A program made the position numbers and the translations under genes. A stretch of 64,000 nucleotides of DNA from a virus. Positions 1-64,000 of this stretch are shown here, in pieces. Location of the stretch: IMG/VR virus record IMGVR_UViG_3300012953_006686, positions 29,700 through 93,699 of that record; one strand, given 5' to 3'. The notes beneath the pieces are model-generated. The model did not search any database, was not told where the DNA came from, and was given only the letters and a program-made list of their open reading frames with translations. Each line of letters starts with the position of its first letter. Position 1 is the first letter of the stretch.

Positions 1-3000
1 AGAATCTTTGCAGACTGATATTTCAGGAAACAGATTTTCAATTAAACCAAGCCAGCCTTTATTTGCCATAGGCTTAATATACACTGGAGGATTCATATAA
101 TTTCCGCCATACAAAGCAGGATCTAAATAAAACACTCTGTTTTCTGCTGGGGTCGTAATTGCAGTATCATAATCTGATGGACTGTCTGATACATATTGAA
201 GTTCATATTCTCCCTTTTCAATTTTATATTGCATCTTGCTGACACCCAATATCATGTCATCATTTTTTATCTTGCGCATCTCCGAAAGACCTGTGACACC
301 AGATTCTTCACCAGTGGTGGTAAACTCTTCTATCTCTGCTTCTTGATAAGGACCGCCCCAATATTCTTCAGGAACATATGGAGTATTATCCGGGATAACA
401 TATTCTGCATCATCCATTGTTAGACGGTCATAACTTGCTCCGTACAACCACATAGGTTCGTTTTCGTAGACAGCATTGGCTACACTTTGATTTAATGTTT
501 CTAAAACGCTTGAATGAAACTGCTTTAAATCATCTGAGGATTGTCCTGTCGATAGAGAGTCCCAGCCGGCATTCATTAAAATTTCTTCAAGCAATGTGAG
601 GAGCGGGGAGTCTTCTTCATAATTTGAAAACTTATCTAAAAATTTCGGGTATGGATCAAAATTAATGTCAACAAACGTTTGATCTACTGCCATAAATTCG
701 AAAGCTCTTTCTTTTATGGTCGATGCTCCATCATATCTTTCTTTTTTGATATCTCTTTGTTGAACCGGGTCCAGAAGCTCCATCTCTGCATTATCTAAGT
801 CTGCATATGGGTTTAATATATTATAAATTTTAATACGAGTTGAATCACTTGGCGCCACAATAAACGGCGTCAGCTCTTCTTCGTTAATATATGTTATTTC
901 AGCTCTATTGCTAACTTCGCTTGGTATACATTTTTTGGGCGTCAACGTTCCACTAGGAGTCGATGCAAGATCGGCAAAATAAGTTTCTATATCATAACCA
1001 TATGAAAACTCATAATCTTCTACGCCTTTTGCATTATCTCTATATTGCAAAGTCAAATCAGGTGCACTTTTTCGTGTTAGTTTTACAAATTCTACATATC
1101 CCGATGACCCTGCGTCGGTATCTGCATAATAAGGATCAATTTGTATGTTGTATCCCAAATCCGGTAAACTTAAAAAATTCACTCTTTGTCTGTTGTACGA
1201 ACGATATCCCGGCAAATCTTCAAAATTTGTTCGATAATATTCGTTTGTGTAATTTGATGGTAAATCATTATTTATTGAATATTCAAAAGATAAATTATTT
1301 ATTTGCTCTCTAAGCCAGCTGGAAACATACATCGGATAGGCGCCGCGTTGCTGTTCAATGGGTCTAGGCAAGCTATTAATTAAAGGTATTAATGAGGCTA
1401 TACCTGCTACTGGATTTGTTGCGAAGGCAGCAATAGAGCCAATACCGTTTATTAAAACTTCTTCTAGTTCTGGCTTTAGTTCTTCGATTGTCCAATTTTT
1501 ATAAAAATCAACGCGCCTTTCTTGATTTGATGTTTTTCTGTGGTGAGTACTAAGTGGCTGACCCATAGTATCAGATAAAATTAAATTTAAAAGTCCCCAA
1601 TTTTTCTTGCCGGGCCCCGATCCTAACATATCTTGTGTATATGCTAGTCTTACTTGCTCCAATTTTGAATCCAGATCTGCCACAACAGCTTCTTGTACGA
1701 GTTCTGGCTCATATGGCAAGATGCCATTATCGCAGCCAGGATCAGACACTAACGGAGGCATATTGTTTTGTACGTACCCAGGAAAATCATTCATAATAGG
1801 GGCAATATCTCCCAACTCTTCCAAGAGGTTGTTTTGAAAATCATCGCACATTTTTTTAATTTGACCAGGAGAAGCTCGACCTTCCATAAGGGCTGCTCTA
1901 TTTTCGCAGAACTGCTCAAGATCTTCATCTGTGGCGCACAAAGTAGGATTCGAGGGTGTGTCTGCACCATCTTCTCCAAGTCCATTTCGCAACTGATCCC
2001 TAAAGTCAACTGGCATAACATTTCCCATGTTGCCAAAAGTTTTTTTAATGGTTTGAGGATCCCCAAAAGCGCTAGCATATTGTGGATATTCATTGTTACA
2101 AAGCTCTATTACAACAGTGGTAAATTCTTCGGATGCTTCCCCAAGAAAAGCTTCAGACATTTCATCTTGTGTGACGGCACTTGAGATGTCCATGGCAAAA
2201 TCCATCACCGTATCGGAATCAGAAAATGCTCCGGAACCATTTCCAAAAGATTCAAAAAGATCTGTCACAGTATTGTGTAAGGTTTGATCATCTACACTAT
2301 CACCACAAATAGACTTCTTGATTGTCTCAACAAGAGTATTTTCCCCAGTAGCAAGATTTTTCGCCAGCTGACCAGCGATTCCGAGTGCATTACAAGATCT
2401 ATTACTTATAGTCTTACATAACCTAACCATGAGAGACACCAAGATTTTTTGAATAAGTTGTGCCATGGCTAGCTTAACTGCGTTTTTTAAAAATAACCAC
2501 AGATCAGTAAATTTATGTCTTGGTGGAAGCATTAAAGTTGGAAATGTTATATCTTTATTGTTTCTACAAATAGGCAATTGCCAGTCTACCATATAATCTA
2601 AAGTTGAAGGATTAAAATAAGGAACTCCCGGACATGTAACACCTGCAATAATGTTTGAAATAATCGGTGCACCGGGAAATTTTCCTAGCAAATCGATAAG
2701 TGAAAATTCATCACCTACATATACTTCAATTATAGCCTGAATATACGCAACTACAACTTTATTAGGATCCAATCCTCCAGTTATTGTTTTTAATGCTGCA
2801 AAATGGCTTGGGGCTAATGTGTTTCTATTCTCGTCCTTCCAATTAGTCCAATCTCCAAAGGTCAATCCTCCCAGATTACCCTCATGGGATGAAACCCAAT
2901 CGTGTTTTGCGGTGTCTGCGCTAGATGCAGAAGCTACTCCTGCTAATGTCGAATCTGCTGCAGTGGGCGTAGATGATAGTGCTGCAGAAGCCTCCGATGA

Positions 3001-5019
3001 AAATATCTCCGGAAATTCTGATGTGATGTCTTCGAGACCAGCCTCAACTGCAGCTGTAGCTGTTTGCTGCTGTGCCTGCTCTTGGGAGAGCAAATCTCCC
3101 TCTTCTTGATTCATTGCTGCTTCATTTTCAGTTCCTTTTTCAAATATCTCGCCAGATAGCAACTTCTTTTTAGCTAAATTTTCAATCTGCTGTCTTTTGT
3201 CTACGGGAAGTCCAAGAAATAAATCTGACAGACTTTTAACAGACATGCCTTTTAAAGCCGCTTCAATCATTTTTGACAGAGCTTGTTCTAAGCTGAGACC
3301 ACTAAACAAACATTGAATTCCTTCAGTAAGCAAATCTAGTAGACCACACATCTTCAATCGATCAAGCTTGCCTCTGAATTGGGTATAAAAGTTTTTAGCT
3401 GTTTTTAAAGATGTTTCTACATTTTGACCAGGCTCTCCGGGAGGTAAACCAAATAGCCAAACGCAAAAATTACTAAACTGTTCTTCGTCTGGATCTATTT
3501 CTCCAAAAGCTTGCTCCTTTGCGAGAGCTTTAATTTTACCTGTCGCTTCTCCATCATCTCTAAATCCATATAAGCTTTGACCCTCCTGGCGTCCTCTAAC
3601 GCCTGAAGCTTGAACCTGTTCAGATGTGACCGTGTATTCTTCCTCTGTGACTGGTCCTGCGGAACCAGACACTTCGCGGATCCGGAGGGAGGACGTTTCG
3701 CGGGTCTTCGGGCTAAGATAAATCAGCATTTCCTTTTTTATTTCCATTAATTCTTCTTGTGTTTTAGCACATTTCTGCTTATGGAACTGGTACGCAATTG
3801 CATCCCCTAGTGAAAATATTGGATTCAAAATATCTTCGCCAAGCTGTTTTGATTCAGCTGCCAGCGAAGCGCCTAGGCAGCTTCTGGCTTGATCTCCATT
3901 ATCATACATAGAATTTGCTGTTTTATAGACTGGAGGATATGTGTATTCTAAAATAAAATCAATCCACGGTGTCGGCTCTGATGCTGTTATGTCTGTATCC
4001 ATTTCTCGGAGATTCATAAAATAATTTACTGCTGTTTTGTCTCTCCATGCAGAGCCCGATTTTTTTAAGATCGAAAGCTTGTCAGTAAAAGTAATCGGAT
4101 CAGTTTGACACCCAGCAGCTTCTATAGTTAATCTAATTAAATCCCTATCTTTGAAAGAAAAAGTCAATCTTTCGGCAGTCCTATTAGCTCGTGCCATGTC
4201 TCCCGAGAAAGAGCCGACGCCTTGAATATTTATTTTTCTAGAATTTAAAAACGAGTCTAGCTCCTCTATCAATGTAGCTAACTTAGAGGCATTTGGTGAC
4301 AGACCAAAATCACCATATAAATCTAAATTAAAAACACTGTTATCAGTTAAAAATAAAATATTACTATTTTCAACCTTTCTCATTACAGTTAAACTTCTAG
4401 CATACATCCACAATGCTTTCCTAACTTGTATATTAAAAAGCAACAATTCTTCAACAGCGTAAGTAACTTCAACATCGCCATTATCTTCGTCTTCGTCAGC
4501 AGGAGCATCTGGCAGTGCCTCAAACTCTTCGCTAGGTACAGAGTATAAAAGCTTTAAATGACTGGAGGACCTTAGAGAAAGATTCCAGTCTGTTTTTTGC
4601 ATCATATCATATACCTGCATTTGAATACCGGCGACGGTAGACTTATCGTAGTACTTGAGCAGTGCTTCAATTGCAGTATAAATGTATTCTTCATAAATCT
4701 CTTCAAGAGATTGATTTGCTAAATTTTCTATCTCTGCTTCTGAATATTCTATTTCTCCTATTGGTAGAGCGTCTCCAAATGTGGTCTTATATGAAGTGGG
4801 AGCAGTAATTTGATACATGCATAATCTTTCATTTAAAAAAGGAGACTCTAGATCTTTTTGAGTCCAATCTGGAACTATTGCGGTTGCATTAGGCACACAA
4901 TCCGGACATTCGGCTGGTGGTAGAATATTGAATTCTGCCTCACAAGCATCAATAAGCCCGTCGCCATTTACATCTTGATATTTTAAAAATGGTGACTCTT
5001 TTTGTTCTTCTTCTGCCAT
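1..5019 (-). CDS. Very large (>1673 aa) putative virion structural protein, truncated by the window edge
   Basis: ATG at 5019 (MAEEEQKESPFLKYQDVNGDGLIDAC...). The frame was open wherever I translated it (1-130 gives ...LDPALYGGNYMNPPVYIKPMANKGWLGLIENLFPEISVCKDS; 3601-3750 also open). Its absence from the ORF track fits an ORF with no stop in the window. It follows baseplate-like genes. Confidence 0.8.
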   Translation of the reverse strand, partial: MAEEEQKESPFLKYQDVNGDGLIDACEAEFNILPPAECPDCVPNATAIVPDWTQKDLESPFLNERLCMYQITAPTSYKTTFGDALPIGEIEYSEAEIENLANQSLEEIYEEYIYTAIEALLKYYDKSTVAGIQMQVYDMMQKTDWNLSLRSSSHLKLLYSVPSEEFEALPDAPADEDEDNGDVEVTYAVEELLLFNIQVRKALWMYARSLTVMRKVENSNILFLTDNSVFNLDLYGDFGLSPNASKLATLIEELDSFLNSRKINIQGVGSFSGDMARANRTAERLTFSFKDRDLIRLTIEAAGCQTDPITFTDKLSILKKSGSAWRDKTAVNYFMNLREMDTDITASEPTPWIDFILEYTYPPVYKTANSMYDNGDQARSCLGASLAAESKQLGEDILNPIFSLGDAIAYQFHKQKCAKTQEELMEIKKEMLIYLSPKTRETSSLRIREVSGSAGPVTEEEYTVTSEQVQASGVRGRQEGQSLYGFRDDGEATGKIKALAKEQAFGEIDPDEEQFSNFCVWLFGLPPGEPGQNVETSLKTAKNFYTQFRGKLDRLKMCGLLDLLTEGIQCLFSGLSLEQALSKMIEAALKGMSVKSLSDLFLGLPVDKRQQIENLAKKKLLSGEIFEKGTENEAAMNQEEGDLLSQEQAQQQTATAAVEAGLEDITSEFPEIFSSEASAALSSTPTAADSTLAGVASASSADTAKHDWVSSHEGNLGGLTFGDWTNWKDENRNTLAPSHFAALKTITGGLDPNKVVVAYIQAIIEVYVGDEFSLIDLLGKFPGAPIISNIIAGVTCPGVPYFNPSTLDYMVDWQLPICRNNKDITFPTLMLPPRHKFTDLWLFLKNAVKLAMAQLIQKILVSLMVRLCKTISNRSCNALGIAGQLAKNLATGENTLVETIKKSICGDSVDDQTLHNTVTDLFESFGNGSGAFSDSDTVMDFAMDISSAVTQDEMSEAFLGEASEEFTTVVIELCNNEYPQYASAFGDPQTIKKTFGNMGNVMPVDFRDQLRNGLGEDGADTPSNPTLCATDEDLEQFCENRAALMEGRASPGQIKKMCDDFQNNLLEELGDIAPIMNDFPGYVQNNMPPLVSDPGCDNGILPYEPELVQEAVVADLDSKLEQVRLAYTQDMLGSGPGKKNWGLLNLILSDTMGQPLSTHHRKTSNQERRVDFYKNWTIEELKPELEEVLINGIGSIAAFATNPVAGIASLIPLINSLPRPIEQQRGAYPMYVSSWLREQINNLSFEYSINNDLPSNYTNEYYRTNFEDLPGYRSYNRQRVNFLSLPDLGYNIQIDPYYADTDAGSSGYVEFVKLTRKSAPDLTLQYRDNAKGVEDYEFSYGYDIETYFADLASTPSGTLTPKKCIPSEVSNRAEITYINEEELTPFIVAPSDSTRIKIYNILNPYADLDNAEMELLDPVQQRDIKKERYDGASTIKERAFEFMAVDQTFVDINFDPYPKFLDKFSNYEEDSPLLTLLEEILMNAGWDSLSTGQSSDDLKQFHSSVLETLNQSVANAVYENEPMWLYGASYDRLTMDDAEYVIPDNTPYVPEEYWGGPYQEAEIEEFTTTGEESGVTGLSEMRKIKNDDMILGVSKMQYKIEKGEYELQYVSDSPSDYDTAITTPAENRVFYLDPALYGGNYMNPPVYIKPMANKGWLGLIENLFPEISVCKDS

Positions 5020-5037
5020 TCTATAGTTTCCAATTAT

Positions 5038-6063
5038 TTAAGTTAAATTCACATTTTTGCTGCAAATAGATCTGTTTGCGTTGTCCGTTAAAAACGTCTG
5101 GGCCCACGCAGCTATATGTGACTGAATTGACCACTGACTTTGTAGTCCGTAATTAGTAACCGTTGAAGCAAATGCGGCTGATGCAGCTGCGGCGGGAGCA
5201 AGTCGAAGAACAGCTCCAAAATTAAGACCAAGAGCGCTCGCCCATACCAATAAAGCTGTATTAACTGTCATTTGTGCACTAGCTAGAGAGTCTAATAGAT
5301 CTCCAAGCTCGGCTAGTGCAAGACGCAAATTATCACCCATTACTGCTGGCTGTAGATAGTTATAAGTTAAATCTAAATTAGGCACGTAAATACTAACCGC
5401 ATCAGCTAGCGGTTTAAGTAGCTCTGGAAATGGAAGCTGGTGGGATCCTATGTTGTTGCCAGCGATGAGATCAATTGTTGGTGAAATTTGATATTTTCCT
5501 CCTTTTGATGTTTTTTCGCCGCCGCCATCAACACCAAGAGCGTGACCGGTAATAAGTTTAATTCCTTGTCGACCAACTACGCGGGTTTTATCAGCTTTAA
5601 GAACTACTGCAGATGCAGCTTTTTCACCAGTAGAGGGAGGCTCGTGAGCAATTCCAAACATAGTGTCTACTTTAACTGCCCTACTAACATAAACCCTAGC
5701 TGCGTCTGTCACAGAGTTAACATTGACTATCTGACCGTTACAAGGCTCTCCGCCGTCATTGAATCCAACCACAATATCAATAGTATCAGAAGGGTTTCCG
5801 GTTTTTCCTTCGCCGCTCATATCGTTTGTGTTTCTTTGGGGTCCCATAATAATACCAGCATTATTAAAATATATTACTTTTTCTCCAAGAGTTATATTTC
5901 TGTGTATATATGGTTGGACAGGTGGAGTATTTGCTAACCCTCCTAACTGTTGCCTTACGGGAACGTTGTTATTAATGTAATCTTGTGCGGTTGTCTGCTT
6001 AACAACCTGACCAGATTCACACACTTCGAAGTGACTATCGTCATTTATTTTTCTAGTGGTCAT
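5038..6063 (-). CDS. Putative baseplate spike/hub protein (gp5 C-terminal-like)
   Basis: Beta-strand-rich repeats (TIDIVVG, AARVYVS, SAVVLKADKTRVVGRQGIKLITG) and a hydrophobic Ala-rich C-terminus. It sits next to muralytic-domain proteins. Confidence 0.5.
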   Translation of the reverse strand: MTTRKINDDSHFEVCESGQVVKQTTAQDYINNNVPVRQQLGGLANTPPVQPYIHRNITLGEKVIYFNNAGIIMGPQRNTNDMSGEGKTGNPSDTIDIVVGFNDGGEPCNGQIVNVNSVTDAARVYVSRAVKVDTMFGIAHEPPSTGEKAASAVVLKADKTRVVGRQGIKLITGHALGVDGGGEKTSKGGKYQISPTIDLIAGNNIGSHQLPFPELLKPLADAVSIYVPNLDLTYNYLQPAVMGDNLRLALAELGDLLDSLASAQMTVNTALLVWASALGLNFGAVLRLAPAAAASAAFASTVTNYGLQSQWSIQSHIAAWAQTFLTDNANRSICSKNVNLT

Positions 6064-6126
6064 ATTATTATTTTATTACCTATAATATGTTTATAATTAT
6101 CATCTTAACACAAATATAAACGTTTT

Positions 6127-7296
6127 TTATGTTTGATTTCTAAGCTCAACATGACAAGCATTATTTCTATATTCCGGTGGTTTTTCTAATTTCCAACCAT
6201 TCGGGGCAAATGCAGTACTGGCGAAAGGAGATATTGAGCCAGCATCAACAAGCGCTTGATAGCCTTTGGGACCCGTATCATCTTTGAATTCTTGGAGTGC
6301 TGTAGCTATAGCTTCAAGGGCTGTGACTTTTTCTGCGTCTGTACCATCAGAGCCGGCTCCACCTGCAACATCAAACGCAACAATGTTTCCATATCTACAT
6401 CCTTCACCTACGCAATGATTGCTTCTAGAAGGCATTGCAATTGCCAAGCCGTGAGAACTCGTTAAGATACCTCTTAATCTTTCATTCTCAGTGTGGCTCA
6501 TGCCATCTCCATTGACTGTTATCGATCTTGCTCTTGCCATTCTAACAATCATAGCGCGACCCTGCGTTATAGTTCTCCCAGTTGATGTTACCCTCACGCC
6601 GGCCGGCACATTTCCATGATCAACAACCGCTTCCCAAAAAGAATCAATTTGTCTTTGTCTTTCGGTGGCGCCGGCTACTGTGGTCTCACTAGAAACCGTA
6701 GCGCTACTAAAATCTAGTGCAGCCAAGGCAGTGCTGCATCGTGCTATTAATCTAGCATTTGAAACATCAAATTTTTCAGCAACCTGTATGGTCGATGTTA
6801 CAGTAGCCAACTCAGTCTCTACACTTCCTCTGCGATTAACAGGGCATGCCACTGTTAAAATGTCACCTGATTGTATATTGGTGCGCGTTTCGCCAAACCC
6901 TTCATAATTTTTTGCTGTCATTGCCAATGTGTGATTTACAAGAGACATTGAATTAGTTTCCGGCGCGCCAGTGGTTGCCTCTTCACAAGGGGTTTCTAAA
7001 AAGCTATGAGGATCTAAGCCTTCATAAAATTCTGATAATATTCTAATGCGCAATATCTGTCTATCATCAGGAAAGGAATCAGTTGTCATAAGGCGACTGC
7101 TGTACTCAGAAGAACTTCTTCTGCTAAGCATCCAGTTTCTATCAATGGGCACTGAATCAGTAACCGCTTGAGCCACAAACACACGTTGTGCGCCGCGAGA
7201 ATTTACTATCTTATTTGACTGCAGGCGCGCATACAAGCTCATTCTTTCGCGAGCGGTGGTAAAAGATGTTATATCTAACGGCGGTGTTGTTGACAT
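6127..7296 (-). CDS. LDITS-family baseplate protein with C-terminal M15-like Zn peptidase domain
   Basis: N-terminal domain is paralogous to the two neighbours. The C-terminus has VTSTGR, SNHxxG...AFD and HVE, matching the LAS/M15 metallopeptidase S-x-H-x-x-G-x-A-x-D...H-x-E pattern with an insertion. Confidence 0.6.
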   Translation of the reverse strand: MSTTPPLDITSFTTARERMSLYARLQSNKIVNSRGAQRVFVAQAVTDSVPIDRNWMLSRRSSSEYSSRLMTTDSFPDDRQILRIRILSEFYEGLDPHSFLETPCEEATTGAPETNSMSLVNHTLAMTAKNYEGFGETRTNIQSGDILTVACPVNRRGSVETELATVTSTIQVAEKFDVSNARLIARCSTALAALDFSSATVSSETTVAGATERQRQIDSFWEAVVDHGNVPAGVRVTSTGRTITQGRAMIVRMARARSITVNGDGMSHTENERLRGILTSSHGLAIAMPSRSNHCVGEGCRYGNIVAFDVAGGAGSDGTDAEKVTALEAIATALQEFKDDTGPKGYQALVDAGSISPFASTAFAPNGWKLEKPPEYRNNACHVELRNQT

Positions 7297-7319
7297 ACTA
7301 TATTATAACTCCATTTAAT

Positions 7320-7964
7320 TTATACTGCACTGACAAATAAGCTAGCTAAAGTTGTGCAACCTATCGATGACGTTGGTTCGGTGCTGCTATCTATAGTATT
7401 TCTACTAAACAATGACACTAGAATACCTTGCTCTAGATCATAATAATTATTATCTCCCATCACCAGTCCGACTTGAATTATATCATCTTTGCTTATAGTG
7501 GCGCCGCGGCTCAAAGAAAAACCATCTCCACTTATAAAAAGAGTATATTGACAAACTTTTTCTAAATCAGATTCATAATCGGCAGACGTTGCTAAAGAAC
7601 AAGGATTTTCAAAGCCATTATGTGGGTTATTGTAAGATTCTAGAGCATTACCATTTGAGTCGCCAATAATTTTAGCCCTGACAATATACTTTGAGGGGGA
7701 GTCTCCTTCGAAAAAACGAGTAAAATCTTCACCACGATATGTATAATGACCTTCTGATTGAAGAGTCCAAGCGCCGAGTTCATCAGAATCAAGACCGCAC
7801 ATGCCGGTGAAGCGACCATCAACTGGGACAGCATCAGTTAGGGCAACCGCAGTGAACACACCAATGGTTCCGGGCTCAGTCACTTGCAATGCGCCGCGCT
7901 GTTTTGCCATACCAAGCTCAACTAGCATAAATGGGGTAGTAAACGATGTGATATCTAAAGGCAT
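7320..7964 (-). CDS. LDITS-family baseplate protein (shared domain only)
   Basis: Shares LDITSFT, AxTDAVPxD, RxxIIGD and PHxxxxNPC motifs with its neighbours; no C-terminal extension. Confidence 0.55.
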   Translation of the reverse strand: MPLDITSFTTPFMLVELGMAKQRGALQVTEPGTIGVFTAVALTDAVPVDGRFTGMCGLDSDELGAWTLQSEGHYTYRGEDFTRFFEGDSPSKYIVRAKIIGDSNGNALESYNNPHNGFENPCSLATSADYESDLEKVCQYTLFISGDGFSLSRGATISKDDIIQVGLVMGDNNYYDLEQGILVSLFSRNTIDSSTEPTSSIGCTTLASLFVSAV

Positions 7965-7988
7965 TAAATTATTTTCTCCTTATATATT

Positions 7989-9230
7989 TTAACACACGGC
8001 GCCGCCGATTTCTGTATAATATGTACTTGGAAACATTCCATTGGCGTCTGCTATTTCTGTTCCATCGCGCATGTTTTCAGCGCCGCCGGCGCCTCTTAGG
8101 TGGGCTGCAGCCAACATGCCGCCCACATCATTAGGGTTGTCTAAATCTAATTTTCCATTCGAGCGCAGATATCTAAAGTGAGTATTTGAGTGGCGACGAA
8201 CCGCGTCTTCTTGGCATCCATTTTTATTTGCAAGATAGTCTGCTTTACTGTTGACTCCATTCTGACCAGTCCAGTTAGAGCTATTATCTATTATTCCATT
8301 GGTAGTCGGGCGACAAGACTCAGATTGACCTTTACAGGTGCCCATAGAATTCCAGCTTCCGGTTTTCAAATAACCAGCAGTTTCTAAAGCGGCAACTCCA
8401 AACTGATAGTAGCCTAAGTAACCAGCAGAGTTTACATCAGAGTAAGATGTAGCTTCGTGCGCGCGAACAGCGGCTAGCCAGTTTTCCCAAGAAGTACTAC
8501 CAAAATAAGTTTCAATATCAGTTGATTCCCTATTAGATGGTCGGCAGCCGGCTGTTAATTTTACACAATCAAAATCTATTCTTCTTACTTCAACTCGGGT
8601 ACCAGTACGACTACCACACTCGCCAGAACTGGTACTCGCTGATGTGCCAGACCAAGCCAAGCCGGATAGACTTGAAACAGCGCTGCTGCATTCCGTTGCT
8701 GCTCCTGGACCTCGACCTTCAGCTGCATGTTTTTTGATTTGTAATATTCTGCCGCTCTGTAAGTCTATAGCTCCATACCTATCATATTTAACTTCAATTC
8801 TAACCTCAGTTCCTTCAGAAATATAAGAATTTGCGTTGTGGTGGTGCAAGGAGTGCTCACATCGAATAAACATGTGTTGAATCGAATCATCGGAGCAAGC
8901 GCCTAAAAAATTATGACAATTTGCCATTGATCTTAAGCGATGACCTCGACTATCACCAATAATCCTACACATAACTAAGTGCGTTTGAATTGGTCCGGAG
9001 CGTGTGCCGCCCCATGGTACTCGCGAGGTACGGGCGCTGATACCTCCATTTCCTATAAATCGTTCATATTGTGCAGCGTCTATAGGTACCGCGGTTGTTA
9101 CGGCGATTGCGGTATACCGCCTAACTTCTCCAGGATCTCCCATATCAATGCGGTTGTAGGTGCTAGACGCGTCGAGGTCTGCGATGTCTCTACTGTTTGT
9201 ATAGCTCGTAATGTCTAGACGGCGACCCAC
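7989..9230 (-). CDS. LDITS-family baseplate protein with C-terminal lysozyme-like/lytic transglycosylase domain
   Basis: Likely GTG start at 9230 (MGRRLDITSYT) after AAGGA. The C-terminus AVRAHEA..Y..VNSAGYLGYYQFG...GMLAAAHLRGAGGA matches the lysozyme-like superfamily (catalytic Glu, GxYQ, AAHxxG). Confidence 0.7.
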   Translation of the reverse strand: MGRRLDITSYTNSRDIADLDASSTYNRIDMGDPGEVRRYTAIAVTTAVPIDAAQYERFIGNGGISARTSRVPWGGTRSGPIQTHLVMCRIIGDSRGHRLRSMANCHNFLGACSDDSIQHMFIRCEHSLHHHNANSYISEGTEVRIEVKYDRYGAIDLQSGRILQIKKHAAEGRGPGAATECSSAVSSLSGLAWSGTSASTSSGECGSRTGTRVEVRRIDFDCVKLTAGCRPSNRESTDIETYFGSTSWENWLAAVRAHEATSYSDVNSAGYLGYYQFGVAALETAGYLKTGSWNSMGTCKGQSESCRPTTNGIIDNSSNWTGQNGVNSKADYLANKNGCQEDAVRRHSNTHFRYLRSNGKLDLDNPNDVGGMLAAAHLRGAGGAENMRDGTEIADANGMFPSTYYTEIGGAVC

Positions 9231-9231
9231 A

Positions 9232-9522
9232 TCAAGCGGTTCCTTGAATAATATCAAACAGATTGTCTTTATCTTCTTCAGATAAGATATCTTGCTTTGG
9301 ATCAGATTTTTTCTGTATTCCAATAAGTTTAACTAATTGTTCGTTAGATCTTTGAAGTGTTTCAATATGCTTCGCGGCGACTGGGCTTAAATATTTATTT
9401 TGGTCTGCATCAGATGCTATCAAGTTCGCAATCTCATTAAGAAATTCGCGAGCAGATTTTCTATCGCTACGTATATTGTCTAATGCTTCGTCTATTAAAG
9501 ATTGTAAATTTTTATTACTCAT
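9232..9522 (-). CDS. Hypothetical coiled-coil protein
   Basis: ATGA overlap with the sigma gene at 9519-9522; helical composition. Confidence 0.7.
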   Translation of the reverse strand: MSNKNLQSLIDEALDNIRSDRKSAREFLNEIANLIASDADQNKYLSPVAAKHIETLQRSNEQLVKLIGIQKKSDPKQDILSEEDKDNLFDIIQGTA

Positions 9523-10244
9523 AGCTCTCCGTTTTCCCAACCTTGCCTAAAAGAATAGTATTTCTTTTTAAACTTCTTCAAAGAGTTAACAATTTGCTTG
9601 GTGTTTAAGCCCGTTATCTCTCTAAGGTATAGGTAAATAGCTTTCTTATTAAAAATTTCTATGTCGTCTTTTGATTCAAAAAGTATATTAATCGCTTTAT
9701 AAACTTTTAAATCGTTATCCTTCATTGCAGAGGTGTCCCACGATTTTAATTCTTCGTAAAATGAATTCCAAAATTCTTCTTCTTCTCGATTGCTTAAATA
9801 AGACTCATTTGTTGATAAAAACTCTTCTTCAAATTTTTTAGATATATTATCATAATCAACTTCACGTTTATTTAATTTTTGCTGTCTTTTTACTTTATGA
9901 ATAAACCAGTTTTTAGTAATTACTGAGAAGTACGAGAACGCTTTTGACCCCTTGCTCGGATCATACTTGTCTAGTATCGTCATTAGCCATATCTTGCATT
10001 CATCTCTTAAATAATCACAATTTGGCAGATTGGTAAATTTATAAGTGAATACAATCTTATCCACCATTTCGTTAAATGCTGGCTGAATCCATTTTACATA
10101 TAATTCTGTGCGCTCTCGAATACAAGTGGTTTTAGTATATTGAATTATCGCATTTTCGTGTTCAGACGTAAAATAATAATTCTTATTCTTCTTCTTCTTG
10201 GTCGCTCGTCGCTTCTTCGTTTGTGTTTTCATTTGTGTTGTCAT
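9519..10244 (-). CDS. Phage sigma factor, T4 gp55-like (late transcription)
   Basis: N-terminal KNYYFT motif and region-2-like LDKYDPSKGSKAFSYFSVITKNWF resemble gp55/sigma70 region 2. Confidence 0.7.
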   Translation of the reverse strand: MTTQMKTQTKKRRATKKKKNKNYYFTSEHENAIIQYTKTTCIRERTELYVKWIQPAFNEMVDKIVFTYKFTNLPNCDYLRDECKIWLMTILDKYDPSKGSKAFSYFSVITKNWFIHKVKRQQKLNKREVDYDNISKKFEEEFLSTNESYLSNREEEEFWNSFYEELKSWDTSAMKDNDLKVYKAINILFESKDDIEIFNKKAIYLYLREITGLNTKQIVNSLKKFKKKYYSFRQGWENGEL

Positions 10245-10536
10245 TTAGTTCTTGTTCTGTTAACGAATATATATATTCAAAATTTCCCAGCTGGTCATTT
10301 AAAGAAATTGCATGGTTTAATAAATACTGCAATGTAGGATCACCGTAAAAAGAATCCAACTCATAGACCGACTTGGTATGCTTGGCGAAGGCGTCGATCA
10401 TGTTTTGCAAATCTCCAAGTTCTTCTGAAACAAGCAATAGTCTTGTAACTGCGGCTCTTGCATAAAAAAAGACGCCTATATTGAACAATAGCGATACAAA
10501 AAAGAAGGCTGATAGTATTATTTCAAGACGCGTCAT
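10183..10536 (-). CDS. Membrane-anchored hypothetical protein
   Basis: N-terminal hydrophobic helix (IILSAFFFVSLLFNIGVFFY) and acidic tail. Confidence 0.7.
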   Translation of the reverse strand: MTRLEIILSAFFFVSLLFNIGVFFYARAAVTRLLLVSEELGDLQNMIDAFAKHTKSVYELDSFYGDPTLQYLLNHAISLNDQLGNFEYIYSLTEQELNDNTNENTNEEATSDQEEEE

Positions 10537-10789
10537 ATTTTGCTTCCTTGGCTTTCTTTTTTTCTTCTTCAAGAATTTCTTTGTTTGATTCGATATATTC
10601 TTTAGTTAATTGACCAATCTTTGTTGAATCTTGTGGCTCTTCTTTTATTATTTGTGGAGTGGTGAGGGCTCTATACATTTCTGCCGGTATATCACAATCA
10701 TTGCAAAAATACTTCGGACTTTCACTGAACAAGTGAAACTTTATTTGCTCAAGCCCGCATTCTTCACACACATAACGATATCTCGGCAT
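10523..10789 (-). CDS. FmdB-like zinc-ribbon protein
   Basis: MPRYRYVCEECG ... CNDC. Confidence 0.75.
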   Translation of the reverse strand: MPRYRYVCEECGLEQIKFHLFSESPKYFCNDCDIPAEMYRALTTPQIIKEEPQDSTKIGQLTKEYIESNKEILEEEKKKAKEAKYDAS

Positions 10790-11013
10790 TACTTAACCAT
10801 ATTTTTTAGATTCTCTTCAGTGATCGGCTGATTGTTGCTCACTCTTACAGTCGGAGGATTTTTTACTACCAAGCCTTCCGATGTCTCTGTTAATTCAAAA
10901 CCCTTTAAAATTGGTACAATGTCCAACTCGTTTAACAATGACTCTTGTAAAGCCATCATAATAGCTCCGAGAGCTTGGTTAGACAATTTTAGTTCTTTTG
11001 TCTGTGTTGCCAT
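10789..11013 (-). CDS. Hypothetical protein
   Basis: SD AGGAG upstream; tightly packed in the operon. Confidence 0.7.
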   Translation of the reverse strand: MATQTKELKLSNQALGAIMMALQESLLNELDIVPILKGFELTETSEGLVVKNPPTVRVSNNQPITEENLKNMVK

Positions 11014-11015
11014 AA

Positions 11016-11384
11016 TTAATCTCCTTTAATAATTCTGTGGCTATCGCTGTCAAAATGTTCGGTAGAGAATTCAAACAATTCGCTATCTTCTAGTGCCACC
11101 ATTTGATGTCTCAATCCGGTTGGTACGTGAAATTTTTCGCCGGCGTTTAAGATAATTTGATTTGCTTGTTCAATATCATCATTCATAGAATAGTAAACAA
11201 TCATCTTACCAGATTGTAAGTAAAAAACTTCATCTTTAATCTTATGAAAATGCCAAGAACATCGCTTGCCTTTGTTAAAAAATAAAAGCTTACCGCAGTA
11301 CTCAGAACAATTTACAATCCAACGTTCCCAACCCCAGCCCTTTGGTACGTGCTTCATCGGTAACGGCTGCTTTTTTTTACTCAT
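11016..11384 (-). CDS. Cupin-fold sugar isomerase/epimerase-like protein
   Basis: Cupin metal motifs SWHFHKIKDEVF and HVPTGLRHQM, plus KGWGWE. Confidence 0.8.
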   Translation of the reverse strand: MSKKKQPLPMKHVPKGWGWERWIVNCSEYCGKLLFFNKGKRCSWHFHKIKDEVFYLQSGKMIVYYSMNDDIEQANQIILNAGEKFHVPTGLRHQMVALEDSELFEFSTEHFDSDSHRIIKGD

Positions 11385-11725
11385 ATATCTTTTCTCATTT
11401 GTTCAAAAAAATGAATGTCTCTCATTCCTTTATCATCAACGTATAAGCCACCGGCAGGCTTTCCTAAAAATAGTTGATGATATTTAACACCCCAACTATT
11501 TAGCTGATTAGCTGTAAAATCATAAAACATTTCTATAGCTTTTTCTGCATCATTTTCAAATCTTCCCATTCCTCTCGCTGTTTGAAAAATAATAGTATTT
11601 CCTTCATCATATAATCTATTGACAATTCTAACACGATCGGCAATTGGTTTTGAATTTTCATAATTGCTATCGGAAAATTCATCTTTAGCACAGATAGTGC
11701 CGTCAATATCAAATACATAAATCAT
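11381..11725 (-). CDS. HAD-family phosphatase (capsule-biosynthesis type)
   Basis: FDIDGT, TARG and GKP...YVDDK motifs. Confidence 0.8.
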   Translation of the reverse strand: MIYVFDIDGTICAKDEFSDSNYENSKPIADRVRIVNRLYDEGNTIIFQTARGMGRFENDAEKAIEMFYDFTANQLNSWGVKYHQLFLGKPAGGLYVDDKGMRDIHFFEQMRKDI

Positions 11726-12111
11726 TGGTTCTCCAGTATATTCGTGGTTGAATACCCCTCTATTCTATCAAAAAATTTCAGTTCTGTGCAATATTGCTCG
11801 CCTACAACAGTTTTACCTTTCCAATCTGAGCCTATAACCATAACATCTGGCTGCAGTTGTCTTATTTCTTGTTCTAACTGTTCTGTTGAATCAAAAACAA
11901 TAACTTCGTCAATATATTTAATGCAGTCTAAAGCAAACTTTCTATCTTCAATATTATTGAAGGGGCGATCGGAGCCTTTATCTTTTCTAACTTTCTCATC
12001 GGAGTCTATTCCTACAATTAATTGCTCACCAAAAGACTTGGCATACTTAAACATTTCGAAGTGGCCACGATGTAATATATCAAAACAACCATTTGTCCAA
12101 ACAATTTTCAT
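11722..12111 (-). CDS. hldC: Heptose-1-phosphate nucleotidyltransferase (HldE C-terminal/HldC-like)
   Basis: WTNGCFDILHRGH (HIGH motif), KGxxRP and GYSTT. Confidence 0.8.
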   Translation of the reverse strand: MKIVWTNGCFDILHRGHFEMFKYAKSFGEQLIVGIDSDEKVRKDKGSDRPFNNIEDRKFALDCIKYIDEVIVFDSTEQLEQEIRQLQPDVMVIGSDWKGKTVVGEQYCTELKFFDRIEGYSTTNILENQ

Positions 12112-12857
12112 ATGACAGAAACGCCTTTTTTTTGAACTACAACAGTTGCTTTGTCGTTAGCAAATTTTATTGCGCTGTCGATGTCTTTAGTTTTAGCATA
12201 TTCTAAAGCCAATGCGGCTATAAACGTATCGCCGGCGCCTGATGTGTCTTTGATTTCTACTTTAGGTACGGGATATACTTCTTCTAGATATTTGGCGCCG
12301 GCTGGACCAAGGGTAATAATCATTTTTGATTCCATTTTCTCGTCAAGCATGTGTCTTGTTCTATTGTGCTCAAACTCATTTATCTTAATGTATTTAATAT
12401 CAGAGCACCAGTCTCCTAAGATTTTTTTAGTATCTAAAAATGTGTTTTCGTGCTGTTGGGAAATATATTTAATATCTTGTTCGGATAGGTAGCCCTTATT
12501 ATAATCAGATATAACAACTACTTCAAACTGTGAAAAGTCTATTTCATCAAGATTATTACAGCGGTTTATCTGATCATCATTTTCATCAGTTCTTAAAATA
12601 ATATAGTTAGTTCTTCGATCAACATATCGAATCTTGTTTACACTTTCCCAATTAGCGTTAGTGCTTAGCGCTACCTCAACAGTATCGTTTGAAAGAGAAA
12701 TTATATTTCTGTACACGTTCATAGCCATGCCAGGATTAACACTGTACTCTTCGTTTGATAACTTAATTACCGGAACAGGCGCTTCGGGACACAGACGACT
12801 GCATTCACCATATCTATATATGTCGCGACAACTCTCGCCTATAACCAAAATGTTCAT
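12108..12857 (-). CDS. hldA: PfkB-family heptose-7-phosphate kinase (HldE N-terminal/HldA-like)
   Basis: RLCPEAPVPV, ISDYNKG and DTSGAGDTF. Confidence 0.8.
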   Translation of the reverse strand: MNILVIGESCRDIYRYGECSRLCPEAPVPVIKLSNEEYSVNPGMAMNVYRNIISLSNDTVEVALSTNANWESVNKIRYVDRRTNYIILRTDENDDQINRCNNLDEIDFSQFEVVVISDYNKGYLSEQDIKYISQQHENTFLDTKKILGDWCSDIKYIKINEFEHNRTRHMLDEKMESKMIITLGPAGAKYLEEVYPVPKVEIKDTSGAGDTFIAALALEYAKTKDIDSAIKFANDKATVVVQKKGVSVI

Positions 12858-14020
12858 TACGCACCTTTGACAATATTACAGATAAGCTCTATCTCTTCTT
12901 CGGTTAGTTCTGGGTAATTTGGTAAAAAGAACCCTCTCGCGTGGATATTATCACTGACCTCATCGCGGAACTCTTCATATAAATCAGTCCAAAATGGATG
13001 ACGACCAAGGTTGCCGGCGCTAAAGATTCTGGTTTCTACACCATTCTCCACCAAACGGGTTACTATTTCTTTACGATGCTCTGTGCTATCTGCAAGGGCG
13101 CCAAATGAGATTGAAACAGGGTTGCTGTCTCCCCATCTCTGAAACTCAACATAACCCTCTAGTTTCTCCGCGTAGAGGAGATGATTTTTATTACGTTGAG
13201 TGGCAGCCCAGTCTGCTTTTTGAACTTGTCTGATGCCCAGGAAAGCCTGCAAATCAGTAGATCTAAGGTTATACCCCGGTATGAAAAAAGTAAATGGAGA
13301 ATGAAAGTCATCAATATCATACTTGTCCATCAAGGCTTTTGAAGACTCTGGGCTTAAATCTTTGGCCCAACCGTGGCTTCTAAGCATTAGAAGCATTTCG
13401 TACAATTCATGGTCGCTAGTATTAACCATACCACCCTCAATCGTAGAAAGCTGATGTCCAAAGTAAAATGAGAATGATGACATGTCTCCAATAGTTCCAA
13501 CCATTGAGCCATCGTCATAAGAGGCGCCTAAAGCTGCGCAGGCATCTTCCAAGAGAATAAACCCATACTTTTCTTTAAGTGCTAAAAGACGCTCTTTGTG
13601 ATGAGGTACTCCTAAAACCTGCACAAAAATAACTGCATCCGGTCTTTCTGTTTCGCAGATCTGTTCTAACTGATCGAGATCTATTCCATATGTATCTGGA
13701 TCTGCACCGCACATAATTGGTGTCAAGCCAAGCTGCATGGCTGGTGAAAGTGTTGTTACCCAACCTACTGATGGTACTACAATCTTTTTGTTGGGAATCT
13801 TGCCGCACTGTACGGCCGCCGATACCATCAATAAGTTTGCAGATGAGCCTGAGTTATTAAACACTGCGTAGTCAGTACCAATATACTTTGCCCAGTCTTC
13901 TTCCACATCCCAGGTCAATTGCCCCTTTGTAAGACGCGGATAGCTTTTAAGCCAAGTACACAACGCATCTATATCTTCATCGTTAATCGTTTCTTTTGCA
14001 AGAGGGTATTTGATATTCAT
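12857..14020 (-). CDS. colD: PLP-dependent DegT-family enzyme, ColD-like sugar 3-dehydratase
   Basis: NSGSSANLL and EDAC motifs. SFYFGHQLSTIEGG has His where aminotransferases have the PLP Lys, as in ColD/DdhC. Gmd and Fcl/ColC are nearby. Confidence 0.7.
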   Translation of the reverse strand: MNIKYPLAKETINDEDIDALCTWLKSYPRLTKGQLTWDVEEDWAKYIGTDYAVFNNSGSSANLLMVSAAVQCGKIPNKKIVVPSVGWVTTLSPAMQLGLTPIMCGADPDTYGIDLDQLEQICETERPDAVIFVQVLGVPHHKERLLALKEKYGFILLEDACAALGASYDDGSMVGTIGDMSSFSFYFGHQLSTIEGGMVNTSDHELYEMLLMLRSHGWAKDLSPESSKALMDKYDIDDFHSPFTFFIPGYNLRSTDLQAFLGIRQVQKADWAATQRNKNHLLYAEKLEGYVEFQRWGDSNPVSISFGALADSTEHRKEIVTRLVENGVETRIFSAGNLGRHPFWTDLYEEFRDEVSDNIHARGFFLPNYPELTEEEIELICNIVKGA

Positions 14021-14029
14021 TTTATAATC

Positions 14030-14584
14030 CTATAGTTTTGTAGCTTCAACGTTTAAGCTCATCAGCTTTCCGTTTGTTTTATCCATATGTGGAAGATACG
14101 CTTGACTGTAGTCATCCACATAAAAATGTTCAGTAGACTTCCAGTCATATGTTTTTACATCTCGAAAACCTAAATTAACTAATTCTTTTTCTAGTGTTTC
14201 AAATGACCATCCATGGTAATGAAAGTCAAAGTCATATTTCTGACCGCCATAGAAAAAAGCGCGCACAGAATCAAAGTCATTAGTCTTTAAATAATATTCA
14301 CAGGCTGCTTTAATATCTGGCACCGACAGTCTCAAAGTGCCTCCCGGCTTTAGTGCAGCATGCCAATTAGTTAAAACTTGCTTCCACGTAAGCGGTTGAA
14401 AGGGGAAGGGCTGTGTTGGAAAATGCTCAAGAACATGGCAGGCATAAATTAGATCCGCATTGTTATATTTCTCGTGAATTTTGGTAACGTCACACACCAT
14501 ATCTGGCTTGACATCTTCGCGAGCATCAACATTAATGAATCCGTGGAGCTTTCTATCACCACAGCCTAGATTTAATTTAATCAT
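14030..14584 (-). CDS. SAM-dependent methyltransferase (type 11-like)
   Basis: KLNLGCG, HVLEH and LKPGG.LRLSVPD. Confidence 0.8.
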   Translation of the reverse strand: MIKLNLGCGDRKLHGFINVDAREDVKPDMVCDVTKIHEKYNNADLIYACHVLEHFPTQPFPFQPLTWKQVLTNWHAALKPGGTLRLSVPDIKAACEYYLKTNDFDSVRAFFYGGQKYDFDFHYHGWSFETLEKELVNLGFRDVKTYDWKSTEHFYVDDYSQAYLPHMDKTNGKLMSLNVEATKL

Positions 14585-15555
14585 TAGAGTCTTTCCATCC
14601 AATAGTTTATCATTTCATCTATCATACTGTCAAATGTATAATCAAATTTTAAATCAATTACACTTGCAAGCTTTTTCGTGCAGCCTTTAAGATCGTTTAA
14701 TTCTGCTGGTCTGAGAAACCTAGGATCCTGCGTAACATGATCTTCATAATTCATACCAAGCTTGCTAAATGTAATTTCGCAAAACTCTCTTACGCTGTGA
14801 GATTGTCCTGTGGCACACACATAATCTCCGGGCTCATCTAGCTGGAGCAGTTGCCACATAATCTTTACATAATCCTTCGCGTGACCCCAGTCTCTAGTGC
14901 TATCCAAATTTCCAAGTGCTAGCTCGTTAGCCATACCCTTTTTAATCTTTACGGCGCCGATAACAATCTTGTTAGTTACAAAACTGATACCTCTACGAGG
15001 AGACTCATGGTTGAATAAAATTCCATTGGAGCCAAAGATATCATAAGATTCTCTATAACAATTCACTAAATTATACGCCAATAGCTTAGCACAAGCATAA
15101 GGGCTTACAGGGTTCATTGGAGTCGTCTCCCTTTGAAACCCGTCATTATCAATAGAGTTACCAAACATTTCTGAACTACTTGCTTGATACATTTTTGTAT
15201 CGATATCCAAAAGTCTAATGGTTTCTAGTAAGTTTAGCGTACCTCTTCCAATCGTATCAAGTGTGTAAATAGGCTGGTCAAAGCTTACACGAACGTGGCT
15301 TTGCGCTGCAAGATTGTAAATCTCATCAGGTTGCACTTGCTGTACTACAGACAAAAGCGAAGACATATCACACATATCAGCGTGATATAAGTTGTTCTTA
15401 ATAACTGGATAGATGTGCTGAATTCGTGCTGTTTGGTTTTCGGGAATCGAATTTCTCTTGATAATACCGTGAACATCATAGCCTTTCTCAACTAAAAATT
15501 CAGCTAGATAGGAACCATCTTGTCCGTTGATTCCCGTTATCAGTGCTCGTTTCAT
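14584..15555 (-). CDS. gmd: GDP-mannose 4,6-dehydratase
   Basis: ALITGINGQDGSYLAE, NLAAQSHV, QASSSEMFG, SPYACAK, NHESPRRG and RDWGHAKDY. Confidence 0.95.
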   Translation of the reverse strand: MKRALITGINGQDGSYLAEFLVEKGYDVHGIIKRNSIPENQTARIQHIYPVIKNNLYHADMCDMSSLLSVVQQVQPDEIYNLAAQSHVRVSFDQPIYTLDTIGRGTLNLLETIRLLDIDTKMYQASSSEMFGNSIDNDGFQRETTPMNPVSPYACAKLLAYNLVNCYRESYDIFGSNGILFNHESPRRGISFVTNKIVIGAVKIKKGMANELALGNLDSTRDWGHAKDYVKIMWQLLQLDEPGDYVCATGQSHSVREFCEITFSKLGMNYEDHVTQDPRFLRPAELNDLKGCTKKLASVIDLKFDYTFDSMIDEMINYWMERL

Positions 15556-16488
15556 CTACGATCTCACATTAGGATAAGTTTGTTCGAACCAAGTAACTGT
15601 CTTTTTCATTGCCTCACTTAAGTCAGTGTATACAAAGTCTGGCAAGATTTTATGAAATACTTCTTTGTTAGTTGGACGACGGAGCTGACCATTGGGCTTG
15701 TCCGTCAACCACTTAACATTGTGATAATCATAAGCATCGCAGACTAGTTTTACCAAGTCTTTGATTTGTGTTTCCTCTTGACCAGAAACAATCACTCTTC
15801 TAGGTAATTCTACATCACTTTCTAATAATTGTATACAGACGCGAGCTACATCTTTAGCATATAAAAACTCTCGATACGCGGAACCATCGCCCCAGACTTC
15901 TAAGGGTGTTCCGTTTTTCTTTGCATTGTAACACTTGTGCACCAATGATGGCACAACGTGACCATCTTCCAAGTTAAAATTATCGTTCTCTCCAAAAATA
16001 TTACCAGGAATCACGGAACAAAAGTTAGTGTTGTACTGTTGTTTATACGCGTGAATCTGGACATCTACCATTCGCTTTGAATATGCATACGAATAGTGCG
16101 CTGGGTACGGCTCTCCGTCGTGGAGAACATCTTCGTGCAAGCTTTCTGCGCCTGCAGGAAAGGCACACACAGAGGAAAACGCCAACAACTTATCAACGTT
16201 GTGCATGTGTGCATAATGAATAACAAAACTGTTCATTAAAATATTGCAGTAATACTGTTGTGCTGGTGATGATAGGTTACGCCCAATGCCACCAACGCGA
16301 GCGGCTGTGTGAATAACATAATCTGGTTTTGTTCTTTCAAAAAGAAGCTTGACTTCTTCTTCTTTAGTCAGATCGCACTCTTTGTGGGACGAAAATACAA
16401 AATCATAGTGAGGATATTCTGCCGCAAGGTCTGCAACCGCAGAGCCAACAAGACCGCCTTTTCCTGTTACTAATACTGTTTTCTTCAT
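15556..16488 (-). CDS. fcl: GDP-L-fucose synthase/ColC-like epimerase-reductase
   Basis: AARVGGI, SSVC, YAYSK, HVVPSL and WGDGSAYREFLY. Confidence 0.85.
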   Translation of the reverse strand: MKKTVLVTGKGGLVGSAVADLAAEYPHYDFVFSSHKECDLTKEEEVKLLFERTKPDYVIHTAARVGGIGRNLSSPAQQYYCNILMNSFVIHYAHMHNVDKLLAFSSVCAFPAGAESLHEDVLHDGEPYPAHYSYAYSKRMVDVQIHAYKQQYNTNFCSVIPGNIFGENDNFNLEDGHVVPSLVHKCYNAKKNGTPLEVWGDGSAYREFLYAKDVARVCIQLLESDVELPRRVIVSGQEETQIKDLVKLVCDAYDYHNVKWLTDKPNGQLRRPTNKEVFHKILPDFVYTDLSEAMKKTVTWFEQTYPNVRS

Positions 16489-17261
16489 TTCTTATCTCCA
16501 AATCTTCTTTTCCACACGGGATCGCTCTTCATCCAGTTATAATAATCAATCTTGATTCTTTCGGACTGATCTTCCATATAAACTTCGCGAAACAAAGGCG
16601 CATCGTTTGCGTGATAGGCCATTTGAACTGGCACGTGATCACCTTCTCCAGGATTCCAATCGCAGGTTAGAACAAGATTAGGGCTGAAGTGGAACTTGCT
16701 GCCATCCCTCTGCGCTCTAAACGCAAGGTCGTGCGTGTTCATATTCAGATGCTCCCAGCGGCAATCAAAGCCGCCAAGCTCTCGAAAATAGTTTAACTTA
16801 TACATAGCCAATAAATGAATTTGATAAGTCTTTGGTACCCCTGGTAGTCTTAGGTCGGGGTGTGTCCAAGCTGTCCAGTAACTATCGTCTGGGCAATTGC
16901 CGGAAATGTCACGACCTTCTGCGTACTTGACAATAACAATGTCTTTGTAAGGCAGCTCTTCGTGCATTTCAATACATTCTTTAATTGAGTCCTTTAAAAA
17001 GTATCCGTCATCGGATCCCCACATCATTAGTTCACCTTCAGCCAACAGAGTTGCAATCTGTCCACAGCGCGCCGGTGTTCCAAAGTCCTTAAAGAACTTG
17101 AAATTGCTCTTCTCTGCTAGCTCTGGTGGCGGTTCGTTGGGCCCAACTAAAACCATCTCCCAAGTATAGTCTTCTCCTACAGCTTCGCTAGCGCTATCAT
17201 ATAAGCGTTGCCATAATTGTGTTCGATGTGCCGGCAAACATATAGATAAGTCGTATTGCAT
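16485..17261 (-). CDS. GT-A fold (GT2-like) glycosyltransferase, paralogue 1
   Basis: SICLPAHR, DFGTPARC, SDDG, GGFDC and DLAFRAQ. Confidence 0.75.
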   Translation of the reverse strand: MQYDLSICLPAHRTQLWQRLYDSASEAVGEDYTWEMVLVGPNEPPPELAEKSNFKFFKDFGTPARCGQIATLLAEGELMMWGSDDGYFLKDSIKECIEMHEELPYKDIVIVKYAEGRDISGNCPDDSYWTAWTHPDLRLPGVPKTYQIHLLAMYKLNYFRELGGFDCRWEHLNMNTHDLAFRAQRDGSKFHFSPNLVLTCDWNPGEGDHVPVQMAYHANDAPLFREVYMEDQSERIKIDYYNWMKSDPVWKRRFGDKK

Positions 17262-18049
17262 TATTTAAATCTCCTTTTCCAGACAATGGGTGCTTCTTTC
17301 CAGTTGTCCATTTTAATCTTTGGTTTCACATTCATTGTCCAATTGGGGTCTCGGTACCGCTTTTGCAACAATGGTTCGTCATGCTGGTGCTGGCATTGGA
17401 AGATTGGCATATGATCTCCAGTGCCACCGGGCATATGATCGCAAGTAAACAGCGGAATCTGTGCCATTTTAACGCTTGCGCCGGCATATTGGGCGCGAAT
17501 TGCCATATCAGCGTGGGATGCCCATGTTCCTTCATAGCTACAGTCCCATCCTCCAAGCGAATTAAAGAACGATGAATACATAAACGCTATGTTAAACAGC
17601 CACCAGTCCCCCGGAATGTGCGGGGATCCTGCTGGTGTATGGTTAATTTTGAAATAACTATCGGGTTGAAGGGTTTCTCGCTCTCTGCTACCTACTTGAC
17701 CCTCAAAATACTTGGCTACAAGTACATTATTGCTAGCTGGACCAAGGTCATAAAACTCATCCACGCACTGATCAAGCGAATTTTCAAAGAAAAGACAGTC
17801 ATCTGCAAGCCAAGTGTATACATTTCCTTCACACAATGAGGCAGCAATGTTAGATGCGCGCACCGGTGAGCCGTAATCCTTAACATATTTGACGTTTCGC
17901 AGCTCTTTTAGTGCTTCTGGTAGTGGGTTTGGTCCGCAAATCACCAGCTCAAACGTCCTTTTAGTAGATGTTAGGATGGTTTCGTATAGTTTTTCAAGCC
18001 TTTCAGTGCGAATACTAGGCAGAATCAAAGAAATTTCAGGCTTATCCAT
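17261..18049 (-). CDS. GT2-like glycosyltransferase, paralogue 2
   Basis: SLILPSIR, DYGSPVRA, ADDC, GGWDCSYE and DMAIRAQ. Confidence 0.75.
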   Translation of the reverse strand: MDKPEISLILPSIRTERLEKLYETILTSTKRTFELVICGPNPLPEALKELRNVKYVKDYGSPVRASNIAASLCEGNVYTWLADDCLFFENSLDQCVDEFYDLGPASNNVLVAKYFEGQVGSRERETLQPDSYFKINHTPAGSPHIPGDWWLFNIAFMYSSFFNSLGGWDCSYEGTWASHADMAIRAQYAGASVKMAQIPLFTCDHMPGGTGDHMPIFQCQHQHDEPLLQKRYRDPNWTMNVKPKIKMDNWKEAPIVWKRRFK

Positions 18050-19061
18050 CTTCTTTTTGTCTCATATATTCAATAACTTCTCTAACAGAGTCCTCTAAAG
18101 GTATCTCTGCTTCAAATCCAAGCACTTCTTTCGCCTTTGATGTGTTAGGAATACGCTTTTGAACGTCATATTCGTAAGCTTTATCGGATACATATGCAAA
18201 TTCTTGACCAGGATTAAGTATATTCCACACTAATTCCGACAATTCAAGCACAGAAGTCGCTACAGGGGTCGAAATATTGAAGTCCTCATTGAGTGCTTTT
18301 TCGCTTTCTAGAGCCATTCTAATGCCCCTAGCGATGTCTAAACCATTAGTATAACACCTAATCTGCTGTCCAGAGCCCAAAATATGCAGCGGATTCTGTC
18401 CTTTTAGAATTTTGTTGATAATGTCGGGCAAAACGTGACTCATCATAAGTTTAATGTTACCTGACTTGACTTCGTGCTCTCCGATGGCGTCTTCTTCGCC
18501 AACACCGACACAATTGAAGGGTCGAATGATTGTATAAGGGACACCATATTGTTCGTGGGCTCCTTTGCAGAAATATTCAACAGCTAGCTTTTGAAATCCG
18601 TATGTACTCATTGGAGGAGCACAAGTTTCAACGTTGCTTTCTGGGGTTGGGTAGACTTCCGTGTTCTCAAATACCATGCTACTTGACATAGCAACGATGC
18701 GTTTAAGAATCCCTTGTTCGTGAAGCTTAATAGCCAAGTCAAATGTCGATGCCATAATGCGCTCATTAGTGGCCAAAAGATCATAAGCGTACTTGTGAAA
18801 ATAAGTAATGCCACCAATCATTGCGGCACCCGAAATAATGTACTCTACATCTTGTAGTTCTGGTAAAATATTCTCTGCATCAAAATCTATGACATCCATT
18901 TCGATTAGTTGAAAATTAGGATGACTATCGTGCGGTCTTGTAATGGGTCCATACTTTGAAAAGTTATCAACTCCGACAACTTGGTAGCCCTTATTTAAAA
19001 ACTCAGCACATAAATATGAGCCGATAAATCCTTGACTTCCTGTAATTAATACTTTACTCAC
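18042..19061 (-). CDS. NAD-dependent nucleotide-sugar epimerase/dehydratase
   Basis: TGSQGFIG, YGFQK (YxxxK) and RPFN. Confidence 0.85.
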   Translation of the reverse strand: MSKVLITGSQGFIGSYLCAEFLNKGYQVVGVDNFSKYGPITRPHDSHPNFQLIEMDVIDFDAENILPELQDVEYIISGAAMIGGITYFHKYAYDLLATNERIMASTFDLAIKLHEQGILKRIVAMSSSMVFENTEVYPTPESNVETCAPPMSTYGFQKLAVEYFCKGAHEQYGVPYTIIRPFNCVGVGEEDAIGEHEVKSGNIKLMMSHVLPDIINKILKGQNPLHILGSGQQIRCYTNGLDIARGIRMALESEKALNEDFNISTPVATSVLELSELVWNILNPGQEFAYVSDKAYEYDVQKRIPNTSKAKEVLGFEAEIPLEDSVREVIEYMRQKEDG

Positions 19062-19843
19062 TTTCTCATTCCTTTAAAAACTGTTACTTTATATTTGCTG
19101 TTCTCGTCCAGTAAATCTTCAAAAAAATCAACTGCTGTGTCTTCCATTAATTTTGCCATCGCAGACACATCCTTTGGCAAGCACATTCCTCCGAAACCTC
19201 TGAAGTTGTCGTTACACTCTAGATAATTGCTGTGAATATGCTTGCGGTTTACGACAGCGTTTTTAACGTTGGTGTAGTTTACACCCTGCATCTTGCAGGC
19301 TTCATAGAAACTGTTAGCAAAGATGATGAGCATTGCGTTATAGACATTGTTGAAATACTTGCAAAACTCAGCTTCCGCAACAGAAAGCCTAACAAACTTC
19401 TCAGGGAACGATCCGTGACAATCTTTAAGTATTTTATATGTCATATCATCTTCACAGCCAATAATACACACATCGTGATTCTCTGTAAAGTCTGTGATTG
19501 CGCAACGTTCGCGAAGAAACTCTGGGACAAAGCAGATGTTAAGTCCGGTTTCTTCTCTCAGTCTCTCGGTGGTTCCCGGCACGACTGTTGACTTAATCGC
19601 AAGAATTCCTTTGTAATCTCGTTCTTTTAAGTCCGAGATGACCTGCTCTACGATTGATACATCGCAAGAGCCGTCATCTGCTCTCGGCGAGGGAACACAA
19701 ATAAAAACTGCGGCAGTGTCGAGCACATCATCAATGGTTGTATCTAGCGCAATATCGTGCACCGATACATTGTGACCTAAAAGCTCAAAGCCAAACTTGC
19801 AAGCACCCCCAACAACTCCAACCCCTACAACTCCGATATTCAT
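19058..19843 (-). CDS. ugd: UDP-glucose/GDP-mannose 6-dehydrogenase family, lacking the C-terminal domain
   Basis: GVGVVG, KSTVVPGT, PEFLRE, AEFCKYFNN and GFGGMCLPKD; only 261 aa. Confidence 0.8.
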   Translation of the reverse strand: MNIGVVGVGVVGGACKFGFELLGHNVSVHDIALDTTIDDVLDTAAVFICVPSPRADDGSCDVSIVEQVISDLKERDYKGILAIKSTVVPGTTERLREETGLNICFVPEFLRERCAITDFTENHDVCIIGCEDDMTYKILKDCHGSFPEKFVRLSVAEAEFCKYFNNVYNAMLIIFANSFYEACKMQGVNYTNVKNAVVNRKHIHSNYLECNDNFRGFGGMCLPKDVSAMAKLMEDTAVDFFEDLLDENSKYKVTVFKGMRK

Positions 19844-20670
19844 TCGTACCCCAAGTCCTTGTAGCTCTGTGGCAGTTTACCATCCTTGAACTCAAAGCGG
19901 CGCTTCCAAATTGGAGAAGCCTGCTGCCAGTTATCAAGGTCTAAGTGAATGCGACTTGCGGCTGCATTTGGCTGCATATAAATTTCATCGAACTTTGGCT
20001 TATCTGAAAATGTCTGTGCGTCATAAATTGGCGCGTGATCTTTAGTCTTGTTAATATAGTGATTACAAGTAGTTGCATCAGTTTCTGAATCAAATAGCTT
20101 GCCACCATCTGCTTGCACCCTGAACATAAGATCGTGCAGGGGATGGTTAATATATTCAAACTGACAATCCCAACCGCCAAGCTCCTTAAAATAATCCATT
20201 CTCATAAAATGGTGAAGGGAAATCTTGTATTCTTGTGGAATTCCTGGGAGTCTAAGCTCTCCGTGCGCATGCGCAGTCCAGAATCCTGGATGGAGTGTCT
20301 GTCCGCCATACATTGCGCCTTCTCTATAGCGCATATTTACGACATCTTTGTCAGATCCAAAGTCTCTCAAGAACCTCACCGCGTTGTCAATTGCATCAGG
20401 CAAAAAAATCGCATCATCTACACAGTGATACATATACTCGCCCTCGCACTGTAGCGCGCCGATCTGCGCAGCTCTAGTTGGTGCACCATAATCTTTGATA
20501 AGTTTAACGTTGTCAAAATGCTGCATCTCAGGTGGTAAATCAAATGGACTCACCAACACAAGTTCCCACGTATGGTTCTTGCAAGCGTTATATAGGCTTC
20601 CGTACATCATAAGCCATTGGTGTGTTCTAATTGCCGGCATCAATACCGAAACATCATATTTATAGGTCAT
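19840..20670 (-). CDS. GT2-like glycosyltransferase, paralogue 3
   Basis: SVLMPAIR, DYGAPTRA, VDDA and GGWDCQFE. Confidence 0.75.
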   Translation of the reverse strand: MTYKYDVSVLMPAIRTHQWLMMYGSLYNACKNHTWELVLVSPFDLPPEMQHFDNVKLIKDYGAPTRAAQIGALQCEGEYMYHCVDDAIFLPDAIDNAVRFLRDFGSDKDVVNMRYREGAMYGGQTLHPGFWTAHAHGELRLPGIPQEYKISLHHFMRMDYFKELGGWDCQFEYINHPLHDLMFRVQADGGKLFDSETDATTCNHYINKTKDHAPIYDAQTFSDKPKFDEIYMQPNAAASRIHLDLDNWQQASPIWKRRFEFKDGKLPQSYKDLGYE

Positions 20671-21637
20671 AACCTAAATCTCCCATAATCTTTTTCCAAA
20701 ATTTTGCAGCATTGTACTTCTTCTTATAAGCACCATGTCCTTTATTAGCAATATATTCTCTTTCTTTGTCGTTGTCAAGATAATAATTTATTTTTTCTAC
20801 TAAATCTTGTTCATTTTCAAATTCAACGTAGTGAACGCCGGGCTTCAGGTAATTCTTAATGCACTCGTTCTTTCGCTCCAAGAGTAGAGACTTGCTTGCT
20901 AAAATCTCCCAGACACGACCTTTGCATTGATCATATCCATCTGGACCTTCTGGAAAGTTTAAGCTAATCTTGCTGTGACGCATTAGCTGTGCATATCGTT
21001 CTGGTGATAGACCTTCTTCTCGTTGACCCCCTCCAATGTGAACCGGAACACCATTAGTTACAAGGTGAGTTAAATACTTCTGCCTCTCAGGATACCGAGG
21101 GCTTCCTAGAAAGCTAGCGCCCAGCTCTTGTTCTCCATCGAGTGGGTGATACAAACTATCATCTTGAGGCGCCCAAAGCCATACTAGGTTTTCAATATCT
21201 GTAGCAGTATTTCTTTCAGATCCCCAACAAACGTGCAAGTCTGCAAAGCCTTTTTCGTTTAAATCTTCAATCTCGGGAAGACCCCACCCATCAAAAACAT
21301 CAGGCCACATAAAAACTGTCTTGCAGCCTTTTTCGCGAATATATTCATAACTTGCGTCTGAAGGGTTAAGGTGCGATTTGCCCAACAACGAGAAAACCAC
21401 AATATCGGGTTTTGTTCTGTCAAGCAATGTTGGCAAAAATGTATCGATGTGCTTCTTTTTTACCAACGAATATTCATCCATATGCACAATATTAAACTGT
21501 GTGTCTGGGAACGTATTCTTAAACGTTCTAAAAAGGTTGTGATAGTTGTTTGTCAAGCCCTTGTTTGGGTTGGCGTCACACCACTTTTCTGTTACAAACA
21601 AAACTTTCGGGTTACTTTTCTCCATAATAGTCTCCAT
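20660..21637 (-). CDS. CgeB-like GT-B glycosyltransferase
   Basis: SKISLNF, KGRVWEILAS, PGVHYVEF and KINYYL..REYIA. Confidence 0.75.
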   Translation of the reverse strand: METIMEKSNPKVLFVTEKWCDANPNKGLTNNYHNLFRTFKNTFPDTQFNIVHMDEYSLVKKKHIDTFLPTLLDRTKPDIVVFSLLGKSHLNPSDASYEYIREKGCKTVFMWPDVFDGWGLPEIEDLNEKGFADLHVCWGSERNTATDIENLVWLWAPQDDSLYHPLDGEQELGASFLGSPRYPERQKYLTHLVTNGVPVHIGGGQREEGLSPERYAQLMRHSKISLNFPEGPDGYDQCKGRVWEILASKSLLLERKNECIKNYLKPGVHYVEFENEQDLVEKINYYLDNDKEREYIANKGHGAYKKKYNAAKFWKKIMGDLGYDL

Positions 21638-22151
21638 ATTCTACTACAATTGTGCTCTTACCATCAGTGCGGTTATATGCCTTATGATATGCTGGAAACA
21701 CGTCTGAAGGATCTTCACAGCGAATAACCTCTATGTTGCGCAACATTCCGCGGAAAGCTTGTGTAAAGTCTCCCGTATGTTGCGCTTGTGGATTCAGCGG
21801 TCTCTCAGAGCCAATTCCAACTCGTATAATTACTTTTGGCGCATATTCACCGTGTGAATAAGCTTTAAGTCTGTCAAGATGATTAACGAGCTGATTAACC
21901 GCGCAGAGAAGAAAGTTCCAGCGAGGATAAATACTAACTGGCACGCTGCCGTTTACAGCCATACCTGTGGCGATGCCCATCTGCATCTCTTCATCAACTG
22001 GCATTTCAATTAGCTTGTCTTTATCTACATCTTTAAGCGTGTTGGTCATTGCGGTGCCCTTGTAGGCGACTGCTTGTCCAATAAATACTGTATCTGGCTG
22101 TTCACCCAGGTACTCCATTGCTCTTTTTAGTTCATCAAAATATTGTCCCAT
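21612..22151 (-). CDS. TPP-dependent enzyme beta-like subunit (pyrimidine-binding domain only)
   Basis: IEMPVDEEMQMGIATGMA, NQLVNH and QHTGDF; 179 aa. Confidence 0.8.
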   Translation of the reverse strand: MGQYFDELKRAMEYLGEQPDTVFIGQAVAYKGTAMTNTLKDVDKDKLIEMPVDEEMQMGIATGMAVNGSVPVSIYPRWNFLLCAVNQLVNHLDRLKAYSHGEYAPKVIIRVGIGSERPLNPQAQHTGDFTQAFRGMLRNIEVIRCEDPSDVFPAYHKAYNRTDGKSTIVVEYGDYYGEK

Positions 22152-22750
22152 TATTGCTGCTCCCTATTTTTTAAATTATATCTTGCTAGATATTTTTCAA
22201 ATAATACTAACCCAGTTTCATTAATCATCTTTTGTTGTGTTTCCTTTTTTTCTAATTCTGAAATTATACACTTAGTAGACCTTTGATGACCTGAAAGCTC
22301 ATACATATCGTGGACATATTTTCTTATTTTTGAAAAATCAGCTTTCAAATTATATTTGATGTCCAAAAAGTCTGCAATTGTAAAAAACAAATCATCTTGT
22401 TCTTTTAAATCTTCATAATAAACTACCATTTTTGGTGACTTAATGTTATCAAATCTGCGAATCTGTCTGGCGTATCCAGATAATTGTAATCCGTATGGGC
22501 GAGATTTTGCTTTTGTTGTCTTAAGGGTTATGAAGTTTCTTAACAAAAGAATATGTCTGTCAAATTTTGAATCTGCTTGTTTTGAAGTAATTCCAGTAAA
22601 ATAATGAACATATGAAGGTAAATACTTGCTTCCCCAAATTGTTTTATATTCACTTTTTTCATCTAAATGTTCAGTCATCGCATATAAACCTAAAGATAAC
22701 AAATGAAGCCCACTTCGTGGATGAGAGTAAATTATTACTTTATCTCTCAA
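22151..22750 (-). CDS. Sulfotransferase-like protein
   Basis: SHPRSGLHLL (PAPS-binding loop-like), LLRN, VYYEDL and IADFL. Confidence 0.55.
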   Translation of the reverse strand: MRDKVIIYSHPRSGLHLLSLGLYAMTEHLDEKSEYKTIWGSKYLPSYVHYFTGITSKQADSKFDRHILLLRNFITLKTTKAKSRPYGLQLSGYARQIRRFDNIKSPKMVVYYEDLKEQDDLFFTIADFLDIKYNLKADFSKIRKYVHDMYELSGHQRSTKCIISELEKKETQQKMINETGLVLFEKYLARYNLKNREQQ

Positions 22751-23364
22751 AACTGAACTCTTTTACCGGCGCCGGCGTGTGGATACTTATCTAAACTATA
22801 CTTGTAGTACGTCACATATTCGTCGTTAACGCCTTCATAGGTCAGCTTTTCCTGACCCCAAGTCTCGCGCGTGTCCGTGCAGACAGACTTGCCGTTGTCT
22901 TCGATAATAAAATGAATCGGCAGCTTGTGGTTGCGAGAATACTTAATACATTCGTGAGCTACTCCTGTTTCAGAGGTCATATCGCCCATAAAGCAGTAAA
23001 CCCTGTTAGAGCCTCCGCGGCGCTTAATGTCTAAAGCAAGACCAGTCGCAATAGGGAGAACGCCCGTTACAATCCCCGAACACAATACTCGGTATTCACT
23101 GAAGCACAACGAAATAGAACGACCCTGCAGGATTGCTGCTTTTAGTTGATCTTTGGGAACACCCTTCAATAAACACTGATAATGGCTGCGCCAGGATCCC
23201 AGCACCCAATCATCGACTCCGATATTGTGTCTTTTGAATACATCAATCATTTGTTCTTCGTTACCGTGGTAAAGGTGCACAGGGGCACGAATCATAGCCG
23301 CATCAAAACACGCGGCCATCTCTACCTCAAATTCAATTAACTCTTCTTTTGTGAGCATATACAC
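22747..23364 (-). CDS. TPP-dependent enzyme alpha-like subunit (E1-alpha type)
   Basis: HLYHGNEE, WRSH and the TPP-binding motif variant GDM...EDNG. Confidence 0.8.
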   Translation of the reverse strand: MYMLTKEELIEFEVEMAACFDAAMIRAPVHLYHGNEEQMIDVFKRHNIGVDDWVLGSWRSHYQCLLKGVPKDQLKAAILQGRSISLCFSEYRVLCSGIVTGVLPIATGLALDIKRRGGSNRVYCFMGDMTSETGVAHECIKYSRNHKLPIHFIIEDNGKSVCTDTRETWGQEKLTYEGVNDEYVTYYKYSLDKYPHAGAGKRVQF

Positions 23365-23372
23365 CCCCTAGG

Positions 23373-24881
23373 TTAATCGCCCAACAGCTTTCTTTTAAGC
23401 TTAATTTCTGTCATTTTTTCGATGCCCTGTCTTGTACCAAGTCCGAACTTCTTCTCTATCATATCAAGATATGCATCATTTTTATAGTATTTTGTGAAGG
23501 CTTCATCACGAAACTTAAGTACCTCTGCGGCAGAAATATGTTTAGTCGGAAGGGGGGATGTTTCATATGAGTGTTGAGAGTATCCCACATAGGTCTCTGG
23601 CAGCTCCCAGCCTTCTTTAAGGGCGTCTAAATAAAGTTTAGAGCCAGGGTATGCCATGGCAGAATAAAAGTTCGCAAACTCGCAATTAAGCTCCATTGAC
23701 ATATCTAAAGTATCTTGCATGGTTTCAACAGTGTCTTCTGGGAGTCCAAAGATGTAGTTTCCAATGACGTTAATATCATAATCTTGAACTTTCTTTACCA
23801 AATCTACAATGTTAACTTCTGTAAATCTACCTTTAACTACATCTTGTCGAACTACTTTATTGCCAGATTCAATTCCGAGCGCTAACCAATTAACGCCGGC
23901 GTTCTTTAGTGTTTCTAGATATTCTTCTTTAACGGTATCAATTCTAGCATACGCCCAAATATTAAAATCATATTTTCTTTCAATTATCAAATCACACAGC
24001 TTCATAAAGTGCTTTTTGTATAAAACAAACATCTCATCTGCAATCTTAACATTTTTAATTCCCATCTCAGCAATTTGATCAAATTCAGATATGATGTATT
24101 CTGGATCCCAAAATCTAAATTTGTTTCTGCCATAGTCCCAATTTTCAAGATTGTTGTTGCCAAACGGGGCATTAATACAACAAAAGCTACACTTAAACGG
24201 GCAACCTAAACTTGTATATAAAGAAGCAAATGGCTTTCTATCATCTCCGTTAGTCATAGCGTGCCAATTAGCAGTTCTATAATTACCCATCGGAAGTAAA
24301 TCCCAGGCCATGCCAGGTAATTCGTCCACCATTTCTTCTTGAGATATTAAAGGAGCAGGCTTTGTATAACAAATATTCCCGTCTTCCCTATACCACAAGC
24401 CTGGAACATTACGCAATTGTGAAGGTTCATCCATATTGACATTTAATAATCCGGCAATAGTATGCGGGCCTTCACCTTGGCAAACAAAATCTGCTATTTC
24501 ATCGTTCATGGTTTGTCGCGATACAGCAGAAGGATGCAGTCCGACTAACAATGTCTTGTACCCAGGATAATTATTTTTAAGCTCTTGTAAAAGGTAACGT
24601 GTTCCAATCATGTTCTGAGTTGAAGCAGATGGCTGTTGTCCATAAATTACTATAACCACAAGCCTGGGGTCATATAAACTAATGGCTTCTGCAGATTGAG
24701 CGGCATCAATTCTCATTGCCTCGCAATCTAAAACTCTTGTAGAATATCCATTCTTGCGCGCATTCTGCGCCAATAGAGCCGCCCAAATTGGCGGCTCGAT
24801 AGCAGAATATTCTTTACTTAATTTTTGATAGATAATTGGGGCGCCGTTAGGGTGCACAAATAATACGTCTAATTTACTCAT
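23373..24881 (-). CDS. Cobalamin-dependent radical SAM enzyme
   Basis: N-terminal B12-binding domain (EPPIW, GLHPS, GEG), GCPFKCSFC, GIESG and YPGSKLY. Confidence 0.85.
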   Translation of the reverse strand: MSKLDVLFVHPNGAPIIYQKLSKEYSAIEPPIWAALLAQNARKNGYSTRVLDCEAMRIDAAQSAEAISLYDPRLVVIVIYGQQPSASTQNMIGTRYLLQELKNNYPGYKTLLVGLHPSAVSRQTMNDEIADFVCQGEGPHTIAGLLNVNMDEPSQLRNVPGLWYREDGNICYTKPAPLISQEEMVDELPGMAWDLLPMGNYRTANWHAMTNGDDRKPFASLYTSLGCPFKCSFCCINAPFGNNNLENWDYGRNKFRFWDPEYIISEFDQIAEMGIKNVKIADEMFVLYKKHFMKLCDLIIERKYDFNIWAYARIDTVKEEYLETLKNAGVNWLALGIESGNKVVRQDVVKGRFTEVNIVDLVKKVQDYDINVIGNYIFGLPEDTVETMQDTLDMSMELNCEFANFYSAMAYPGSKLYLDALKEGWELPETYVGYSQHSYETSPLPTKHISAAEVLKFRDEAFTKYYKNDAYLDMIEKKFGLGTRQGIEKMTEIKLKRKLLGD

Positions 24882-25866
24882 TTTTATCCCTTTGAAGATG
24901 TTTCATTTCATATGTCACTGCAGGCGATCCAAGTTTTTTTATAATTTCGTATTGCGCGGTTGGCGGCATTGAGCGGATATCATCACCAAGAGGTAAATAT
25001 GCATATGGTGTATCGGTAGATTCAAATTGGGATTTCCACTTGCGAGACCACAATGTATCGGCTTTTTTCCACTGAGACTTTACATCTAAATTAATTTGTA
25101 GTTCTTCTTTCCAAGTGGCTTTCTTATAGGTTTTGTTGTATAATGGCTCATCATGAGTTATTTGCGCGTCATGAATAATGCCATGGCTCTCGTTATCGTT
25201 TTGTTGTGTGCACATCAGAATAGGTATACCTTCTAAAAGTTGGACATTAGCATCATCTGCCTGAGCGCGGATGGCGAGGTCGGTATAAGCAAGAGCAGTA
25301 CACTCATAGTCGCAATTGATCCCACCTAATTGATCATAATATTCTCTATACATAATTGCACTATTTAAAATAAAATAGTCATCTGGAATGTGTTCACTTC
25401 CTATTCCGTTTCCTTCCTTATCTTTGTGAAAATTGATCTTATAATATTCATCAGTATAAACTTTTTCATTTTCAGTAAATTTATAAGTTACAATATTCTT
25501 TATATCGTTCCCCATTTTATCTAACCGTGCGAGGGCAGTTTCGAGCCCATATGGTACAAAAAATCCATCATCAGATATCCAAGTAATAAGTTCACCTTCT
25601 GCTATAGCGGCGCCGATGGCGTGGGCGCGGACAGGACTTCCATAATCTTTAATTACTTTAAAATTAGGCGCTAACAATAAGGCAGGCTCAATCGCGTAAG
25701 GATATGGAGTTATTAAAATTAATTCAAAAGAGCTGCTAGTAGAGCCTATAATAGAATTGTATATATCTGTCCAATACTCAGGTCTAATACCCGGCACAAG
25801 TACAGATAGCTTGGGCTTATCCGATATAATATTATAATCTATTTTTTTAGGTGGCTGTAAGTACAT
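24874..25866 (-). CDS. GT2-like glycosyltransferase, paralogue 4
   Basis: DYGSPVRAH, SDDG and DLAIRAQ; close duplicate of the next gene. Confidence 0.75.
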   Translation of the reverse strand: MYLQPPKKIDYNIISDKPKLSVLVPGIRPEYWTDIYNSIIGSTSSSFELILITPYPYAIEPALLLAPNFKVIKDYGSPVRAHAIGAAIAEGELITWISDDGFFVPYGLETALARLDKMGNDIKNIVTYKFTENEKVYTDEYYKINFHKDKEGNGIGSEHIPDDYFILNSAIMYREYYDQLGGINCDYECTALAYTDLAIRAQADDANVQLLEGIPILMCTQQNDNESHGIIHDAQITHDEPLYNKTYKKATWKEELQINLDVKSQWKKADTLWSRKWKSQFESTDTPYAYLPLGDDIRSMPPTAQYEIIKKLGSPAVTYEMKHLQRDKNE

Positions 25867-25878
25867 GCTCTATTATGA

Positions 25879-26877
25879 TTATGATAATTTTGTCAAGGCT
25901 GAAAGTTTTTCGTTCAAGGTTGCCAGTTTTGCGCTAGCGTGTTTTACGATTTTTGCAGCCATCGCGATGCCGATAGTGTGATATGAATACATTCCGTCTG
26001 TTCCGTAAGCTGTTGCATGCTCAATTCTTTTTTTGATAATTGGCTCATATTTACGGGGCCATGCAAGAGGAGCAGATTTCCAATTGTTTAACTTTAAATT
26101 AATTTTTATATTATCTCGCCACGTTGACGATTTATAGGTTTTAGCGTAAAGAGGCTCATCATGGGTTTGCTGGGCACTTTCTACGTGCGTGTGTCTATTA
26201 TCTCCAGGCGTAAACTGACCACACATTAAAATAGGGGGACCATCGACCAATTCTACACGTGCTCCATCAAATTGGGCACGAATAGCAAAGTCAGTATATG
26301 CCATGGCAGTTCCTTCATAAGAGCAGTCAATTCCTCCTAATTCTTCATAATATGCGCGATGCATAAGGCAACAATTAAAAATATAATAATCATCTGGAAT
26401 ATGCTCGCTTCCTATTCCATTTCCTTCTTTATCTTGATGAAAATTGATCTTATAGTATTCATCAGTATAAACTTTTTCATTTTCAGTAAATTTATAAGTT
26501 ACAATATTTTTTATATCACCCCCCATTTTGCCTAACTGTGCAAGAGCGGTTTCTAATCCTAATGGTGCTATAACTCCATCATCAGCGATCCAAGTAATAA
26601 ATTTTCCTTCTGCCAAAGAGGCGCCGATGGCATGCGCTCGGACTGGTGATCCATAATCTTTAACAATCTTAATATTTGTACACCACCAAAACCAAGGCGG
26701 AATATCATAGCCATTTGGAGTTATAATGATAAGTTCAAATGATCGAGATGTTGAAGCTACTAGAGAGTTATAAACGTTAGTCCACTTTTCAGGGTGTATT
26801 GCCGGCATAATTATAGACAACTCGGGCTTGTCTTTGGTTATATTGTACTCTTCATGTGTGGGGGGTCGTAAATACAT
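25879..26877 (-). CDS. GT2-like glycosyltransferase, paralogue 5
   Basis: DYGSPVRAH, ADDG, GGIDCSYE and DFAIRAQ. Confidence 0.75.
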   Translation of the reverse strand: MYLRPPTHEEYNITKDKPELSIIMPAIHPEKWTNVYNSLVASTSRSFELIIITPNGYDIPPWFWWCTNIKIVKDYGSPVRAHAIGASLAEGKFITWIADDGVIAPLGLETALAQLGKMGGDIKNIVTYKFTENEKVYTDEYYKINFHQDKEGNGIGSEHIPDDYYIFNCCLMHRAYYEELGGIDCSYEGTAMAYTDFAIRAQFDGARVELVDGPPILMCGQFTPGDNRHTHVESAQQTHDEPLYAKTYKSSTWRDNIKINLKLNNWKSAPLAWPRKYEPIIKKRIEHATAYGTDGMYSYHTIGIAMAAKIVKHASAKLATLNEKLSALTKLS

Positions 26878-26885
26878 TTTCTATC

Positions 26886-27818
26886 TTAATAATTTGCATA
26901 CCAAGGAGATTCAATGATGCTGTAAGCTTTAATAAGCTGACCAATACCATCATCTAAGTTATATTTGCACTCAAATCCCTTATCATAAAATTTTTGACTA
27001 CTAACAATATAATCACGTGTATCAGGATCGGAAGTAAATTCTGCTTTAATAATCTCAAGCGGAAGGTGTTCCTTAATCTTTTGTGCTAGCTGAAGCTTGT
27101 TCATGTTAATAGCATCGTTGCCTACATTGTAAGTTTCATTCTTGCACTCTTCCCAATTGTTAATCACAAACATAAATGCGCGACAAACATCCTGTAGGTG
27201 TACATAATTGCGCATAAATTCACACTCATAAAGTACCAATACACGTTCGCGGAGAGCCTTAAGAACAAAATTGTTAACCAGCAAATCGGTTCGCATACGA
27301 GAACCGGGACCAAACACAGTCGCTAATCTAAATGTTACATAATTATCAATATTTTTAAATTCATTTTCTGCCGCTACTTTTGTTTTTCCATAAAGGGTAA
27401 TTGGATTAAGAGGAGATTGTTCAGTGCACACAGAACCATCGACACTAACTCCATAGCCAGAATTAGTACAAGGGTAAATCACCTTTTGTTCTGGTGTTTT
27501 GTTTTTGGCAATCCAGGCGTTAACTCCATGATTGATCTCAACGGCACCTCTCTTATCTCTATCACAAAGAGGAAACCCCACTAATGCCGCCAAAGGAATG
27601 ATTATATCAGCTTTTGGCATGTGCTCGTGCAAAAACTCTAGATTTACAACGTCACCCTTAATAAAAGTAAAATTAGGATTAATAGTATATCGTAACAACG
27701 ATGTGGCATCATACATTAGGTTATCAATGATTGTAACTTCATGACCTTCTTTCAAAAGATGCTCGGTTAATTCGCTACCAATGTAGCCGGCGCCGCCGGT
27801 AATAAGAACTTTAGACAT
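26886..27818 (-). CDS. NAD-dependent epimerase/dehydratase
   Basis: TGGAGYIG, YGKTK and RLATVFG. Confidence 0.85.
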   Translation of the reverse strand: MSKVLITGGAGYIGSELTEHLLKEGHEVTIIDNLMYDATSLLRYTINPNFTFIKGDVVNLEFLHEHMPKADIIIPLAALVGFPLCDRDKRGAVEINHGVNAWIAKNKTPEQKVIYPCTNSGYGVSVDGSVCTEQSPLNPITLYGKTKVAAENEFKNIDNYVTFRLATVFGPGSRMRTDLLVNNFVLKALRERVLVLYECEFMRNYVHLQDVCRAFMFVINNWEECKNETYNVGNDAINMNKLQLAQKIKEHLPLEIIKAEFTSDPDTRDYIVSSQKFYDKGFECKYNLDDGIGQLIKAYSIIESPWYANY

Positions 27819-28115
27819 TTACAACTCCAATTTTCCTGTTAAGGTGTCTTTAAGCATAACCCAGTCGCATGCTTTAGCCCACAGAGGTCTTGAAAATGCT
27901 GCTGGCTCATTCTTTTCAAACACAAAATGACCAGTCCACGCAAAAGGATAAACCACAAATGGAGCTGCTAACAGTAACAACCATGTTTGAGTATATATTA
28001 CCGCACTAATGAACATAATTGTAGCCGCTTGCCCTAAAATATGCATGCGCCGACACCATTTGTTTTGATGTAAAGTAAGATAATATTGATAATATTCACT
28101 AAATGTCATTTCCAA
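27819..28115 (-). CDS. DUF962/Mpo1-like membrane protein
   Basis: YLTLH...RRMHILG and AWTGHFVFEKNEPA. Confidence 0.8.
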   Translation of the reverse strand: MEMTFSEYYQYYLTLHQNKWCRRMHILGQAATIMFISAVIYTQTWLLLLAAPFVVYPFAWTGHFVFEKNEPAAFSRPLWAKACDWVMLKDTLTGKLEL

Positions 28116-28513
28116 CTAATCTCCCAATCTTTAAAATCAGCTGCGAGACAATCAATCTTATAATCTTTCCTACCGCCCATAATCTCTTGGATACAATTTT
28201 TGGCAGTGTTTCTAATTCCATTTAAACCGTGTGTTAGTTCTAAATTATTACCATCTTTGATACCTTTGCGATAATTGGATTCATTGTGCCAGATGTGCAA
28301 ATTCATCTGAGATAGAACTACAATTGCTCGGATTGTCTCTGCTGTAATTCCTTCACTTTGATCCAACAATAATTGGATATCGTGGGTGATATCAGCGATT
28401 TCTTGCGCATATTCTGTTTTGTGTTCAGGTATAAATACCTCTTTTAATTGGGCGATCGATAATCTATCTATCAGCTCCGATAATGTTGGTAAATACTTTC
28501 TACTAGTGTCCAT
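28106..28513 (-). CDS. Hypothetical helical protein typical of glycosyltransferase loci
   Basis: ELIDRLSI...NLHIWH.E...NGIRN..K motif. Confidence 0.65.
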   Translation of the reverse strand: MDTSRKYLPTLSELIDRLSIAQLKEVFIPEHKTEYAQEIADITHDIQLLLDQSEGITAETIRAIVVLSQMNLHIWHNESNYRKGIKDGNNLELTHGLNGIRNTAKNCIQEIMGGRKDYKIDCLAADFKDWEISWK

Positions 28514-28522
28514 GATATATCC

Positions 28523-30172
28523 TTATATAAATTGTCTAAAATATGGCTCATACTTTTTGAAGTTTGCTTCACCGAACACTTCTTTATGTTTAAAGAATGT
28601 ACCGGCCTCTTCTTGACCTCGTTCTTTAATGTGCTCGTTTGATGTTGATAAGCCTTCAGAATTATAATAATATAATCCCAATGGAATGTCAACCTTTTTA
28701 AATTGTGCTCCTGATTCTACCATTCTTAAAAACATATCCCAGTCGCCTGCGTATGCTAAATCTTCATTAAAAAAGCCTGCCTTGTCGTGAATGTTTTTTT
28801 TCCACATAGGCATTGGTCCTGGCAGGCATTTGATCATATTTTCTCTGGAAAATTTATTCCTAGAGTGTTCATAAAAATTTCCATTTGATGAGTTATCTTC
28901 AAACGTTTCATTTGGCTTAGTTGTTTGATAGCAATCAGTATAAACCAAATCTATATCGCTAGAATAATGTAAATGTTTGGCAAGAGTTTCTAAATAGTGT
29001 GGTGAATGTCTATCGTCCACACAAGCCTGAGCAATAAATTCTCCAGTGGCTATTTTTATTGCCATATTCTCTGTTTCCATAACTGTGGCTCTATAGTCGA
29101 GCTTTTTATAAACTACATTTTTATGGTTCTTCATAAATTCTTCAATGTATTGTTCTTCGTTCTCTGGCGAATTTGCATTAATAATGATCAATTCAGATTG
29201 TTCAAAAATGGTCTGCTTTTGCATGTCTTCTAGAAAGCCTTGAATGTATTTTTCACCAGCATATAGAGGACAAAAAATAGTGACTTTTGGAAGATTGACT
29301 TTTCCATAAAATTCTACTTTATTATCGTCAATTAGTCCAAACCACTTCTGTAAAAGTGTGTTATTGTTTTCTCTAATAAAATCTAATAATTCTCTGCCTT
29401 TTAGTTTAAAGTAATCTTCACTAGCTGCACCAATAAGATTATTAGTTATCAACTTACATCCCAAGATACGAGCCTCAATTGAAAGCCTGTTATATGTCTC
29501 AAGCCATTGAGGAAAAAATACCAAATGTTGAACGCGCGCAAGATTAACCACAAAACTTTCAAATGGTTGTGGTTCTAAATATTCAAACGGTAAATTGTTT
29601 TTCTGACAAAAACCAATAGCAGCAGGCATGCCTTTATTTTTATTATTCGATCTTAAAAGAGCATACTTAATGCTCTTGGGCGTGTCTATATTATTCTCTA
29701 AGACTGATAATTGTTCTTCCGTCCAAATATTTCCGCTTAAACTAACAATGTTGTCTAATAGCAGATTCTTTTGAACTACGGAAGCGTGCTTCTTGCTTTG
29801 ACACATTACTGCTTGAGCACCTTTATAGAAAAACTTATTAATTATTTGCTGTTCAGGTGCTAAAAAATCTTTATATAGCGATGGATTATTAGAAGCAACG
29901 TACTTGTGATCGTGTTCTAAAATCGCATATCTATATTTATCAGATAGTGCATATTTAAATGCTTCAGGTAACATAAAAAAGTTTGCTACTATAAAAAAAC
30001 TATCTGTACTGTTATTAAGCAGTTGAGGGGTTACTTCAGATGACTTTACTGTAGTCACATTATATTTTTTACGCAGAAGATTAATGAGAGCATCATTACA
30101 CAACTCCGCTCCCCCTCTTATCTCATTTACAAAAAAATCAGATATAAAAACAATGTTAGTCATATTCAACAA
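28523..30172 (-). CDS. Two-domain glycosyltransferase (GT-B-like N-terminus, GT2 C-terminus)
   Basis: GGAE and ETYNRLSIEARILGC in the N-half; VTIFCPLY, VDD and AGDWDMFLR in the C-half. Confidence 0.8.
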   Translation of the reverse strand: MLNMTNIVFISDFFVNEIRGGAELCNDALINLLRKKYNVTTVKSSEVTPQLLNNSTDSFFIVANFFMLPEAFKYALSDKYRYAILEHDHKYVASNNPSLYKDFLAPEQQIINKFFYKGAQAVMCQSKKHASVVQKNLLLDNIVSLSGNIWTEEQLSVLENNIDTPKSIKYALLRSNNKNKGMPAAIGFCQKNNLPFEYLEPQPFESFVVNLARVQHLVFFPQWLETYNRLSIEARILGCKLITNNLIGAASEDYFKLKGRELLDFIRENNNTLLQKWFGLIDDNKVEFYGKVNLPKVTIFCPLYAGEKYIQGFLEDMQKQTIFEQSELIIINANSPENEEQYIEEFMKNHKNVVYKKLDYRATVMETENMAIKIATGEFIAQACVDDRHSPHYLETLAKHLHYSSDIDLVYTDCYQTTKPNETFEDNSSNGNFYEHSRNKFSRENMIKCLPGPMPMWKKNIHDKAGFFNEDLAYAGDWDMFLRMVESGAQFKKVDIPLGLYYYNSEGLSTSNEHIKERGQEEAGTFFKHKEVFGEANFKKYEPYFRQFI

Positions 30173-31424
30173 CTTGATCTAAGATGTCTCGCCAAGCTTC
30201 TTCTTCTTTTGTTTGAATAAATTCGATTAAACTGTCAACAAAAAGTGCATTTTGTTTTTGTTCAGAAAACCGGTCATGAACGGTGGTGGCATATTCGCAA
30301 GAATTTGCCGCTACGCTATCTTCTATATTATCCTTTAAATCATTATAGCAATTTCGCAATTGTTCCTTTGCAGAAGATTCTCTTGCATATGCCCACATAG
30401 ATTCTTTAATTAAAACGGCGTCCCATACAACTTCATCTGGTACAGGGGAAATATCATATGCTACATTATAAAAATTATCTCTTCCTTTTTCATCAACAAG
30501 AAAATCAAGCTGACCCGACCAGCCGGTGCATACCACTGGAAGTCCGCTATAACAAGCCTCAAAAATAGGAAGTCCAAAGCCTTCTCCGTGAGGCAAAGCC
30601 AATAAAGCTGAAATTTTAGGATGAGTGTATAGCGAATGCATCTCATCGTCTTCCATATCTCCGTGTAAAAGATAAACTTTACAAGTTTTTTCTCCGAGTG
30701 TCTTTAAAAAATTAGATAGCTCGCTATGAACTTGCTCTCGATCAATTAAGCTATTTTTGGCTAAGTTGGTCTTTAATACCAAGCCTACTTTTTCATCTCT
30801 AAATTCTTCAACAAACCACTTAACAGTATTAGGAATATTTTTTCGTGGACCGAATTGAGCTACAGTCAAAAAATTGATTTCATAGTCCAAGTCTATATCT
30901 ACTTTTGGTAAATCATTAAAGATCTTAGTTGGATAGTTTACAGTATCAATCTGTGTTGTCGTTCGTAATTCAAATTGTTGCTGCGGATTTTCTCTAGTAG
31001 ATGCTGTATAAACAGTTCCTTCAAAAACGTTTTTTGAATGATTAGAAACTACAATAATTCGATTCATTTCGTTTGCTTTTTGTATCCATTGATGTGATAC
31101 TTTTGTAGTTTCAATTCCGGCTGTATATCCAATATTTATAGGTGCTAGCGACTCCCATTCGTTAGGGATTGTAACTTGAAGCGATAAATCAAATTGACCA
31201 CCTTGTTGTATATAGGCTATTGTTTTTTCGACACAACGATCGATCCAAATACGCTCAACGTCACCTCCTGACATCCACGATGTAGAACCCCACTGCAGTG
31301 GTTGGATATAAATATCAAACAAGTCAGGTCTCGATCTAAGAGCCCTAAAGGCAAATCTAGATTGCTCTCCATACCCTGATCGCGTCAGCAATGGGGCTTT
31401 TAAAAGAATCTTTTTCTTCATCAT
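30156..31424 (-). CDS. GT4-family glycosyltransferase
   Basis: SGYG, RKN and HGEGFGLPIFEA. Confidence 0.85.
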   Translation of the reverse strand: MMKKKILLKAPLLTRSGYGEQSRFAFRALRSRPDLFDIYIQPLQWGSTSWMSGGDVERIWIDRCVEKTIAYIQQGGQFDLSLQVTIPNEWESLAPINIGYTAGIETTKVSHQWIQKANEMNRIIVVSNHSKNVFEGTVYTASTRENPQQQFELRTTTQIDTVNYPTKIFNDLPKVDIDLDYEINFLTVAQFGPRKNIPNTVKWFVEEFRDEKVGLVLKTNLAKNSLIDREQVHSELSNFLKTLGEKTCKVYLLHGDMEDDEMHSLYTHPKISALLALPHGEGFGLPIFEACYSGLPVVCTGWSGQLDFLVDEKGRDNFYNVAYDISPVPDEVVWDAVLIKESMWAYARESSAKEQLRNCYNDLKDNIEDSVAANSCEYATTVHDRFSEQKQNALFVDSLIEFIQTKEEEAWRDILDQVVEYD

Positions 31425-32710
31425 GCCACCTCCATAAAGTGCCATTTCTTGTATCCTTTTCGTGTTTCCCAAGAGCCATATTTCTTTACTACATTGTCCA
31501 TTATTTCTACCCATTGTCTTTCAAATTTTTCAAAATTATAATTCTCAGCCACGTGCTTCATTCCATTTGTAGACATTTTATTATATGATTTTTTAGATGC
31601 CTTTAAAGCAGAAGTGAGGGCTTTTTCAAAATCTTCTTGTGAAATACGATCTTCATAAATATATGGAACCTCTAGTGAACCAATAACTGCCTTAGAAGCC
31701 GGCTGAATTCCCCAGCCGAACCAATTTTCGCCATCAGTTACTTGTTCTTGCAATCCTCCTGTCATATTGACAATAATTGGAGTTCCGCATGCTAAAGACT
31801 CTAGCGTTCCTAGTCCAAAACCTTCTGCATCTGAGATATTAATCGTGTAGTCAGCCGCATTATACATTGAGGCTAGATCCGATGCGTCTACCTTATTAGT
31901 AGAAAGTAAAATCTGTCCCTTATTAACCCCTAAATGATCAATTAAATGTGGTAGGTCTTGTCCGTGAGGATCTCTTGCATCTGTGTGCATTAGCAAGGTC
32001 GCTTTGTCGTGCCCAACTTTATCAAGCCATTCCTTAAACCACCAAAGCAAAGTGCCACTTTGTTTGCGGCGGGCATTTCGATTGTTCCAGAAGAATAATT
32101 TTTTATTTTTATTTTGTACTTCTTTAAATGTGTTATCATTATAAATTTTCTCTCTTAAAGCTGAAGCACGGGCCTTATCTTCAATTGTTTTAAATTTATA
32201 AAATACTGACGAATTCACAGCATGTGGGACATAATGATGTGGTACTTCGGGGCTTACATTGTGTAGTATATCGTATGTAACCTTAGAAATTGCAGCAATT
32301 TCATCAGTTGAGCGGTACCATCTTCCATTAAAATGGGGATACGGTTTATTATCCCAAACATGATAATAGACCATTGGGACATTAGCTCTAACTTCATTTT
32401 CTATTTCCCAAAGCCATCCATAAAATCTTGGATCAGTCATAAACCATAAAACATCTGGCTTTTCTTTTTGTAAAATTGATCTGATCATTTCATGATTACC
32501 ATACCCATCAACCGGATAGATAATCCAATCATCTTGCCATTGTTCCATTCTTTGCGGGCTATAATCTTGATGTTTCATGGCTCCTCCAAGACTAATAAAT
32601 TGATAGCGACCTGTTTTTAATAACGCCTCAATAAAATATTTTGTCTGGGTACCCACACCAGATGGAGATAGCGGGTGATCTGATAAAGTCAGAATCTTTG
32701 TCTTTTTCAT
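31421..32710 (-). CDS. GT4-family glycosyltransferase
   Basis: SGVG, NRNARRK and AEGFGLGTLESLACGTP. Confidence 0.85.
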   Translation of the reverse strand: MKKTKILTLSDHPLSPSGVGTQTKYFIEALLKTGRYQFISLGGAMKHQDYSPQRMEQWQDDWIIYPVDGYGNHEMIRSILQKEKPDVLWFMTDPRFYGWLWEIENEVRANVPMVYYHVWDNKPYPHFNGRWYRSTDEIAAISKVTYDILHNVSPEVPHHYVPHAVNSSVFYKFKTIEDKARASALREKIYNDNTFKEVQNKNKKLFFWNNRNARRKQSGTLLWWFKEWLDKVGHDKATLLMHTDARDPHGQDLPHLIDHLGVNKGQILLSTNKVDASDLASMYNAADYTINISDAEGFGLGTLESLACGTPIIVNMTGGLQEQVTDGENWFGWGIQPASKAVIGSLEVPYIYEDRISQEDFEKALTSALKASKKSYNKMSTNGMKHVAENYNFEKFERQWVEIMDNVVKKYGSWETRKGYKKWHFMEVA

Positions 32711-32717
32711 TTATTCC

Positions 32718-33482
32718 TCATGGACATTCTTTTGTGTGTCTAAACGTACATCGCTCACACGAGAGCCTATTTTTAATATAACGTTTATTTTTAATATTGT
32801 ATAATGCTTTGTGCAATAATTTAAGAGCGTTCTCAGTTTTTCTTGGTCCGCTCGTCACCCTAAATAGTTCAACCCTGTTTTTCTTTGCTGTTCTCTTGAG
32901 AAGAGCAAAGTGTGTTTCTATATTATCAGGATCAATCTCCATCTTTTGCGCAAAGAAATGTTTGTAAAGTGTAAGTTGATAAGTTGTCATCTTCTCACTG
33001 CGGCGCCGAGAGTTCCAGCCCCACGAGCAAGTCTTCCAATCGAAAATGTGAACTTTACCATCAGGCGTTGATACAATTGCGTCAATAAAGCCTTTGAACT
33101 TATAATCATTTTGACCATCGATGGGTTCGTAAAGCTGTAGCTCTACTGCTTCGACGTTGTATTCTCCGAAGTAGTCAGCGACGGCTTCTTCGATTTCTGG
33201 AAGTAAAGCTTTCCCTTGTCCCACCATTTGATCAACAAGTCCGCTATCCACAGGCACGTCATCTCCCAGGTCAGAAATACAATCATTAAAGCTACGAACA
33301 AAAAATCTTTCATCGTCGATCTCTTCCTTTAATAGTTTCTTCTCACATACAGCGTGAATAGCTGTTCCAAACGCAGTAAACTCGTTTCCTTTAAATCCTT
33401 TGAGTTTATCAACGCGCGTAAGTTTATGATAAAACGCGCAAGTTACCCAATCTTTAAGTTCAGAATATGATATATGTGGCAA
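32718..33482 (-). CDS. PD-(D/E)XK exonuclease, Cas4/AddB-like with Fe-S cysteines
   Basis: ISYS..WVTC, FGTAIH, KGFID...FDWKT, QLTLY and C-terminal CERC...C. Confidence 0.85.
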   Translation of the reverse strand: MPHISYSELKDWVTCAFYHKLTRVDKLKGFKGNEFTAFGTAIHAVCEKKLLKEEIDDERFFVRSFNDCISDLGDDVPVDSGLVDQMVGQGKALLPEIEEAVADYFGEYNVEAVELQLYEPIDGQNDYKFKGFIDAIVSTPDGKVHIFDWKTCSWGWNSRRRSEKMTTYQLTLYKHFFAQKMEIDPDNIETHFALLKRTAKKNRVELFRVTSGPRKTENALKLLHKALYNIKNKRYIKNRLSCERCTFRHTKECP

Positions 33483-33504
33483 AATCCCTCCAGATTTATA
33501 TTAT

Positions 33505-33533
33505 ATTATAACCACTTTTATCCTAGTTGTCAA
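33505..33533 (-). promoter_or_regulatory. sigma70-type promoter
   Basis: TTGACA-N17-TATAAT on the minus strand, upstream of the nuclease and the glycan locus. Confidence 0.85.
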
Positions 33534-34218
33534 GCTCTTCTGGGTTTTGTAGCAAAACTAATTTTCTATATAGCTCTGGGCTAACTTTTTTTAGAAAGTT
33601 GTGTGAATCAGGGTATGTGTAAAACTCAGTGAATCCGGTAGCAAAATATTCTCTTAGCGATGTAATAGCATACGGAGTGATAAATACGCCAGCTACGATT
33701 GTTGAAAGCTTGTCATAACCAATCTTTTCATATAAAAATAAATCAAGTTCTTGATTATATTCGGGGTCCATAAAAACAGACAATGGAATTTTATAATCCA
33801 TTTTCCACAACATATCGTGAGTATATTTTCTTTTTCTTAAGAACTCTTGTTCAATTTTTTTATCACCATATAAAAAATATCCGTGTGGCTCTTCTAATGA
33901 ATGAGATATTTCATGAACTATATCATCGTACATATCCATAAAATTATCTTGTATATTAGAGATATATAACGTTCCGCCGTCATAAAAAGCGTTCAGGCTT
34001 CTTTCTTCAAATTCATCAAACCATCCAAAAATAATCATCTCTACTTCTACTAGAAGATGATGTGGGATAATTTTTTCTACTTTTGCTATTACTTTTTCGA
34101 CATCTACATTTTCAACAGGATCTTTAAAAAAAACATGCAAACCTGTAGATGTATAAAAATCAGTCTGCTTTTCCAAAAGCTGGCTCTGATTCTTTTGTAT
34201 GTAATCCTGTAGCATCAT
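33523..34218 (-). CDS. HExxH zincin-like protein
   Basis: NAFY, IVHEISH and REYFATGF. Confidence 0.6.
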   Translation of the reverse strand: MMLQDYIQKNQSQLLEKQTDFYTSTGLHVFFKDPVENVDVEKVIAKVEKIIPHHLLVEVEMIIFGWFDEFEERSLNAFYDGGTLYISNIQDNFMDMYDDIVHEISHSLEEPHGYFLYGDKKIEQEFLRKRKYTHDMLWKMDYKIPLSVFMDPEYNQELDLFLYEKIGYDKLSTIVAGVFITPYAITSLREYFATGFTEFYTYPDSHNFLKKVSPELYRKLVLLQNPEELDN

Positions 34219-34459
34219 CTAATCCTAATTGATATCCGCGAAGAAAGTTTTCTTCAGCAAAGGCAAACACAAACTCTGGAAAGTCTGCTGCAAGAACTTC
34301 CGCTATCATATTCACTGTTACTTGCTCATTTTCTGGGGATAGTTTTTTTCCCACATAATCGACCAAATAGTTTTTAAGTTCTGTATCTGGCTCTACTGGC
34401 ACAGCAAGCATTGGATTAATGTGGGCTTCTTGTTCTGTAATAACTTTTTCTTCTGACAT
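34160..34459 (-). CDS. Hypothetical protein
   Basis: SD AAGGAG before ATG 34459. Confidence 0.7.
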   Translation of the reverse strand: MSEEKVITEQEAHINPMLAVPVEPDTELKNYLVDYVGKKLSPENEQVTVNMIAEVLAADFPEFVFAFAEENFLRGYQLGLDDATGLHTKESEPAFGKAD

Positions 34460-34486
34460 ATTTAACTCCTTAATAGTATATCATGC

Positions 34487-35821
34487 TTATAATACTTTTG
34501 AAGCCAACGTAGCTAATTCACTTCGTTCGCCTTTTCTAAATGTTACGTGACCGGCAATTGGATATTGTTTAAAACTTTCAATTGCGTGGGCTAGACCATT
34601 AGATGTTTCGTTAACATAAATATTGTCAATTTGCTCAATATCTCCTGTTAGAATAATCTTAGTTCCATCGCCAATACGAGTAATAATAGTTTTAACTTCA
34701 TGTTTTGTTAAATTTTGAGCCTCGTCAATTACAACAAACGCGTTTGCAATCGAGCGGCCGCGGATATATGTAAGAGCTTCAATTTCAATTTTACCTTTTT
34801 CTATGTACATTTCAAGAGACGTGCGATCGCCCATTAAAAATTTAAGATTATCCTGAATAGGCATTAGCCATGGAAGCATTTTTTCTTCCATAGTGCCTGG
34901 TAAAAATCCAATATCTTTTCCAAGAGGCTGCACTGGTCTAGAAACTATAAGTCGAGAATAATGATTATTTTCTGAACGTAAACCTATTGTCTGTTGTAGC
35001 CCTGCTGCTATAGCCATTAGTGTTTTTCCCGAGCCTGCACGACCAATTAATGAGACGATTTTAATCTCTGGATTCATTAACAAATCCATAGCAAACGCCT
35101 GCTCTTTGTTTCTTGAGTTGATATTCCAATCTGGTAGCTTATCATGTATTATATTTTTTAACGGCATATGATGGCTAGTAAAGCGAGCCAAAGCTGTTTT
35201 TTTCTCATTAGCGTTTGACACCATTAATAAAAATTGATTTGGGTGCCATACTTCTTCTACTTCGTCCTCTTCAATAAGAATATCTTCGCCATCATAAAAC
35301 CTATCAATAACTTGATCATCAACAAGATGTTCAACAAATCCACTATAAAGCTGGTCAGATGATTCTGCTGCTTTTTCAGTTATATAGTCTTCAGCAAGCA
35401 TACCAATGGAGTCACAAATTACTCGCATATTAATGTCTCGTGAAACTACAATTATTTTACGATTTGGCTGTTCTCTCTGTACAGCTTTTGCTGTGGCAAG
35501 AATAACGTGATCAGGAATTCTCATATCTAAGTCAGGTGGAAATATAGAACCTGATAATGCTGCGTAAGACATTACCTTGACAATTCCTTTTCCTTTACCT
35601 AAGCGAATTCCTTTTTGAAGATCTCCACTGTTTCTTAATTCATCTAAAGTGCGAATAATACGGCGCGCATTCGATCCTACCGAGTCTTGTCTTTTTTTGT
35701 GCTTGTCGATTTCTTCAAGCACCTTAAGAGGAATAAAAATATCATGATTTTCAAAACGGAATATTGCATCTGCATCCGTTAGATAAACACTGGTGTCTAA
35801 TAGATAATTCTTTTTAGCCAT
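34487..35821 (-). CDS. phoH: PIN-PhoH fusion protein
   Basis: PIN domain (LLDTSV, VLEEID, SRDINMR), then GRAGSGKT, GFLPG, YIRGRS, DEAQN and TGDIEQID. Confidence 0.92.
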   Translation of the reverse strand: MAKKNYLLDTSVYLTDADAIFRFENHDIFIPLKVLEEIDKHKKRQDSVGSNARRIIRTLDELRNSGDLQKGIRLGKGKGIVKVMSYAALSGSIFPPDLDMRIPDHVILATAKAVQREQPNRKIIVVSRDINMRVICDSIGMLAEDYITEKAAESSDQLYSGFVEHLVDDQVIDRFYDGEDILIEEDEVEEVWHPNQFLLMVSNANEKKTALARFTSHHMPLKNIIHDKLPDWNINSRNKEQAFAMDLLMNPEIKIVSLIGRAGSGKTLMAIAAGLQQTIGLRSENNHYSRLIVSRPVQPLGKDIGFLPGTMEEKMLPWLMPIQDNLKFLMGDRTSLEMYIEKGKIEIEALTYIRGRSIANAFVVIDEAQNLTKHEVKTIITRIGDGTKIILTGDIEQIDNIYVNETSNGLAHAIESFKQYPIAGHVTFRKGERSELATLASKVL

Positions 35822-35847
35822 CTGTTTTTAAATAGTCTATTGTGTTA

Positions 35848-36138
35848 TTACTGCGCCCTGCGGCGGCTCTTTCTTTTTTTCATTTTGCGTTCTTTCCTAA
35901 TTATATTCATTTCTAAAACAAATGTTTCAATATCATTAGGAAATTTAAATGGCATCTGCCATTCCTTTCGTAGTATAGCTGCTTCTCGCTGTCTTGTCAA
36001 GTGGGCGCGCCAGATAACATAGCTAGGATCTTTGGGAGGATTTCTAACAATGCGTTCTACAAGCTTAACGTGAAATTTCGGTATCACCTCGCCGGCACTG
36101 GATTTTACCAGCACTATATCGCCCACTTTATATTTCAT
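35848..36138 (-). CDS. Small SH3/KOW-like protein with basic tail
   Basis: Starts MKYKVGDIVLVK. Confidence 0.6.
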   Translation of the reverse strand: MKYKVGDIVLVKSSAGEVIPKFHVKLVERIVRNPPKDPSYVIWRAHLTRQREAAILRKEWQMPFKFPNDIETFVLEMNIIRKERKMKKRKSRRRAQ

Positions 36139-36679
36139 TGAAGTAACTATGATGCTTCCAACAGCGAGGTTCGTATAACTCAGAACCTCCAACTGTTATT
36201 TCAGCTATATCTTCTACTTTTTTATGTGTGTAATATGCGTCTTGCCCGCAGGCTGTACAGACAGCAGGACATTTTTCAATATGAGTGGCCCATGGAAACA
36301 TAGCTTCAACCTCGTCAAATGCCTTTCCAGTCGCAGATAAATCTAAAGACGATACTACAATCGTTTTACCTTTTTTAAACAGGTCAATCAGCACCCAGGA
36401 CGCTCCAGGAATCATAAATGCCTCATCTACGGCAATAACATCATAATTATCGTGATGACTTATAAACTGATGTATTTCCATTCCACTATTAACAACTCTA
36501 GCCGGCATCGAAGCGCCCGAATGCGTAACAATGCTAGTTTCACAATAACGATCATCAATGCCGGGCTTAAACGCAATAACATTGCGCTTCTGGTACTTAT
36601 AGCGATCTAAAGCCGCAAACAAACGGGTAGTTTTTGATCCAAACATTGGTCCAGTGAAAATGATGAACTTTGGATTCAT
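36128..36679 (-). CDS. tdk: Thymidine kinase
   Basis: GPMFGSKT, VDEAF, CxxCG and GGSELYEPRC. True start is MNPKF at 36679. Confidence 0.92.
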   Translation of the reverse strand: MNPKFIIFTGPMFGSKTTRLFAALDRYKYQKRNVIAFKPGIDDRYCETSIVTHSGASMPARVVNSGMEIHQFISHHDNYDVIAVDEAFMIPGASWVLIDLFKKGKTIVVSSLDLSATGKAFDEVEAMFPWATHIEKCPAVCTACGQDAYYTHKKVEDIAEITVGGSELYEPRCWKHHSYFNEI

Positions 36680-36691
36680 AATACCCTCAAA

Positions 36692-36766
36692 TGGAGCGAG
36701 TGACTGGATTTGAACCAGCGACAGCCACGTTGGCAACGTGGGGCTCTACCACTGAGCTACACTCGC
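36692..36766 (-). tRNA. tRNA-Gly(GCC)
   Basis: GCGAGTG...CACTCGC-TCCA acceptor, anticodon arm CCACG-TTGCCAA-CGTGG, GGTTCAAATCC T-arm, encoded CCA. Confidence 0.95.
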
Positions 36767-36767
36767 C

Positions 36768-36843
36768 TGGAGCCACTTATAGGAGTCGAACCTACGACCT
36801 GCTGATTACAAATCAGCTGCTCTACCAACTGAGCTAAAGTGGC
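36768..36843 (-). tRNA. tRNA-Thr(UGU)
   Basis: GCCACTT...AAGTGGC-TCCA acceptor, anticodon arm GCTGA-TTTGTAA-TCAGC, GGTTCGACTCC T-arm. Confidence 0.95.
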
Positions 36844-36925
36844 GAAAGAACCGGTTTTTTAGCGTCCAAGGAAAACCGGTAAACCCCTGCCTACGTGAGG
36901 ATCAGGCAGCCACCTATTGTTATTA

Positions 36926-37144
36926 TTAGTCCGACGATACAGCGGATTGGCTACTGTTACTGGTATTAGCAGCATCAGTAGTCTTGGCGGGAGTGGCGGG
37001 AGTTGTAGTCTCGCCGGTGGTGTTTTCTTCGGTAGAAGTTGTTGCCTCTACTTCGGTTGTCTCAGTTGTTTCTGTAGTGTTGTCCGTTGTTTCTTCTGTT
37101 TCAGCACAACCAACTAATACAGCCAACGCAATAATCGCTCTCAT
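36926..37144 (-). CDS. Small Thr/Glu-rich lipoprotein
   Basis: MRAIIALAVLVG-C lipobox, SD AGGAG, low-complexity T/E/S tail. Confidence 0.75.
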   Translation of the reverse strand: MRAIIALAVLVGCAETEETTDNTTETTETTEVEATTSTEENTTGETTTPATPAKTTDAANTSNSSQSAVSSD

Positions 37145-37154
37145 AATATCTCCT

Positions 37155-37628
37155 CTAATTAAGCGTAATTGTTCCATTTTCGGTAGGAACAGAAACCGAC
37201 CAGGAGCCAACAAATGGCGACTCCATAATAAGATCTTCAACGGGGATCTTTACTTCTGCGGTGAGAGTACAAAATCCTCGCTTATAATCATACTTTTCAA
37301 TTGATGAATCGATGAAATCGAAATCATAAAAGTTTTCACGAATTGTTTCTCCAATAAACTCAGAAAAACTAAAACTTCCGCGCTCATACTCATCAAGAAA
37401 TCCGCCGTTGCGAAGCTCTTGAATAATATTAGTACCAAACGGAGTTGTTACCGTAAGTCCAGGGGTAGTGATAAGTTCTGAAAACTGCTCTACTACATCT
37501 GTGTTTGACAAAGCTGTATCTACTTCGTCTTCATTCATAAGAAACACATCGGTTCCTTCGCTATATGTAAGTGTTGCCATAGCGTTTGGTGCTGTGCGCA
37601 AGCTCTTCAGCTTTTCAGTAAATGACAT
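37155..37628 (-). CDS. Hypothetical protein
   Basis: Strong SD AAGGAGG; 157 aa. Confidence 0.75.
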   Translation of the reverse strand: MSFTEKLKSLRTAPNAMATLTYSEGTDVFLMNEDEVDTALSNTDVVEQFSELITTPGLTVTTPFGTNIIQELRNGGFLDEYERGSFSFSEFIGETIRENFYDFDFIDSSIEKYDYKRGFCTLTAEVKIPVEDLIMESPFVGSWSVSVPTENGTITLN

Positions 37629-37645
37629 TAATCCTCCTTGTGTCT

Positions 37646-37906
37646 TTACTTATTTTTTTCAAGCCAAACGATTGTGTAATCATTTCTGCTTGGTGGACAA
37701 CTATTGTCCGTTGTGTTTTTTGTTATATTAATAGGCACTAAGCAAGATTTTAAAATCTTAATAGCTATCATGTTTCCGCCTCCAATCCACGCTAACTGTT
37801 TAGCAACACATCCTTTTTTTACCATAACTCGATCGGATGTAGGATACCAAAAATTATTGTGTCCGACTTCAGACGTATAACAAATTGTGTTTTTATTGAC
37901 TTTCAT
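37646..37906 (-). CDS. Hypothetical protein
   Basis: Fills the gap after the HNH gene; likely start MKVNKN. Confidence 0.6.
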   Translation of the reverse strand: MKVNKNTICYTSEVGHNNFWYPTSDRVMVKKGCVAKQLAWIGGGNMIAIKILKSCLVPINITKNTTDNSCPPSRNDYTIVWLEKNK

Positions 37907-37907
37907 T

Positions 37908-38411
37908 TTATTCCCATAAATAACTTTTCCATAATTCACTTATTTTATTTGTAGTTTTTAAAATACTTGTTTTTGGTTTTGTTGGTTTACGTATAGGAAT
38001 CATACCACATTCTTTAGGTGTTCTGCAACCTTTTTTTTGATTACATTTTTTGCATGCTGTAACTAAATTAGTCCAGCTTTTTTCGCCGCCTCTGCTTTTT
38101 GGAAAAACGTGGTCAACTGTTAAAATTTCCGTTGGAAATACTTTTGCGCAGTACTGACATTTATTATTATCTCTCCAAATAACGTTTGTTCTATTACAAA
38201 TAATTCCACCAAAACGATATTTTACTGCATTTGTCAAGACAATAACAGCTGGTAGTTTAAAAGATTTTGACGGCGAACATATTTCTCTCGTATATGTCTC
38301 AATTGCCTTTGCTTTTCCGATTATACAAAGCACAAGTGCTTCAATTGCATCAATAACCTCAACAGGACGATATGTCGCATCTAGCTTTAATGCTTTCATT
38401 GGTTCATCCAT
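37908..38411 (-). CDS. HNH endonuclease (McrA-like)
   Basis: RD..KCQYC, TVDHVFPKSRGG, WTNLVTACKKCNQKKG; N-terminal LKLDATYRP. Confidence 0.9.
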   Translation of the reverse strand: MDEPMKALKLDATYRPVEVIDAIEALVLCIIGKAKAIETYTREICSPSKSFKLPAVIVLTNAVKYRFGGIICNRTNVIWRDNNKCQYCAKVFPTEILTVDHVFPKSRGGEKSWTNLVTACKKCNQKKGCRTPKECGMIPIRKPTKPKTSILKTTNKISELWKSYLWE

Positions 38412-38440
38412 ACTATAACTACTTTAATAGCAGCTGTCAA
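38412..38440 (-). promoter_or_regulatory. sigma70-type promoter (overlaps a TAGTTA motif)
   Basis: TTGACA-N17-TATAGT. Confidence 0.65.
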
Positions 38441-38443
38441 GTA

Positions 38444-38956
38444 TTATCTTTCTGAATGCTTTGATTTTGTTCGCACGGGAGGAGCTAGTGATTGATCAAA
38501 TTCTCTTACGTTTTGAACCAAATCAGAGGAACTAGCTAATTTTTTATCTCCTCCTACGCCCCATAATAATTTTACTTCTAATTCTTCGCATACATCTTGT
38601 TCGGGAGTATTAGATCGCCCTCGATCACCACCATTAGCAAAAAAATCAGGCTTAAGTCTTCTTATAGCTTCACATACAGTACCGTCAGTGTCGTCAACAG
38701 AGTCTACCAAAATTACACCCTTAATAGCATTAAGAATTTCTGCTCTTTGAGCAAATGTCATAAAAACAAAACCTTTCTTACGAAAAAGCCAATCATCAGA
38801 ATTTGCTATTACAATAACATTTCCAAAATTAGCTGCGTCCCTAATCATTCGAATGTGACCTGCATGTACAGGGTCAAACCCGCCAGATACCATTACAGTG
38901 GGTTTTTCTTTAGGAACGTATGAATTTTTATCATACATTTTTTCATGAACTGTCAT
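38444..38956 (-). CDS. HIGH-family cytidylyltransferase-like protein
   Basis: SGGFDPVHAGH, NSDDWL.RKKG, FANGGDR and SSS. Confidence 0.85.
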   Translation of the reverse strand: MTVHEKMYDKNSYVPKEKPTVMVSGGFDPVHAGHIRMIRDAANFGNVIVIANSDDWLFRKKGFVFMTFAQRAEILNAIKGVILVDSVDDTDGTVCEAIRRLKPDFFANGGDRGRSNTPEQDVCEELEVKLLWGVGGDKKLASSSDLVQNVREFDQSLAPPVRTKSKHSER

Positions 38957-38957
38957 T

Positions 38958-39149
38958 TTAATTTCCTTTCTTTTGTTCCGGGAAGTATTTTTTTATTTTA
39001 AACTGTGTCCCGCCTGGGCCACATCTTCGAACTTTTACTTCTAAAAGCCCCGTGTCGTCATTATCTAACATTGTGGCTCTTAATTCGTTTGCGTCACTAT
39101 AATTATCAAAAATTCTAACTTTTTGCCACTTCTTTGGTGTTTTTTCCAT
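38958..39149 (-). CDS. Hypothetical protein
   Basis: Packed ORF with SD AGGAG. Confidence 0.65.
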   Translation of the reverse strand: MEKTPKKWQKVRIFDNYSDANELRATMLDNDDTGLLEVKVRRCGPGGTQFKIKKYFPEQKKGN

Positions 39150-39152
39150 TTT

Positions 39153-39959
39153 TTATGCTCCTAATTCTCGTAAAATATGAAAATCTATAATTTCTACAGT
39201 TTCTTCCGGAGAGCCTACTTCAAATGCTCTGCCTGTATCTTTCAAGGCTGAAAATATCTCATAATCATTTCCTGTCGGGCTGCAACGATCACCTACAAAC
39301 CAAAATGTCCAGTTAGGTCCATCAAAATGATTTAAAGCAAATGTCTTGTCCCAACCATTAGGAAATATATCAAACGAAGTATTACCTCCCAATTTAACTG
39401 TTACATCCATTTTGGCAGTAGAGATATAATCTTTTAGCTTCTGTAGATATCTTTTACGGACTCCGTACAGGCTATCCAAAGCTTTAAAAACGTCTCTATC
39501 TTCTTGCAATGCGTTTCTTCCAATTGGACACCAATTAATCATTGAACCACGATTCTGCACAAAATTACCAGTTAACGGTATATCTCCGTTTTCTTCTACA
39601 ATTTGCGCTTGTAATATACAAAGAACATTCATTAACTTTTGAAAATCTTCTTTGCCAATCGAATCAATCATATACTCTTTTGACATGGCATTGAAAATTA
39701 TTTCTTCATCACCATATGGAATAACATATTCAGTCCCATTACAGGGCAGTAGGTGACAGTTTTGACGTATAATTGGATCGGCTAAAGCTGGCCACAATTG
39801 TTCTTTAATATATTCTAGTCCGGAGCCAGTTAAAAAACCAATTTCGGCATGCCGAGATAATTCACGTAGAGCTTTAAGCATTGCTTTTTGAATTGGTCTT
39901 CTTGCTTCTGTTAAAGTTCCGTCTACGTCAAACAATATAAGATGTTGTGGTTGCAACAT
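39153..39959 (-). CDS. HAD-IIB (eukaryote-type) phosphomannomutase
   Basis: LFDVDGTLTEAR, RGSMINWCPIGRN, GGNTSFDIFPNGWDK and FVGDR...GNDYEIF, matching PMM1/PMM2 signatures. Confidence 0.85.
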   Translation of the reverse strand: MLQPQHLILFDVDGTLTEARRPIQKAMLKALRELSRHAEIGFLTGSGLEYIKEQLWPALADPIIRQNCHLLPCNGTEYVIPYGDEEIIFNAMSKEYMIDSIGKEDFQKLMNVLCILQAQIVEENGDIPLTGNFVQNRGSMINWCPIGRNALQEDRDVFKALDSLYGVRKRYLQKLKDYISTAKMDVTVKLGGNTSFDIFPNGWDKTFALNHFDGPNWTFWFVGDRCSPTGNDYEIFSALKDTGRAFEVGSPEETVEIIDFHILRELGA

Positions 39960-40304
39960 TTAATCTCCTGCTGGGGTTGGGGGTAAAACCCAAGGCGACG
40001 AAAGAGCATCTTGTTTCTGCTCACAATCGCAACCGAATACAGATACTGAATCCATGCGATTGCCATTAGAACTACAAGACGTCTCACATTGTTTAATAAC
40101 TTCTTCATCTACTTGACAAGAATTTACAAATACAATTATAATCACCGTTGCGCAAATGTAAAGTATACCTTTACCTATAAACGATAAATCTAGCGAACCG
40201 AAGGGATCTGGTGGTTCTGGTGGTCTTCTATTTGATCTGCCGTAGTCGGATGTATCGTCCTGATTCCTCGTCGTAGATGAGTCGTTGTTTGGATATCTCG
40301 TCAA
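39960..40304 (-). CDS. Membrane protein with Cys-rich C-terminus
   Basis: Central TM helix; CxxxC...CxC. Confidence 0.55.
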   Translation of the reverse strand: MTRYPNNDSSTTRNQDDTSDYGRSNRRPPEPPDPFGSLDLSFIGKGILYICATVIIIVFVNSCQVDEEVIKQCETSCSSNGNRMDSVSVFGCDCEQKQDALSSPWVLPPTPAGD

Positions 40305-40524
40305 TTACGTGCTCTCTAAAAATATTAGCTGCCGGATTCTCATTGAGTTCAGCCTCTCTCTCAGATTGATACTCTTGTTTCATCTGATCCAGTAAACATT
40401 GTACCCTATGATTTAACTCTTGTGTTCTATATTTTTCGTTTTTTCTAAATTGCATAAATTTATATCCAAAATATGCAAAGGTAAGGCAGTTGACGCCTAA
40501 GATTAATAATAAAAAGTCTAACAT
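40228..40524 (-). CDS. Membrane-anchored hypothetical protein
   Basis: N-terminal TM helix. Confidence 0.6.
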   Translation of the reverse strand: MLDFLLLILGVNCLTFAYFGYKFMQFRKNEKYRTQELNHRVQCLLDQMKQEYQSEREAELNENPAANIFREHVIDEISKQRLIYDEESGRYIRLRQIK

Positions 40525-40533
40525 GTTGTCCCC

Positions 40534-41544
40534 CTATACACCTGTATCGCCTGTATCTCCTTCTTCTGGAAAGTAACGATATCCCACTTCCACTAATTCA
40601 TTCCCACCCGGAATGATTGTAAAGTAAATAGTATTATCAGTGGCAGAATAATACCAATCATAATTTAAAGCTCCATTTATGAACACTCTGATTGAATCTT
40701 CAACAGGCTCGTAAGTTAGCTGAATGTATTCATATGGCTCTAAGCGTGTTGCAGCATCTACTACGCCGGCGCTCCAATCTTCAGAGCAAATATCTACAAT
40801 TTGTCCCATAAAGTGATTAGTGGCTTCCATATATCTATCGCCAATGTTAACACTACTTGGTGTTCTTTCGCATACAGAATCCTCTTGTTTTACATTTACA
40901 ATACTTGATAAGTATGATGAACCTCCACGTTCTCCTTGGTACCAAGATATAAACCCATCAACAGTAGGAAAATGTGCGTCACTTTGATCTTCTTCATCTG
41001 ATACAAATACTACTAACAATGCCGCATCATAACGAAGCCAAGTTTGAGCATAAGTATTATTTACAAGATATTCATATGCGGCATCGAAACCTTCCTCGCG
41101 GTGACCTCTGCCCATATTATTGTACATAATTTCAGCATCAACTATATCATCTCCTGGAACTAATGGAAATTGTGCCTCAATTGAGGCTTCTGCTGGATCG
41201 TTTGACATCATAGCCAATCGCCAGCCGCTTTCTGGAAGCGCTAACAACATCGCTTCTATTCCTGCTAGTAGTTCTTCGTCATACAAATTCATAGAGCCTG
41301 ATGTATCGATAACCCAAATAATATCAACACCATCAACTGACTGAGGCTGCGTAAAGGAGTCTACCCATATAAGACCTGGGTCTGTTGGCACCTCTTCATA
41401 AATATAGATAGGTACTTCTACTTCTTCGTAAACAACATGTATTCCCGAACCTTCACCAACAAGATGATAATCCATATTAGTTGTGCAGCCAGTTAAAACG
41501 GCTGCTACAAATACTAGCAGTTGTTTAAATAATTTGAGTGCCAT
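40534..41544 (-). CDS. vWA-domain lipoprotein
   Basis: Lipobox LTGC, MIDAS-like IDTSGSM, VSDEED, and a DTGDTG tail. Confidence 0.8.
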   Translation of the reverse strand: MALKLFKQLLVFVAAVLTGCTTNMDYHLVGEGSGIHVVYEEVEVPIYIYEEVPTDPGLIWVDSFTQPQSVDGVDIIWVIDTSGSMNLYDEELLAGIEAMLLALPESGWRLAMMSNDPAEASIEAQFPLVPGDDIVDAEIMYNNMGRGHREEGFDAAYEYLVNNTYAQTWLRYDAALLVVFVSDEEDQSDAHFPTVDGFISWYQGERGGSSYLSSIVNVKQEDSVCERTPSSVNIGDRYMEATNHFMGQIVDICSEDWSAGVVDAATRLEPYEYIQLTYEPVEDSIRVFINGALNYDWYYSATDNTIYFTIIPGGNELVEVGYRYFPEEGDTGDTGV

Positions 41545-41599
41545 CCCTATTAGTACGTAGGGGACGACTTACTAAAAACGTCTTCTTTGCTAAATTTTA

Positions 41600-42061
41600 T
41601 TATTTAAGAGAAATAATATCGTACAAAGTTGCGGGAGAAATTTTAGCTCTTTCAAAAATTCTAGCCTTTTTCCAGTCGATCACCCGGCTTACTCTCAAAG
41701 CATGCGCGATCCATTCACTACAATACCATCTTCCTTTATGTTTGATTTTAAAAGGAACAAGATGCGAAAGTATCATTCCCCACCAATCATATCGGCAACC
41801 TTGAGTGCGTTCAAAAAATTCTTTTATTGTTCCTACTTGGTCTTCAGTAACTTTAAGAGTTACAAAATCCCAATTTTTTGGTTCCCACTTTTCTTTTTTT
41901 ATAGCAGTTAATTTTGAGGAAGAAAAGGGTCCAATACGTATCCAAGTAACGCCATCAGGTAAAATTAGCTCAGCATGAGAGTAAGGACTTTTTGTCCACC
42001 ATCTGACGATTCTATTGAACAAATCGCCCCTGCCTTTGTAAAACGCTACTTTTATTTCCAT
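41600..42061 (-). CDS. Permuted papain-like (YiiX/NlpC-P60) amidase
   Basis: SPYSHAEL...YDW...WYCSE...ISP. Confidence 0.75.
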   Translation of the reverse strand: MEIKVAFYKGRGDLFNRIVRWWTKSPYSHAELILPDGVTWIRIGPFSSSKLTAIKKEKWEPKNWDFVTLKVTEDQVGTIKEFFERTQGCRYDWWGMILSHLVPFKIKHKGRWYCSEWIAHALRVSRVIDWKKARIFERAKISPATLYDIISLK

Positions 42062-42146
42062 TTTTTTTTAGGTTCGTAAATAAACGCCTCCATTAGTACG
42101 TATCGAGATCGTCTTTTAATCATACCAAAAATTTTATTATTTTTGT

Positions 42147-42176
42147 AAAAAAAATGGGGGACAAAAAGCCCCCCCA
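42147..42176 (-). terminator. Rho-independent terminator
   Basis: TGGGGGGGC-TTTTT-GTCCCCCA followed by T8 on the minus strand. Confidence 0.75.
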
Positions 42177-42181
42177 AATAG

Positions 42182-42424
42182 TCAATTTTTTTTTGTGCTT
42201 ATTACGGAAGAAACCAAATCTACCAAAACATCCGGCATTTCTTCTTCAACACCCGAATCAAGCCACATAATAGTCAGACGATCGTGGATTATTCTTTCAT
42301 TAAGATAAAACGTAGAATCAACAGCAATAACAATACCAGTCATTTGATCATCGTAGCCTATTGTAATAAAATCTTTTTCTCTTACAATATCGCCGACACG
42401 AAACTGGTATTCGTCGTCATTCAC
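42182..42424 (-). CDS. Small SH3/KOW-like protein
   Basis: FRVGDIV...GIVI...IMW...LVS. Confidence 0.65.
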   Translation of the reverse strand: MNDDEYQFRVGDIVREKDFITIGYDDQMTGIVIAVDSTFYLNERIIHDRLTIMWLDSGVEEEMPDVLVDLVSSVISTKKN

Positions 42425-42431
42425 ATATTAA

Positions 42432-42887
42432 TTATTCTTCAGACGTAGTTTCTGTACTATCAATCTTTACCAGCTCAATTTCAAAATTGATATCTTTGCC
42501 CGCAAGTGGGTGATTATGATCCAAAACTACATTGTCTTCATTAAGCTTTACAATTCTAGCAATGACAGGTGAGCCACTGCTATTTTGACCTTGGACTGCA
42601 GTCCCCTCTTTAAAAGGAAACCCTTCTGGAAATGCAGACTTTGGAACCGAAATAATAGCTTCTTCAATTACTGGTCCGTATGCTTGGTCAGCGGTAAGAT
42701 TAACAGTTTTGGTTTCGCCTTCGGTCATTCCTAACAGCGCTGTCTCAAATCCTTTAATCAAACTACCTTGTCCAACTAAAATACTCATCGTTTCTCCTCT
42801 ATCCCAAGAGGAATCAAATACCTCTCCATTCGGAAAAGTTCCCTTATAATGTAATTCAACGGAATTTCCGTTTGCTACTGTTTTCAT
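42432..42887 (-). CDS. FKBP-type peptidyl-prolyl isomerase (SlyD/FkpB-like)
   Basis: HYKG...FDSS, LIKGFE, AYG and DHNHPLAGKDINF. Confidence 0.92.
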   Translation of the reverse strand: MKTVANGNSVELHYKGTFPNGEVFDSSWDRGETMSILVGQGSLIKGFETALLGMTEGETKTVNLTADQAYGPVIEEAIISVPKSAFPEGFPFKEGTAVQGQNSSGSPVIARIVKLNEDNVVLDHNHPLAGKDINFEIELVKIDSTETTSEE

Positions 42888-43093
42888 TTTTTATTATTAT
42901 CCTTTATTCTTTTGCGACTTTTGACTGCTTTTTCTACTTCTTCTGTTGGAAGTTCCATACCTTCCTTTAAATCCCAAAGGGCTTTTTCAATTTCATCTGT
43001 CACTTCACCGTCCAAGTCGTCATCTATGAAGTGAGTTTTCTCTACTCGTTTATATTGTATCTTGTTTCTTATATTTTGTATAAATTTATTCAT
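42884..43093 (-). CDS. Hypothetical protein
   Basis: Likely start MNKFIQ at 43093. Confidence 0.6.
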   Translation of the reverse strand: MNKFIQNIRNKIQYKRVEKTHFIDDDLDGEVTDEIEKALWDLKEGMELPTEEVEKAVKSRKRIKDNNKK

Positions 43094-43250
43094 TTTTAGC
43101 CTTAATATAATTTCCAAAGCAATAGCCAGATGCTAATACACAAATAGCTGCAAGTACCCAACTTTGGTCAACTAGTAAAGTAACAGCAAATACGCCGTTT
43201 ATTACAGAGCAGCCTAGGCTAGTATATTTTGAACTTAAAAATTCTCTCAT
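43086..43250 (-). CDS. 54-aa two-TM small membrane protein (not in ORF track)
   Basis: MREFLSSKYTSLGCSVINGVFAVTLLVDQSWVLAAICVLASGYCFGNYIKAKNE; SD AAGGAG. Confidence 0.7.
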   Translation of the reverse strand: MREFLSSKYTSLGCSVINGVFAVTLLVDQSWVLAAICVLASGYCFGNYIKAKNE

Positions 43251-43251
43251 T

Positions 43252-43494
43252 TTATTTCTCCTTAATTAATTCAGGTGGACACACCACCCATCTTAAACTA
43301 CATTCATGATCATTATAAAGCTGTCCGTGATATAATCTCTTTACTCCAGTTTGTATGACACTTTTCTTATCTATTCTTAAAGAAAAATATAGTTTTTCAG
43401 CCATTTTTTCTGCTCTTGGCCAGTTACGAGCCATTCCGCGTATACGATCTTCACGATCGCTTTTAAGTCTATACCAAATTAAATAATCTTTCAT
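43252..43494 (-). CDS. Hypothetical protein
   Basis: Start MKDYLIW immediately after the tmRNA 3' end. Confidence 0.6.
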   Translation of the reverse strand: MKDYLIWYRLKSDREDRIRGMARNWPRAEKMAEKLYFSLRIDKKSVIQTGVKRLYHGQLYNDHECSLRWVVCPPELIKEK

Positions 43495-43504
43495 TTTTTT
43501 TAAA

Positions 43505-43841
43505 TGGTGGAAGCGGCGGGAGTCGAACCCGCGTCCACGATACCTCAAAAGGCAAGTCATTCACAAGCTTAGTTGGTTTTTATCAACTACCAACAAAATT
43601 AGACGGATATAATCTAATGCTGACCGCCCTGTTGCACTAGATGGTTTTAATTTTTACAACTTATCTGTTGTTTTGATTAGATTGGATAGAAGGCTCTAAT
43701 CGACCTCCTCGATTAAGCCGCTAAGCGTGCTGCTTCGAAGTGTGTGTTGTTATTTGCAACTATTATTTTGAACTTTTAAGGTGGTATCTTACCTACTTGC
43801 ACTCGACTTCATCCTTACCCTGTCGAAGCCATTTCGCTCCC
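43505..43841 (-). ncRNA. ssrA: tmRNA, tag (A)ANNNTHFEAARLAA
   Basis: 5' GGGAGCG pairs with 3' CGCTTCC-ACCA, including the G3-U70 alanine identity pair. T-arm GCGGGTTCGACTCCCGC. Tag reading frame GCA AAT AAC...GCG GCT TAA at 43757-43713 ends in LAA. Length 337 nt. Confidence 0.95.
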
Positions 43842-44048
43842 TTTTCTTACTTTCTTGACTATAATCCCTGCTGGGGTTCCATCATCACCGTCAAGCCAAA
43901 TGACAATTTCTTCTTTTGATTTCTCTCTGTGTTGTTTTTTGAAATCAATACTTTTCTTTGCTGCTTTGATAGCAGCTGCTTCTGAGGAATGTTTACTAAC
44001 TAGATCGCCTTGAATAAAGCGACCATTGTAAGCATATACTTTCCACAT
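43815..44048 (-). CDS. Hypothetical protein whose last 8 codons and stop lie inside the tmRNA
   Basis: SD ACAGGAGG 5 nt before ATG; ends GGG AGC GAA ATG GCT TCG ACA GGG TAA. Confidence 0.75.
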   Translation of the reverse strand: MWKVYAYNGRFIQGDLVSKHSSEAAAIKAAKKSIDFKKQHREKSKEEIVIWLDGDDGTPAGIIVKKVRKGSEMASTG

Positions 44049-44157
44049 TTTTCCTCCTGTTAAAAAGCCAACCGGATGTGGTTCTCTTGCTCCCCACTCG
44101 CTAGTCTCCCAATTATTTTATATCCTTAATGAGACATCCGGATATTACCTTAATTTA

Positions 44158-44186
44158 ATTATAAACGATTGGTTTAAATTTGTCAA
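44158..44186 (-). promoter_or_regulatory. sigma70-type promoter for the tmRNA operon
   Basis: Perfect TTGACA-N17-TATAAT. Confidence 0.9.
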
Positions 44187-44530
44187 ACATCTTTGAAGTA
44201 ATCTTCTACTTCGTATTTTCTGAGAAGCTTCTTAAATTCTACGTAGGTAAGATCTAAGAATCTTGCTGCATCTTTCTTTGATTTGGTTGTTGAGATAGCA
44301 AATTTTAAAATTGCTTCCTGGACAATCTTATTAGAGTTTCTCCAAATATCAAAACCATACAACCTGTTATTAATAAGATTACAAGAAAGTTCTAACTTAA
44401 TAGCTATAAGGTCTTCTAAGGTTAAATTAGAAATTAACACTAATAAACTATCATTTAACTTGTTTTGATCTCTTAATTTAGTTATAATGCTTTTATTGAT
44501 AGTAGTTGAAAGCTTTTGTTTGTTTGCCAT
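44183..44530 (-). CDS. Fis-like HTH DNA-binding protein
   Basis: C-terminal SKKDAARFLDLTYVEFKKLLRKY resembles the Fis/NtrC HTH. Confidence 0.65.
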   Translation of the reverse strand: MANKQKLSTTINKSIITKLRDQNKLNDSLLVLISNLTLEDLIAIKLELSCNLINNRLYGFDIWRNSNKIVQEAILKFAISTTKSKKDAARFLDLTYVEFKKLLRKYEVEDYFKDV

Positions 44531-44605
44531 CACATATATAAAGGTAACTGATTTCAGATAGCTTGTCAAGTGACAATTATGAAAAAAATGTTTTCACAAG
44601 TGTTT

Positions 44606-45406
44606 TCATAAGCCTAATTCTGCCTCATCGGGTGTTGGCTGGTTTAAGTCTGCTGCAGCAGGGTCACCTTCATCAGCTTTTGCTGTATCATAAGCTTGAT
44701 TTGTTGGCTCTTCTACTTGGCCAGAAAGCTCGCTTTCAAACTTATCAAAATATAGCTTGACATTAGCAATCAAATAGTCGTAGAATAGTTCTTGGTCCTC
44801 TTCATTCGAGAGTAATTCATATGAGTCAATAATTGCGCTTTCAACTTTTTTAAAGCTATTGTAAGCCATATTACGACCGGTCTGGTCATTATCTTCTAAT
44901 CCAGCACCAAATGTGTCTCTTGGGTCTTCAGGTTCATCATCAGATTTCTTTTCTGCGTCAGTGCGAATATCAATAAATTTATCTTCATCTGCAGTCGCTT
45001 CATCCCCAACTTCGATATCGATTATTTCTTCTAATGCTACATTGGCACCTGCAGGTTCAGCTTCGTTGTTAGTTTCAACAGGGGTAAGAGTGTCTACAAC
45101 TGCCTTTACAATATGTGCTCTATAAGAGCCTCTCTGATCTTCATCTGTGGTCATTTGTTTAAAATCATCTTCTAAAACAGGGATAATCTTTTTAAGCAAA
45201 TCTTCAAGTACGTTAATACCTGTTGATTTATTTGGAGACGGATCAACATCCGCGGTTTGCCTTTCTTCTAACGCATCTAATTCGTAATCAATCATTGAAC
45301 GTATAATTATGCGAAGCTCTTGCTCTTCATTGAGCTTTTTTTGCTTGACGTGGCGAATAAGGTGTTTTATGGTATTTCTTAATTCTTTTTCTTCTGTTAA
45401 ATTCAT
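44606..45406 (-). CDS. Acidic hypothetical protein (possible head-internal/scaffold protein)
   Basis: Very acidic, with repeated EExELRxxI helices. Confidence 0.7.
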   Translation of the reverse strand: MNLTEEKELRNTIKHLIRHVKQKKLNEEQELRIIIRSMIDYELDALEERQTADVDPSPNKSTGINVLEDLLKKIIPVLEDDFKQMTTDEDQRGSYRAHIVKAVVDTLTPVETNNEAEPAGANVALEEIIDIEVGDEATADEDKFIDIRTDAEKKSDDEPEDPRDTFGAGLEDNDQTGRNMAYNSFKKVESAIIDSYELLSNEEDQELFYDYLIANVKLYFDKFESELSGQVEEPTNQAYDTAKADEGDPAAADLNQPTPDEAELGL

Positions 45407-47619
45407 TTTGTAAGACCTCTTTCAATAAGTAGTTCTAATACTTCATCAACTAATGATAAATCAAAGTTCTCAAAATATTTGTCCTTTTTCTTTTTCTTTT
45501 TGTCTCGTTTGCCGGGTCTATTTTCACCCGACGTAGATGCCAAAGGGCCACTATATCCCCCCACTGAACCAACTCCCATCGCTGATGTTTCTTCAAGAGG
45601 CTCATTAAGCCCCGCATCAATTCCGAGAATAGATAAAAATTCCATTACATTTTCAGGACTACCAGTAAAATCTTCAAGCAATTTAAGAGCTTCTTCATGC
45701 TTTTCTGTTTTTCCTAAAAGATATCTCATATCGCTAGCGTGAAAAGCTTTAGGATCTTTCTTTTTAACCACACTGGGCATTTCTTCTCTTAGTGGTGAAT
45801 TTTTTAATAGTTCCATATAGTCCGGACCATGTTGTACCGGATCTACAGCGCATATTTCTAAAGGACGAAGCCTTACGCCCTCCTTGACGTAGTTTGCAGC
45901 TTCACGAAAACGTTCAACATCGCCGCCTTTAGTACAAACGCCTAATATTACCTCTGTTCCCGACTCTAGAGGGCCTTTTTCGCCAATAAATTCATATGTA
46001 GCAGTAATCGGAGAAGCGTGATCAGAGATTTTAATTTCTACATTAGGTAAATGAGCAGCTAAAACTTGCCACATCCTTATAGAATCAGCAGCAGTAATTT
46101 CTTTTCCGTTTGGTAATTTACGCCCAGCCTTTGTTGGTTTAGATATTAAGACTACCACTTCCCCAGCTTCGTTAGCGTATTGCTCAACCATTTTAAGATG
46201 TCCTAAGTGCGGAGGTTTAAATGCGCCCGGAACAAGCGCAATAGGTTTTGTGCCGGCCCCTGCAGGTTGTGGATCAGCTTCCGCGGCATCTATAATATCT
46301 AAATCAACTTCTGGCTCTTGTTCAAAATCGAATTCAATTTCTGGGTCTTCTAAGTCTTCTGTCATGCCAGATCTTCTTGCCCTTCCGATAATTTGATTAG
46401 CCATAGCAAAAGCTCCAGTTAATTTGTAAATTTTATCAGAACCTGGAGGATATTCGAATACAACACCCTCAAGAGATGATGCAAGGTTTTCTATTTTACC
46501 CAATTTGGCTAATTGTTTATCAACTAACTCACCCATTTTTTCATCACCAGAATTCTGTAAATCTTTTAAATAAACAATTGATTGCTGAAGCTCAGCGCGC
46601 ATGCGCTGAACTTCCTTATCGTGATCATCGACAAAAAAGCTTTTAACACCCCGCAATACTTCAATTGCAAAATCACTAATTGCAATTTCTATAGGCTTTA
46701 ACACTGAGGCTATATATTTTCTTGAATTAGTCTTTGAGCCTAGTTTTGAAACAACAGATTGAAGTTCTTTTGGTAGTCCTTTTTTTGCTTTTACAACAGT
46801 AATACCACGAGATTTTGCCTCTTCAGGGTCCAACATCAACATTAAAACTTGTTCAGTTACATTGCTTGGTAAATCAACTTGCTCTGTATATTTTTTAACA
46901 ACTAAGCCAACATAATCTTTCAATTTTGCATCCATGCCTACGGGTGATGCAAATGATTGTATTTTAGATGTAACTTCTTCAAGAGCAGAACCATCTGCTA
47001 ACTTTTTAAGAGCTACAATTTTTGGTCCGTATATATTCCAGTTTTCACCACCTACTTCTTGAACGGCGCCGTCAATAGCTTTAACTAAAGAACGAAACTT
47101 TTCTTTAGCCAACATTCTTGAATCAGATGTTTCATCATCTCCAAAATATTGAAGTCCGTGTAAAACAATATTTGGAGCAGAATATAAAATAATATTAGGA
47201 TTTTTAGGATACATTATTTCCATATTAACGTATCTCTGACCGTTTGAAAAAATATCTTCAAGTGTTTCTGGGCTAAGCTTTCTTAAAGCCGCTGAAACGG
47301 CTTTAAAGCCATTTGTAAAGGCATTTTCTGCTGGGTGCCCCTTCCATTTGCTAATGTATTCTTCAGTGGACATTCCGCCTTTAAGAATATCTCCGCGATT
47401 TCTTGCTGTGCGAGCTTCTCCCTCATCAGTATCGTTAGCAATGCGAACTTCGCCGTCAGAATTAACAGTCCAACTTAAAAATAAGTTCTGTCCATCTACC
47501 TTCTCAGTCGCGTTTTTAATTTCTCCAGACGCAACTCTAGAAAGAATACTAACAATCTCATTGAAAGTCAGATCCAAATCCTCAGATAAATGGGCCATAT
47601 GGCCGGCAACGCCACCCAT
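45403..47619 (-). CDS. Fusion of an ATP-grasp ligase-like nucleotidyltransferase domain and a HIGH cytidylyltransferase-like domain
   Basis: TEKVDGQN (KxDG), EGVVF and YKLTG in the N-half; PGAFKPPHLGH and HASDMR in the C-half. Confidence 0.65.
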   Translation of the reverse strand: MGGVAGHMAHLSEDLDLTFNEIVSILSRVASGEIKNATEKVDGQNLFLSWTVNSDGEVRIANDTDEGEARTARNRGDILKGGMSTEEYISKWKGHPAENAFTNGFKAVSAALRKLSPETLEDIFSNGQRYVNMEIMYPKNPNIILYSAPNIVLHGLQYFGDDETSDSRMLAKEKFRSLVKAIDGAVQEVGGENWNIYGPKIVALKKLADGSALEEVTSKIQSFASPVGMDAKLKDYVGLVVKKYTEQVDLPSNVTEQVLMLMLDPEEAKSRGITVVKAKKGLPKELQSVVSKLGSKTNSRKYIASVLKPIEIAISDFAIEVLRGVKSFFVDDHDKEVQRMRAELQQSIVYLKDLQNSGDEKMGELVDKQLAKLGKIENLASSLEGVVFEYPPGSDKIYKLTGAFAMANQIIGRARRSGMTEDLEDPEIEFDFEQEPEVDLDIIDAAEADPQPAGAGTKPIALVPGAFKPPHLGHLKMVEQYANEAGEVVVLISKPTKAGRKLPNGKEITAADSIRMWQVLAAHLPNVEIKISDHASPITATYEFIGEKGPLESGTEVILGVCTKGGDVERFREAANYVKEGVRLRPLEICAVDPVQHGPDYMELLKNSPLREEMPSVVKKKDPKAFHASDMRYLLGKTEKHEEALKLLEDFTGSPENVMEFLSILGIDAGLNEPLEETSAMGVGSVGGYSGPLASTSGENRPGKRDKKKKKKDKYFENFDLSLVDEVLELLIERGLTK

Positions 47620-47622
47620 AGC

Positions 47623-48573
47623 TTACTTACCTTTGATTTTGGCTGCTTCTTTAAGAGCTTTTCTAACAAGAGCGCGAATTTGTGCTTCTTCCATTGGTCT
47701 ACGTCGACCATCAGGCTCCATGCCTTCTCTATCTTTACCTCTTCCTCTACGCTCTTCAAGATCAGGCTCTTCTCCTTGCATCTCCATCGCATCACCGCCG
47801 CCTAAAGCGCCGACTAATCTTTGAGCAACACTTAGAAGCTCATCAGCTAATGTGCCGGGATCTTCTTCCATATCACCCTGCATACCATCATCGGGACCAT
47901 CCATCTGAACAACCATCTCGTGACCGCCATCATCGTGATCATGATCACCGCATCCCATTTCTTCAAGTGGTTCTTCTTCCTCTTCGGTGCTTTCTTTTAC
48001 ATCCTTTGGATGACATTTGCCTGTAGCGGGGTCAAAATAACCAGGACAGTCGTCTTCCATACCCTCATTTAATTTGCTGAGATCCATTTTAAAACCCCAG
48101 GCTTCTGATAGGAGACTTTTCAATTCCCCGTTTTTCCAATCTTTTGTTGACATTGAACTATTATCTCCTTTTTGTAATTGTTCATAATAAATAGTACCTT
48201 TACAGCTGTCTTCCCAATCTCTAAATACAATAGATGCTTGATATGCTTCAATTTCCATCGTCCGCATATGCGGATTTGACTGCGCATAGCCTTCTTCACC
48301 CATATTTTGGACGTTTTTAAACTCTCCATTACAATTTTGAGTGTGATGTTGTAGCTCATGAGCTAAAGATCTCATGATATCCTTGGGGTGGCGACCTGTT
48401 ATATAGAGGGTAATTGACTCGTTTTGAGGGTCATAAAAGCCTGTTTTACCCATAGGATTGGCTGCATTTTGGTCATCTTTGCGTAAAAATAGCCTTGGTG
48501 GGCGCGAAAAACCCATTTTTTGTTGTGCAAACGGCATAAATTGCCGAATTAATGGCTTTAAAACCTCAATCAT
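47623..48573 (-). CDS. HExxH domain plus acidic C-terminal domain
   Basis: TGFYDP, RSLAHELQHHTQ and MEIEAY; internal SD+ATG at 48153. Confidence 0.7.
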   Translation of the reverse strand: MIEVLKPLIRQFMPFAQQKMGFSRPPRLFLRKDDQNAANPMGKTGFYDPQNESITLYITGRHPKDIMRSLAHELQHHTQNCNGEFKNVQNMGEEGYAQSNPHMRTMEIEAYQASIVFRDWEDSCKGTIYYEQLQKGDNSSMSTKDWKNGELKSLLSEAWGFKMDLSKLNEGMEDDCPGYFDPATGKCHPKDVKESTEEEEEPLEEMGCGDHDHDDGGHEMVVQMDGPDDGMQGDMEEDPGTLADELLSVAQRLVGALGGGDAMEMQGEEPDLEERRGRGKDREGMEPDGRRRPMEEAQIRALVRKALKEAAKIKGK

Positions 48574-48910
48574 CCTTTAAAAACACCTCTTTTTGATCGT
48601 CAGAGTACCAAATATACTCTAAATAGTTCCCAAACGGGTCTTTTACATAAACTCCGGTAGTTCCATCGCGATGATAGACCACTTCGCCCATTTCTAACGG
48701 CAAATCTTCCTTTTTTTCGACTAAAATGCCAAAATGTGCGTATGGATAGTGATTTTTATCGATTAAAGCGATGTTTGTGTTAGAAACAGTCATTCTAATG
48801 TACTTTGAGTCGCGAAAAGTCACTTTTCCGGCTAATTTTTGGGTATACCACTCTTCTGCGACCTCTAAATCGTCTACAAGTATGGCTATATGGTCAACAA
48901 CTGACATCAT
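48566..48910 (-). CDS. VOC/glyoxalase-family protein
   Basis: VDHIAILVDDL...WY, HFGI and YVKDPFGNYLE. Confidence 0.85.
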   Translation of the reverse strand: MMSVVDHIAILVDDLEVAEEWYTQKLAGKVTFRDSKYIRMTVSNTNIALIDKNHYPYAHFGILVEKKEDLPLEMGEVVYHRDGTTGVYVKDPFGNYLEYIWYSDDQKEVFLKDD

Positions 48911-49172
48911 TTGGTGTATTTTCCGGGTTTGACTTGGATATTAGCTTTAAACTAGCTGTAAAGAAGTCAATTTCGAGAGAATTGTCTATTACAGGCTTCA
49001 CGGTTGAAATAGACACTAATCTTCCTGACTTTATTTCGTTTTTTATATCAATAACTATGCCATAATGAGAATCCCAGTCATTTATTTCGCGATTCCACGT
49101 TGACCATTCGACTATATCGCCAATATCAAAGGTTTTAGCACTCAATTCTCCAAATTTATCTTTCTCGTTCAT
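48894..49172 (-). CDS. Small SH3/KOW-like protein
   Basis: FDIGDIVEW...YGIVI...LKLIS. Confidence 0.6.
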   Translation of the reverse strand: MNEKDKFGELSAKTFDIGDIVEWSTWNREINDWDSHYGIVIDIKNEIKSGRLVSISTVKPVIDNSLEIDFFTASLKLISKSNPENTPNDVSC

Positions 49173-49359
49173 TATTTGGCTCGTTATCCTTGTCATAACT
49201 AGCGCTAATGGCCGGTAATAGCTGAAATTCATTAAGCTCATCGTTGTAAATGATTATCTCTTTACTTAAAGGAAATATTATCCTAGATTTTTTAGTTTTA
49301 CGGCTAAAAATCTCAACTTCTTCGATTGGTTGTGTCGTTTTTTTCTTTTTTCTTGCCAT
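49156..49359 (-). CDS. Hypothetical basic protein
   Basis: Packed ORF. Confidence 0.55.
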   Translation of the reverse strand: MARKKKKTTQPIEEVEIFSRKTKKSRIIFPLSKEIIIYNDELNEFQLLPAISASYDKDNEPNNERER

Positions 49360-49512
49360 TTATATAAATTTTTCCGTATCTGACAAATGAGCAGCGACTA
49401 TTAATCCTAAAAGCGTAATAGCAGTAAGTTCGTAGCCCCAAATACCATAAAAAATCCAAGATCCAAGTATGAGAGACAGACTTTTCCAAAATTTTCCAAA
49501 TCTAAATAACAT
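49360..49512 (-). CDS. 50-aa small membrane protein (not in ORF track)
   Basis: MLFRFGKFWKSLSLILGSWIFYGIWGYELTAITLLGLIVAAHLSDTEKFI; TGATG overlap with the upstream gene. Confidence 0.65.
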   Translation of the reverse strand: MLFRFGKFWKSLSLILGSWIFYGIWGYELTAITLLGLIVAAHLSDTEKFI

Positions 49513-49799
49513 CAGTCATATCCTGTGTGTAATAATTCTTCTGGCTCTATGCAAACCATATCTCCGCTGTGTGTATAAATCAAAGTTCTTCCAAAATTAT
49601 CGTAGTTTTCGTATAAAATAAAAGCTTTTACGCCTCGGTATACTTTACGGTGTATTCGATGTGCTGGATCCCATAGCCAAATCTCTCCCGAGCCATCAAT
49701 GGCCACTTCTGGTATTAACTTGTCATCCTCAGTTAGTTCACCGGAGATTTGTTTTATTATTCTTTTTACCAATTCGGTACTTGAATTTTTTTTAGCCAT
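49512..49799 (-). CDS. Hypothetical protein
   Basis: Preceded by a CTAGTTA motif. Confidence 0.7.
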   Translation of the reverse strand: MAKKNSSTELVKRIIKQISGELTEDDKLIPEVAIDGSGEIWLWDPAHRIHRKVYRGVKAFILYENYDNFGRTLIYTHSGDMVCIEPEELLHTGYD

Positions 49800-49902
49800 T
49801 AAATTAACTAGGATTTAATAAATTTAAAAATATTTGTTTTGATAATGTCGATCACTAAAGCAAAGTTATTTTTTAGTAAGATAAAAATACTAATATTATT
49901 TG

Positions 49903-50223
49903 TTAAATAAAATTCATAGCAAAAAGAACAGCGCCCATAGCAAATTGGACAACTGCAAATATTGTAACAGCTTTTGTCTTAAATGTTCTTAAATTTTCTA
50001 ATTCTCTTAGAGCATATTTTATTTGAGAAGGCGAGGCTACCTCGTCAATTTTGTCTTTCCATGCCCTTATTTCTTCTAAGCGATCTTCTTTGGCTTTAAT
50101 TTTAGTAATTTGTTCTTTTACTAATTGTAATTCCGCCCGCATACTTTCAATGCCGGTGTTAAGAGTTTCTAGCTGTTGTAATACTAGCTTAGAGTATGTT
50201 TCCCATCCTTGATCGCTTGGCAT
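49903..50223 (-). CDS. Coiled-coil protein with C-terminal TM anchor
   Basis: Heptad pattern; AVTIFAVVQFAMGAVLFAM tail. Confidence 0.7.
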   Translation of the reverse strand: MPSDQGWETYSKLVLQQLETLNTGIESMRAELQLVKEQITKIKAKEDRLEEIRAWKDKIDEVASPSQIKYALRELENLRTFKTKAVTIFAVVQFAMGAVLFAMNFI

Positions 50224-50226
50224 TTT

Positions 50227-52596
50227 TTATAATCCGTAAATGTTATATTCCCATAAACAAACCAAATTAACTTCAACCTGATTTGCATTTGGATGTACAC
50301 TAACACCAACTACCTCACCAGCTGAATAATGATTAGAGCCAGTAAAAGTAAATACTGTTGTAGTAGATGCTGCGTTTGGACAACTAACAGTTTGTGTTTC
50401 TATTAGAACACCTTGTTCATTCATGTTAATATCGCCGTTCCCATTAGTTGCTTTAAAAAGCGCAATGCTTACATTTCCATTTTGAGAACCAGAGGGTCTA
50501 TAATAAACTCTCTTAAGTTGTCCTGAAAATGGCACAATCATTTGATTAATATAAGTTGCATTATTTGGCGCGTTAGCCTCACTAAGATTATAAAAAGGTA
50601 TAAATTTCATAGTTGTAGCTGTTGTATTATAAGCGTGCCTTGTTGGAAAAAACTGATGACCCATTACACTGCCGGAAACACTAAAACTTCCGGTTATTCT
50701 GGTTCTGTCGCCAGTATTCTTTCCAAGCGTGGCCCCTCGGGCTGTCTCAAAAGTGCTAGAACTTAAAGTAGTAAACTGACCAGTTGATTGATTAGTTGCA
50801 CCAACTGTAGTTCCATCAATCGCACCGCCGCGAAGATCAACCGTAGTTGCAATTCCTAAATCTGCAATTGTGCGGCCTGCATTTGTCCAGTTGGTATTCA
50901 TCTTAGAAATAGCAAGTCCGCCATCCCAGTGTAATCCATATTTCGTAGCCGTTCCAACCAAAAGACTAGAGCCGCTTAAGCCCGAAGAAGCAGAAAGTGC
51001 TCCATCGGCGCCGATCTTTAACACAGTGCTGTCGCTGTTATTTCTAACCTGAACTTGTGTAGTGCTATCGTTTTCGCCTAACTTTAAGCGTATGTGCTTG
51101 TCGGTAGCATTGCAATCGATAATAAGATGCCCTGTTTGGTTTTTAATAACACTATTAGCAGAATCATGAAATAATAATAAATCTTCCCCAGCACCAATTC
51201 GAATATATTGATTGTCTTTGCTGACCTTTAATCCTTGTGACGCTGTTAAATTGGCAGTAAGTAAATTATATGATGCGGATAGTACAGAGCCTGTAACTGA
51301 CTGAGCAGTGATGCCTTTTTGTGCATCATAAACTACAGCCTTTGAAGCGACAGCGCTTCCCGCAGATGCACCATCGACATAACCAATTTCTGTATCAGAG
51401 AGTGCAGATAGAGTACTTAATTTGGCGGCTGTAACATTACTATCGGCGCCGTCAAGTTTATTGAGTTCCGCTGCTGTAGATGATACATTAGTTCCACCTA
51501 AATTAAGTGTATTAATCCAAATTTTTCCGTTGTTCTGCCAACCATAAGCACCTACTTGTATAGAGCTTCCGGTTATACCAGCCGATGAGCTAAGGCTCGC
51601 TGTCGCAACTAAAGCTCCAAATGTGCCAGCTACCGCAGCTGCAGCTCCAATCACAACACCGTCAAGATTTCCTCCATTGATATCTGCAGTCGTAACAGTT
51701 CCTAAATCTGCAACTGTTCTGCCGGCGTTTGTCCAGTTAGTATTCATTTTGGAGATGGCTAAGCCGCCATCCCAATGTAGTCCATATTTTGTAGCCGTAC
51801 CGACTATAAGACTAGAACCACTTAAGCCAAGAGAAGCAGATACCCTTCCTGCTACTGTTAAGAGAGAGCCATCAAAAGTTAAATTAGATTCAACGGTAGC
51901 TTCATCACTATCTTTAAAAGTTGCAACACCATTAGCAGTCGAACCATCCCAAGATATTCCACCGCCACCAGAAGTTAGATCTGTTTCACTAATTTCATCA
52001 GAAATCCAATAAAGTTTTCCGTCTGATTTGACATAGAGAATTCCACCATCTCCATCGCTTGGTGCTGAAGGAGAACTTACTTCTCCGGAGACGTGAACGG
52101 CGCCAGCGACTTCTAATTTTTGATCGGGATCTGAAACGCCGATACCAACGTTGTCTCCCAAAATGGACATCTTGGTATTACCGCCGGTTTTAAACAAGAA
52201 TCTGTCGGAGCCATTATCATAATCAATCTGCCCTTCATCATTATCAGCAACAGAACCAAATATAAGAGAGCCACCATAAGCATTGGCAGACTGAAAATGT
52301 ATTTTAGGTTTTTCGCTAGACTCTAGAACTAAAAGTGTCCCATCAGCTGCCGAAATTGTTCCTGCCGATCCGTCCTTGAGATGAAGCTGTGCTTCTGGAC
52401 TGGTTGTTCCTATGCCCACTTCACCAGCTAAAACTGTAGCTGACGCAGATACACTAGTGTTGGTAATCTGAAGTCTAGGCAAGCGATTCGTTCGAAAGAT
52501 AATAGAGTCATATCCAAAATCAACTTGAGTATCTTCATCGTCCTCGTTTAAAAGATCTCCAACGTGCAAAGAGCCTGTGGTTGAATTATATGCCAT
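50227..52596 (-). CDS. Tail-fibre/spike-like virion protein with internal duplication
   Basis: G/S/T/A-rich, with VGIGTTSP..LH and VGIGVSDP..KLEV fibre repeats; duplicated ~55-aa block. Confidence 0.7.
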   Translation of the reverse strand: MAYNSTTGSLHVGDLLNEDDEDTQVDFGYDSIIFRTNRLPRLQITNTSVSASATVLAGEVGIGTTSPEAQLHLKDGSAGTISAADGTLLVLESSEKPKIHFQSANAYGGSLIFGSVADNDEGQIDYDNGSDRFLFKTGGNTKMSILGDNVGIGVSDPDQKLEVAGAVHVSGEVSSPSAPSDGDGGILYVKSDGKLYWISDEISETDLTSGGGGISWDGSTANGVATFKDSDEATVESNLTFDGSLLTVAGRVSASLGLSGSSLIVGTATKYGLHWDGGLAISKMNTNWTNAGRTVADLGTVTTADINGGNLDGVVIGAAAAVAGTFGALVATASLSSSAGITGSSIQVGAYGWQNNGKIWINTLNLGGTNVSSTAAELNKLDGADSNVTAAKLSTLSALSDTEIGYVDGASAGSAVASKAVVYDAQKGITAQSVTGSVLSASYNLLTANLTASQGLKVSKDNQYIRIGAGEDLLLFHDSANSVIKNQTGHLIIDCNATDKHIRLKLGENDSTTQVQVRNNSDSTVLKIGADGALSASSGLSGSSLLVGTATKYGLHWDGGLAISKMNTNWTNAGRTIADLGIATTVDLRGGAIDGTTVGATNQSTGQFTTLSSSTFETARGATLGKNTGDRTRITGSFSVSGSVMGHQFFPTRHAYNTTATTMKFIPFYNLSEANAPNNATYINQMIVPFSGQLKRVYYRPSGSQNGNVSIALFKATNGNGDINMNEQGVLIETQTVSCPNAASTTTVFTFTGSNHYSAGEVVGVSVHPNANQVEVNLVCLWEYNIYGL

Positions 52597-52630
52597 TTAT
52601 TTGCCTCCAATTACAACTATAAGTAGTAAA

Positions 52631-53038
52631 TCACTTATCTTCCGAACTTATTGATTTTTGAAATTTAGTCTTAACTTTATCTCCGACAGGAATTGGCTCA
52701 CCATCACCATCAATCCTTACAAATGTCATATCAGTTGTTAATACTGTTCTTTGAGAGCCGTTATATACGCTGTGTCTTCTCGCTTCAAGATGAATTGTAA
52801 TAGAGGTTTGACCAACTGCCCTAACTTCTCCGTAGATCTTAATTATCTGTCCAGGTCTCACCGGCTTATTAAAAATTACTTCAGAAATTCTTTTTGTGAC
52901 CATTCTCGGAGTATCGCAAGCCTGACACGCAAACGCAGCACCAGCTTCATCTAGCCAAGCTAACATCGTACCACCAAACAAATTGCCGTGATAGCCAACG
53001 TTTGCTGCTTTACAAAAATGAGTTGAGATTAATTCCAT
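52631..53038 (-). CDS. Hot-dog acyl-CoA thioesterase (YciA-like)
   Basis: HGNLFGGTMLAWLDEAG, FNKPV and VGQTSI. Confidence 0.88.
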   Translation of the reverse strand: MELISTHFCKAANVGYHGNLFGGTMLAWLDEAGAAFACQACDTPRMVTKRISEVIFNKPVRPGQIIKIYGEVRAVGQTSITIHLEARRHSVYNGSQRTVLTTDMTFVRIDGDGEPIPVGDKVKTKFQKSISSEDK

Positions 53039-53121
53039 TAAGCACTCTTATCGGCTGGTTTGTTTTTTAAAAACCAACTATACCACAGTGAACCAAAACC
53101 ATATACATATCTTGCGTGCAT
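53038..53121 (-). CDS. 27-aa microprotein coupled at both ends
   Basis: MHARYVYGFGSLWYSWFLKNKPADKSA; TAATG overlaps with both flanking genes. Confidence 0.45.
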   Translation of the reverse strand: MHARYVYGFGSLWYSWFLKNKPADKSA

Positions 53122-54311
53122 TATTTACCTCTTATATAACTATGCAACTCTTCATCAGAAACTTCATTCTTTCGAGGATTATAATCTTTAATATGTTGTA
53201 GTAGATTCTGATTATTAGGATTAAGAAGCACTTTTGGAGAAATATTGCCTTGCATACGAGCATTTAATATGAACGCAAGGTAAGCATCACTTATGGTAAA
53301 AGCTTTTTTTTTAACTTTCACATTGAGATTCTCATATATTCCTCTCTTAAATAATCCGAGATCAACGATAACGAAATCTTTAGTATCTGGGCGCCTCATA
53401 ACATTCTTTATGTGCACATCTTTAGGGCGCCAGCCTTTATCTTGCATAAAGTACTTCATCGCAGCCATTAGTCCTTCAGCCTCTGGGAATAAATCTTCCA
53501 CCGCTTTAAAAGTAGGTCCAGCCCACAGATCTCGATCAGTTTCTTCGTCTCCCGGCTCTGGCTGGTGAACAGGAACAACTTGTTTGTCAAAATAATATAA
53601 AACAGTATCTGTTAGTGCATCCTCAAAAGAACTTTTTACTGCGGGACTTTGAAAATTTATCTGTTTGGCTGTCTCCGTAGCCACAGTGTAGATAACGCTT
53701 TGAACATCTCCTCCGTGTGATATTTTGGTAACGGCATTTATAACATTTGCTACAATCTGATCGCGATTGACTAAAAATTCACGCATTTGATCTAATATTC
53801 GATTATTTTGAAGAGCATATTTCGTTATTTCTGCTACCGCCTCTGGATTTTTTAAAATTTTATCTTTTTTAATCGATGCGGTAGGTGCATCCTGCGCTGC
53901 AAAAAGATCTTGTGCTGTTTGCGGATCGAGAGGCTCAAGCAACTCCATTAAAATTATAGTGCTATCACCGCCAGTTATAAGTTTTTTAACATCTGGTAAA
54001 TACTTAGCGTATTTTTCTGGCATAAAGGCTTTTTCATCCATAGCAAACTTGTAGTTTTCTATTTCGCGAGCGTTGTCAGCCGGCACAACTTTAGCCGCTA
54101 ATCTTTCGCCAGTTCTGCTATTTTCAATTTCATATACAACGCCAAAAACGCCACGACCAAGCTCTCTGCGAACAGAAAACCCCATTGATTTTAAGAGAGC
54201 TTGAGCATCTCTTTGTCGATTTTGCTGACGAAGAAGGTGCGACGGCACTGCACCAGTTGCGTCTGTTTCTTCATTTACAAACTTCCGCCAATTTTCCATT
54301 AAGAGTTTCAT
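53121..54311 (-). CDS. Protein-kinase-like enzyme with ENW leader
   Basis: LGRGVFGVVY, LAAK, helix-C Glu, MELL, DVHIKN and IVDLG. Confidence 0.8.
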   Translation of the reverse strand: MKLLMENWRKFVNEETDATGAVPSHLLRQQNRQRDAQALLKSMGFSVRRELGRGVFGVVYEIENSRTGERLAAKVVPADNAREIENYKFAMDEKAFMPEKYAKYLPDVKKLITGGDSTIILMELLEPLDPQTAQDLFAAQDAPTASIKKDKILKNPEAVAEITKYALQNNRILDQMREFLVNRDQIVANVINAVTKISHGGDVQSVIYTVATETAKQINFQSPAVKSSFEDALTDTVLYYFDKQVVPVHQPEPGDEETDRDLWAGPTFKAVEDLFPEAEGLMAAMKYFMQDKGWRPKDVHIKNVMRRPDTKDFVIVDLGLFKRGIYENLNVKVKKKAFTISDAYLAFILNARMQGNISPKVLLNPNNQNLLQHIKDYNPRKNEVSDEELHSYIRGK

Positions 54312-54715
54312 TCTTCAGAATCTCCTGAATTGATAGTATCAACCAGCATCGCCATATGATACCAATTAAGTGAGACTTGTTCAGCATCAACATTTCCCTT
54401 TTCTATAGCATCTGCCAATAACAAAAACATTCCCCTAAATCTCTCACGATTTTCATCTGACACCTCTTCTAACGCTTTGGCAAAGCTACTAGTATACCAA
54501 GCAGGTGAAGGTGCAAAGTCTTGTGGGTGTATGCCTTTAGCGCCCATACGCAGCCATTTTGGTAAATCATCTAGGCTGACTTTTGCATGAATATGTCCTA
54601 TTTTTTTCGTATCCTTTAAAAAATTCTTAAAATAGCTATGAACCCAATCAATATCATCCATTTGCTGGCTTCCTTCTGCGAGGTATTTGTGCCAATTTTC
54701 AAGTAGGAGTTTCAT
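54308..54715 (-). CDS. ENW-leader hypothetical protein
   Basis: Starts MKLLLENWHKYLAE. Confidence 0.75.
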   Translation of the reverse strand: MKLLLENWHKYLAEGSQQMDDIDWVHSYFKNFLKDTKKIGHIHAKVSLDDLPKWLRMGAKGIHPQDFAPSPAWYTSSFAKALEEVSDENRERFRGMFLLLADAIEKGNVDAEQVSLNWYHMAMLVDTINSGDSEE

Positions 54716-55329
54716 ATATTAGCCCCTTTAAAGACAACACCTTTCCACTCTATATCATCTACACCCCAATAATCATGATTACCCAGTCTGCCTAGAGCAT
54801 CCCACTTTTTAAGAAATAAATTGACTGCCATGGCATCATATAGAGGAATTCCAAAAACACTATTGAGTGGTGCTCCGTTGAAGTATTCTGTAGATAATTC
54901 TGCAGGTGTTATAGCTTCAATAGAGTCCATAAATTGTTGGGCAGTTTGACCACCTGCACCTTCTCCATATTTGTGAGACAAATATTTTCCAATTTTGTCA
55001 AATTCGCTTCCTTCTTTGGGTACTTTAGAGCTTTTGTCTCCAGATTGTGGGTGACTTGGATCCATTTTAGCAAACCAAAAAACAGAAGCAGTCCCAGGTC
55101 CGCTGGCGCTTATTCCATCAAAAGGTAAATACATTCCCTTTGTCCAATCGCCAGATCCAGTTCCAGTGCTCCTATAAAAAGCCACAGGACCATCGAGAGT
55201 TTTTACAATGACAATATGACGATCGTCTTCGGTAAGAAATTCATCTATTATAATAGAACCCAAGTTAAATTTATCTTCAACTGTTTCTTCGGTCAAATAC
55301 TTCCGCCAATTTTCCATTAAGAGTTTCAT
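54712..55329 (-). CDS. ENW-leader hypothetical protein
   Basis: Starts MKLLMENWRKYLTEE at 55329; FYRSTGTGSG..W...YLPFDG core. Confidence 0.75.
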   Translation of the reverse strand: MKLLMENWRKYLTEETVEDKFNLGSIIIDEFLTEDDRHIVIVKTLDGPVAFYRSTGTGSGDWTKGMYLPFDGISASGPGTASVFWFAKMDPSHPQSGDKSSKVPKEGSEFDKIGKYLSHKYGEGAGGQTAQQFMDSIEAITPAELSTEYFNGAPLNSVFGIPLYDAMAVNLFLKKWDALGRLGNHDYWGVDDIEWKGVVFKGANI

Positions 55330-55988
55330 TTTTGTTTTCTCCACTCTTCCTGCCCAGTTGATAGATTTCTTATTGCTGTAATTTCTACGTTTTTTGCTGG
55401 ATCAAAAACAGAAATAGCATTTGAAGTTAAAGCTAGTTTTCCAGTTTTAGTCATTCTTCCAGGATTTGACCACCAGATTCCATCAAAACCGGCTTTTTCT
55501 AATATTTTTTTAAATTCTTGAATGCTTTGAGTCATCGGAATTGAAGTGTTAATTTTTTGAGAAGGATTATTGGGGTCTCGAACTGATTGTGGAAAATAAT
55601 GTACTAAGTGATCAATATTCATTTTTAAATATTTTCCATTAAGTTTAACTGTTAACATATATTTGCCGCCTAAAGATTTTATGTGATCCGGATCTGAAAG
55701 ATTTTTCTTATCTAATCCGAACATAGGACCAAAATAAGAATCCAAATTATATTTACCTCCACCGTGTTCTCCTTCGGCAGTGTTTGCGCCGGTTTTGGAA
55801 GGATCAAACTTTTTAAATGATCTCGAAGATACGTGTCCAGCCGTATGATCCGTTAGATTTGCAGCTCCATTTTCAGCAAGACGACCGACAATAGTATTAA
55901 GGACTTCTTGTGTATATGGTACTGTACCTCTGATGGCATTCTCATTCTCATTCAAATACTCTCGCCAATTTTCTATTAAGAGCTTCAT
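55326..55988 (-). CDS. ENW-leader ADP-ribosyltransferase-like protein (ART-PolyVal-like)
   Basis: Starts MKLLIENWREYLNE. GHxS..FKKFDPSKTG...GGG...YF and GFDGI...ISVFDP resemble ART-PolyVal. Confidence 0.5.
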   Translation of the reverse strand: MKLLIENWREYLNENENAIRGTVPYTQEVLNTIVGRLAENGAANLTDHTAGHVSSRSFKKFDPSKTGANTAEGEHGGGKYNLDSYFGPMFGLDKKNLSDPDHIKSLGGKYMLTVKLNGKYLKMNIDHLVHYFPQSVRDPNNPSQKINTSIPMTQSIQEFKKILEKAGFDGIWWSNPGRMTKTGKLALTSNAISVFDPAKNVEITAIRNLSTGQEEWRKQK

Positions 55989-58576
55989 ATAAATCTTCTC
56001 CACACCTCTCCGAGATCTTTAAGATCATCAAAGTTGCGTTGTTTCTCGGCAGGAGGCTGCCCAAGATTAATGCCATTTTTGCGAGCTTCTTCTTGTAAAG
56101 CGCCCATAAATGCAGCCGCAATTTCGTCTTCGTCATCCATATCGCCAGTGACTAATTCATAAAATTGCTCTACAAGCTTGTCAGGGGTGTCTGCGTCTAC
56201 TTTAAAAGTTATGCTATAGCGAACGTCACCCCCGGAATCTACCGCGCTTTTATTGCGGATAACAAGCCTATAATCAGTATTTAATTCTTCTCTCACGGAA
56301 CGAGTTAAGTATTCTCTGAGCATAAGCACAAACTCTCGGCGATCAACGAGATCAAACAAAATTCTTGTTTCAATGCCTAATTGTTCTGGATCAAAATCAT
56401 AAGAAATAGATGCCCACGCTTCGTAAGAGTCAGTGTAGTGTTCTCCGTCCCATTCAACATCCCACTCATAAGTATCATTGTTTAGACCATTCTCAAGTTT
56501 TTGAACCAAGCTCATATAAGCGTGCCCTTCAAAATAACCATTTTCTTTGGCGTATTGTTCTACAAGAGCTTGAAATTTATCTCGGTCATCATCCAGCGCA
56601 TCAACTCCTTTACAATAATTCTCATAGCCGTCAGCATCATAAACTACAGGTTGGTTTTCTAATCCCGGAACAAATCTGGTGTTAAACTCACAACGCCAAA
56701 TAATAACCTCACTGCCTTCAGGGCCGCCTTTATAGATTGCTCCTTTGTCTTCCTCAAATAGCGGAACAATAGCGCCCATGTCTTGGTTGTAATAGTATTC
56801 GTTTAAATAATCTGCAATAAGCCTACCTTCGGATACGTTTGGAAGCTGTTTCCATTCATCAAGCTCCCAAGTAAGCATAATTTTGCCTTCTGGGTAAATA
56901 ACATAATCGCCTTCGCCTGAATCATCTCTAACGTGAAAGTCTACCTCGCAATTAGCGTACTTTCCAGAATTCCATTTTTCTCTAACTTTGGCGCAATCAC
57001 GCTTAAGCATTTCTTCAACATCGCCAACCCACTCAGGCGGCATTTCTTCTTCTGTTTCTTTATCTTGTTCAACTTGTCCAGTAAAATCGTTCATTGGAAC
57101 ATTTGTAAGGTTTGCTAATAATTCTTTACGACCTCCATAATGCGCTGTGTCTTCGTAAGAGCCTCCATAAATTCTAAAATCATCTAAATCAACTTTGCCA
57201 CCAGATTTAGGCAAATTAGCAATAACTTCTTCTTGTTTTTGTCTTGCCCATTTTGTTACAGTACCGACAATACCAGGGATCTTGATTCCATACACATATT
57301 TTTCAGGAACTGCTACTTCTGTGCCTTGATCTTCTCCAGCGTCATACTTTTCCCAATCAAAATAGCGAAATTGCCTTAATCTTATTCGAGAAACTGGGTC
57401 TAAATCTAAGTTAGTACCATGAAGATATCGGTTTTGCTCAGTAAAAATTTCATCATACTCTTCAAGCTCTTGCTCAGCGCTTTCTATGTTGCCTGTGTTT
57501 GTTTCTGAGAGTAAGTCCTCCGTTTTCACCACATAAGCGATTGCTCCATGACCTTGTGCTTCCGCAACAGCACATTTATAGTACTCTTGTTTTGAACCAT
57601 CCCGGCTTGGAGGCGTATGACATGATGTAATCTTTTCAAAATCAGACATTCGCATGACATCAACAGGGTGTCGAGTCAAAATAATAGAATATGTATCATT
57701 TTCAAGGCCAGGAACATCTTCTCTAATTGTTTTTGAGTTATTTAACCAGTAAGTACCCATGTCAATAAACTTTGTGTCAGGCACCACTATCGGTTTTCTT
57801 GTGCGTACTGGTTTTCCGTAGCGCCTATCACCTGCATCTTGCTGATCTCTACGGTGTTGTTCTTTCTGTTTCCATGAATCTTGATCAGAATAATCCATAG
57901 CAAACGATTGTAAACGTTCGTGACCCGCGCCGCCAGCATATAACTCTAATTGGTTCAAAATTTGCTTATATCTTTTAAGTTCTTCGTCACTTAATGCATT
58001 TTCGGTCTCTCCAATAGTATATTGAAGTAAATGTTTGCCGCCAATAGCACCTTGACCTTCTTCAGGTCTATCTTTATACTTATAATCGCCAATTTTCTTT
58101 CTTATTTGCAAATATTCCTTCATAAGGATGTCTAGTTTGGCAAAATATTTACCGATTTTCATTTGGAGCTTCTTTTTTAGCATTTTGGGCGGGGGTCCAT
58201 CTCCATATATTCGTTCTACCGTGTCATCAACAGTTTTGTCGTGGTCTTCCCACTCTCTTTCAACGGAAACCAAGCCTCTTTCCCAATCAACGTCGACTTT
58301 TAGTACTTGTTCAAGCATATGAACCCACTGTCCAAGTTCAGATTGTCTATCTTTTACTGGAAATGGTATAACAAGGCGTGTTTTATCACCAAAAAGCTCA
58401 TCAAAAGCCAATACGCCCCTTGGATTATCCGCTAGTTTTTGCAAAATTGCTTCAACGCCCAGCATTTCGGAGTCAGAAATCTCCCGAAGTAATACTTCTG
58501 TTTTTAAATCGGAATTTTCCGAGATTTTTTCAAGCAAAAGTGTTGCTTTCTGTAAAATTTGCTCGTCAGTAAGCAT
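55985..58576 (-). CDS. Large acidic hypothetical protein (863 aa)
   Basis: Start MLTDEQ after SD GAAGGA; TRHPVDVMRMSD..SCH motif; C-terminus EVWRRFI. Confidence 0.8.
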   Translation of the reverse strand: MLTDEQILQKATLLLEKISENSDLKTEVLLREISDSEMLGVEAILQKLADNPRGVLAFDELFGDKTRLVIPFPVKDRQSELGQWVHMLEQVLKVDVDWERGLVSVEREWEDHDKTVDDTVERIYGDGPPPKMLKKKLQMKIGKYFAKLDILMKEYLQIRKKIGDYKYKDRPEEGQGAIGGKHLLQYTIGETENALSDEELKRYKQILNQLELYAGGAGHERLQSFAMDYSDQDSWKQKEQHRRDQQDAGDRRYGKPVRTRKPIVVPDTKFIDMGTYWLNNSKTIREDVPGLENDTYSIILTRHPVDVMRMSDFEKITSCHTPPSRDGSKQEYYKCAVAEAQGHGAIAYVVKTEDLLSETNTGNIESAEQELEEYDEIFTEQNRYLHGTNLDLDPVSRIRLRQFRYFDWEKYDAGEDQGTEVAVPEKYVYGIKIPGIVGTVTKWARQKQEEVIANLPKSGGKVDLDDFRIYGGSYEDTAHYGGRKELLANLTNVPMNDFTGQVEQDKETEEEMPPEWVGDVEEMLKRDCAKVREKWNSGKYANCEVDFHVRDDSGEGDYVIYPEGKIMLTWELDEWKQLPNVSEGRLIADYLNEYYYNQDMGAIVPLFEEDKGAIYKGGPEGSEVIIWRCEFNTRFVPGLENQPVVYDADGYENYCKGVDALDDDRDKFQALVEQYAKENGYFEGHAYMSLVQKLENGLNNDTYEWDVEWDGEHYTDSYEAWASISYDFDPEQLGIETRILFDLVDRREFVLMLREYLTRSVREELNTDYRLVIRNKSAVDSGGDVRYSITFKVDADTPDKLVEQFYELVTGDMDDEDEIAAAFMGALQEEARKNGINLGQPPAEKQRNFDDLKDLGEVWRRFI

Positions 58577-58578
58577 TT

Positions 58579-59250
58579 TTATTCCTTCATCGATTTGGAA
58601 CCGCGACATTTCCACTTTTTGCGGGATAGTGCGTTGGCACAAGGTGGATTTTTACACTTTTTGATCTTTGCAGAACGAGCGCAATAAGCATCTCCCTTAG
58701 CTGTTCCGGGCCTAATGCGGTCACCGCCATCTTTGGCTTTACCTGCTTGCCCAAATGAGCGGCACTTGCCATCTACTCTTTTGGCAGAGCGCTTTCCTTT
58801 GGATGGCTTACAGGGTTTTTTCTTTTTTTTTTCGGCTAATACCGCTTCAAGTTCTTCTTCAATGATAGCAAGAAGCTCTTGTTGTTCTTCGTCTATTGGT
58901 TCACAATTTTTAACGCGTTTGCCGGGCTTCGTAGGGCTTTTTTTGGTTTTTTTGCCAGTTTTCGCGCCAGGAGAATACCCCTTCCAACACTTACCTTCGG
59001 TTTCAAGTTCTTTTTCTTCTTGGATTCCGTATGTTTTACAGGGGTCCTGTCCACATCCACAATTTTTCTTCTCGCCTTCCTCTAATTTGTCATCATCGGT
59101 CTCGTCGAGTATCTGCTGGATGCGCTTTGCTTGACCAGCATGCATTTTAGATGCGTTTTCTAGCTCACCAACAATGGTTTTGAGTTCTTCTTCGTGTTCT
59201 TTAGTATGTGACTCAGTAAACCTTTGCCAATTTTCAAGAATTGTCTTCAT
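58579..59250 (-). CDS. ENW-leader protein with basic Cys-rich modules
   Basis: MKTILENWQRFTE; CWKGY..KNC and AYCARS...KKWKC modules. Confidence 0.75.
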   Translation of the reverse strand: MKTILENWQRFTESHTKEHEEELKTIVGELENASKMHAGQAKRIQQILDETDDDKLEEGEKKNCGCGQDPCKTYGIQEEKELETEGKCWKGYSPGAKTGKKTKKSPTKPGKRVKNCEPIDEEQQELLAIIEEELEAVLAEKKKKKPCKPSKGKRSAKRVDGKCRSFGQAGKAKDGGDRIRPGTAKGDAYCARSAKIKKCKNPPCANALSRKKWKCRGSKSMKE

Positions 59251-59689
59251 TTTTTGATATCTCCAAAGCTTTCTCCAATAAATAGATCGGAATTTCAGTA
59301 TTAGCTATATCTTTTATGTCTTCAATTGTTGCCCATTTCCAGTCATCGTGTTCGATTTGACCAGATTCTGGGTTTGGTTTGTCTACATTTACATCTCCTG
59401 TCCATATTTGAGTTAAGAAAACGTATTTTTGTGGCTTTGGTTCTCCTAGATAAGTAAGGTCTGAGACTTCGCAAGATAAATTAGCTTCTTCTTCTAATTC
59501 ACGTATAGCTCCTGCCTCTATGGATTGGTCTTCTTCATCTATATGTCCTCCTGGCATCGTCCACTGACCCTCTCGTTCATCAACGTCTGAGCGTCTAATG
59601 ATAAGAAATTGCTGCTCATCATTTAAACAAACAACAATTCCAGATGTTTTTGAGTCACCTTCGGTGAGAAATTTATCCCACTTATTCAT
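59234..59689 (-). CDS. NUDIX hydrolase with short W-leader
   Basis: WTMPGGHIDE...AIRELEEEAN Nudix box; starts MNKWDKFLTE. Confidence 0.88.
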   Translation of the reverse strand: MNKWDKFLTEGDSKTSGIVVCLNDEQQFLIIRRSDVDEREGQWTMPGGHIDEEDQSIEAGAIRELEEEANLSCEVSDLTYLGEPKPQKYVFLTQIWTGDVNVDKPNPESGQIEHDDWKWATIEDIKDIANTEIPIYLLEKALEISKNEDNS

Positions 59690-60411
59690 CTTCTACAAGC
59701 GCGCGGTTCGTCTTCAAGAGCTACACATAATTCAGCTATAGCCAAAGACATATCTAAATTTTGTATAGGAGAGACCCATATCATATTTTCTTGAACCTGT
59801 AACTCCGGGTACCTTTCTATATCTACGCCCCATAATATACCAACAATCTCCCCCTGTGTATCATATATCACAGAACCGCTACTGCCAAACCACCCATATG
59901 TATTCAACATTAACTGTGGTCCACGACCGTCTAAGTGTTCAACCCCGGCTACGTAGCCACGATATGTCATTAAACTATGCCAGGAAGGGTGACCAGAATA
60001 AGTTATACGAGTTCCAATTGAAGACATTTCGCTTCTAGGCGAATAACGAATACCTCTGCCCTCTAGCTGATTGCCCTCTCGAAGATATAAAACCGATATA
60101 TCGTGAGCAACATCTGAATAAACTAAAATCGCCGTCTCCATAGTAGAGCCATTAATAACATAATACTGCTGACCAATGCGACCATCAGCAACGTGTTGCG
60201 CTGTTAAAACTAGCTGCATATCGCGGTATTGAACAATTCCTCCGGATCCGTGACCCCTGCCGTCTGTAATCTTAACTGCGGCTTCTCTAACTTTTCTTTC
60301 ATTGCGATCAAGTCCGTCTTCAATTGAAATTGTTTGAAAATCCCCACCACCGTCAGCAATTGCTGTTGTAGAAATTGACAGTCCTAATAATAATGCTAAT
60401 AATTTTTTCAT
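59686..60411 (-). CDS. Exported trypsin-like serine protease
   Basis: Signal peptide; catalytic triad motifs LTAQHV, DISVL and GSSGS. Confidence 0.85.
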   Translation of the reverse strand: MKKLLALLLGLSISTTAIADGGGDFQTISIEDGLDRNERKVREAAVKITDGRGHGSGGIVQYRDMQLVLTAQHVADGRIGQQYYVINGSTMETAILVYSDVAHDISVLYLREGNQLEGRGIRYSPRSEMSSIGTRITYSGHPSWHSLMTYRGYVAGVEHLDGRGPQLMLNTYGWFGSSGSVIYDTQGEIVGILWGVDIERYPELQVQENMIWVSPIQNLDMSLAIAELCVALEDEPRACRR

Positions 60412-60424
60412 AATTTGCTCCTTT

Positions 60425-60586
60425 TTAATTATCTTCCTTCTGTATCAAAATCACTCCAAGGAGCATAATATTTATTAAAGCCAAGATTTGAAAATACATA
60501 TCGTCATGCCATACACCAAACCCCAGCAAACCAATGTTTACTGGGATTCCTATGATCGCAGACCATTCCAAAAACTTATGTAACAA
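60425..60586 (-). CDS. 53-aa two-TM membrane protein (not in ORF track)
   Basis: TTG start after GAGGG: MLHKFLEWSAIIGIPVNIGLLGFGVWHDDMYFQILALINIMLLGVILIQKEDN. Confidence 0.6.
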   Translation of the reverse strand: MLHKFLEWSAIIGIPVNIGLLGFGVWHDDMYFQILALINIMLLGVILIQKEDN

Positions 60587-60618
60587 AATGTCGCCCTCAT
60601 TTTTAACTATGAGGGGAA

Positions 60619-60861
60619 TTAGCTTTTAGAAGAAATTATTTTAATAGTGTTAGGTAAATGTTTTTCTATTGCATTCGTTTTGAAAACATACACATTTACA
60701 TATGGGAATAAAAGTATTTGATCAAAACCTTTTTCAGCAACAACAATTCCTTTGTCGAAATACTCTTTGCCATCGATGGTATAGCGCTTGACTTGAACTA
60801 AATCACCTTCAAAAATATCCCATATTATATTGTTACTGATTCTATTTCGCTTTTCATCCAA
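60619..60861 (-). CDS. Small SH3/KOW-like protein
   Basis: IFEGDLVQV...GIVV...IKIIS. Confidence 0.6.
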   Translation of the reverse strand: MDEKRNRISNNIIWDIFEGDLVQVKRYTIDGKEYFDKGIVVAEKGFDQILLFPYVNVYVFKTNAIEKHLPNTIKIISSKS

Positions 60862-61295
60862 TCTTGTGCATTCTCCGCGGAGTCAAACTGGGGTGATAGC
60901 GCTGCAATAAATTGATTTGAAGACATTCGCAATACGCACCATTGCCACTTCCAATTTGTGTCTCCAGACATAACTAGTGCGCCCGTGGTCCTTTTATTTT
61001 GTAGGTTGAGCCCCAGCGCATTAATTTTGGTTGAAAGCACGCGATTTCTCAAAACCAAATTTTTTTCCTTTTCAACATCCGCGCGCTCCTCTTGGGGCAG
61101 GTCGGCACGCATGATTTTGTATTTTGTAAGCGCAGCTTTAGCGCCAAATTTTTCTTCTAAATTTTTTTTCACTTTAGACATAAAGCTCTCACTTTCACAA
61201 TCCTCTCCCTCCAACACAACAAACGGTGCTTTCGCACGATTACCATTACTAAACAACTTATACACATTCCAATTATAACTCAAAAGTTCCTCCAT
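60825..61295 (-). CDS. Hypothetical protein
   Basis: Packed ORF. Confidence 0.65.
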   Translation of the reverse strand: MEELLSYNWNVYKLFSNGNRAKAPFVVLEGEDCESESFMSKVKKNLEEKFGAKAALTKYKIMRADLPQEERADVEKEKNLVLRNRVLSTKINALGLNLQNKRTTGALVMSGDTNWKWQWCVLRMSSNQFIAALSPQFDSAENAQDWMKSEIESVTI

Positions 61296-61575
61296 TAATT
61301 GAGTGCCATTCAATCGCTCCCACCACAATCGACAACTTTAGCCCTTCTTCTTCAAGTATATCACTAAGGCGAATTCGCGAATGATTTGGCTTTAAATCAT
61401 CACGCTCAACATTAGTCATCCACTTGATTTCCCAAAAGTACATATCATCATCCATCATATCAATGCGACGCTCACGTTTGACAAGCATGCCGGTATAACC
61501 ACTAAACGTGTCAATAATTATATCGCCAACATTAAGTGTAACACTTTCTAGCCGTTCTTGCAAGTCATAATGCAT
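61273..61575 (-). CDS. Small SH3/KOW-like protein
   Basis: LNVGDIII...GMLV...WEIKW; likely start MHYDLQ after GTAATTA. Confidence 0.65.
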   Translation of the reverse strand: MHYDLQERLESVTLNVGDIIIDTFSGYTGMLVKRERRIDMMDDDMYFWEIKWMTNVERDDLKPNHSRIRLSDILEEEGLKLSIVVGAIEWHSINGGTFEL

Positions 61576-61582
61576 GCTATAA

Positions 61583-61855
61583 TTACTTTTGTTTGCATGC
61601 AATATACTCAAAAGTTCCCATCCGAATCATATTATACAGTCCTGTTTCGGTATAGGGAAAATATCGATTGTTTTTATCGGCTTCAGACCCGGCCCAAAGG
61701 ATCTCCCAAGCATATAGACCGTCCTCATTATCAGAAATTATATCCATAGTAAGCGGTATATGCTCTACAATATCATACCGACGCAGAAGTAAGCCTACCT
61801 CGCCAGTCTTATGATCTATAACAACCCCGCCGGGTTCCAAATTAATAATGTCCAC
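61583..61855 (-). CDS. Small SH3/KOW-like protein (paralogue of the previous gene)
   Basis: LEPGGVVID...GLLLRR...WEILW...ETGL. Confidence 0.65.
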   Translation of the reverse strand: MDIINLEPGGVVIDHKTGEVGLLLRRYDIVEHIPLTMDIISDNEDGLYAWEILWAGSEADKNNRYFPYTETGLYNMIRMGTFEYIACKQK

Positions 61856-61858
61856 ATA

Positions 61859-62119
61859 CTATATAGCAGGGATAGCGGGGATCTCGACTTGTAGGCACTC
61901 TTTAGCCTGTTCTTTGATGTCTTCCGAGTTATAGTTCATATACCTACATGAGTCATCTGGAAGGGGGTACGCATTATCGATGGGTACCGGTAGCATTTCT
62001 TCTACAGGCTGGGAGTCCTCTATTCTCGGAACTTCGTTGTTTGGATTTTGAATATCCACTACCATTGGTAAGCTAAATCCAAACAAACCGCCAATGCTTG
62101 CTCCTATAATATATTTCAT
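61859..62119 (-). CDS. Exported/membrane hypothetical protein
   Basis: Hydrophobic N-terminus. Confidence 0.6.
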   Translation of the reverse strand: MKYIIGASIGGLFGFSLPMVVDIQNPNNEVPRIEDSQPVEEMLPVPIDNAYPLPDDSCRYMNYNSEDIKEQAKECLQVEIPAIPAI

Positions 62120-62120
62120 T

Positions 62121-62327
62121 TCATACTACCTTATAATGACCGTGATTTTTCCACATAACCCAATGGGACTTTCCAACTTTTGGAAACTTGACAAGCATCA
62201 TTCCGGTCCGCCTATCAATGCTACTAACTAGACCTAATGAACGCTTTTGTCCACCTAAGTCTTTAATAAAATCGCCTTCTTCCGCTCTACGAAACATACT
62301 AAACAATTTACACCTTAATTCTATCAA
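62121..62327 (-). CDS. Small SH3-like protein
   Basis: EEGDFIK...LGLV...VKF...HW. Confidence 0.55.
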   Translation of the reverse strand: MIELRCKLFSMFRRAEEGDFIKDLGGQKRSLGLVSSIDRRTGMMLVKFPKVGKSHWVMWKNHGHYKVV

Positions 62328-62571
62328 TAATATATGGATGCTTGTAAGCTAAGTCCTTATAAAGCTTTTTGAGCACTTCTTTGGCGATTTCACCTACATC
62401 TGTCTTGATTGTGCTAGCCTTCAGCGCTTTTTTGAGTTCATCTTCAATGATGTCCGATAGCTCTTTCTTGACTTTGCTTTTAATGCTATCGTCTACAATT
62501 TTACGCACATCGGCTTTTGTAAGCTCTTCGACAATTAACTGCTTTAGATATCGTTCTGTAATTTTCATCAC
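62308..62571 (-). CDS. Helical protein with MKITExxLKQLIxEE leader
   Basis: Leader motif; preceded by CTAATTA. Confidence 0.7.
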   Translation of the reverse strand: MMKITERYLKQLIVEELTKADVRKIVDDSIKSKVKKELSDIIEDELKKALKASTIKTDVGEIAKEVLKKLYKDLAYKHPYIIDRIKV

Positions 62572-62581
62572 TATTAATTAG

Positions 62582-62707
62582 TTAATTTTTCTGTTTACGG
62601 TACAAAAACGCGTCCTTAACTTCTTTATTTAAAAGCTTATCACATTCTGGACATCGAGCTGGGAGTCTCCATACGATTCCTGTTCTACAATGGAAGCATG
62701 TATACAT
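62582..62707 (-). CDS. 41-aa zinc-ribbon microprotein (not in ORF track)
   Basis: MYTCFHCRTGIVWRLPARCPECDKLL...; TAATG overlap with the upstream ORF. Confidence 0.65.
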   Translation of the reverse strand: MYTCFHCRTGIVWRLPARCPECDKLLNKEVKDAFLYRKQKN

Positions 62708-62874
62708 TATTGGCGCGTCCCTAGCTTAAGACGACTGCGGTCTTCTGCGATCCACTGACGGAAAGCCTTTTCTCGCTCTTCATCGGTACCATGAATCATC
62801 ACGGCCGCATTAAAGCCCTTTAAAGCTTCGTTAAGTCTTCTGCTAAATTCTTGCTGAAATTTATTGTTTTTCAT
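62707..62874 (-). CDS. 55-aa hypothetical protein (not in ORF track)
   Basis: MKNNKFQQEFSRRLNEAL...; SD AGGGAGGG; directly downstream of a sigma70 promoter. Confidence 0.7.
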   Translation of the reverse strand: MKNNKFQQEFSRRLNEALKGFNAAVMIHGTDEEREKAFRQWIAEDRSRLKLGTRQ

Positions 62875-62901
62875 AACGCCCTCCCTATGACTGTTAAATT
62901 A

Positions 62902-62930
62902 ATTATACCCTATCGTGCTGCAAAAGTCAA
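62902..62930 (-). promoter_or_regulatory. sigma70-type promoter
   Basis: TTGACT-N17-TATAAT. Confidence 0.85.
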
Positions 62931-62934
62931 CACA

Positions 62935-63231
62935 TTAGTCACCCTCGCTTCGATCTTTTACTCTATCCCCATGGCGGTGCTGAAGAGACCTGGGGTTTAT
63001 CTCACTCTCGATTAACTCTTCTGTATACACCAAGTCGATATGTGCGGCAGTATGCGTTGACTGATAATTTTCTCTAAACCAATAGATTTCGTACAATGGA
63101 AAGTGTGACCTACCTACAACTACCTCTTTTACAATTCCAAGCCTTGTAGCGTCTCCTGTACCCTCGTAGCCTACAAAGTATACTAGGTCACCCGTTACGA
63201 ATTCAGGTGGTTGTCTATGATGCGCCATCAC
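62935..63231 (-). CDS. Small SH3/KOW-like protein
   Basis: FVTGDLVY...LGIV...YEIYW...IDLV. Confidence 0.65.
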   Translation of the reverse strand: MMAHHRQPPEFVTGDLVYFVGYEGTGDATRLGIVKEVVVGRSHFPLYEIYWFRENYQSTHTAAHIDLVYTEELIESEINPRSLQHRHGDRVKDRSEGD

Positions 63232-63240
63232 TCTAATTAT

Positions 63241-64000
63241 CTGAAAAATATTTTAGGCGCAATTTTTGAGAAGTCAATTATCTGGAAATTTCTCAGCGGT
63301 ATCGCGAACAGGCTTAGCACGCCCTGACACGCCCCGCAACCCATGGAGAGATAGATCCCGGAGGGAGGGGGGAGGAGGGGGGTACTACCACGACCAATGC
63401 ATAACGTACGTTACAAGCAGACAATCATGAATGTCTTTTTCTGTCACGTCTAAGCTTATTGAGAATGTATACATACAATGTAGCATTAACTACTGACCAA
63501 CCTATCCATCTTACTATATTATTTTTGTTTAGTCTCGAACACATTCTGTAACACAGGTTATACCTAGCTTATCGCGCAGGCACATCTCCTTTGTAATAGT
63601 ATATCATATCTTGTAACAGATTGCAAACATTTTATTGTTACATTACCCTCGCGATCGTACTGCGGTGCGCGTGTCACAAGTTGTAACAAGTTTAACGCAC
63701 GTGTAAACAAATGCTGTATACAAATGCGACAGCACGCGACAGCCGCGCATAACGCAGGTGTCACGTACAAATCCATTCGCTATAAGGCGAAGGCTAACTA
63801 AGTGGTTGATATTGCACACGTTACACAAGCACGTAACAGCGCAGTAACACACATGTTTCGGGCATGCTGTCTACACGTCGTCTGTATACACCCTAAGTAC
63901 CTCCACGTAAGCGCACGAAAACACAAAACAATACACAACTACCGCACACAAAATAACACTATTTAACATTTTATTACCACTTCCTAACACTTTTAATAAA
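63241..64000. other. Non-coding block with unusual composition (possible terminus, packaging site or origin)
   Basis: No credible ORF. G-tract at 63360-63382, palindrome TAACGTACGTTA at 63402-63413, about 10 GT(A/C/T)AC motifs, IHF consensus at 63799-63811. Confidence 0.55.

Follow-up and report, generated by a model that had tools for sequence, protein, structure and literature searches.

The closest described precedent for the locus reported here is the capsid-targeting sequence (CTS) of bacteriophage T4, a short N-terminal propeptide common to otherwise unrelated proteins. The T4 internal proteins IPII and IPIII start with MKTYQEFIAE-A, as read from the T4 record, and T4 genetics has assigned targeting to residues 4 and 7 and processing to residues 8 and 10 (PMC9026906). 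T4 also packages Alt, an ADP-ribosyltransferase (ART) that is processed by gp21 at both ends (PMC9026906). In the giant phages phiKZ, 201phi2-1 and SPN3US, ejection and inner-body proteins are processed by a gp21-like prohead protease, the propeptides of many head-packaged proteins being cut after Glu by this T4-related enzyme before ejection, and no common short leader is reported in these studies (PMC9026906; PMC5694885). The giant-phage propeptides are long and heterogeneous, whereas one tag of 10-14 residues is reused at the locus described here. The Dar antirestriction proteins of phage P1 are anti-defence cargo that is loaded into the capsid and injected, as we propose below; their loading is hierarchical and needs specific partner proteins, and capsid-targeting signals are reportedly discussed in the P1 literature. 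Unlike the leader system proposed here, Dar is not known to involve a common cleavable leader or a T4-type core. Encapsulin cargo-loading peptides, which are short and can sit at either terminus, send unrelated enzymes into an HK97-fold shell, but they bind the shell protein itself and are not known to involve protease removal, DNA or injection, and they are an analogy only.

We analysed a window of 64,000 nucleotides (positions 29,700 to 93,699 of IMG/VR virus record IMGVR_UViG_3300012953_006686) that contains a block of minus-strand genes, most of which encode proteins with a similar start (Table 1). We consider it likely that these genes form a hypervariable array of the internal-protein type, carried by an uncultured marine Far-T4 myovirus, and that the leader is a CTS-like packaging propeptide. 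A preliminary description of the window had noted near-identical N-termini on six genes with unrelated bodies, and both observations are confirmed: the leaders lie at the minus-strand starts 54311, 54715, 55329, 55988, 59250 and 59689, and BLAST clustering placed the six leader-bearing bodies in separate clusters. Four of these genes begin with the full form MKLL[MLI]ENW[RH]x[YF][LV]xE, and two more with a degenerate (223 aa) or short (NUDIX) leader. A search of the entire 93.7-kb contig for the core W-x-x-[FYW]-[LIVMT]-x-E gave seven occurrences on the coding strand (five ORF starts within the block, one C-terminus and one internal site), compared with a chance expectation of about 0.8 estimated from residue frequencies. 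Among 150 unique leaders, the positions left free by the search pattern are well kept (R9 in 82%, [LIVM]12 in 96%, E14 in 85%), W8 and Y/F11 being fixed by that pattern. An [LIVM]-x-E is found within residues 12-19 in 144 of the 150, and conservation collapses past residue 14. No T4 late promoter (TATAAATA) was found near the block, its count in the window being below chance, and sigma-70 and terminator scans gave only shuffle-level matches.

Table 1. Genes of the block, with their positions in the window and their tags.
Gene product	Coordinates	Strand	Tag	Tag codons
NUDIX hydrolase, 151 aa	59234..59689	-	short, MNKWDKFLTE	59660-59689
Cys/Lys-rich basic protein, 223 aa	58579..59250	-	degenerate, MKTILENWQRFTE	
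Conserved acidic protein, 863 aa	55985..58576	-	none at N-terminus; C-terminal DLGE-VWRRFI	about 55988-56014
ART-fold protein, 220 aa	55326..55988	-	full, MKLLIENWREYLNE	55947-55988
205-aa protein	54712..55329	-	full, MKLLMENWRKYLTE	55288-55329
135-aa protein	54308..54715	-	full, MKLLLENWHKYLAE	54674-54715
Eukaryotic-type protein-kinase-like protein, 396 aa	53121..54311	-	full, MKLLMENWRKFVNE	54270-54311

The leader had been taken for an address tag different from that of T4, which is not borne out by comparison with the IPII/IPIII CTS: its W, Y/F, L/I/V and E are spaced as Y4, F7, I8 and E10, the four key positions of the T4 sequence (PMC9026906). As in T4, two aromatic residues three apart are followed by [I/L]-x-E; the short form at the NUDIX gene is in exactly the IPII/IPIII register, and the long form corresponds to that register with four extra N-terminal residues. 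In addition, an alignment of capsid proteins places ELL[RK]E-[ASN] of the leader-bearing phages opposite SFLTE-A, the site at which T4 gp23 is cleaved. Differences from T4 include the usual length of 14 residues, an additional MKLL-x-E-N prefix, a W where T4 has Y, and the nature of the cargos: for the most part these are enzymes (13-100 kDa), in many cases acidic, in contrast to the small basic internal proteins of T4. The lineage also differs, being the uncultured Far-T4 group. Overall, these comparisons support a reading of the leader system as a variant of the T4 capsid-targeting/internal-protein system, and from them we infer core binding, cleavage, packaging and injection of the tagged proteins. 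Each gene of the block would then encode a cargo behind a short amphipathic N-terminal propeptide acting like the T4 CTS, with two aromatic residues that would dock the protein on the prohead scaffolding core (W8 and Y/F11 of the long tag, or W4 and F7 of the short one). A gp21-type prohead protease would remove the tag at the subsequent [L/I/V]-x-E, and the mature enzyme would stay in the head and enter the host with the DNA; the enzymes injected by the phage of this window would include the ART-fold protein, the protein kinase and the NUDIX hydrolase. In the literature searched, we found neither the leader strings MKLLLENW, MKLLMENW and ENWRK nor any work linking capsid targeting with marine or metagenomic phages, and a paper on Far-T4 phages makes no mention of leaders or internal proteins (PMC4360716).

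In the AF2 model of the 220-aa protein (pLDDT 78), the leader is a separate helix (residues 3-16) followed by a linker. VIA-align matched this model to MbcT (Z 8.7) and to a pre-ejectosome chain of cyanophage A4 (Z 7.0), as well as to diphtheria toxin, PARPs, ParT, NatT and pertussis S1, with ART-fold proteins making up most of the top 50 chains, and Foldseek returned MbcT with a probability of 0.93. The earlier call of an ART-like protein is borne out by these matches, which indicate an ART fold; because the Z-scores are moderate, the assignment is limited to the level of fold. H52, S54, Y80 and E215 are invariant in the family alignment. The leader is kept in all 11 database homologues, down to 43% identity. 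It is worth noting that the protein ends in EEWRKQK, of which EW[RK]K is conserved in the family, without the [FY][LI] part; an origin as a side effect of the Shine-Dalgarno GGAG of the following gene was considered for this end.

A detachable helix on a flexible linker is also what would be expected of any short linear binding motif, and many of the cargos are potentially toxic (ART fold, zeta-toxin-like kinases, nucleases). The leader might therefore be a docking element or pro-sequence with no part in packaging, either an inhibitory propeptide that silences toxic enzymes in the producer or a binding motif for some factor of phage or host, for instance a chaperone, a protease adaptor or a membrane site. 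We consider this unlikely, since four key positions and their spacing match a genetically defined T4 CTS, a tagged protein lies within the head module of a related genome beside gp21, and T4-type head genes are present in every near-complete leader genome checked. Moreover, an inhibitory role would be compatible with packaging and does not exclude it.

The gp21-like protease gene expected for a CTS-like system was identified in all seven leader-bearing genomes that are at least 98% complete (PF03420, Peptidase_S77), and the gp23 capsid protein (PF07068) in five of five checked; in encoding these homologues, the genomes checked resemble T4. PF03420 was not found in the window's own 93.7-kb contig, which is 51% complete according to CheckV; because this contig is only about half a genome, we infer the protease of this phage from its relatives. 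One of the seven, G004, is a complete 203-kb genome collinear with the window contig, and its head module, in which the gp21 homologue is encoded at 123334-123987, lies just past the point that matches the contig's end. Given this collinearity, the head module of the window phage should sit just beyond the end of its contig. In G004, all 12 occurrences of the core motif fall within the first 30 residues of ORFs, with about 1.7 expected anywhere, and the motif is present both in an acidic head-module protein encoded one small gene upstream of gp21 and in the protein directly after gp21. The full leader was found in only one of the five head modules inspected. A trypsin-like protease encoded next to the block (59686-60411) was considered as the processing enzyme and rejected, because a Sec-type signal peptide is present on this protein but on none of the cargos.

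The block itself lies far from the head module and nearer to the baseplate and tail genes on the contig, and its ART-fold cargo is similar to a domain found in a pre-ejectosome protein of a podovirus. Both points would suit a tag that directs proteins to a part of the virion other than the capsid interior (tail lumen, baseplate or neck, for example). Against this, the only structural-module genes with the motif are those of the head module, none of the tail and baseplate genes of G000 or G004 carries the tag at a terminus, and the [LIV]-x-E end fits gp21, which is active inside the prohead. Such a different virion address seems to us very unlikely.

Further evidence comes from the 863-aa protein, whose most likely start is the ATG at 58576, giving the length noted previously. 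The EVWRRFI reported at its extreme C-terminus is a real and conserved feature of the protein family: more than 20 homologues have W[KR]x[FY][LI] among their ten final residues, in a family with 31 homologues among the fetched loci. A by-product of the next gene's Shine-Dalgarno GGAG was considered as its origin and dropped in view of this conservation. Close homologues end in [LI/T]xE-x(2-5)-W[KR]x[FY][LI]xx, whereas the distant homologues L093, L017, L077 and L003 carry an N-terminal leader instead, and the L023 homologue is tagged at both ends. In this family, [LI]xE separates tag from body, and in the window protein L-G-E stands directly before the tag. The AF2 model has pLDDT below 50 over residues 840-863, with a short terminal helix at 854-862; there was no Pfam or PHROG match, and a PDB profile search, Foldseek and Atlas gave no meaningful match. 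These observations suggest that the 863-aa protein is addressed by the same tag placed C-terminally, the predicted cleavage site then lying between tag and cargo. One conserved family with the tag at either terminus is unlike T4; nonetheless, Alt is similar in its ART fold and in a C-terminal processing that parallels the C-terminal tag (PMC9026906; PMC3012670), and its two-ended processing by gp21 is a precedent for both an ART cargo and a C-terminal tag.

The leader was found on at least 120 stretches in a scan of IMG/VR, with up to eight full-form tagged genes per genome in tandem arrays. The predicted occurrence of the N-terminal leader on diverse cargo in relatives was upheld, with at least 84 cargo clusters among the 149 tagged proteins listed, and the Pfam families represented include P-loop and zeta-toxin-like kinases, NUDIX, Pkinase, SAM lyase, RNase T, HAD and GNAT. 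By contrast, 596 Gb of prokaryotic genomes contained only 10 full leaders, all on MAG contigs of 1.5-16 kb, most of which have two leaders or cargo identical to that of G004, and the cargo is phage-like. The leader is virus-restricted and widespread. Among cultured phages, tblastn of an 885-aa ORF and of a HAD cargo gave no match, and blastn of the leader DNA gave only matches at E=3, the best of which, in Vibrio phage 2.275.O, is gene-internal, reads DLMENRGMYFIDE and was set aside as chance. The closest cultured relative by capsid protein is Flavobacterium phage immuto (48% identity), in which core-motif matches were at control level, with no tags above chance.

The cargo had been described as swappable, and it does differ between close relatives while the leader is kept, as is also the case for the internal proteins of related T4-like phages. 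The relative L115 is 85% identical to the window over 6 kb, up to a point 35 nt into the leader that follows the 863-aa gene; its next four tagged genes are unrelated to those of the window, and the sole other DNA in common beyond the break point is a 37-nt leader. G004 has yet other tagged genes at the syntenic place. As nearly the same 35-42 nt start every cassette, in the mechanism proposed here recombination at the leaders would swap cargo between related phages.

Break points at leaders could also mean that the common start arose passively from cassette recombination or from optimisation of the translation-initiation region, the peptide being functionless. In keeping with this, leader DNA is somewhat more alike within a genome (0.81) than between genomes (0.74), and 68 of the 150 leaders overlap the upstream stop as ATGA. 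This reading is already disfavoured, and we regard it as highly improbable: the amino acids are kept while the codons vary synonymously (Leu at position 12 is encoded by six codons, Arg at position 9 by five), every one of the ART-fold orthologues retains the leader as noted above, and the 863-aa family has the motif again at its C-terminus, where a role in initiation is impossible.

A broader form of the packaging hypothesis is that the tag is a position-independent address module, consisting of a W-x-x-[FY]-[LIV] helix and a cargo-side gp21 site at either terminus, which would mark a very large, rapidly changing repertoire of effectors packaged in the head and injected by uncultured ocean Far-T4 phages, with the leader DNA as the recombination joint. 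We judge the chances of this wider proposal to be evenly balanced. The effector families covered by it would number at least 84, including ART-fold proteins, protein and zeta-toxin-like kinases, SAM lyase, nucleases and NUDIX hydrolases. If it is true, the sequence itself would reveal what uncultured phages inject; injected phage proteins are known for only a few laboratory phages, and they matter both for taking over the host and for evading bacterial defence. If the leader does target proteins to the capsid, a motif of 14 residues would serve to recognise the proteins that a whole abundant group of uncultured ocean phages injects. Hundreds of candidate effectors would be gained, with the leader DNA as the joint by which relatives exchange effector genes. 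The placement of the tag at the N- or C-terminus within one family is a testable extension of the T4 picture, and phage-based protein delivery might gain a second, orthogonal packaging tag in the leader.

The remaining cargos of the block range from well-assigned enzymes to proteins with no family. The NUDIX call for the 151-aa gene is solid (PF00293, 68.3 bits against a gathering threshold of 21.1); its tag is predicted to be cut before G11, and the G004 orthologue retains SWKGFLGE-G at its start. The kinase call for the 396-aa protein is close to threshold: kinase PHROGs match at E 6e-7, and a glycine loop (GRGVFG), AAKV, DVHIKN (D-x-x-x-K-N) and VDLG (D-L-G) can be read in its sequence, but Pkinase (PF00069) scores 30.3 bits, just under the cut-off of 31.7, and over the N-lobe only. 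The 223-aa protein, whose mature part has a pI of about 9.3, has a tag that lacks the L/I/V position and may escape processing; the protein is 94% identical to its counterpart in L115, and the L079 homologue has a full leader, MKLLMENWRNFLAE. Pfam and PHROG searches gave no family for the 135-aa protein, and the 205-aa protein had no Pfam, PHROG or Atlas match. The first 31 nt of the kinase-like gene are identical to the leader of the 205-aa gene. The latter leader matches L115 over 37 nt at 97% and is one of only two stretches within the variable region that match this relative.

The 64-kb window, the right-hand part of a 93.7-kb IMG/VR contig of 51% completeness, has every gene on the minus strand, and re-reading starts on that strand returned the six N-termini that the preliminary description had given within 53121-59689. 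The genes of this block are tightly packed, with ATGA stop/start overlaps. Along the coding strand of the contig there are seven occurrences of the core motif W-x-x-[FYW]-[LIVMT]-x-E, against ~0.8 per contig estimated by chance, and five of the seven are ORF starts in the block. The bodies of the six tagged proteins share no relationship with one another in BLAST clusters.

Features of the window (coordinates of the 64,000-nt stretch)
Feature	Position	Strand	Detail
Full-form leader	starts 54311, 54715, 55329, 55988	-	MKLL[MLI]ENW[RH]x[YF][LV]xE; 4 genes
Degenerate leader	start 59250	-	MKTILENWQRFTE; 223-aa protein gene
Short 10-residue leader	start 59689	-	MNKWDKFLTE; NUDIX gene
863-aa protein gene	55985-58576	-	ends DLGE-VWRRFI
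223-aa protein gene	58579-59250	-	C-terminal half Lys/Cys-rich
Conserved end of ART-fold family	55326-55343		E-W-[RK]-K
Serine protease gene	59686-60411	-	trypsin-like, PF13365
Thioesterase gene	52631-53038	-	4HBT-type, PF03061; no leader
Fibre-like protein gene	50227-52596	-	789 aa
HNH endonuclease gene	37908-38411	-	167 aa; PF14279, 63 bits; ends ISELWKSYLWE
tmRNA and two tRNA genes	43505-43841, 36692-36843	-	tmRNA tag peptide ANNNTHFEAARLAA; tRNAs Gly-GCC, Thr-TGT

The preliminary description regarded the tag as different from that of T4, which was not borne out. T4 IPII and IPIII begin MKTYQEFIAE-A in the database record; in this capsid-targeting sequence (CTS), residues 4 and 7 are the main targeting positions, and 8 and 10 serve processing (PMC9026906). 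The short tag of the window, followed by Gly, stands in exactly this register (W4, F7, L8, E10), and the long form carries the same core behind a four-residue prefix (W8, Y/F11, L/I/V12, E14). In an alignment, the capsid proteins of leader-bearing phages have ELL[RK]E-[ASN] where T4 gp23 has its maturation site, SFLTE-A. T-even internal proteins are diverse defence proteins with the CTS as their sole common part (PMC3012670), and T4 Alt is a packaged ADP-ribosyltransferase, with gp21 processing both termini (PMC9026906). Unlike in T4, the cargo here is mostly enzymatic and often acidic. On sequence grounds, the tag is an extended version of the T4 CTS design; the lineage that carries it is uncultured and has larger arrays as well as a C-terminal variant. 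The earlier reading that the tag loads cargo into the head was supported in silico.

We searched for the leader with a back-translated pattern, fixed only at positions 1-4, 6-8 and 11, and found it in at least 120 IMG/VR stretches, with up to five tandem copies among the matches listed. Across 150 unique leaders among these listed matches, the free positions are also conserved (R9 82%, [LIVM]12 96%, E14 85%), conservation collapses beyond residue 14, and codons vary synonymously, and therefore selection acts on the peptide. As the earlier proposal of a leader scan had anticipated, the N-terminal matches are on diverse cargo: 149 full-length tagged proteins among the matches listed fall into at least 84 clusters, with a single member in 54. 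Pfam families include P-loop and zeta-toxin-like kinases, NUDIX, Pkinase, PGDYG, SAM lyase, RNase T, HAD and GNAT; the majority of clusters match no Pfam family. In 596 Gb of prokaryotic genomes the identical pattern gave 68 matches, only 10 of them full leaders; these are probably mis-binned phage DNA, since every one is on a MAG contig of 1.5-16 kb, and most of these contigs have two leaders or the cargo of G004, a complete 203-kb relative, in identical form. Searches with ORF and cargo proteins and leader DNA, and of phage immuto, found no cultured phage with the leader, and no description of it was found in the papers searched.

As anticipated, the gp21 prohead protease (PF03420) is encoded in each of the seven leader-bearing genomes (180-203 kb) with a completeness of at least 98%, and gp23 (PF07068) is present in all five checked for it. 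Each of the seven has 1-8 full-form leaders, invariably on the coding strand, and a reversed-pattern control on near-complete leader-bearing genomes gave zero matches. The closest isolates by capsid protein, Flavobacterium phage immuto (48%), Microcystis phage Mel-JY01 and Rhodothermus phage RM378, place the leader-bearing genomes in the Far-T4 group. PF03420 was not found in the window's own contig, probably because the head module of G004, collinear with the contig over ~100 kb, lies at 116-136 kb, just past the point matching the contig's end. In G004 every one of the 12 core-motif occurrences is found no further than residue 30 of an ORF; these ORFs include an acidic 182-aa head-module protein, encoded upstream of gp21 with one small gene in between, and the protein directly after gp21; the remaining four head modules inspected have related N-terminal helices ending [LI]-x-E, not the full leader. 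The gene after gp21 (head modules L121-L125 of genomes G001-G005) encodes a conserved protein starting MK..(L)K..LKP(L)VK.C(I/L)KE.(L)LE-(E/D)G, again an N-terminal helix that ends in L-L-E, and the G003 module has a 72-aa protein starting MDFKLFLNE-E; both are candidates for additional core proteins, each with a propeptide of its own.

The C-terminal EVWRRFI noted earlier in the 863-aa protein proved to be a conserved family feature. Its origin as a Shine-Dalgarno by-product was rejected, as the motif is conserved in homologues. Those at 35-40% identity (~800-870 aa) lack an N-terminal leader, and their C-termini read [LI/T]-x-E, 2-5 residues and W[KR]x[FY][LI]xx; more distant homologues have the N-terminal leader without the C-terminal motif, and one has both, the N-terminal in short form. 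In the AF2 model (pLDDT 74; below 50 at residues 840-863), DSSP assigns coil in the 840-863 stretch and then a short terminal helix, 854-862, corresponding to the tag. Within one family the tag can thus sit at either terminus while the Glu site invariably separates it from the body, an arrangement for which it is difficult to find an explanation other than an address module that carries a release site. The HNH endonuclease also has the tag core at its extreme end, directly preceded by I-S-E; a single case in this contig is within chance, so this could be either a C-terminal tag or a coincidence.

Cargo varies between relatives, as had been predicted. G004 conserves the NUDIX gene (tag SWKGFLGE-G), the signal-peptide protease and the large protein, and fills the ART-fold/205-aa/135-aa/kinase slot with other tagged genes. 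L115 is a close relative that shares 85% identity with 6 kb of the window. Its similarity is lost 35 nt into the leader after the large gene, and the next four tagged genes are unrelated to those of the window; past the break, a 37-nt leader (97%) is the only other shared DNA. The break points thus coincide with leaders, which would fit a role of the leaders as recombination joints. The serine protease, immediately upstream of the NUDIX gene and also kept in L115, has a Sec-type signal peptide and is probably exported rather than a tag-processing enzyme.

Among the cargo of the block, the NUDIX call is secure (68 bits, Pfam profile search), and the 396-aa protein has a near-threshold Pkinase match plus matches to kinase PHROGs. 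The 220-aa protein has no Pfam or PHROG family match, and its earlier description as ART-like holds at the fold level, because most of the top 50 structural matches of its AF2 model (pLDDT 78, 11 homologues) are ART-fold proteins: the best is MbcT (Z 8.7), and others include NatT, diphtheria toxin, PARPs, ParT, pertussis S1 and the ART-like domain of the cyanophage A4 pre-ejectosome. Residues E215 and W216 in the conserved end of this family are almost invariant; this end is similar to the opening half of the tag core, without the [FY][LI] part. Pfam and PHROG searches, and for the 205-aa protein also Atlas, assigned no family to the 135-, 205- and 223-aa proteins. Within the block, only the C-terminal half of the 223-aa gene resembles cultured phages at the nucleotide level, with 70-79% over 80-140 nt to hypothetical genes of ~41-kb Vibrio phages.

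The thioesterase gene, separated from the array by 82 nt, is the nearest downstream gene without a tag. The window also encodes a tmRNA and two tRNAs. The fibre-like protein has a ~45-residue internal duplication (SGLSGSSL.VGTATKYGLHWDGGLAISKMNTNWTNAGRT...), and its similarity to G004 is confined to the first 55 residues, which match a 727-aa protein (130712-132895) encoded between the gp21 and capsid-protein genes; this looks like a common N-terminal anchor with a swapped distal part.

Follow-up and report, generated by a model that had tools for sequence, protein, structure and literature searches.

Leader repeats at the starts of tandem genes in a marine T4-like phage encode a shared N-terminal tag, a putative capsid-targeting sequence, and coincide with breakpoints of cassette exchange

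In phage T4, a capsid-targeting sequence (CTS), a propeptide of 10–19 residues, is carried by internal proteins (IPs) (Mullaney & Black 1996), and shuffling of IP sets among T-even phages was proposed in 1994 by Repoila et al., 'without detailing a mechanism', both as reported in later accounts (PMC9026906, PMC3012670, PMC2839356, PMC4122927). T4-type head proteases cleave after Glu. Two T4 genes, ipIII and ipII, begin with MKTYQEFIAE, have 32 identical nucleotides of CTS-coding DNA in common, and adjoin nudE. A second described arrangement in T4-type phages is that of the promoter-early stem-loop (PeSL) cassettes, short repeats that flank accessory genes in hyperplastic regions and that were proposed as homologous recombination sites at which genes are inserted, deleted or replaced, and for which a comparison with integrons was drawn by the authors themselves (Arbiol et al. 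2010, PMC2839356; Comeau et al. 2014, PMC4122927).

The window analysed here is a stretch of 64,000 nt from a 93.7-kb contig, 51% complete, of an uncultured marine T4-like lineage; the region with the protease, capsid and recombinase genes is missing from this contig. Leader-carrying genes and their neighbours are all encoded by the minus strand, where the reverse complement of the repeated block forms gene starts. A sequence-only reading of the window had reported a 32-nt block as identical at 54281–54312 and 55299–55330; this was confirmed, with identity reaching 47 of 53 nt, and an exact 32-nt repeat within 64 kb is far beyond chance. The diverged copies that it had placed near 54690–54715 and 55960–55988 were located at 54667–54719 and 55940–55992 (62–66% identity over 53 nt, 74–77% over 31 nt), and an 18-nt degenerate pattern allowing 0–1 mismatch matched exactly four sites in the window, the two exact and the two diverged copies, and no others. 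As the 5' terminus of genes on the minus strand, the block encodes MKLL[LMI]ENW[RH][KE][YF]. The four ATGA overlaps described earlier agreed with the ORF coordinates: at each, one minus-strand gene stops within the start of the gene that follows it, and a GGAG-like Shine-Dalgarno sequence lies within the 3' end of the upstream gene. Overlooked in that reading were a fifth leader copy, at the start of gene 59250–58579 (MKTILENWQRF), and a fifth junction of a second type, where the stop of a NUDIX gene is the TGA supplied by leader nt 15–17 (CTT GAA). The N-terminus of the NUDIX gene product, MNKWDKFLTE, resembles a shortened leader. The five tagged genes of the 93.7-kb contig all lie inside about 6 kb, and the features of the region are as follows.

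59234–59689, minus strand: NUDIX hydrolase gene; its stop at 59234–59236 is the TGA at nt 15–17 of the next leader.
59209–59250, minus strand: fifth leader copy, MKTILENWQRFTES, which starts a 223-aa gene (58579–59250).
55985–58576, minus strand: 863-aa gene, conserved, without a leader and of no known family; its stop is the first ATGA junction.
55326–55988, minus strand: cassette 1, leader 55947–55988 and 220-aa cargo.
54712–55329, minus strand: cassette 2, leader 55288–55329 (with the exact repeat 55299–55330) and 205-aa cargo of no known family.
54308–54715, minus strand: cassette 3, leader 54674–54715 and 135-aa cargo of no known family.
53121–54311, minus strand: cassette 4, leader 54270–54311 (with the exact repeat 54281–54312) and 396-aa protein-kinase-like cargo.
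55985–55988, 55326–55329, 54712–54715 and 54308–54311, minus strand: ATGA junctions 1–4, from the sequence and ORF coordinates.
50227–53038, minus strand: leaderless variable genes that close the island on the right, a 4HBT thioesterase (52631–53038) and a 789-aa fibre-like gene (50227–52596).

The 863-aa gene is the left anchor of the variable array in all relatives, and homology to relatives picks up again at 50223, the ATG of a conserved 106-aa gene. The final ~62 aa of the cassette 4 cargo are a separate module that is present too on a 220-aa leader protein of relatives. For the 220-aa cargo of cassette 1, a candidate ART/RES-like fold is only a lead; an AlphaFold2 model of a 220-aa cargo from a 5-sequence alignment had a mean pLDDT of 36.6 and was unusable, and PDB sequence searches with three cargo proteins returned weak kinase N-lobe matches only.

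The leader is primarily a coding peptide tag. The first ~42 nt of the five minus-strand genes encode a 14-residue N-terminal tag, consensus MKLLLENWRKYLNE, which marine viral contigs carry on no fewer than 316 cargo genes that are unrelated to one another; IMG/VR loci matching the peptide-level DNA pattern number at least 120, many with 2–6 tandem copies. In 226 unique leaders, positions free of search-pattern constraint were still kept, namely R9 (78%), Y/F11 (92%) and the hydrophobic-x-Glu end of the tag, with L/I/V/M12 at 93% and E14 at 83%, and conservation ended after residue 14. Among 185,579 genomes of prokaryotes, an extended leader pattern occurred in 8 stretches only, most of them on short MAG contigs, a region-limited protein search using residues 1–40 gave only 14 candidates, and a literature search on the motif letters produced spurious matches only. 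Cargo proteins range from 66 to 900 aa and are mostly putative enzymes, with up to about nine tagged genes per array. Among 150 cargo proteins searched against Pfam, most had no match, and the families found were NUDIX (8), HAD_SAK_1 (7), Zeta_toxin/AAA_33 (3), Pkinase (2), GNAT (2), SAM lyase (1) and RNase_T (1). That the five genes are diverged tandem paralogues, with the block as their best-conserved part, would fit their tandem arrangement on one strand, but is scarcely credible given that cargo similarity is undetectable, that Pfam domains and lengths differ, and that conservation stops abruptly past residue 14.

Conservation also extends to the choice of codons. Synonymous codons were fixed well above background usage (L3 CTC 51% vs 9%, L5 CTT 90% vs 25%, R9 CGA 57% vs 14%), and this position-specific conservation spans nt 4–30 of the leader, as would be expected if the block were in the main a regulatory element of RNA or DNA, such as an enhancer, a coupling hairpin or a translational operator, and not a peptide signal. 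Such a reading is highly unlikely, since amino-acid substitutions are conservative (L/F/M/I at 5, Y/F at 11, L/I/V at 12) and variant leaders such as MSDKMLMENW and MQNLFENW keep ENWRK[YF] despite a shifted distance from the ATG. A Shine-Dalgarno-masking hairpin was considered as the cause of the odd CTC-CTA codons and rejected, as the folding energy of leaders (−5.8 kcal/mol) is no stronger than that of synonymously recoded controls (−6.1 kcal/mol) and CTCC does not co-occur with the GGAG Shine-Dalgarno sequence; both observations also speak against a regulatory element. CTATTTA, tried as a promoter motif, was not enriched on the coding strand of the window (9 copies vs 7.6 expected), one copy lying 35 nt upstream of gene 59250. 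The upstream ORF ends at leader nt 2–4 in 162 of 316 leader genes and at nt 15–17 in 32 of 316, while control ORFs show ATGA overlap at a rate of 11%.

Blastn and tblastn searches with the region and with the 863-aa protein returned no cultured relative of the phage, and tblastn of the 20-aa leader against 50,697 phage records found nothing relevant in cultured phages. The close relative G001 holds locus L126, which is 92% identical to the 863-aa protein of the window and shows 75–91% identity to the window DNA across more than 8 kb. G001 encodes a Peptidase_S77 (T4 gp21-type protease), as do G002 and G004, complete leader-bearing genomes with a Gp23 capsid protein and a RecA/UvsX-family recombinase.

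Because the tag ends in hydrophobic-x-Glu, the motif cut by gp21-type proteases, and a close relative encodes such a protease, we infer by analogy with T4 that the tag is best read as a T4-like CTS. The T4 CTS on IPI, IPII and IPIII is likewise a short N-terminal peptide common to otherwise unrelated proteins; like the tag it starts M-K-x-x-x-E and ends [IL]-x-E, although the peptide is too short for statistics or for demonstrably significant homology. Both systems occur in T4-like phages with a gp21-type protease, gene sets at T-even IP loci are hypervariable among relatives as they are here, and the ipIII/ipII pair, with its identical stretch of CTS DNA beside a NUDIX gene, resembles the present array. 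The systems differ in that the T4 CTS has 10 residues, whereas the tag has 14 with an ENW core; the residue following E14 is variable, unlike the Ala after T4 CTS cleavage sites; T4 IP genes are separated by promoter-bearing spacers (115 nt), whereas the genes here abut through ATGA; arrays of up to about nine tagged genes contrast with the T4 IP loci; T4 IPs are small basic proteins, whereas the cargo proteins are mostly putative enzymes; and, unlike at T-even IP loci, crossovers here were mapped within the tag-coding DNA itself. On this reading, the most likely one, the tag would bring cargo into the prohead core, a gp21-type head protease would then remove the tag after [LIV]-x-E at positions 12–14, and the cargo enzymes would enter the host along with the phage DNA.

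The earlier proposal that recombination between leader repeats inserts, deletes or swaps cargo was supported when the locus was aligned across related public contigs: cassettes were gained and lost among relatives with breakpoints inside leaders. About 40 syntenic contigs have conserved flanks in common, formed by the 863-aa gene and, at the opposite end, the 106-aa gene; the set or the order of cassettes differs in nearly every one of them. Among 233 internal homology end-points, 55 fell within −20 to +70 nt of a leader ATG, against 5.0 expected from random placement, so that breakpoints on leaders are 11 times commoner than chance; per gene start, breakpoints numbered 0.23 at leaders vs 0.036 at other genes. 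The alignments flanking clean leader-to-leader indels overlap by 28–52 nt at the one leader that remains, as seen in 9 of 14 pairwise calls for one locus set and in 13 of 76 for the second. Relative to L216, the window has three additional cassettes (1677 nt) between two leaders, with a 45-nt overlap. L119 and L045 are 99.7% identical, with exactly one 395-nt cassette absent; the two leaders agree over a 25-nt run, and the junction lies in this run. In 14 of 15 three-way comparisons, the match at informative sites passes from the upstream partner to the downstream one within leader nt 1–45; the 15th is the 2272-nt difference between L206 and L209, in which ATGA alone is in common at the left edge. 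A chimeric leader was seen in the comparison of L206 with L209 (flank identity 98.8%), with the crossover within a 20-nt identical run. Leaders inside one locus are more similar to each other than leaders of different loci.

It could be argued that the leader is a peptide tag alone, and that variation arises by illegitimate recombination or by crossovers in flanking genes, followed by selection for intact genes, which would likewise set surviving junctions at gene borders. The coincidence of breakpoints and leaders would on that account be a by-product of leader conservation and the absence of intergenic DNA. Several indels do lie at gene boundaries without involving a second leader (the extra 468 nt of L126, the extra 466 nt of L099, and the right-hand limit of the array, formed by the 106-aa gene and not by a leader), and since all leaders are alike, BLAST alignments necessarily run through any leader. 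Against this, leader-to-leader events always show the 28–52-nt overlap, whereas the overlaps of indels edged by no leader run from −29 to +30 nt, gaps for the most part; at least four cases, including one clear chimeric leader, have upstream-type informative sites within the leader ahead of the switch; and illegitimate joining would be very unlikely to produce an exact in-frame join where no intergenic room exists. An account by the tag alone is therefore considered improbable.

Metagenome assembly offers another source of apparent leader-to-leader indels, through repeat collapse or strain chimeras at the leader. Repeats are classic mis-join sites, and several key variants are found in one contig each, with L119, L206 and L128 each resting on a single metagenome assembly. 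The identical runs are only 20–33 nt, however, and the final k-mers of common assemblers are longer than this. The same variant structures also recur in independent assemblies (L027/L040, L216/L182, L126/L205/L217 and L025/L031), and arrays differ among contigs too diverged for strain chimeras, which makes an artefact of this kind very improbable.

The comparative evidence, as read from contig alignments, thus demonstrates the step of crossover between leaders. Each cassette opens with the same 25–45 nt of near-identical in-frame DNA. This DNA supplies the start codon, the TGA of an upstream gene that is in the +1 frame (nt 2–4) and usually one for the +2 frame (nt 15–17). With a near-identical in-frame patch at every cassette start, a crossover is possible between any two leaders, and the general recombination of the phage could perform it within one genome or between co-infecting relatives; T4 is known for ready recombination at short homologies. 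Whole cassettes are in this way deleted, inserted, replaced or reordered, with the genes always staying intact and overlapping. Taken as a whole, the tag as a capsid-targeting sequence together with leader-to-leader recombination is the best explanation, with a probability of about 0.7.

The likening of the locus to a recombinase-free integron array, made in the sequence-only reading, is only an analogy. As in integron arrays, tandem single-gene cassettes of unrelated function are joined at repeated junctions, with content and order varying among relatives, and no integrase was found: a search for PF00589 (tyrosine integrase) gave no match in the window's contig (G000), its relative G001 or the complete genomes G002 and G004, while all 14 control genomes matched. 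Integrons use the IntI tyrosine recombinase and attC, both absent here, and exchange presumably proceeds via general homologous recombination. The attC sites of integrons are imperfect inverted repeats between cassettes; here the cassettes overlap by 4 nt, without intergenic DNA, and what recurs at each junction is coding sequence in direct orientation that forms no stable fold. PeSL cassettes are alike in being short repeats beside accessory genes and proposed sites of indels and replacements, and between close relatives such breakpoints map to leaders here; they differ in that PeSLs are intergenic promoter-plus-hairpin elements, whereas the leader repeat is coding, has no stable fold and leaves no intergenic DNA. 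Polymorphic toxin loci (CdiA-CT, Rhs) exchange variable modules at a point that is marked by a conserved coding motif. There too a conserved in-frame coding junction is at once a functional boundary and the homology for exchange, but those loci have a long N-terminal delivery domain and a swapped C-terminal toxin with an immunity gene, and are bacterial rather than phage-borne.

Recombination may simply follow from the sharing of the tag and not be what the tag is for. A further reading, somewhat unlikely and put forward tentatively, is that the leader nucleotide sequence, beyond the peptide, is kept by selection as a self-contained cassette joint for in-frame effector swapping. The leader would combine a start codon, stops for both other frames (with one antisense stop at codon 4) and a 25–45-nt homology patch, by which general recombination could exchange capsid-delivered effector genes in frame throughout a phage population. 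If true, this would amount to an integron-like system for injected proteins that needs no integrase.

The overall concept comes close to the shuffling proposed for the T-even internal-protein locus, and the crossovers mapped inside tag-coding DNA provide a concrete mechanism for reshuffling. If the tag is a capsid-loading signal, abundant ocean phages would carry a large, fast-changing enzyme kit delivered with their DNA, with kinases, NUDIX hydrolases, a SAM lyase and possible ADP-ribosyltransferases among its candidate members. The leader pattern also offers an easy way to list candidate injected effectors in metagenomic sequence.

In the array region of the window, every gene lies on the minus strand. 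The 32-nt block that the sequence-only reading had reported as identical at 54281-54312 and 55299-55330 was confirmed by direct comparison, with the likeness widening to 47/53 nt, and diverged copies were present at ~54690-54715 and ~55960-55988. Each copy corresponds to a gene start on the coding strand, lying in the leader (the first ~42 nt, coding a 14-residue N-terminal tag; the remainder of the protein is referred to as cargo). ORF coordinates bore out the four ATGA stop/start overlaps described at the junctions, and a GGAG-like ribosome-binding site was located in the final codons of the upstream gene at 4/4 of them. A fifth leader gene, absent from the earlier reading, follows a NUDIX gene whose stop TGA is formed by leader codons 5-6 (CTT GAA, nt 15-17).

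Leader genes of the window
Start 55988, minus strand: 220-aa gene, N-terminus MKLLIENWREYLNE
Start 55329, minus strand: 205-aa gene, N-terminus MKLLMENWRKYLTE
Start 54715, minus strand: 135-aa gene, N-terminus MKLLLENWHKYLAE
Start 54311, minus strand: 396-aa gene, N-terminus MKLLMENWRKFVNE
59250-58579, minus strand: fifth leader gene, MKTILENWQRF

The window makes up the right-hand 64 kb of an IMG/VR virus contig that is 93.7 kb long and ~51% complete; the entire contig contains only five leader copies, all inside ~6 kb. Using a peptide-level DNA pattern, MKLLxENW was found at at least 120 loci in IMG/VR, with 2-6 tandem copies at many. The consensus of 226 unique leaders was M-K-L-L-[LFMI]-E-N-W-R-[KEQR]-[YF]-[LIV]-[NKT]-E, in which positions 9-14 were conserved although outside the search pattern, and conservation ended past residue 14. 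Across 185,579 prokaryote genomes, an extended leader pattern matched only 8 stretches, most of them in short MAG contigs, so the tag is essentially viral.

The cargo proteins are unrelated to one another and range from 66 to 900 aa. A Pfam scan of 150 of them gave no match for most, and otherwise NUDIX (8), HAD_SAK_1 (7), Zeta_toxin/AAA_33 (3), Pkinase (2), GNAT (2), SAM lyase (1), and RNase_T (1). Within the window, the 396-aa protein alone has a family match, to a protein-kinase N-lobe, slightly under the Pfam cut-off. Its last ~62 aa (53121-53320) form a separate module, for which a counterpart with 50% identity stands at the C-terminal end of an unrelated family of 220-aa leader proteins in relatives (L127:7786-8448); domains are thus shuffled inside cargo too, besides between cassettes (leader plus cargo gene). 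For the window's 220-aa cargo (55326-55988), ESM-Atlas structural neighbours carrying ART-PolyVal and RES (NAD-using) domains (TM 0.45-0.56) provide only a lead toward an ART/RES-like fold, and the AlphaFold2 model was unusable (mean pLDDT 36.6).

Relatives of the 863-aa anchor gene at the border of the variable island were found on 7 IMG/VR contigs and 45 metagenome contigs, the closest being L126 on contig G001 (863-aa protein 92% identical, DNA 75-91% identical across >8 kb). The flanks are conserved, with peptidase and NUDIX genes upstream, and a 106-aa gene and its followers downstream. Genes between them were drawn from a common pool of cassette families, with both order and content varying, and the combination differing in nearly every contig.

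Arrays at compared loci
Window: [220][205][135][kinase][4HBT][fibre]
L126, L205, L217: [230][594][197]
L215: [kinase][200][228]
L216: [kinase][4HBT][165][195]

Breakpoints were taken as unique internal alignment ends (at least 300 bp, at least 80% identity; n=233, first locus set). Near a leader ATG (-20 to +70 nt), 55/233 were found against 5.0 expected at random, and near 1375 other gene starts, 50/233 against 24.6 expected; positions at leaders were bimodal, one group at the ATG exactly and the other 24-51 nt inside the leader. Since the leaders are all alike, alignment ends there are partly expected from their similarity, and selection that keeps genes intact would push breakpoints to the same places. 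Clean indels (one genome with at least 150 extra nt) ran from leader to leader in 9/14 pairwise calls of the first locus set and 13/76 of the anchored set, and in these the flanking alignments overlapped by 28-52 nt on the shorter genome's single leader, a hallmark of homologous crossover between direct repeats; indels without a leader at their edges showed gaps or short overlaps.

The window carries three cassettes (55988-54311, 1677 nt) more than L216; they lie between two leaders, the overlap being 45 nt. L119 and L045 are 99.7% identical, with exactly 395 nt (one cassette) absent and the junction in a 25-nt run common to both leaders; L128 and L184 are 97% identical, with a 779-nt difference; and L027 and L040, L063, and L048 gave the nested series X-[201], X-[146]-[201], X-[146]-[124]-[116]-[201]. 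On L119, an IMG/VR contig, the NUDIX-like cargo is 1 nt short in an A-run ~50 nt past the leader, and the resulting frameshift after the leader-to-leader deletion reflects either decay or an assembly error in the homopolymer. In three-way comparisons (n=15), 14/15 events switched from upstream- to downstream-partner informative sites within leader nt 1-45, at least 4 of the 14 having upstream-type sites within the leader itself. The clearest case is the L206 kinase gene, whose leader is a hybrid: its first 14 nt come from a variant leader (MQNLF...) and the remainder from the kinase leader, with a 569-nt cassette lost and flanks 98.8% identical. For the 15th event, a 2272-nt L206/L209 difference with only ATGA in common at its left edge, a third, L128-like partner offers the best explanation.

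Certain variants are known from one assembly each, and an artefact of assembly is an improbable alternative for them: the runs of identity are not long, and several variants turn up in more than one independent assembly. Leader use is not universal: breakpoints at gene borders, with little or no repeat, were seen where a 223-aa gene is swapped for [417][154] in L126, in single-gene indels (L126 vs L127, L099 vs L053), and at the right edge of the island. The proposal that recombination between leader repeats exchanges cargo is supported by the test suggested with it, alignment across relatives, in which breakpoints fell in leaders and cassette content varied. The accompanying likeness to integrons holds as an analogy only, with attC and integrase both absent here, and no tyrosine integrase in the complete genomes G002 and G004.

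At leader nt 4-30, synonymous codon choice was much narrower than in background usage (L3 CTC 51% vs 9%, L5 CTT 90% vs 25%, R9 CGA 57% vs 14%). Among leaders with unrelated cargo, synonymous codon identity was 0.69 within and 0.59 between loci (permutation p < 0.001), a likeness that fits homogenisation by exchange and does not by itself prove selection for recombination. The leader supplies stops in both other reading frames, with an upstream ORF (at least 50 codons) ending at leader nt 2-4 in 162/316 leader genes and at nt 15-17 in 32/316; ATGA overlap among control ORFs was only 11%. In 89% of 226 leaders, the fourth codon is CTA or TTA (e.g. 55318-55320), giving antisense TAG or TAA. A hairpin masking the ribosome-binding site was rejected, as the leader folds no more strongly than synonymously recoded controls.

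G001 encodes a T4 gp21-type prohead protease (Peptidase_S77). Leaders also occur in two complete genomes, G002 (203 kb, with ~9 leader genes) and G004 (186 kb), each encoding gp21 and the Gp23 capsid protein together with a recombinase of the RecA/UvsX family. T4 internal proteins (IPs) carry an N-terminal capsid targeting sequence (CTS) of 10-19 residues, which loads them into the prohead core and is removed by gp21, with cleavage after Glu; ipIII and ipII begin with MKTYQEFIAE in the T4 record. The leader has M-K-x-x-x-E and a terminal [IL]-x-E in common with this CTS, but its residue after E14 is variable, not Ala. Based on the T4-like context, this motif likeness, and a predicted amphipathic helix, we infer that the tag is probably the capsid-targeting propeptide of this lineage.

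The 863-aa anchor protein (55985-58576) has no known family; since a 40% identical homologue (L131:9521-12325) begins with a variant leader, MKDWLQDWNKFLNEE, it may be a packaged protein. Directly upstream of the array lies a NUDIX hydrolase gene (59234-59689), as T4 nudE adjoins e-ipIII-ipII (T4 record L226:3417-5491). The N-terminus of the window's NUDIX protein, MNKWDKFLTE, looks like an abbreviated leader; among full leaders elsewhere, the Pfam family most often found as cargo is NUDIX (8/150). A trypsin-like serine peptidase gene (59686-60411) with a signal-peptide-like N-terminus, two genes upstream, is kept in all relatives. The 789-aa fibre-like gene contains a 159-nt repeat (50836-50994 and 51682-51840, 80% identity), and in relatives ranges from 706 to 1135 aa and trades position with the 4HBT gene. 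Two adjoining ~330-aa genes (24874-26877) are paralogues in tandem that share a direct repeat of 300 nt (25211-25510 and 26222-26521, 77% identity).

The leader motif was not found in open-access literature. The nearest precedent is the T-even IP loci, whose unrelated proteins have only a conserved CTS in common (PMC9026906, PMC3012670, PMC2839356, PMC4122927), and for which Repoila et al. (1994, as told in those papers) proposed shuffling 'without detailing a mechanism'. Short homologies suffice for ready recombination in T4, which lost ipIII in 3/5 laboratory lineages. T4 ipIII and ipII have 32 identical nt of CTS DNA and 15 nt upstream in common and are set apart by a 115-nt spacer, whereas the leader arrays are without spacers. 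Comparable shuffling is mediated by promoter-early stem-loop (PeSL) elements, intergenic promoter-hairpin repeats for which their authors drew the integron parallel (PMC2839356, PMC4122927). What sets the leader system apart from the IP loci and PeSL elements is that the tag-coding DNA serves as the recombining repeat, in spacer-less arrays.
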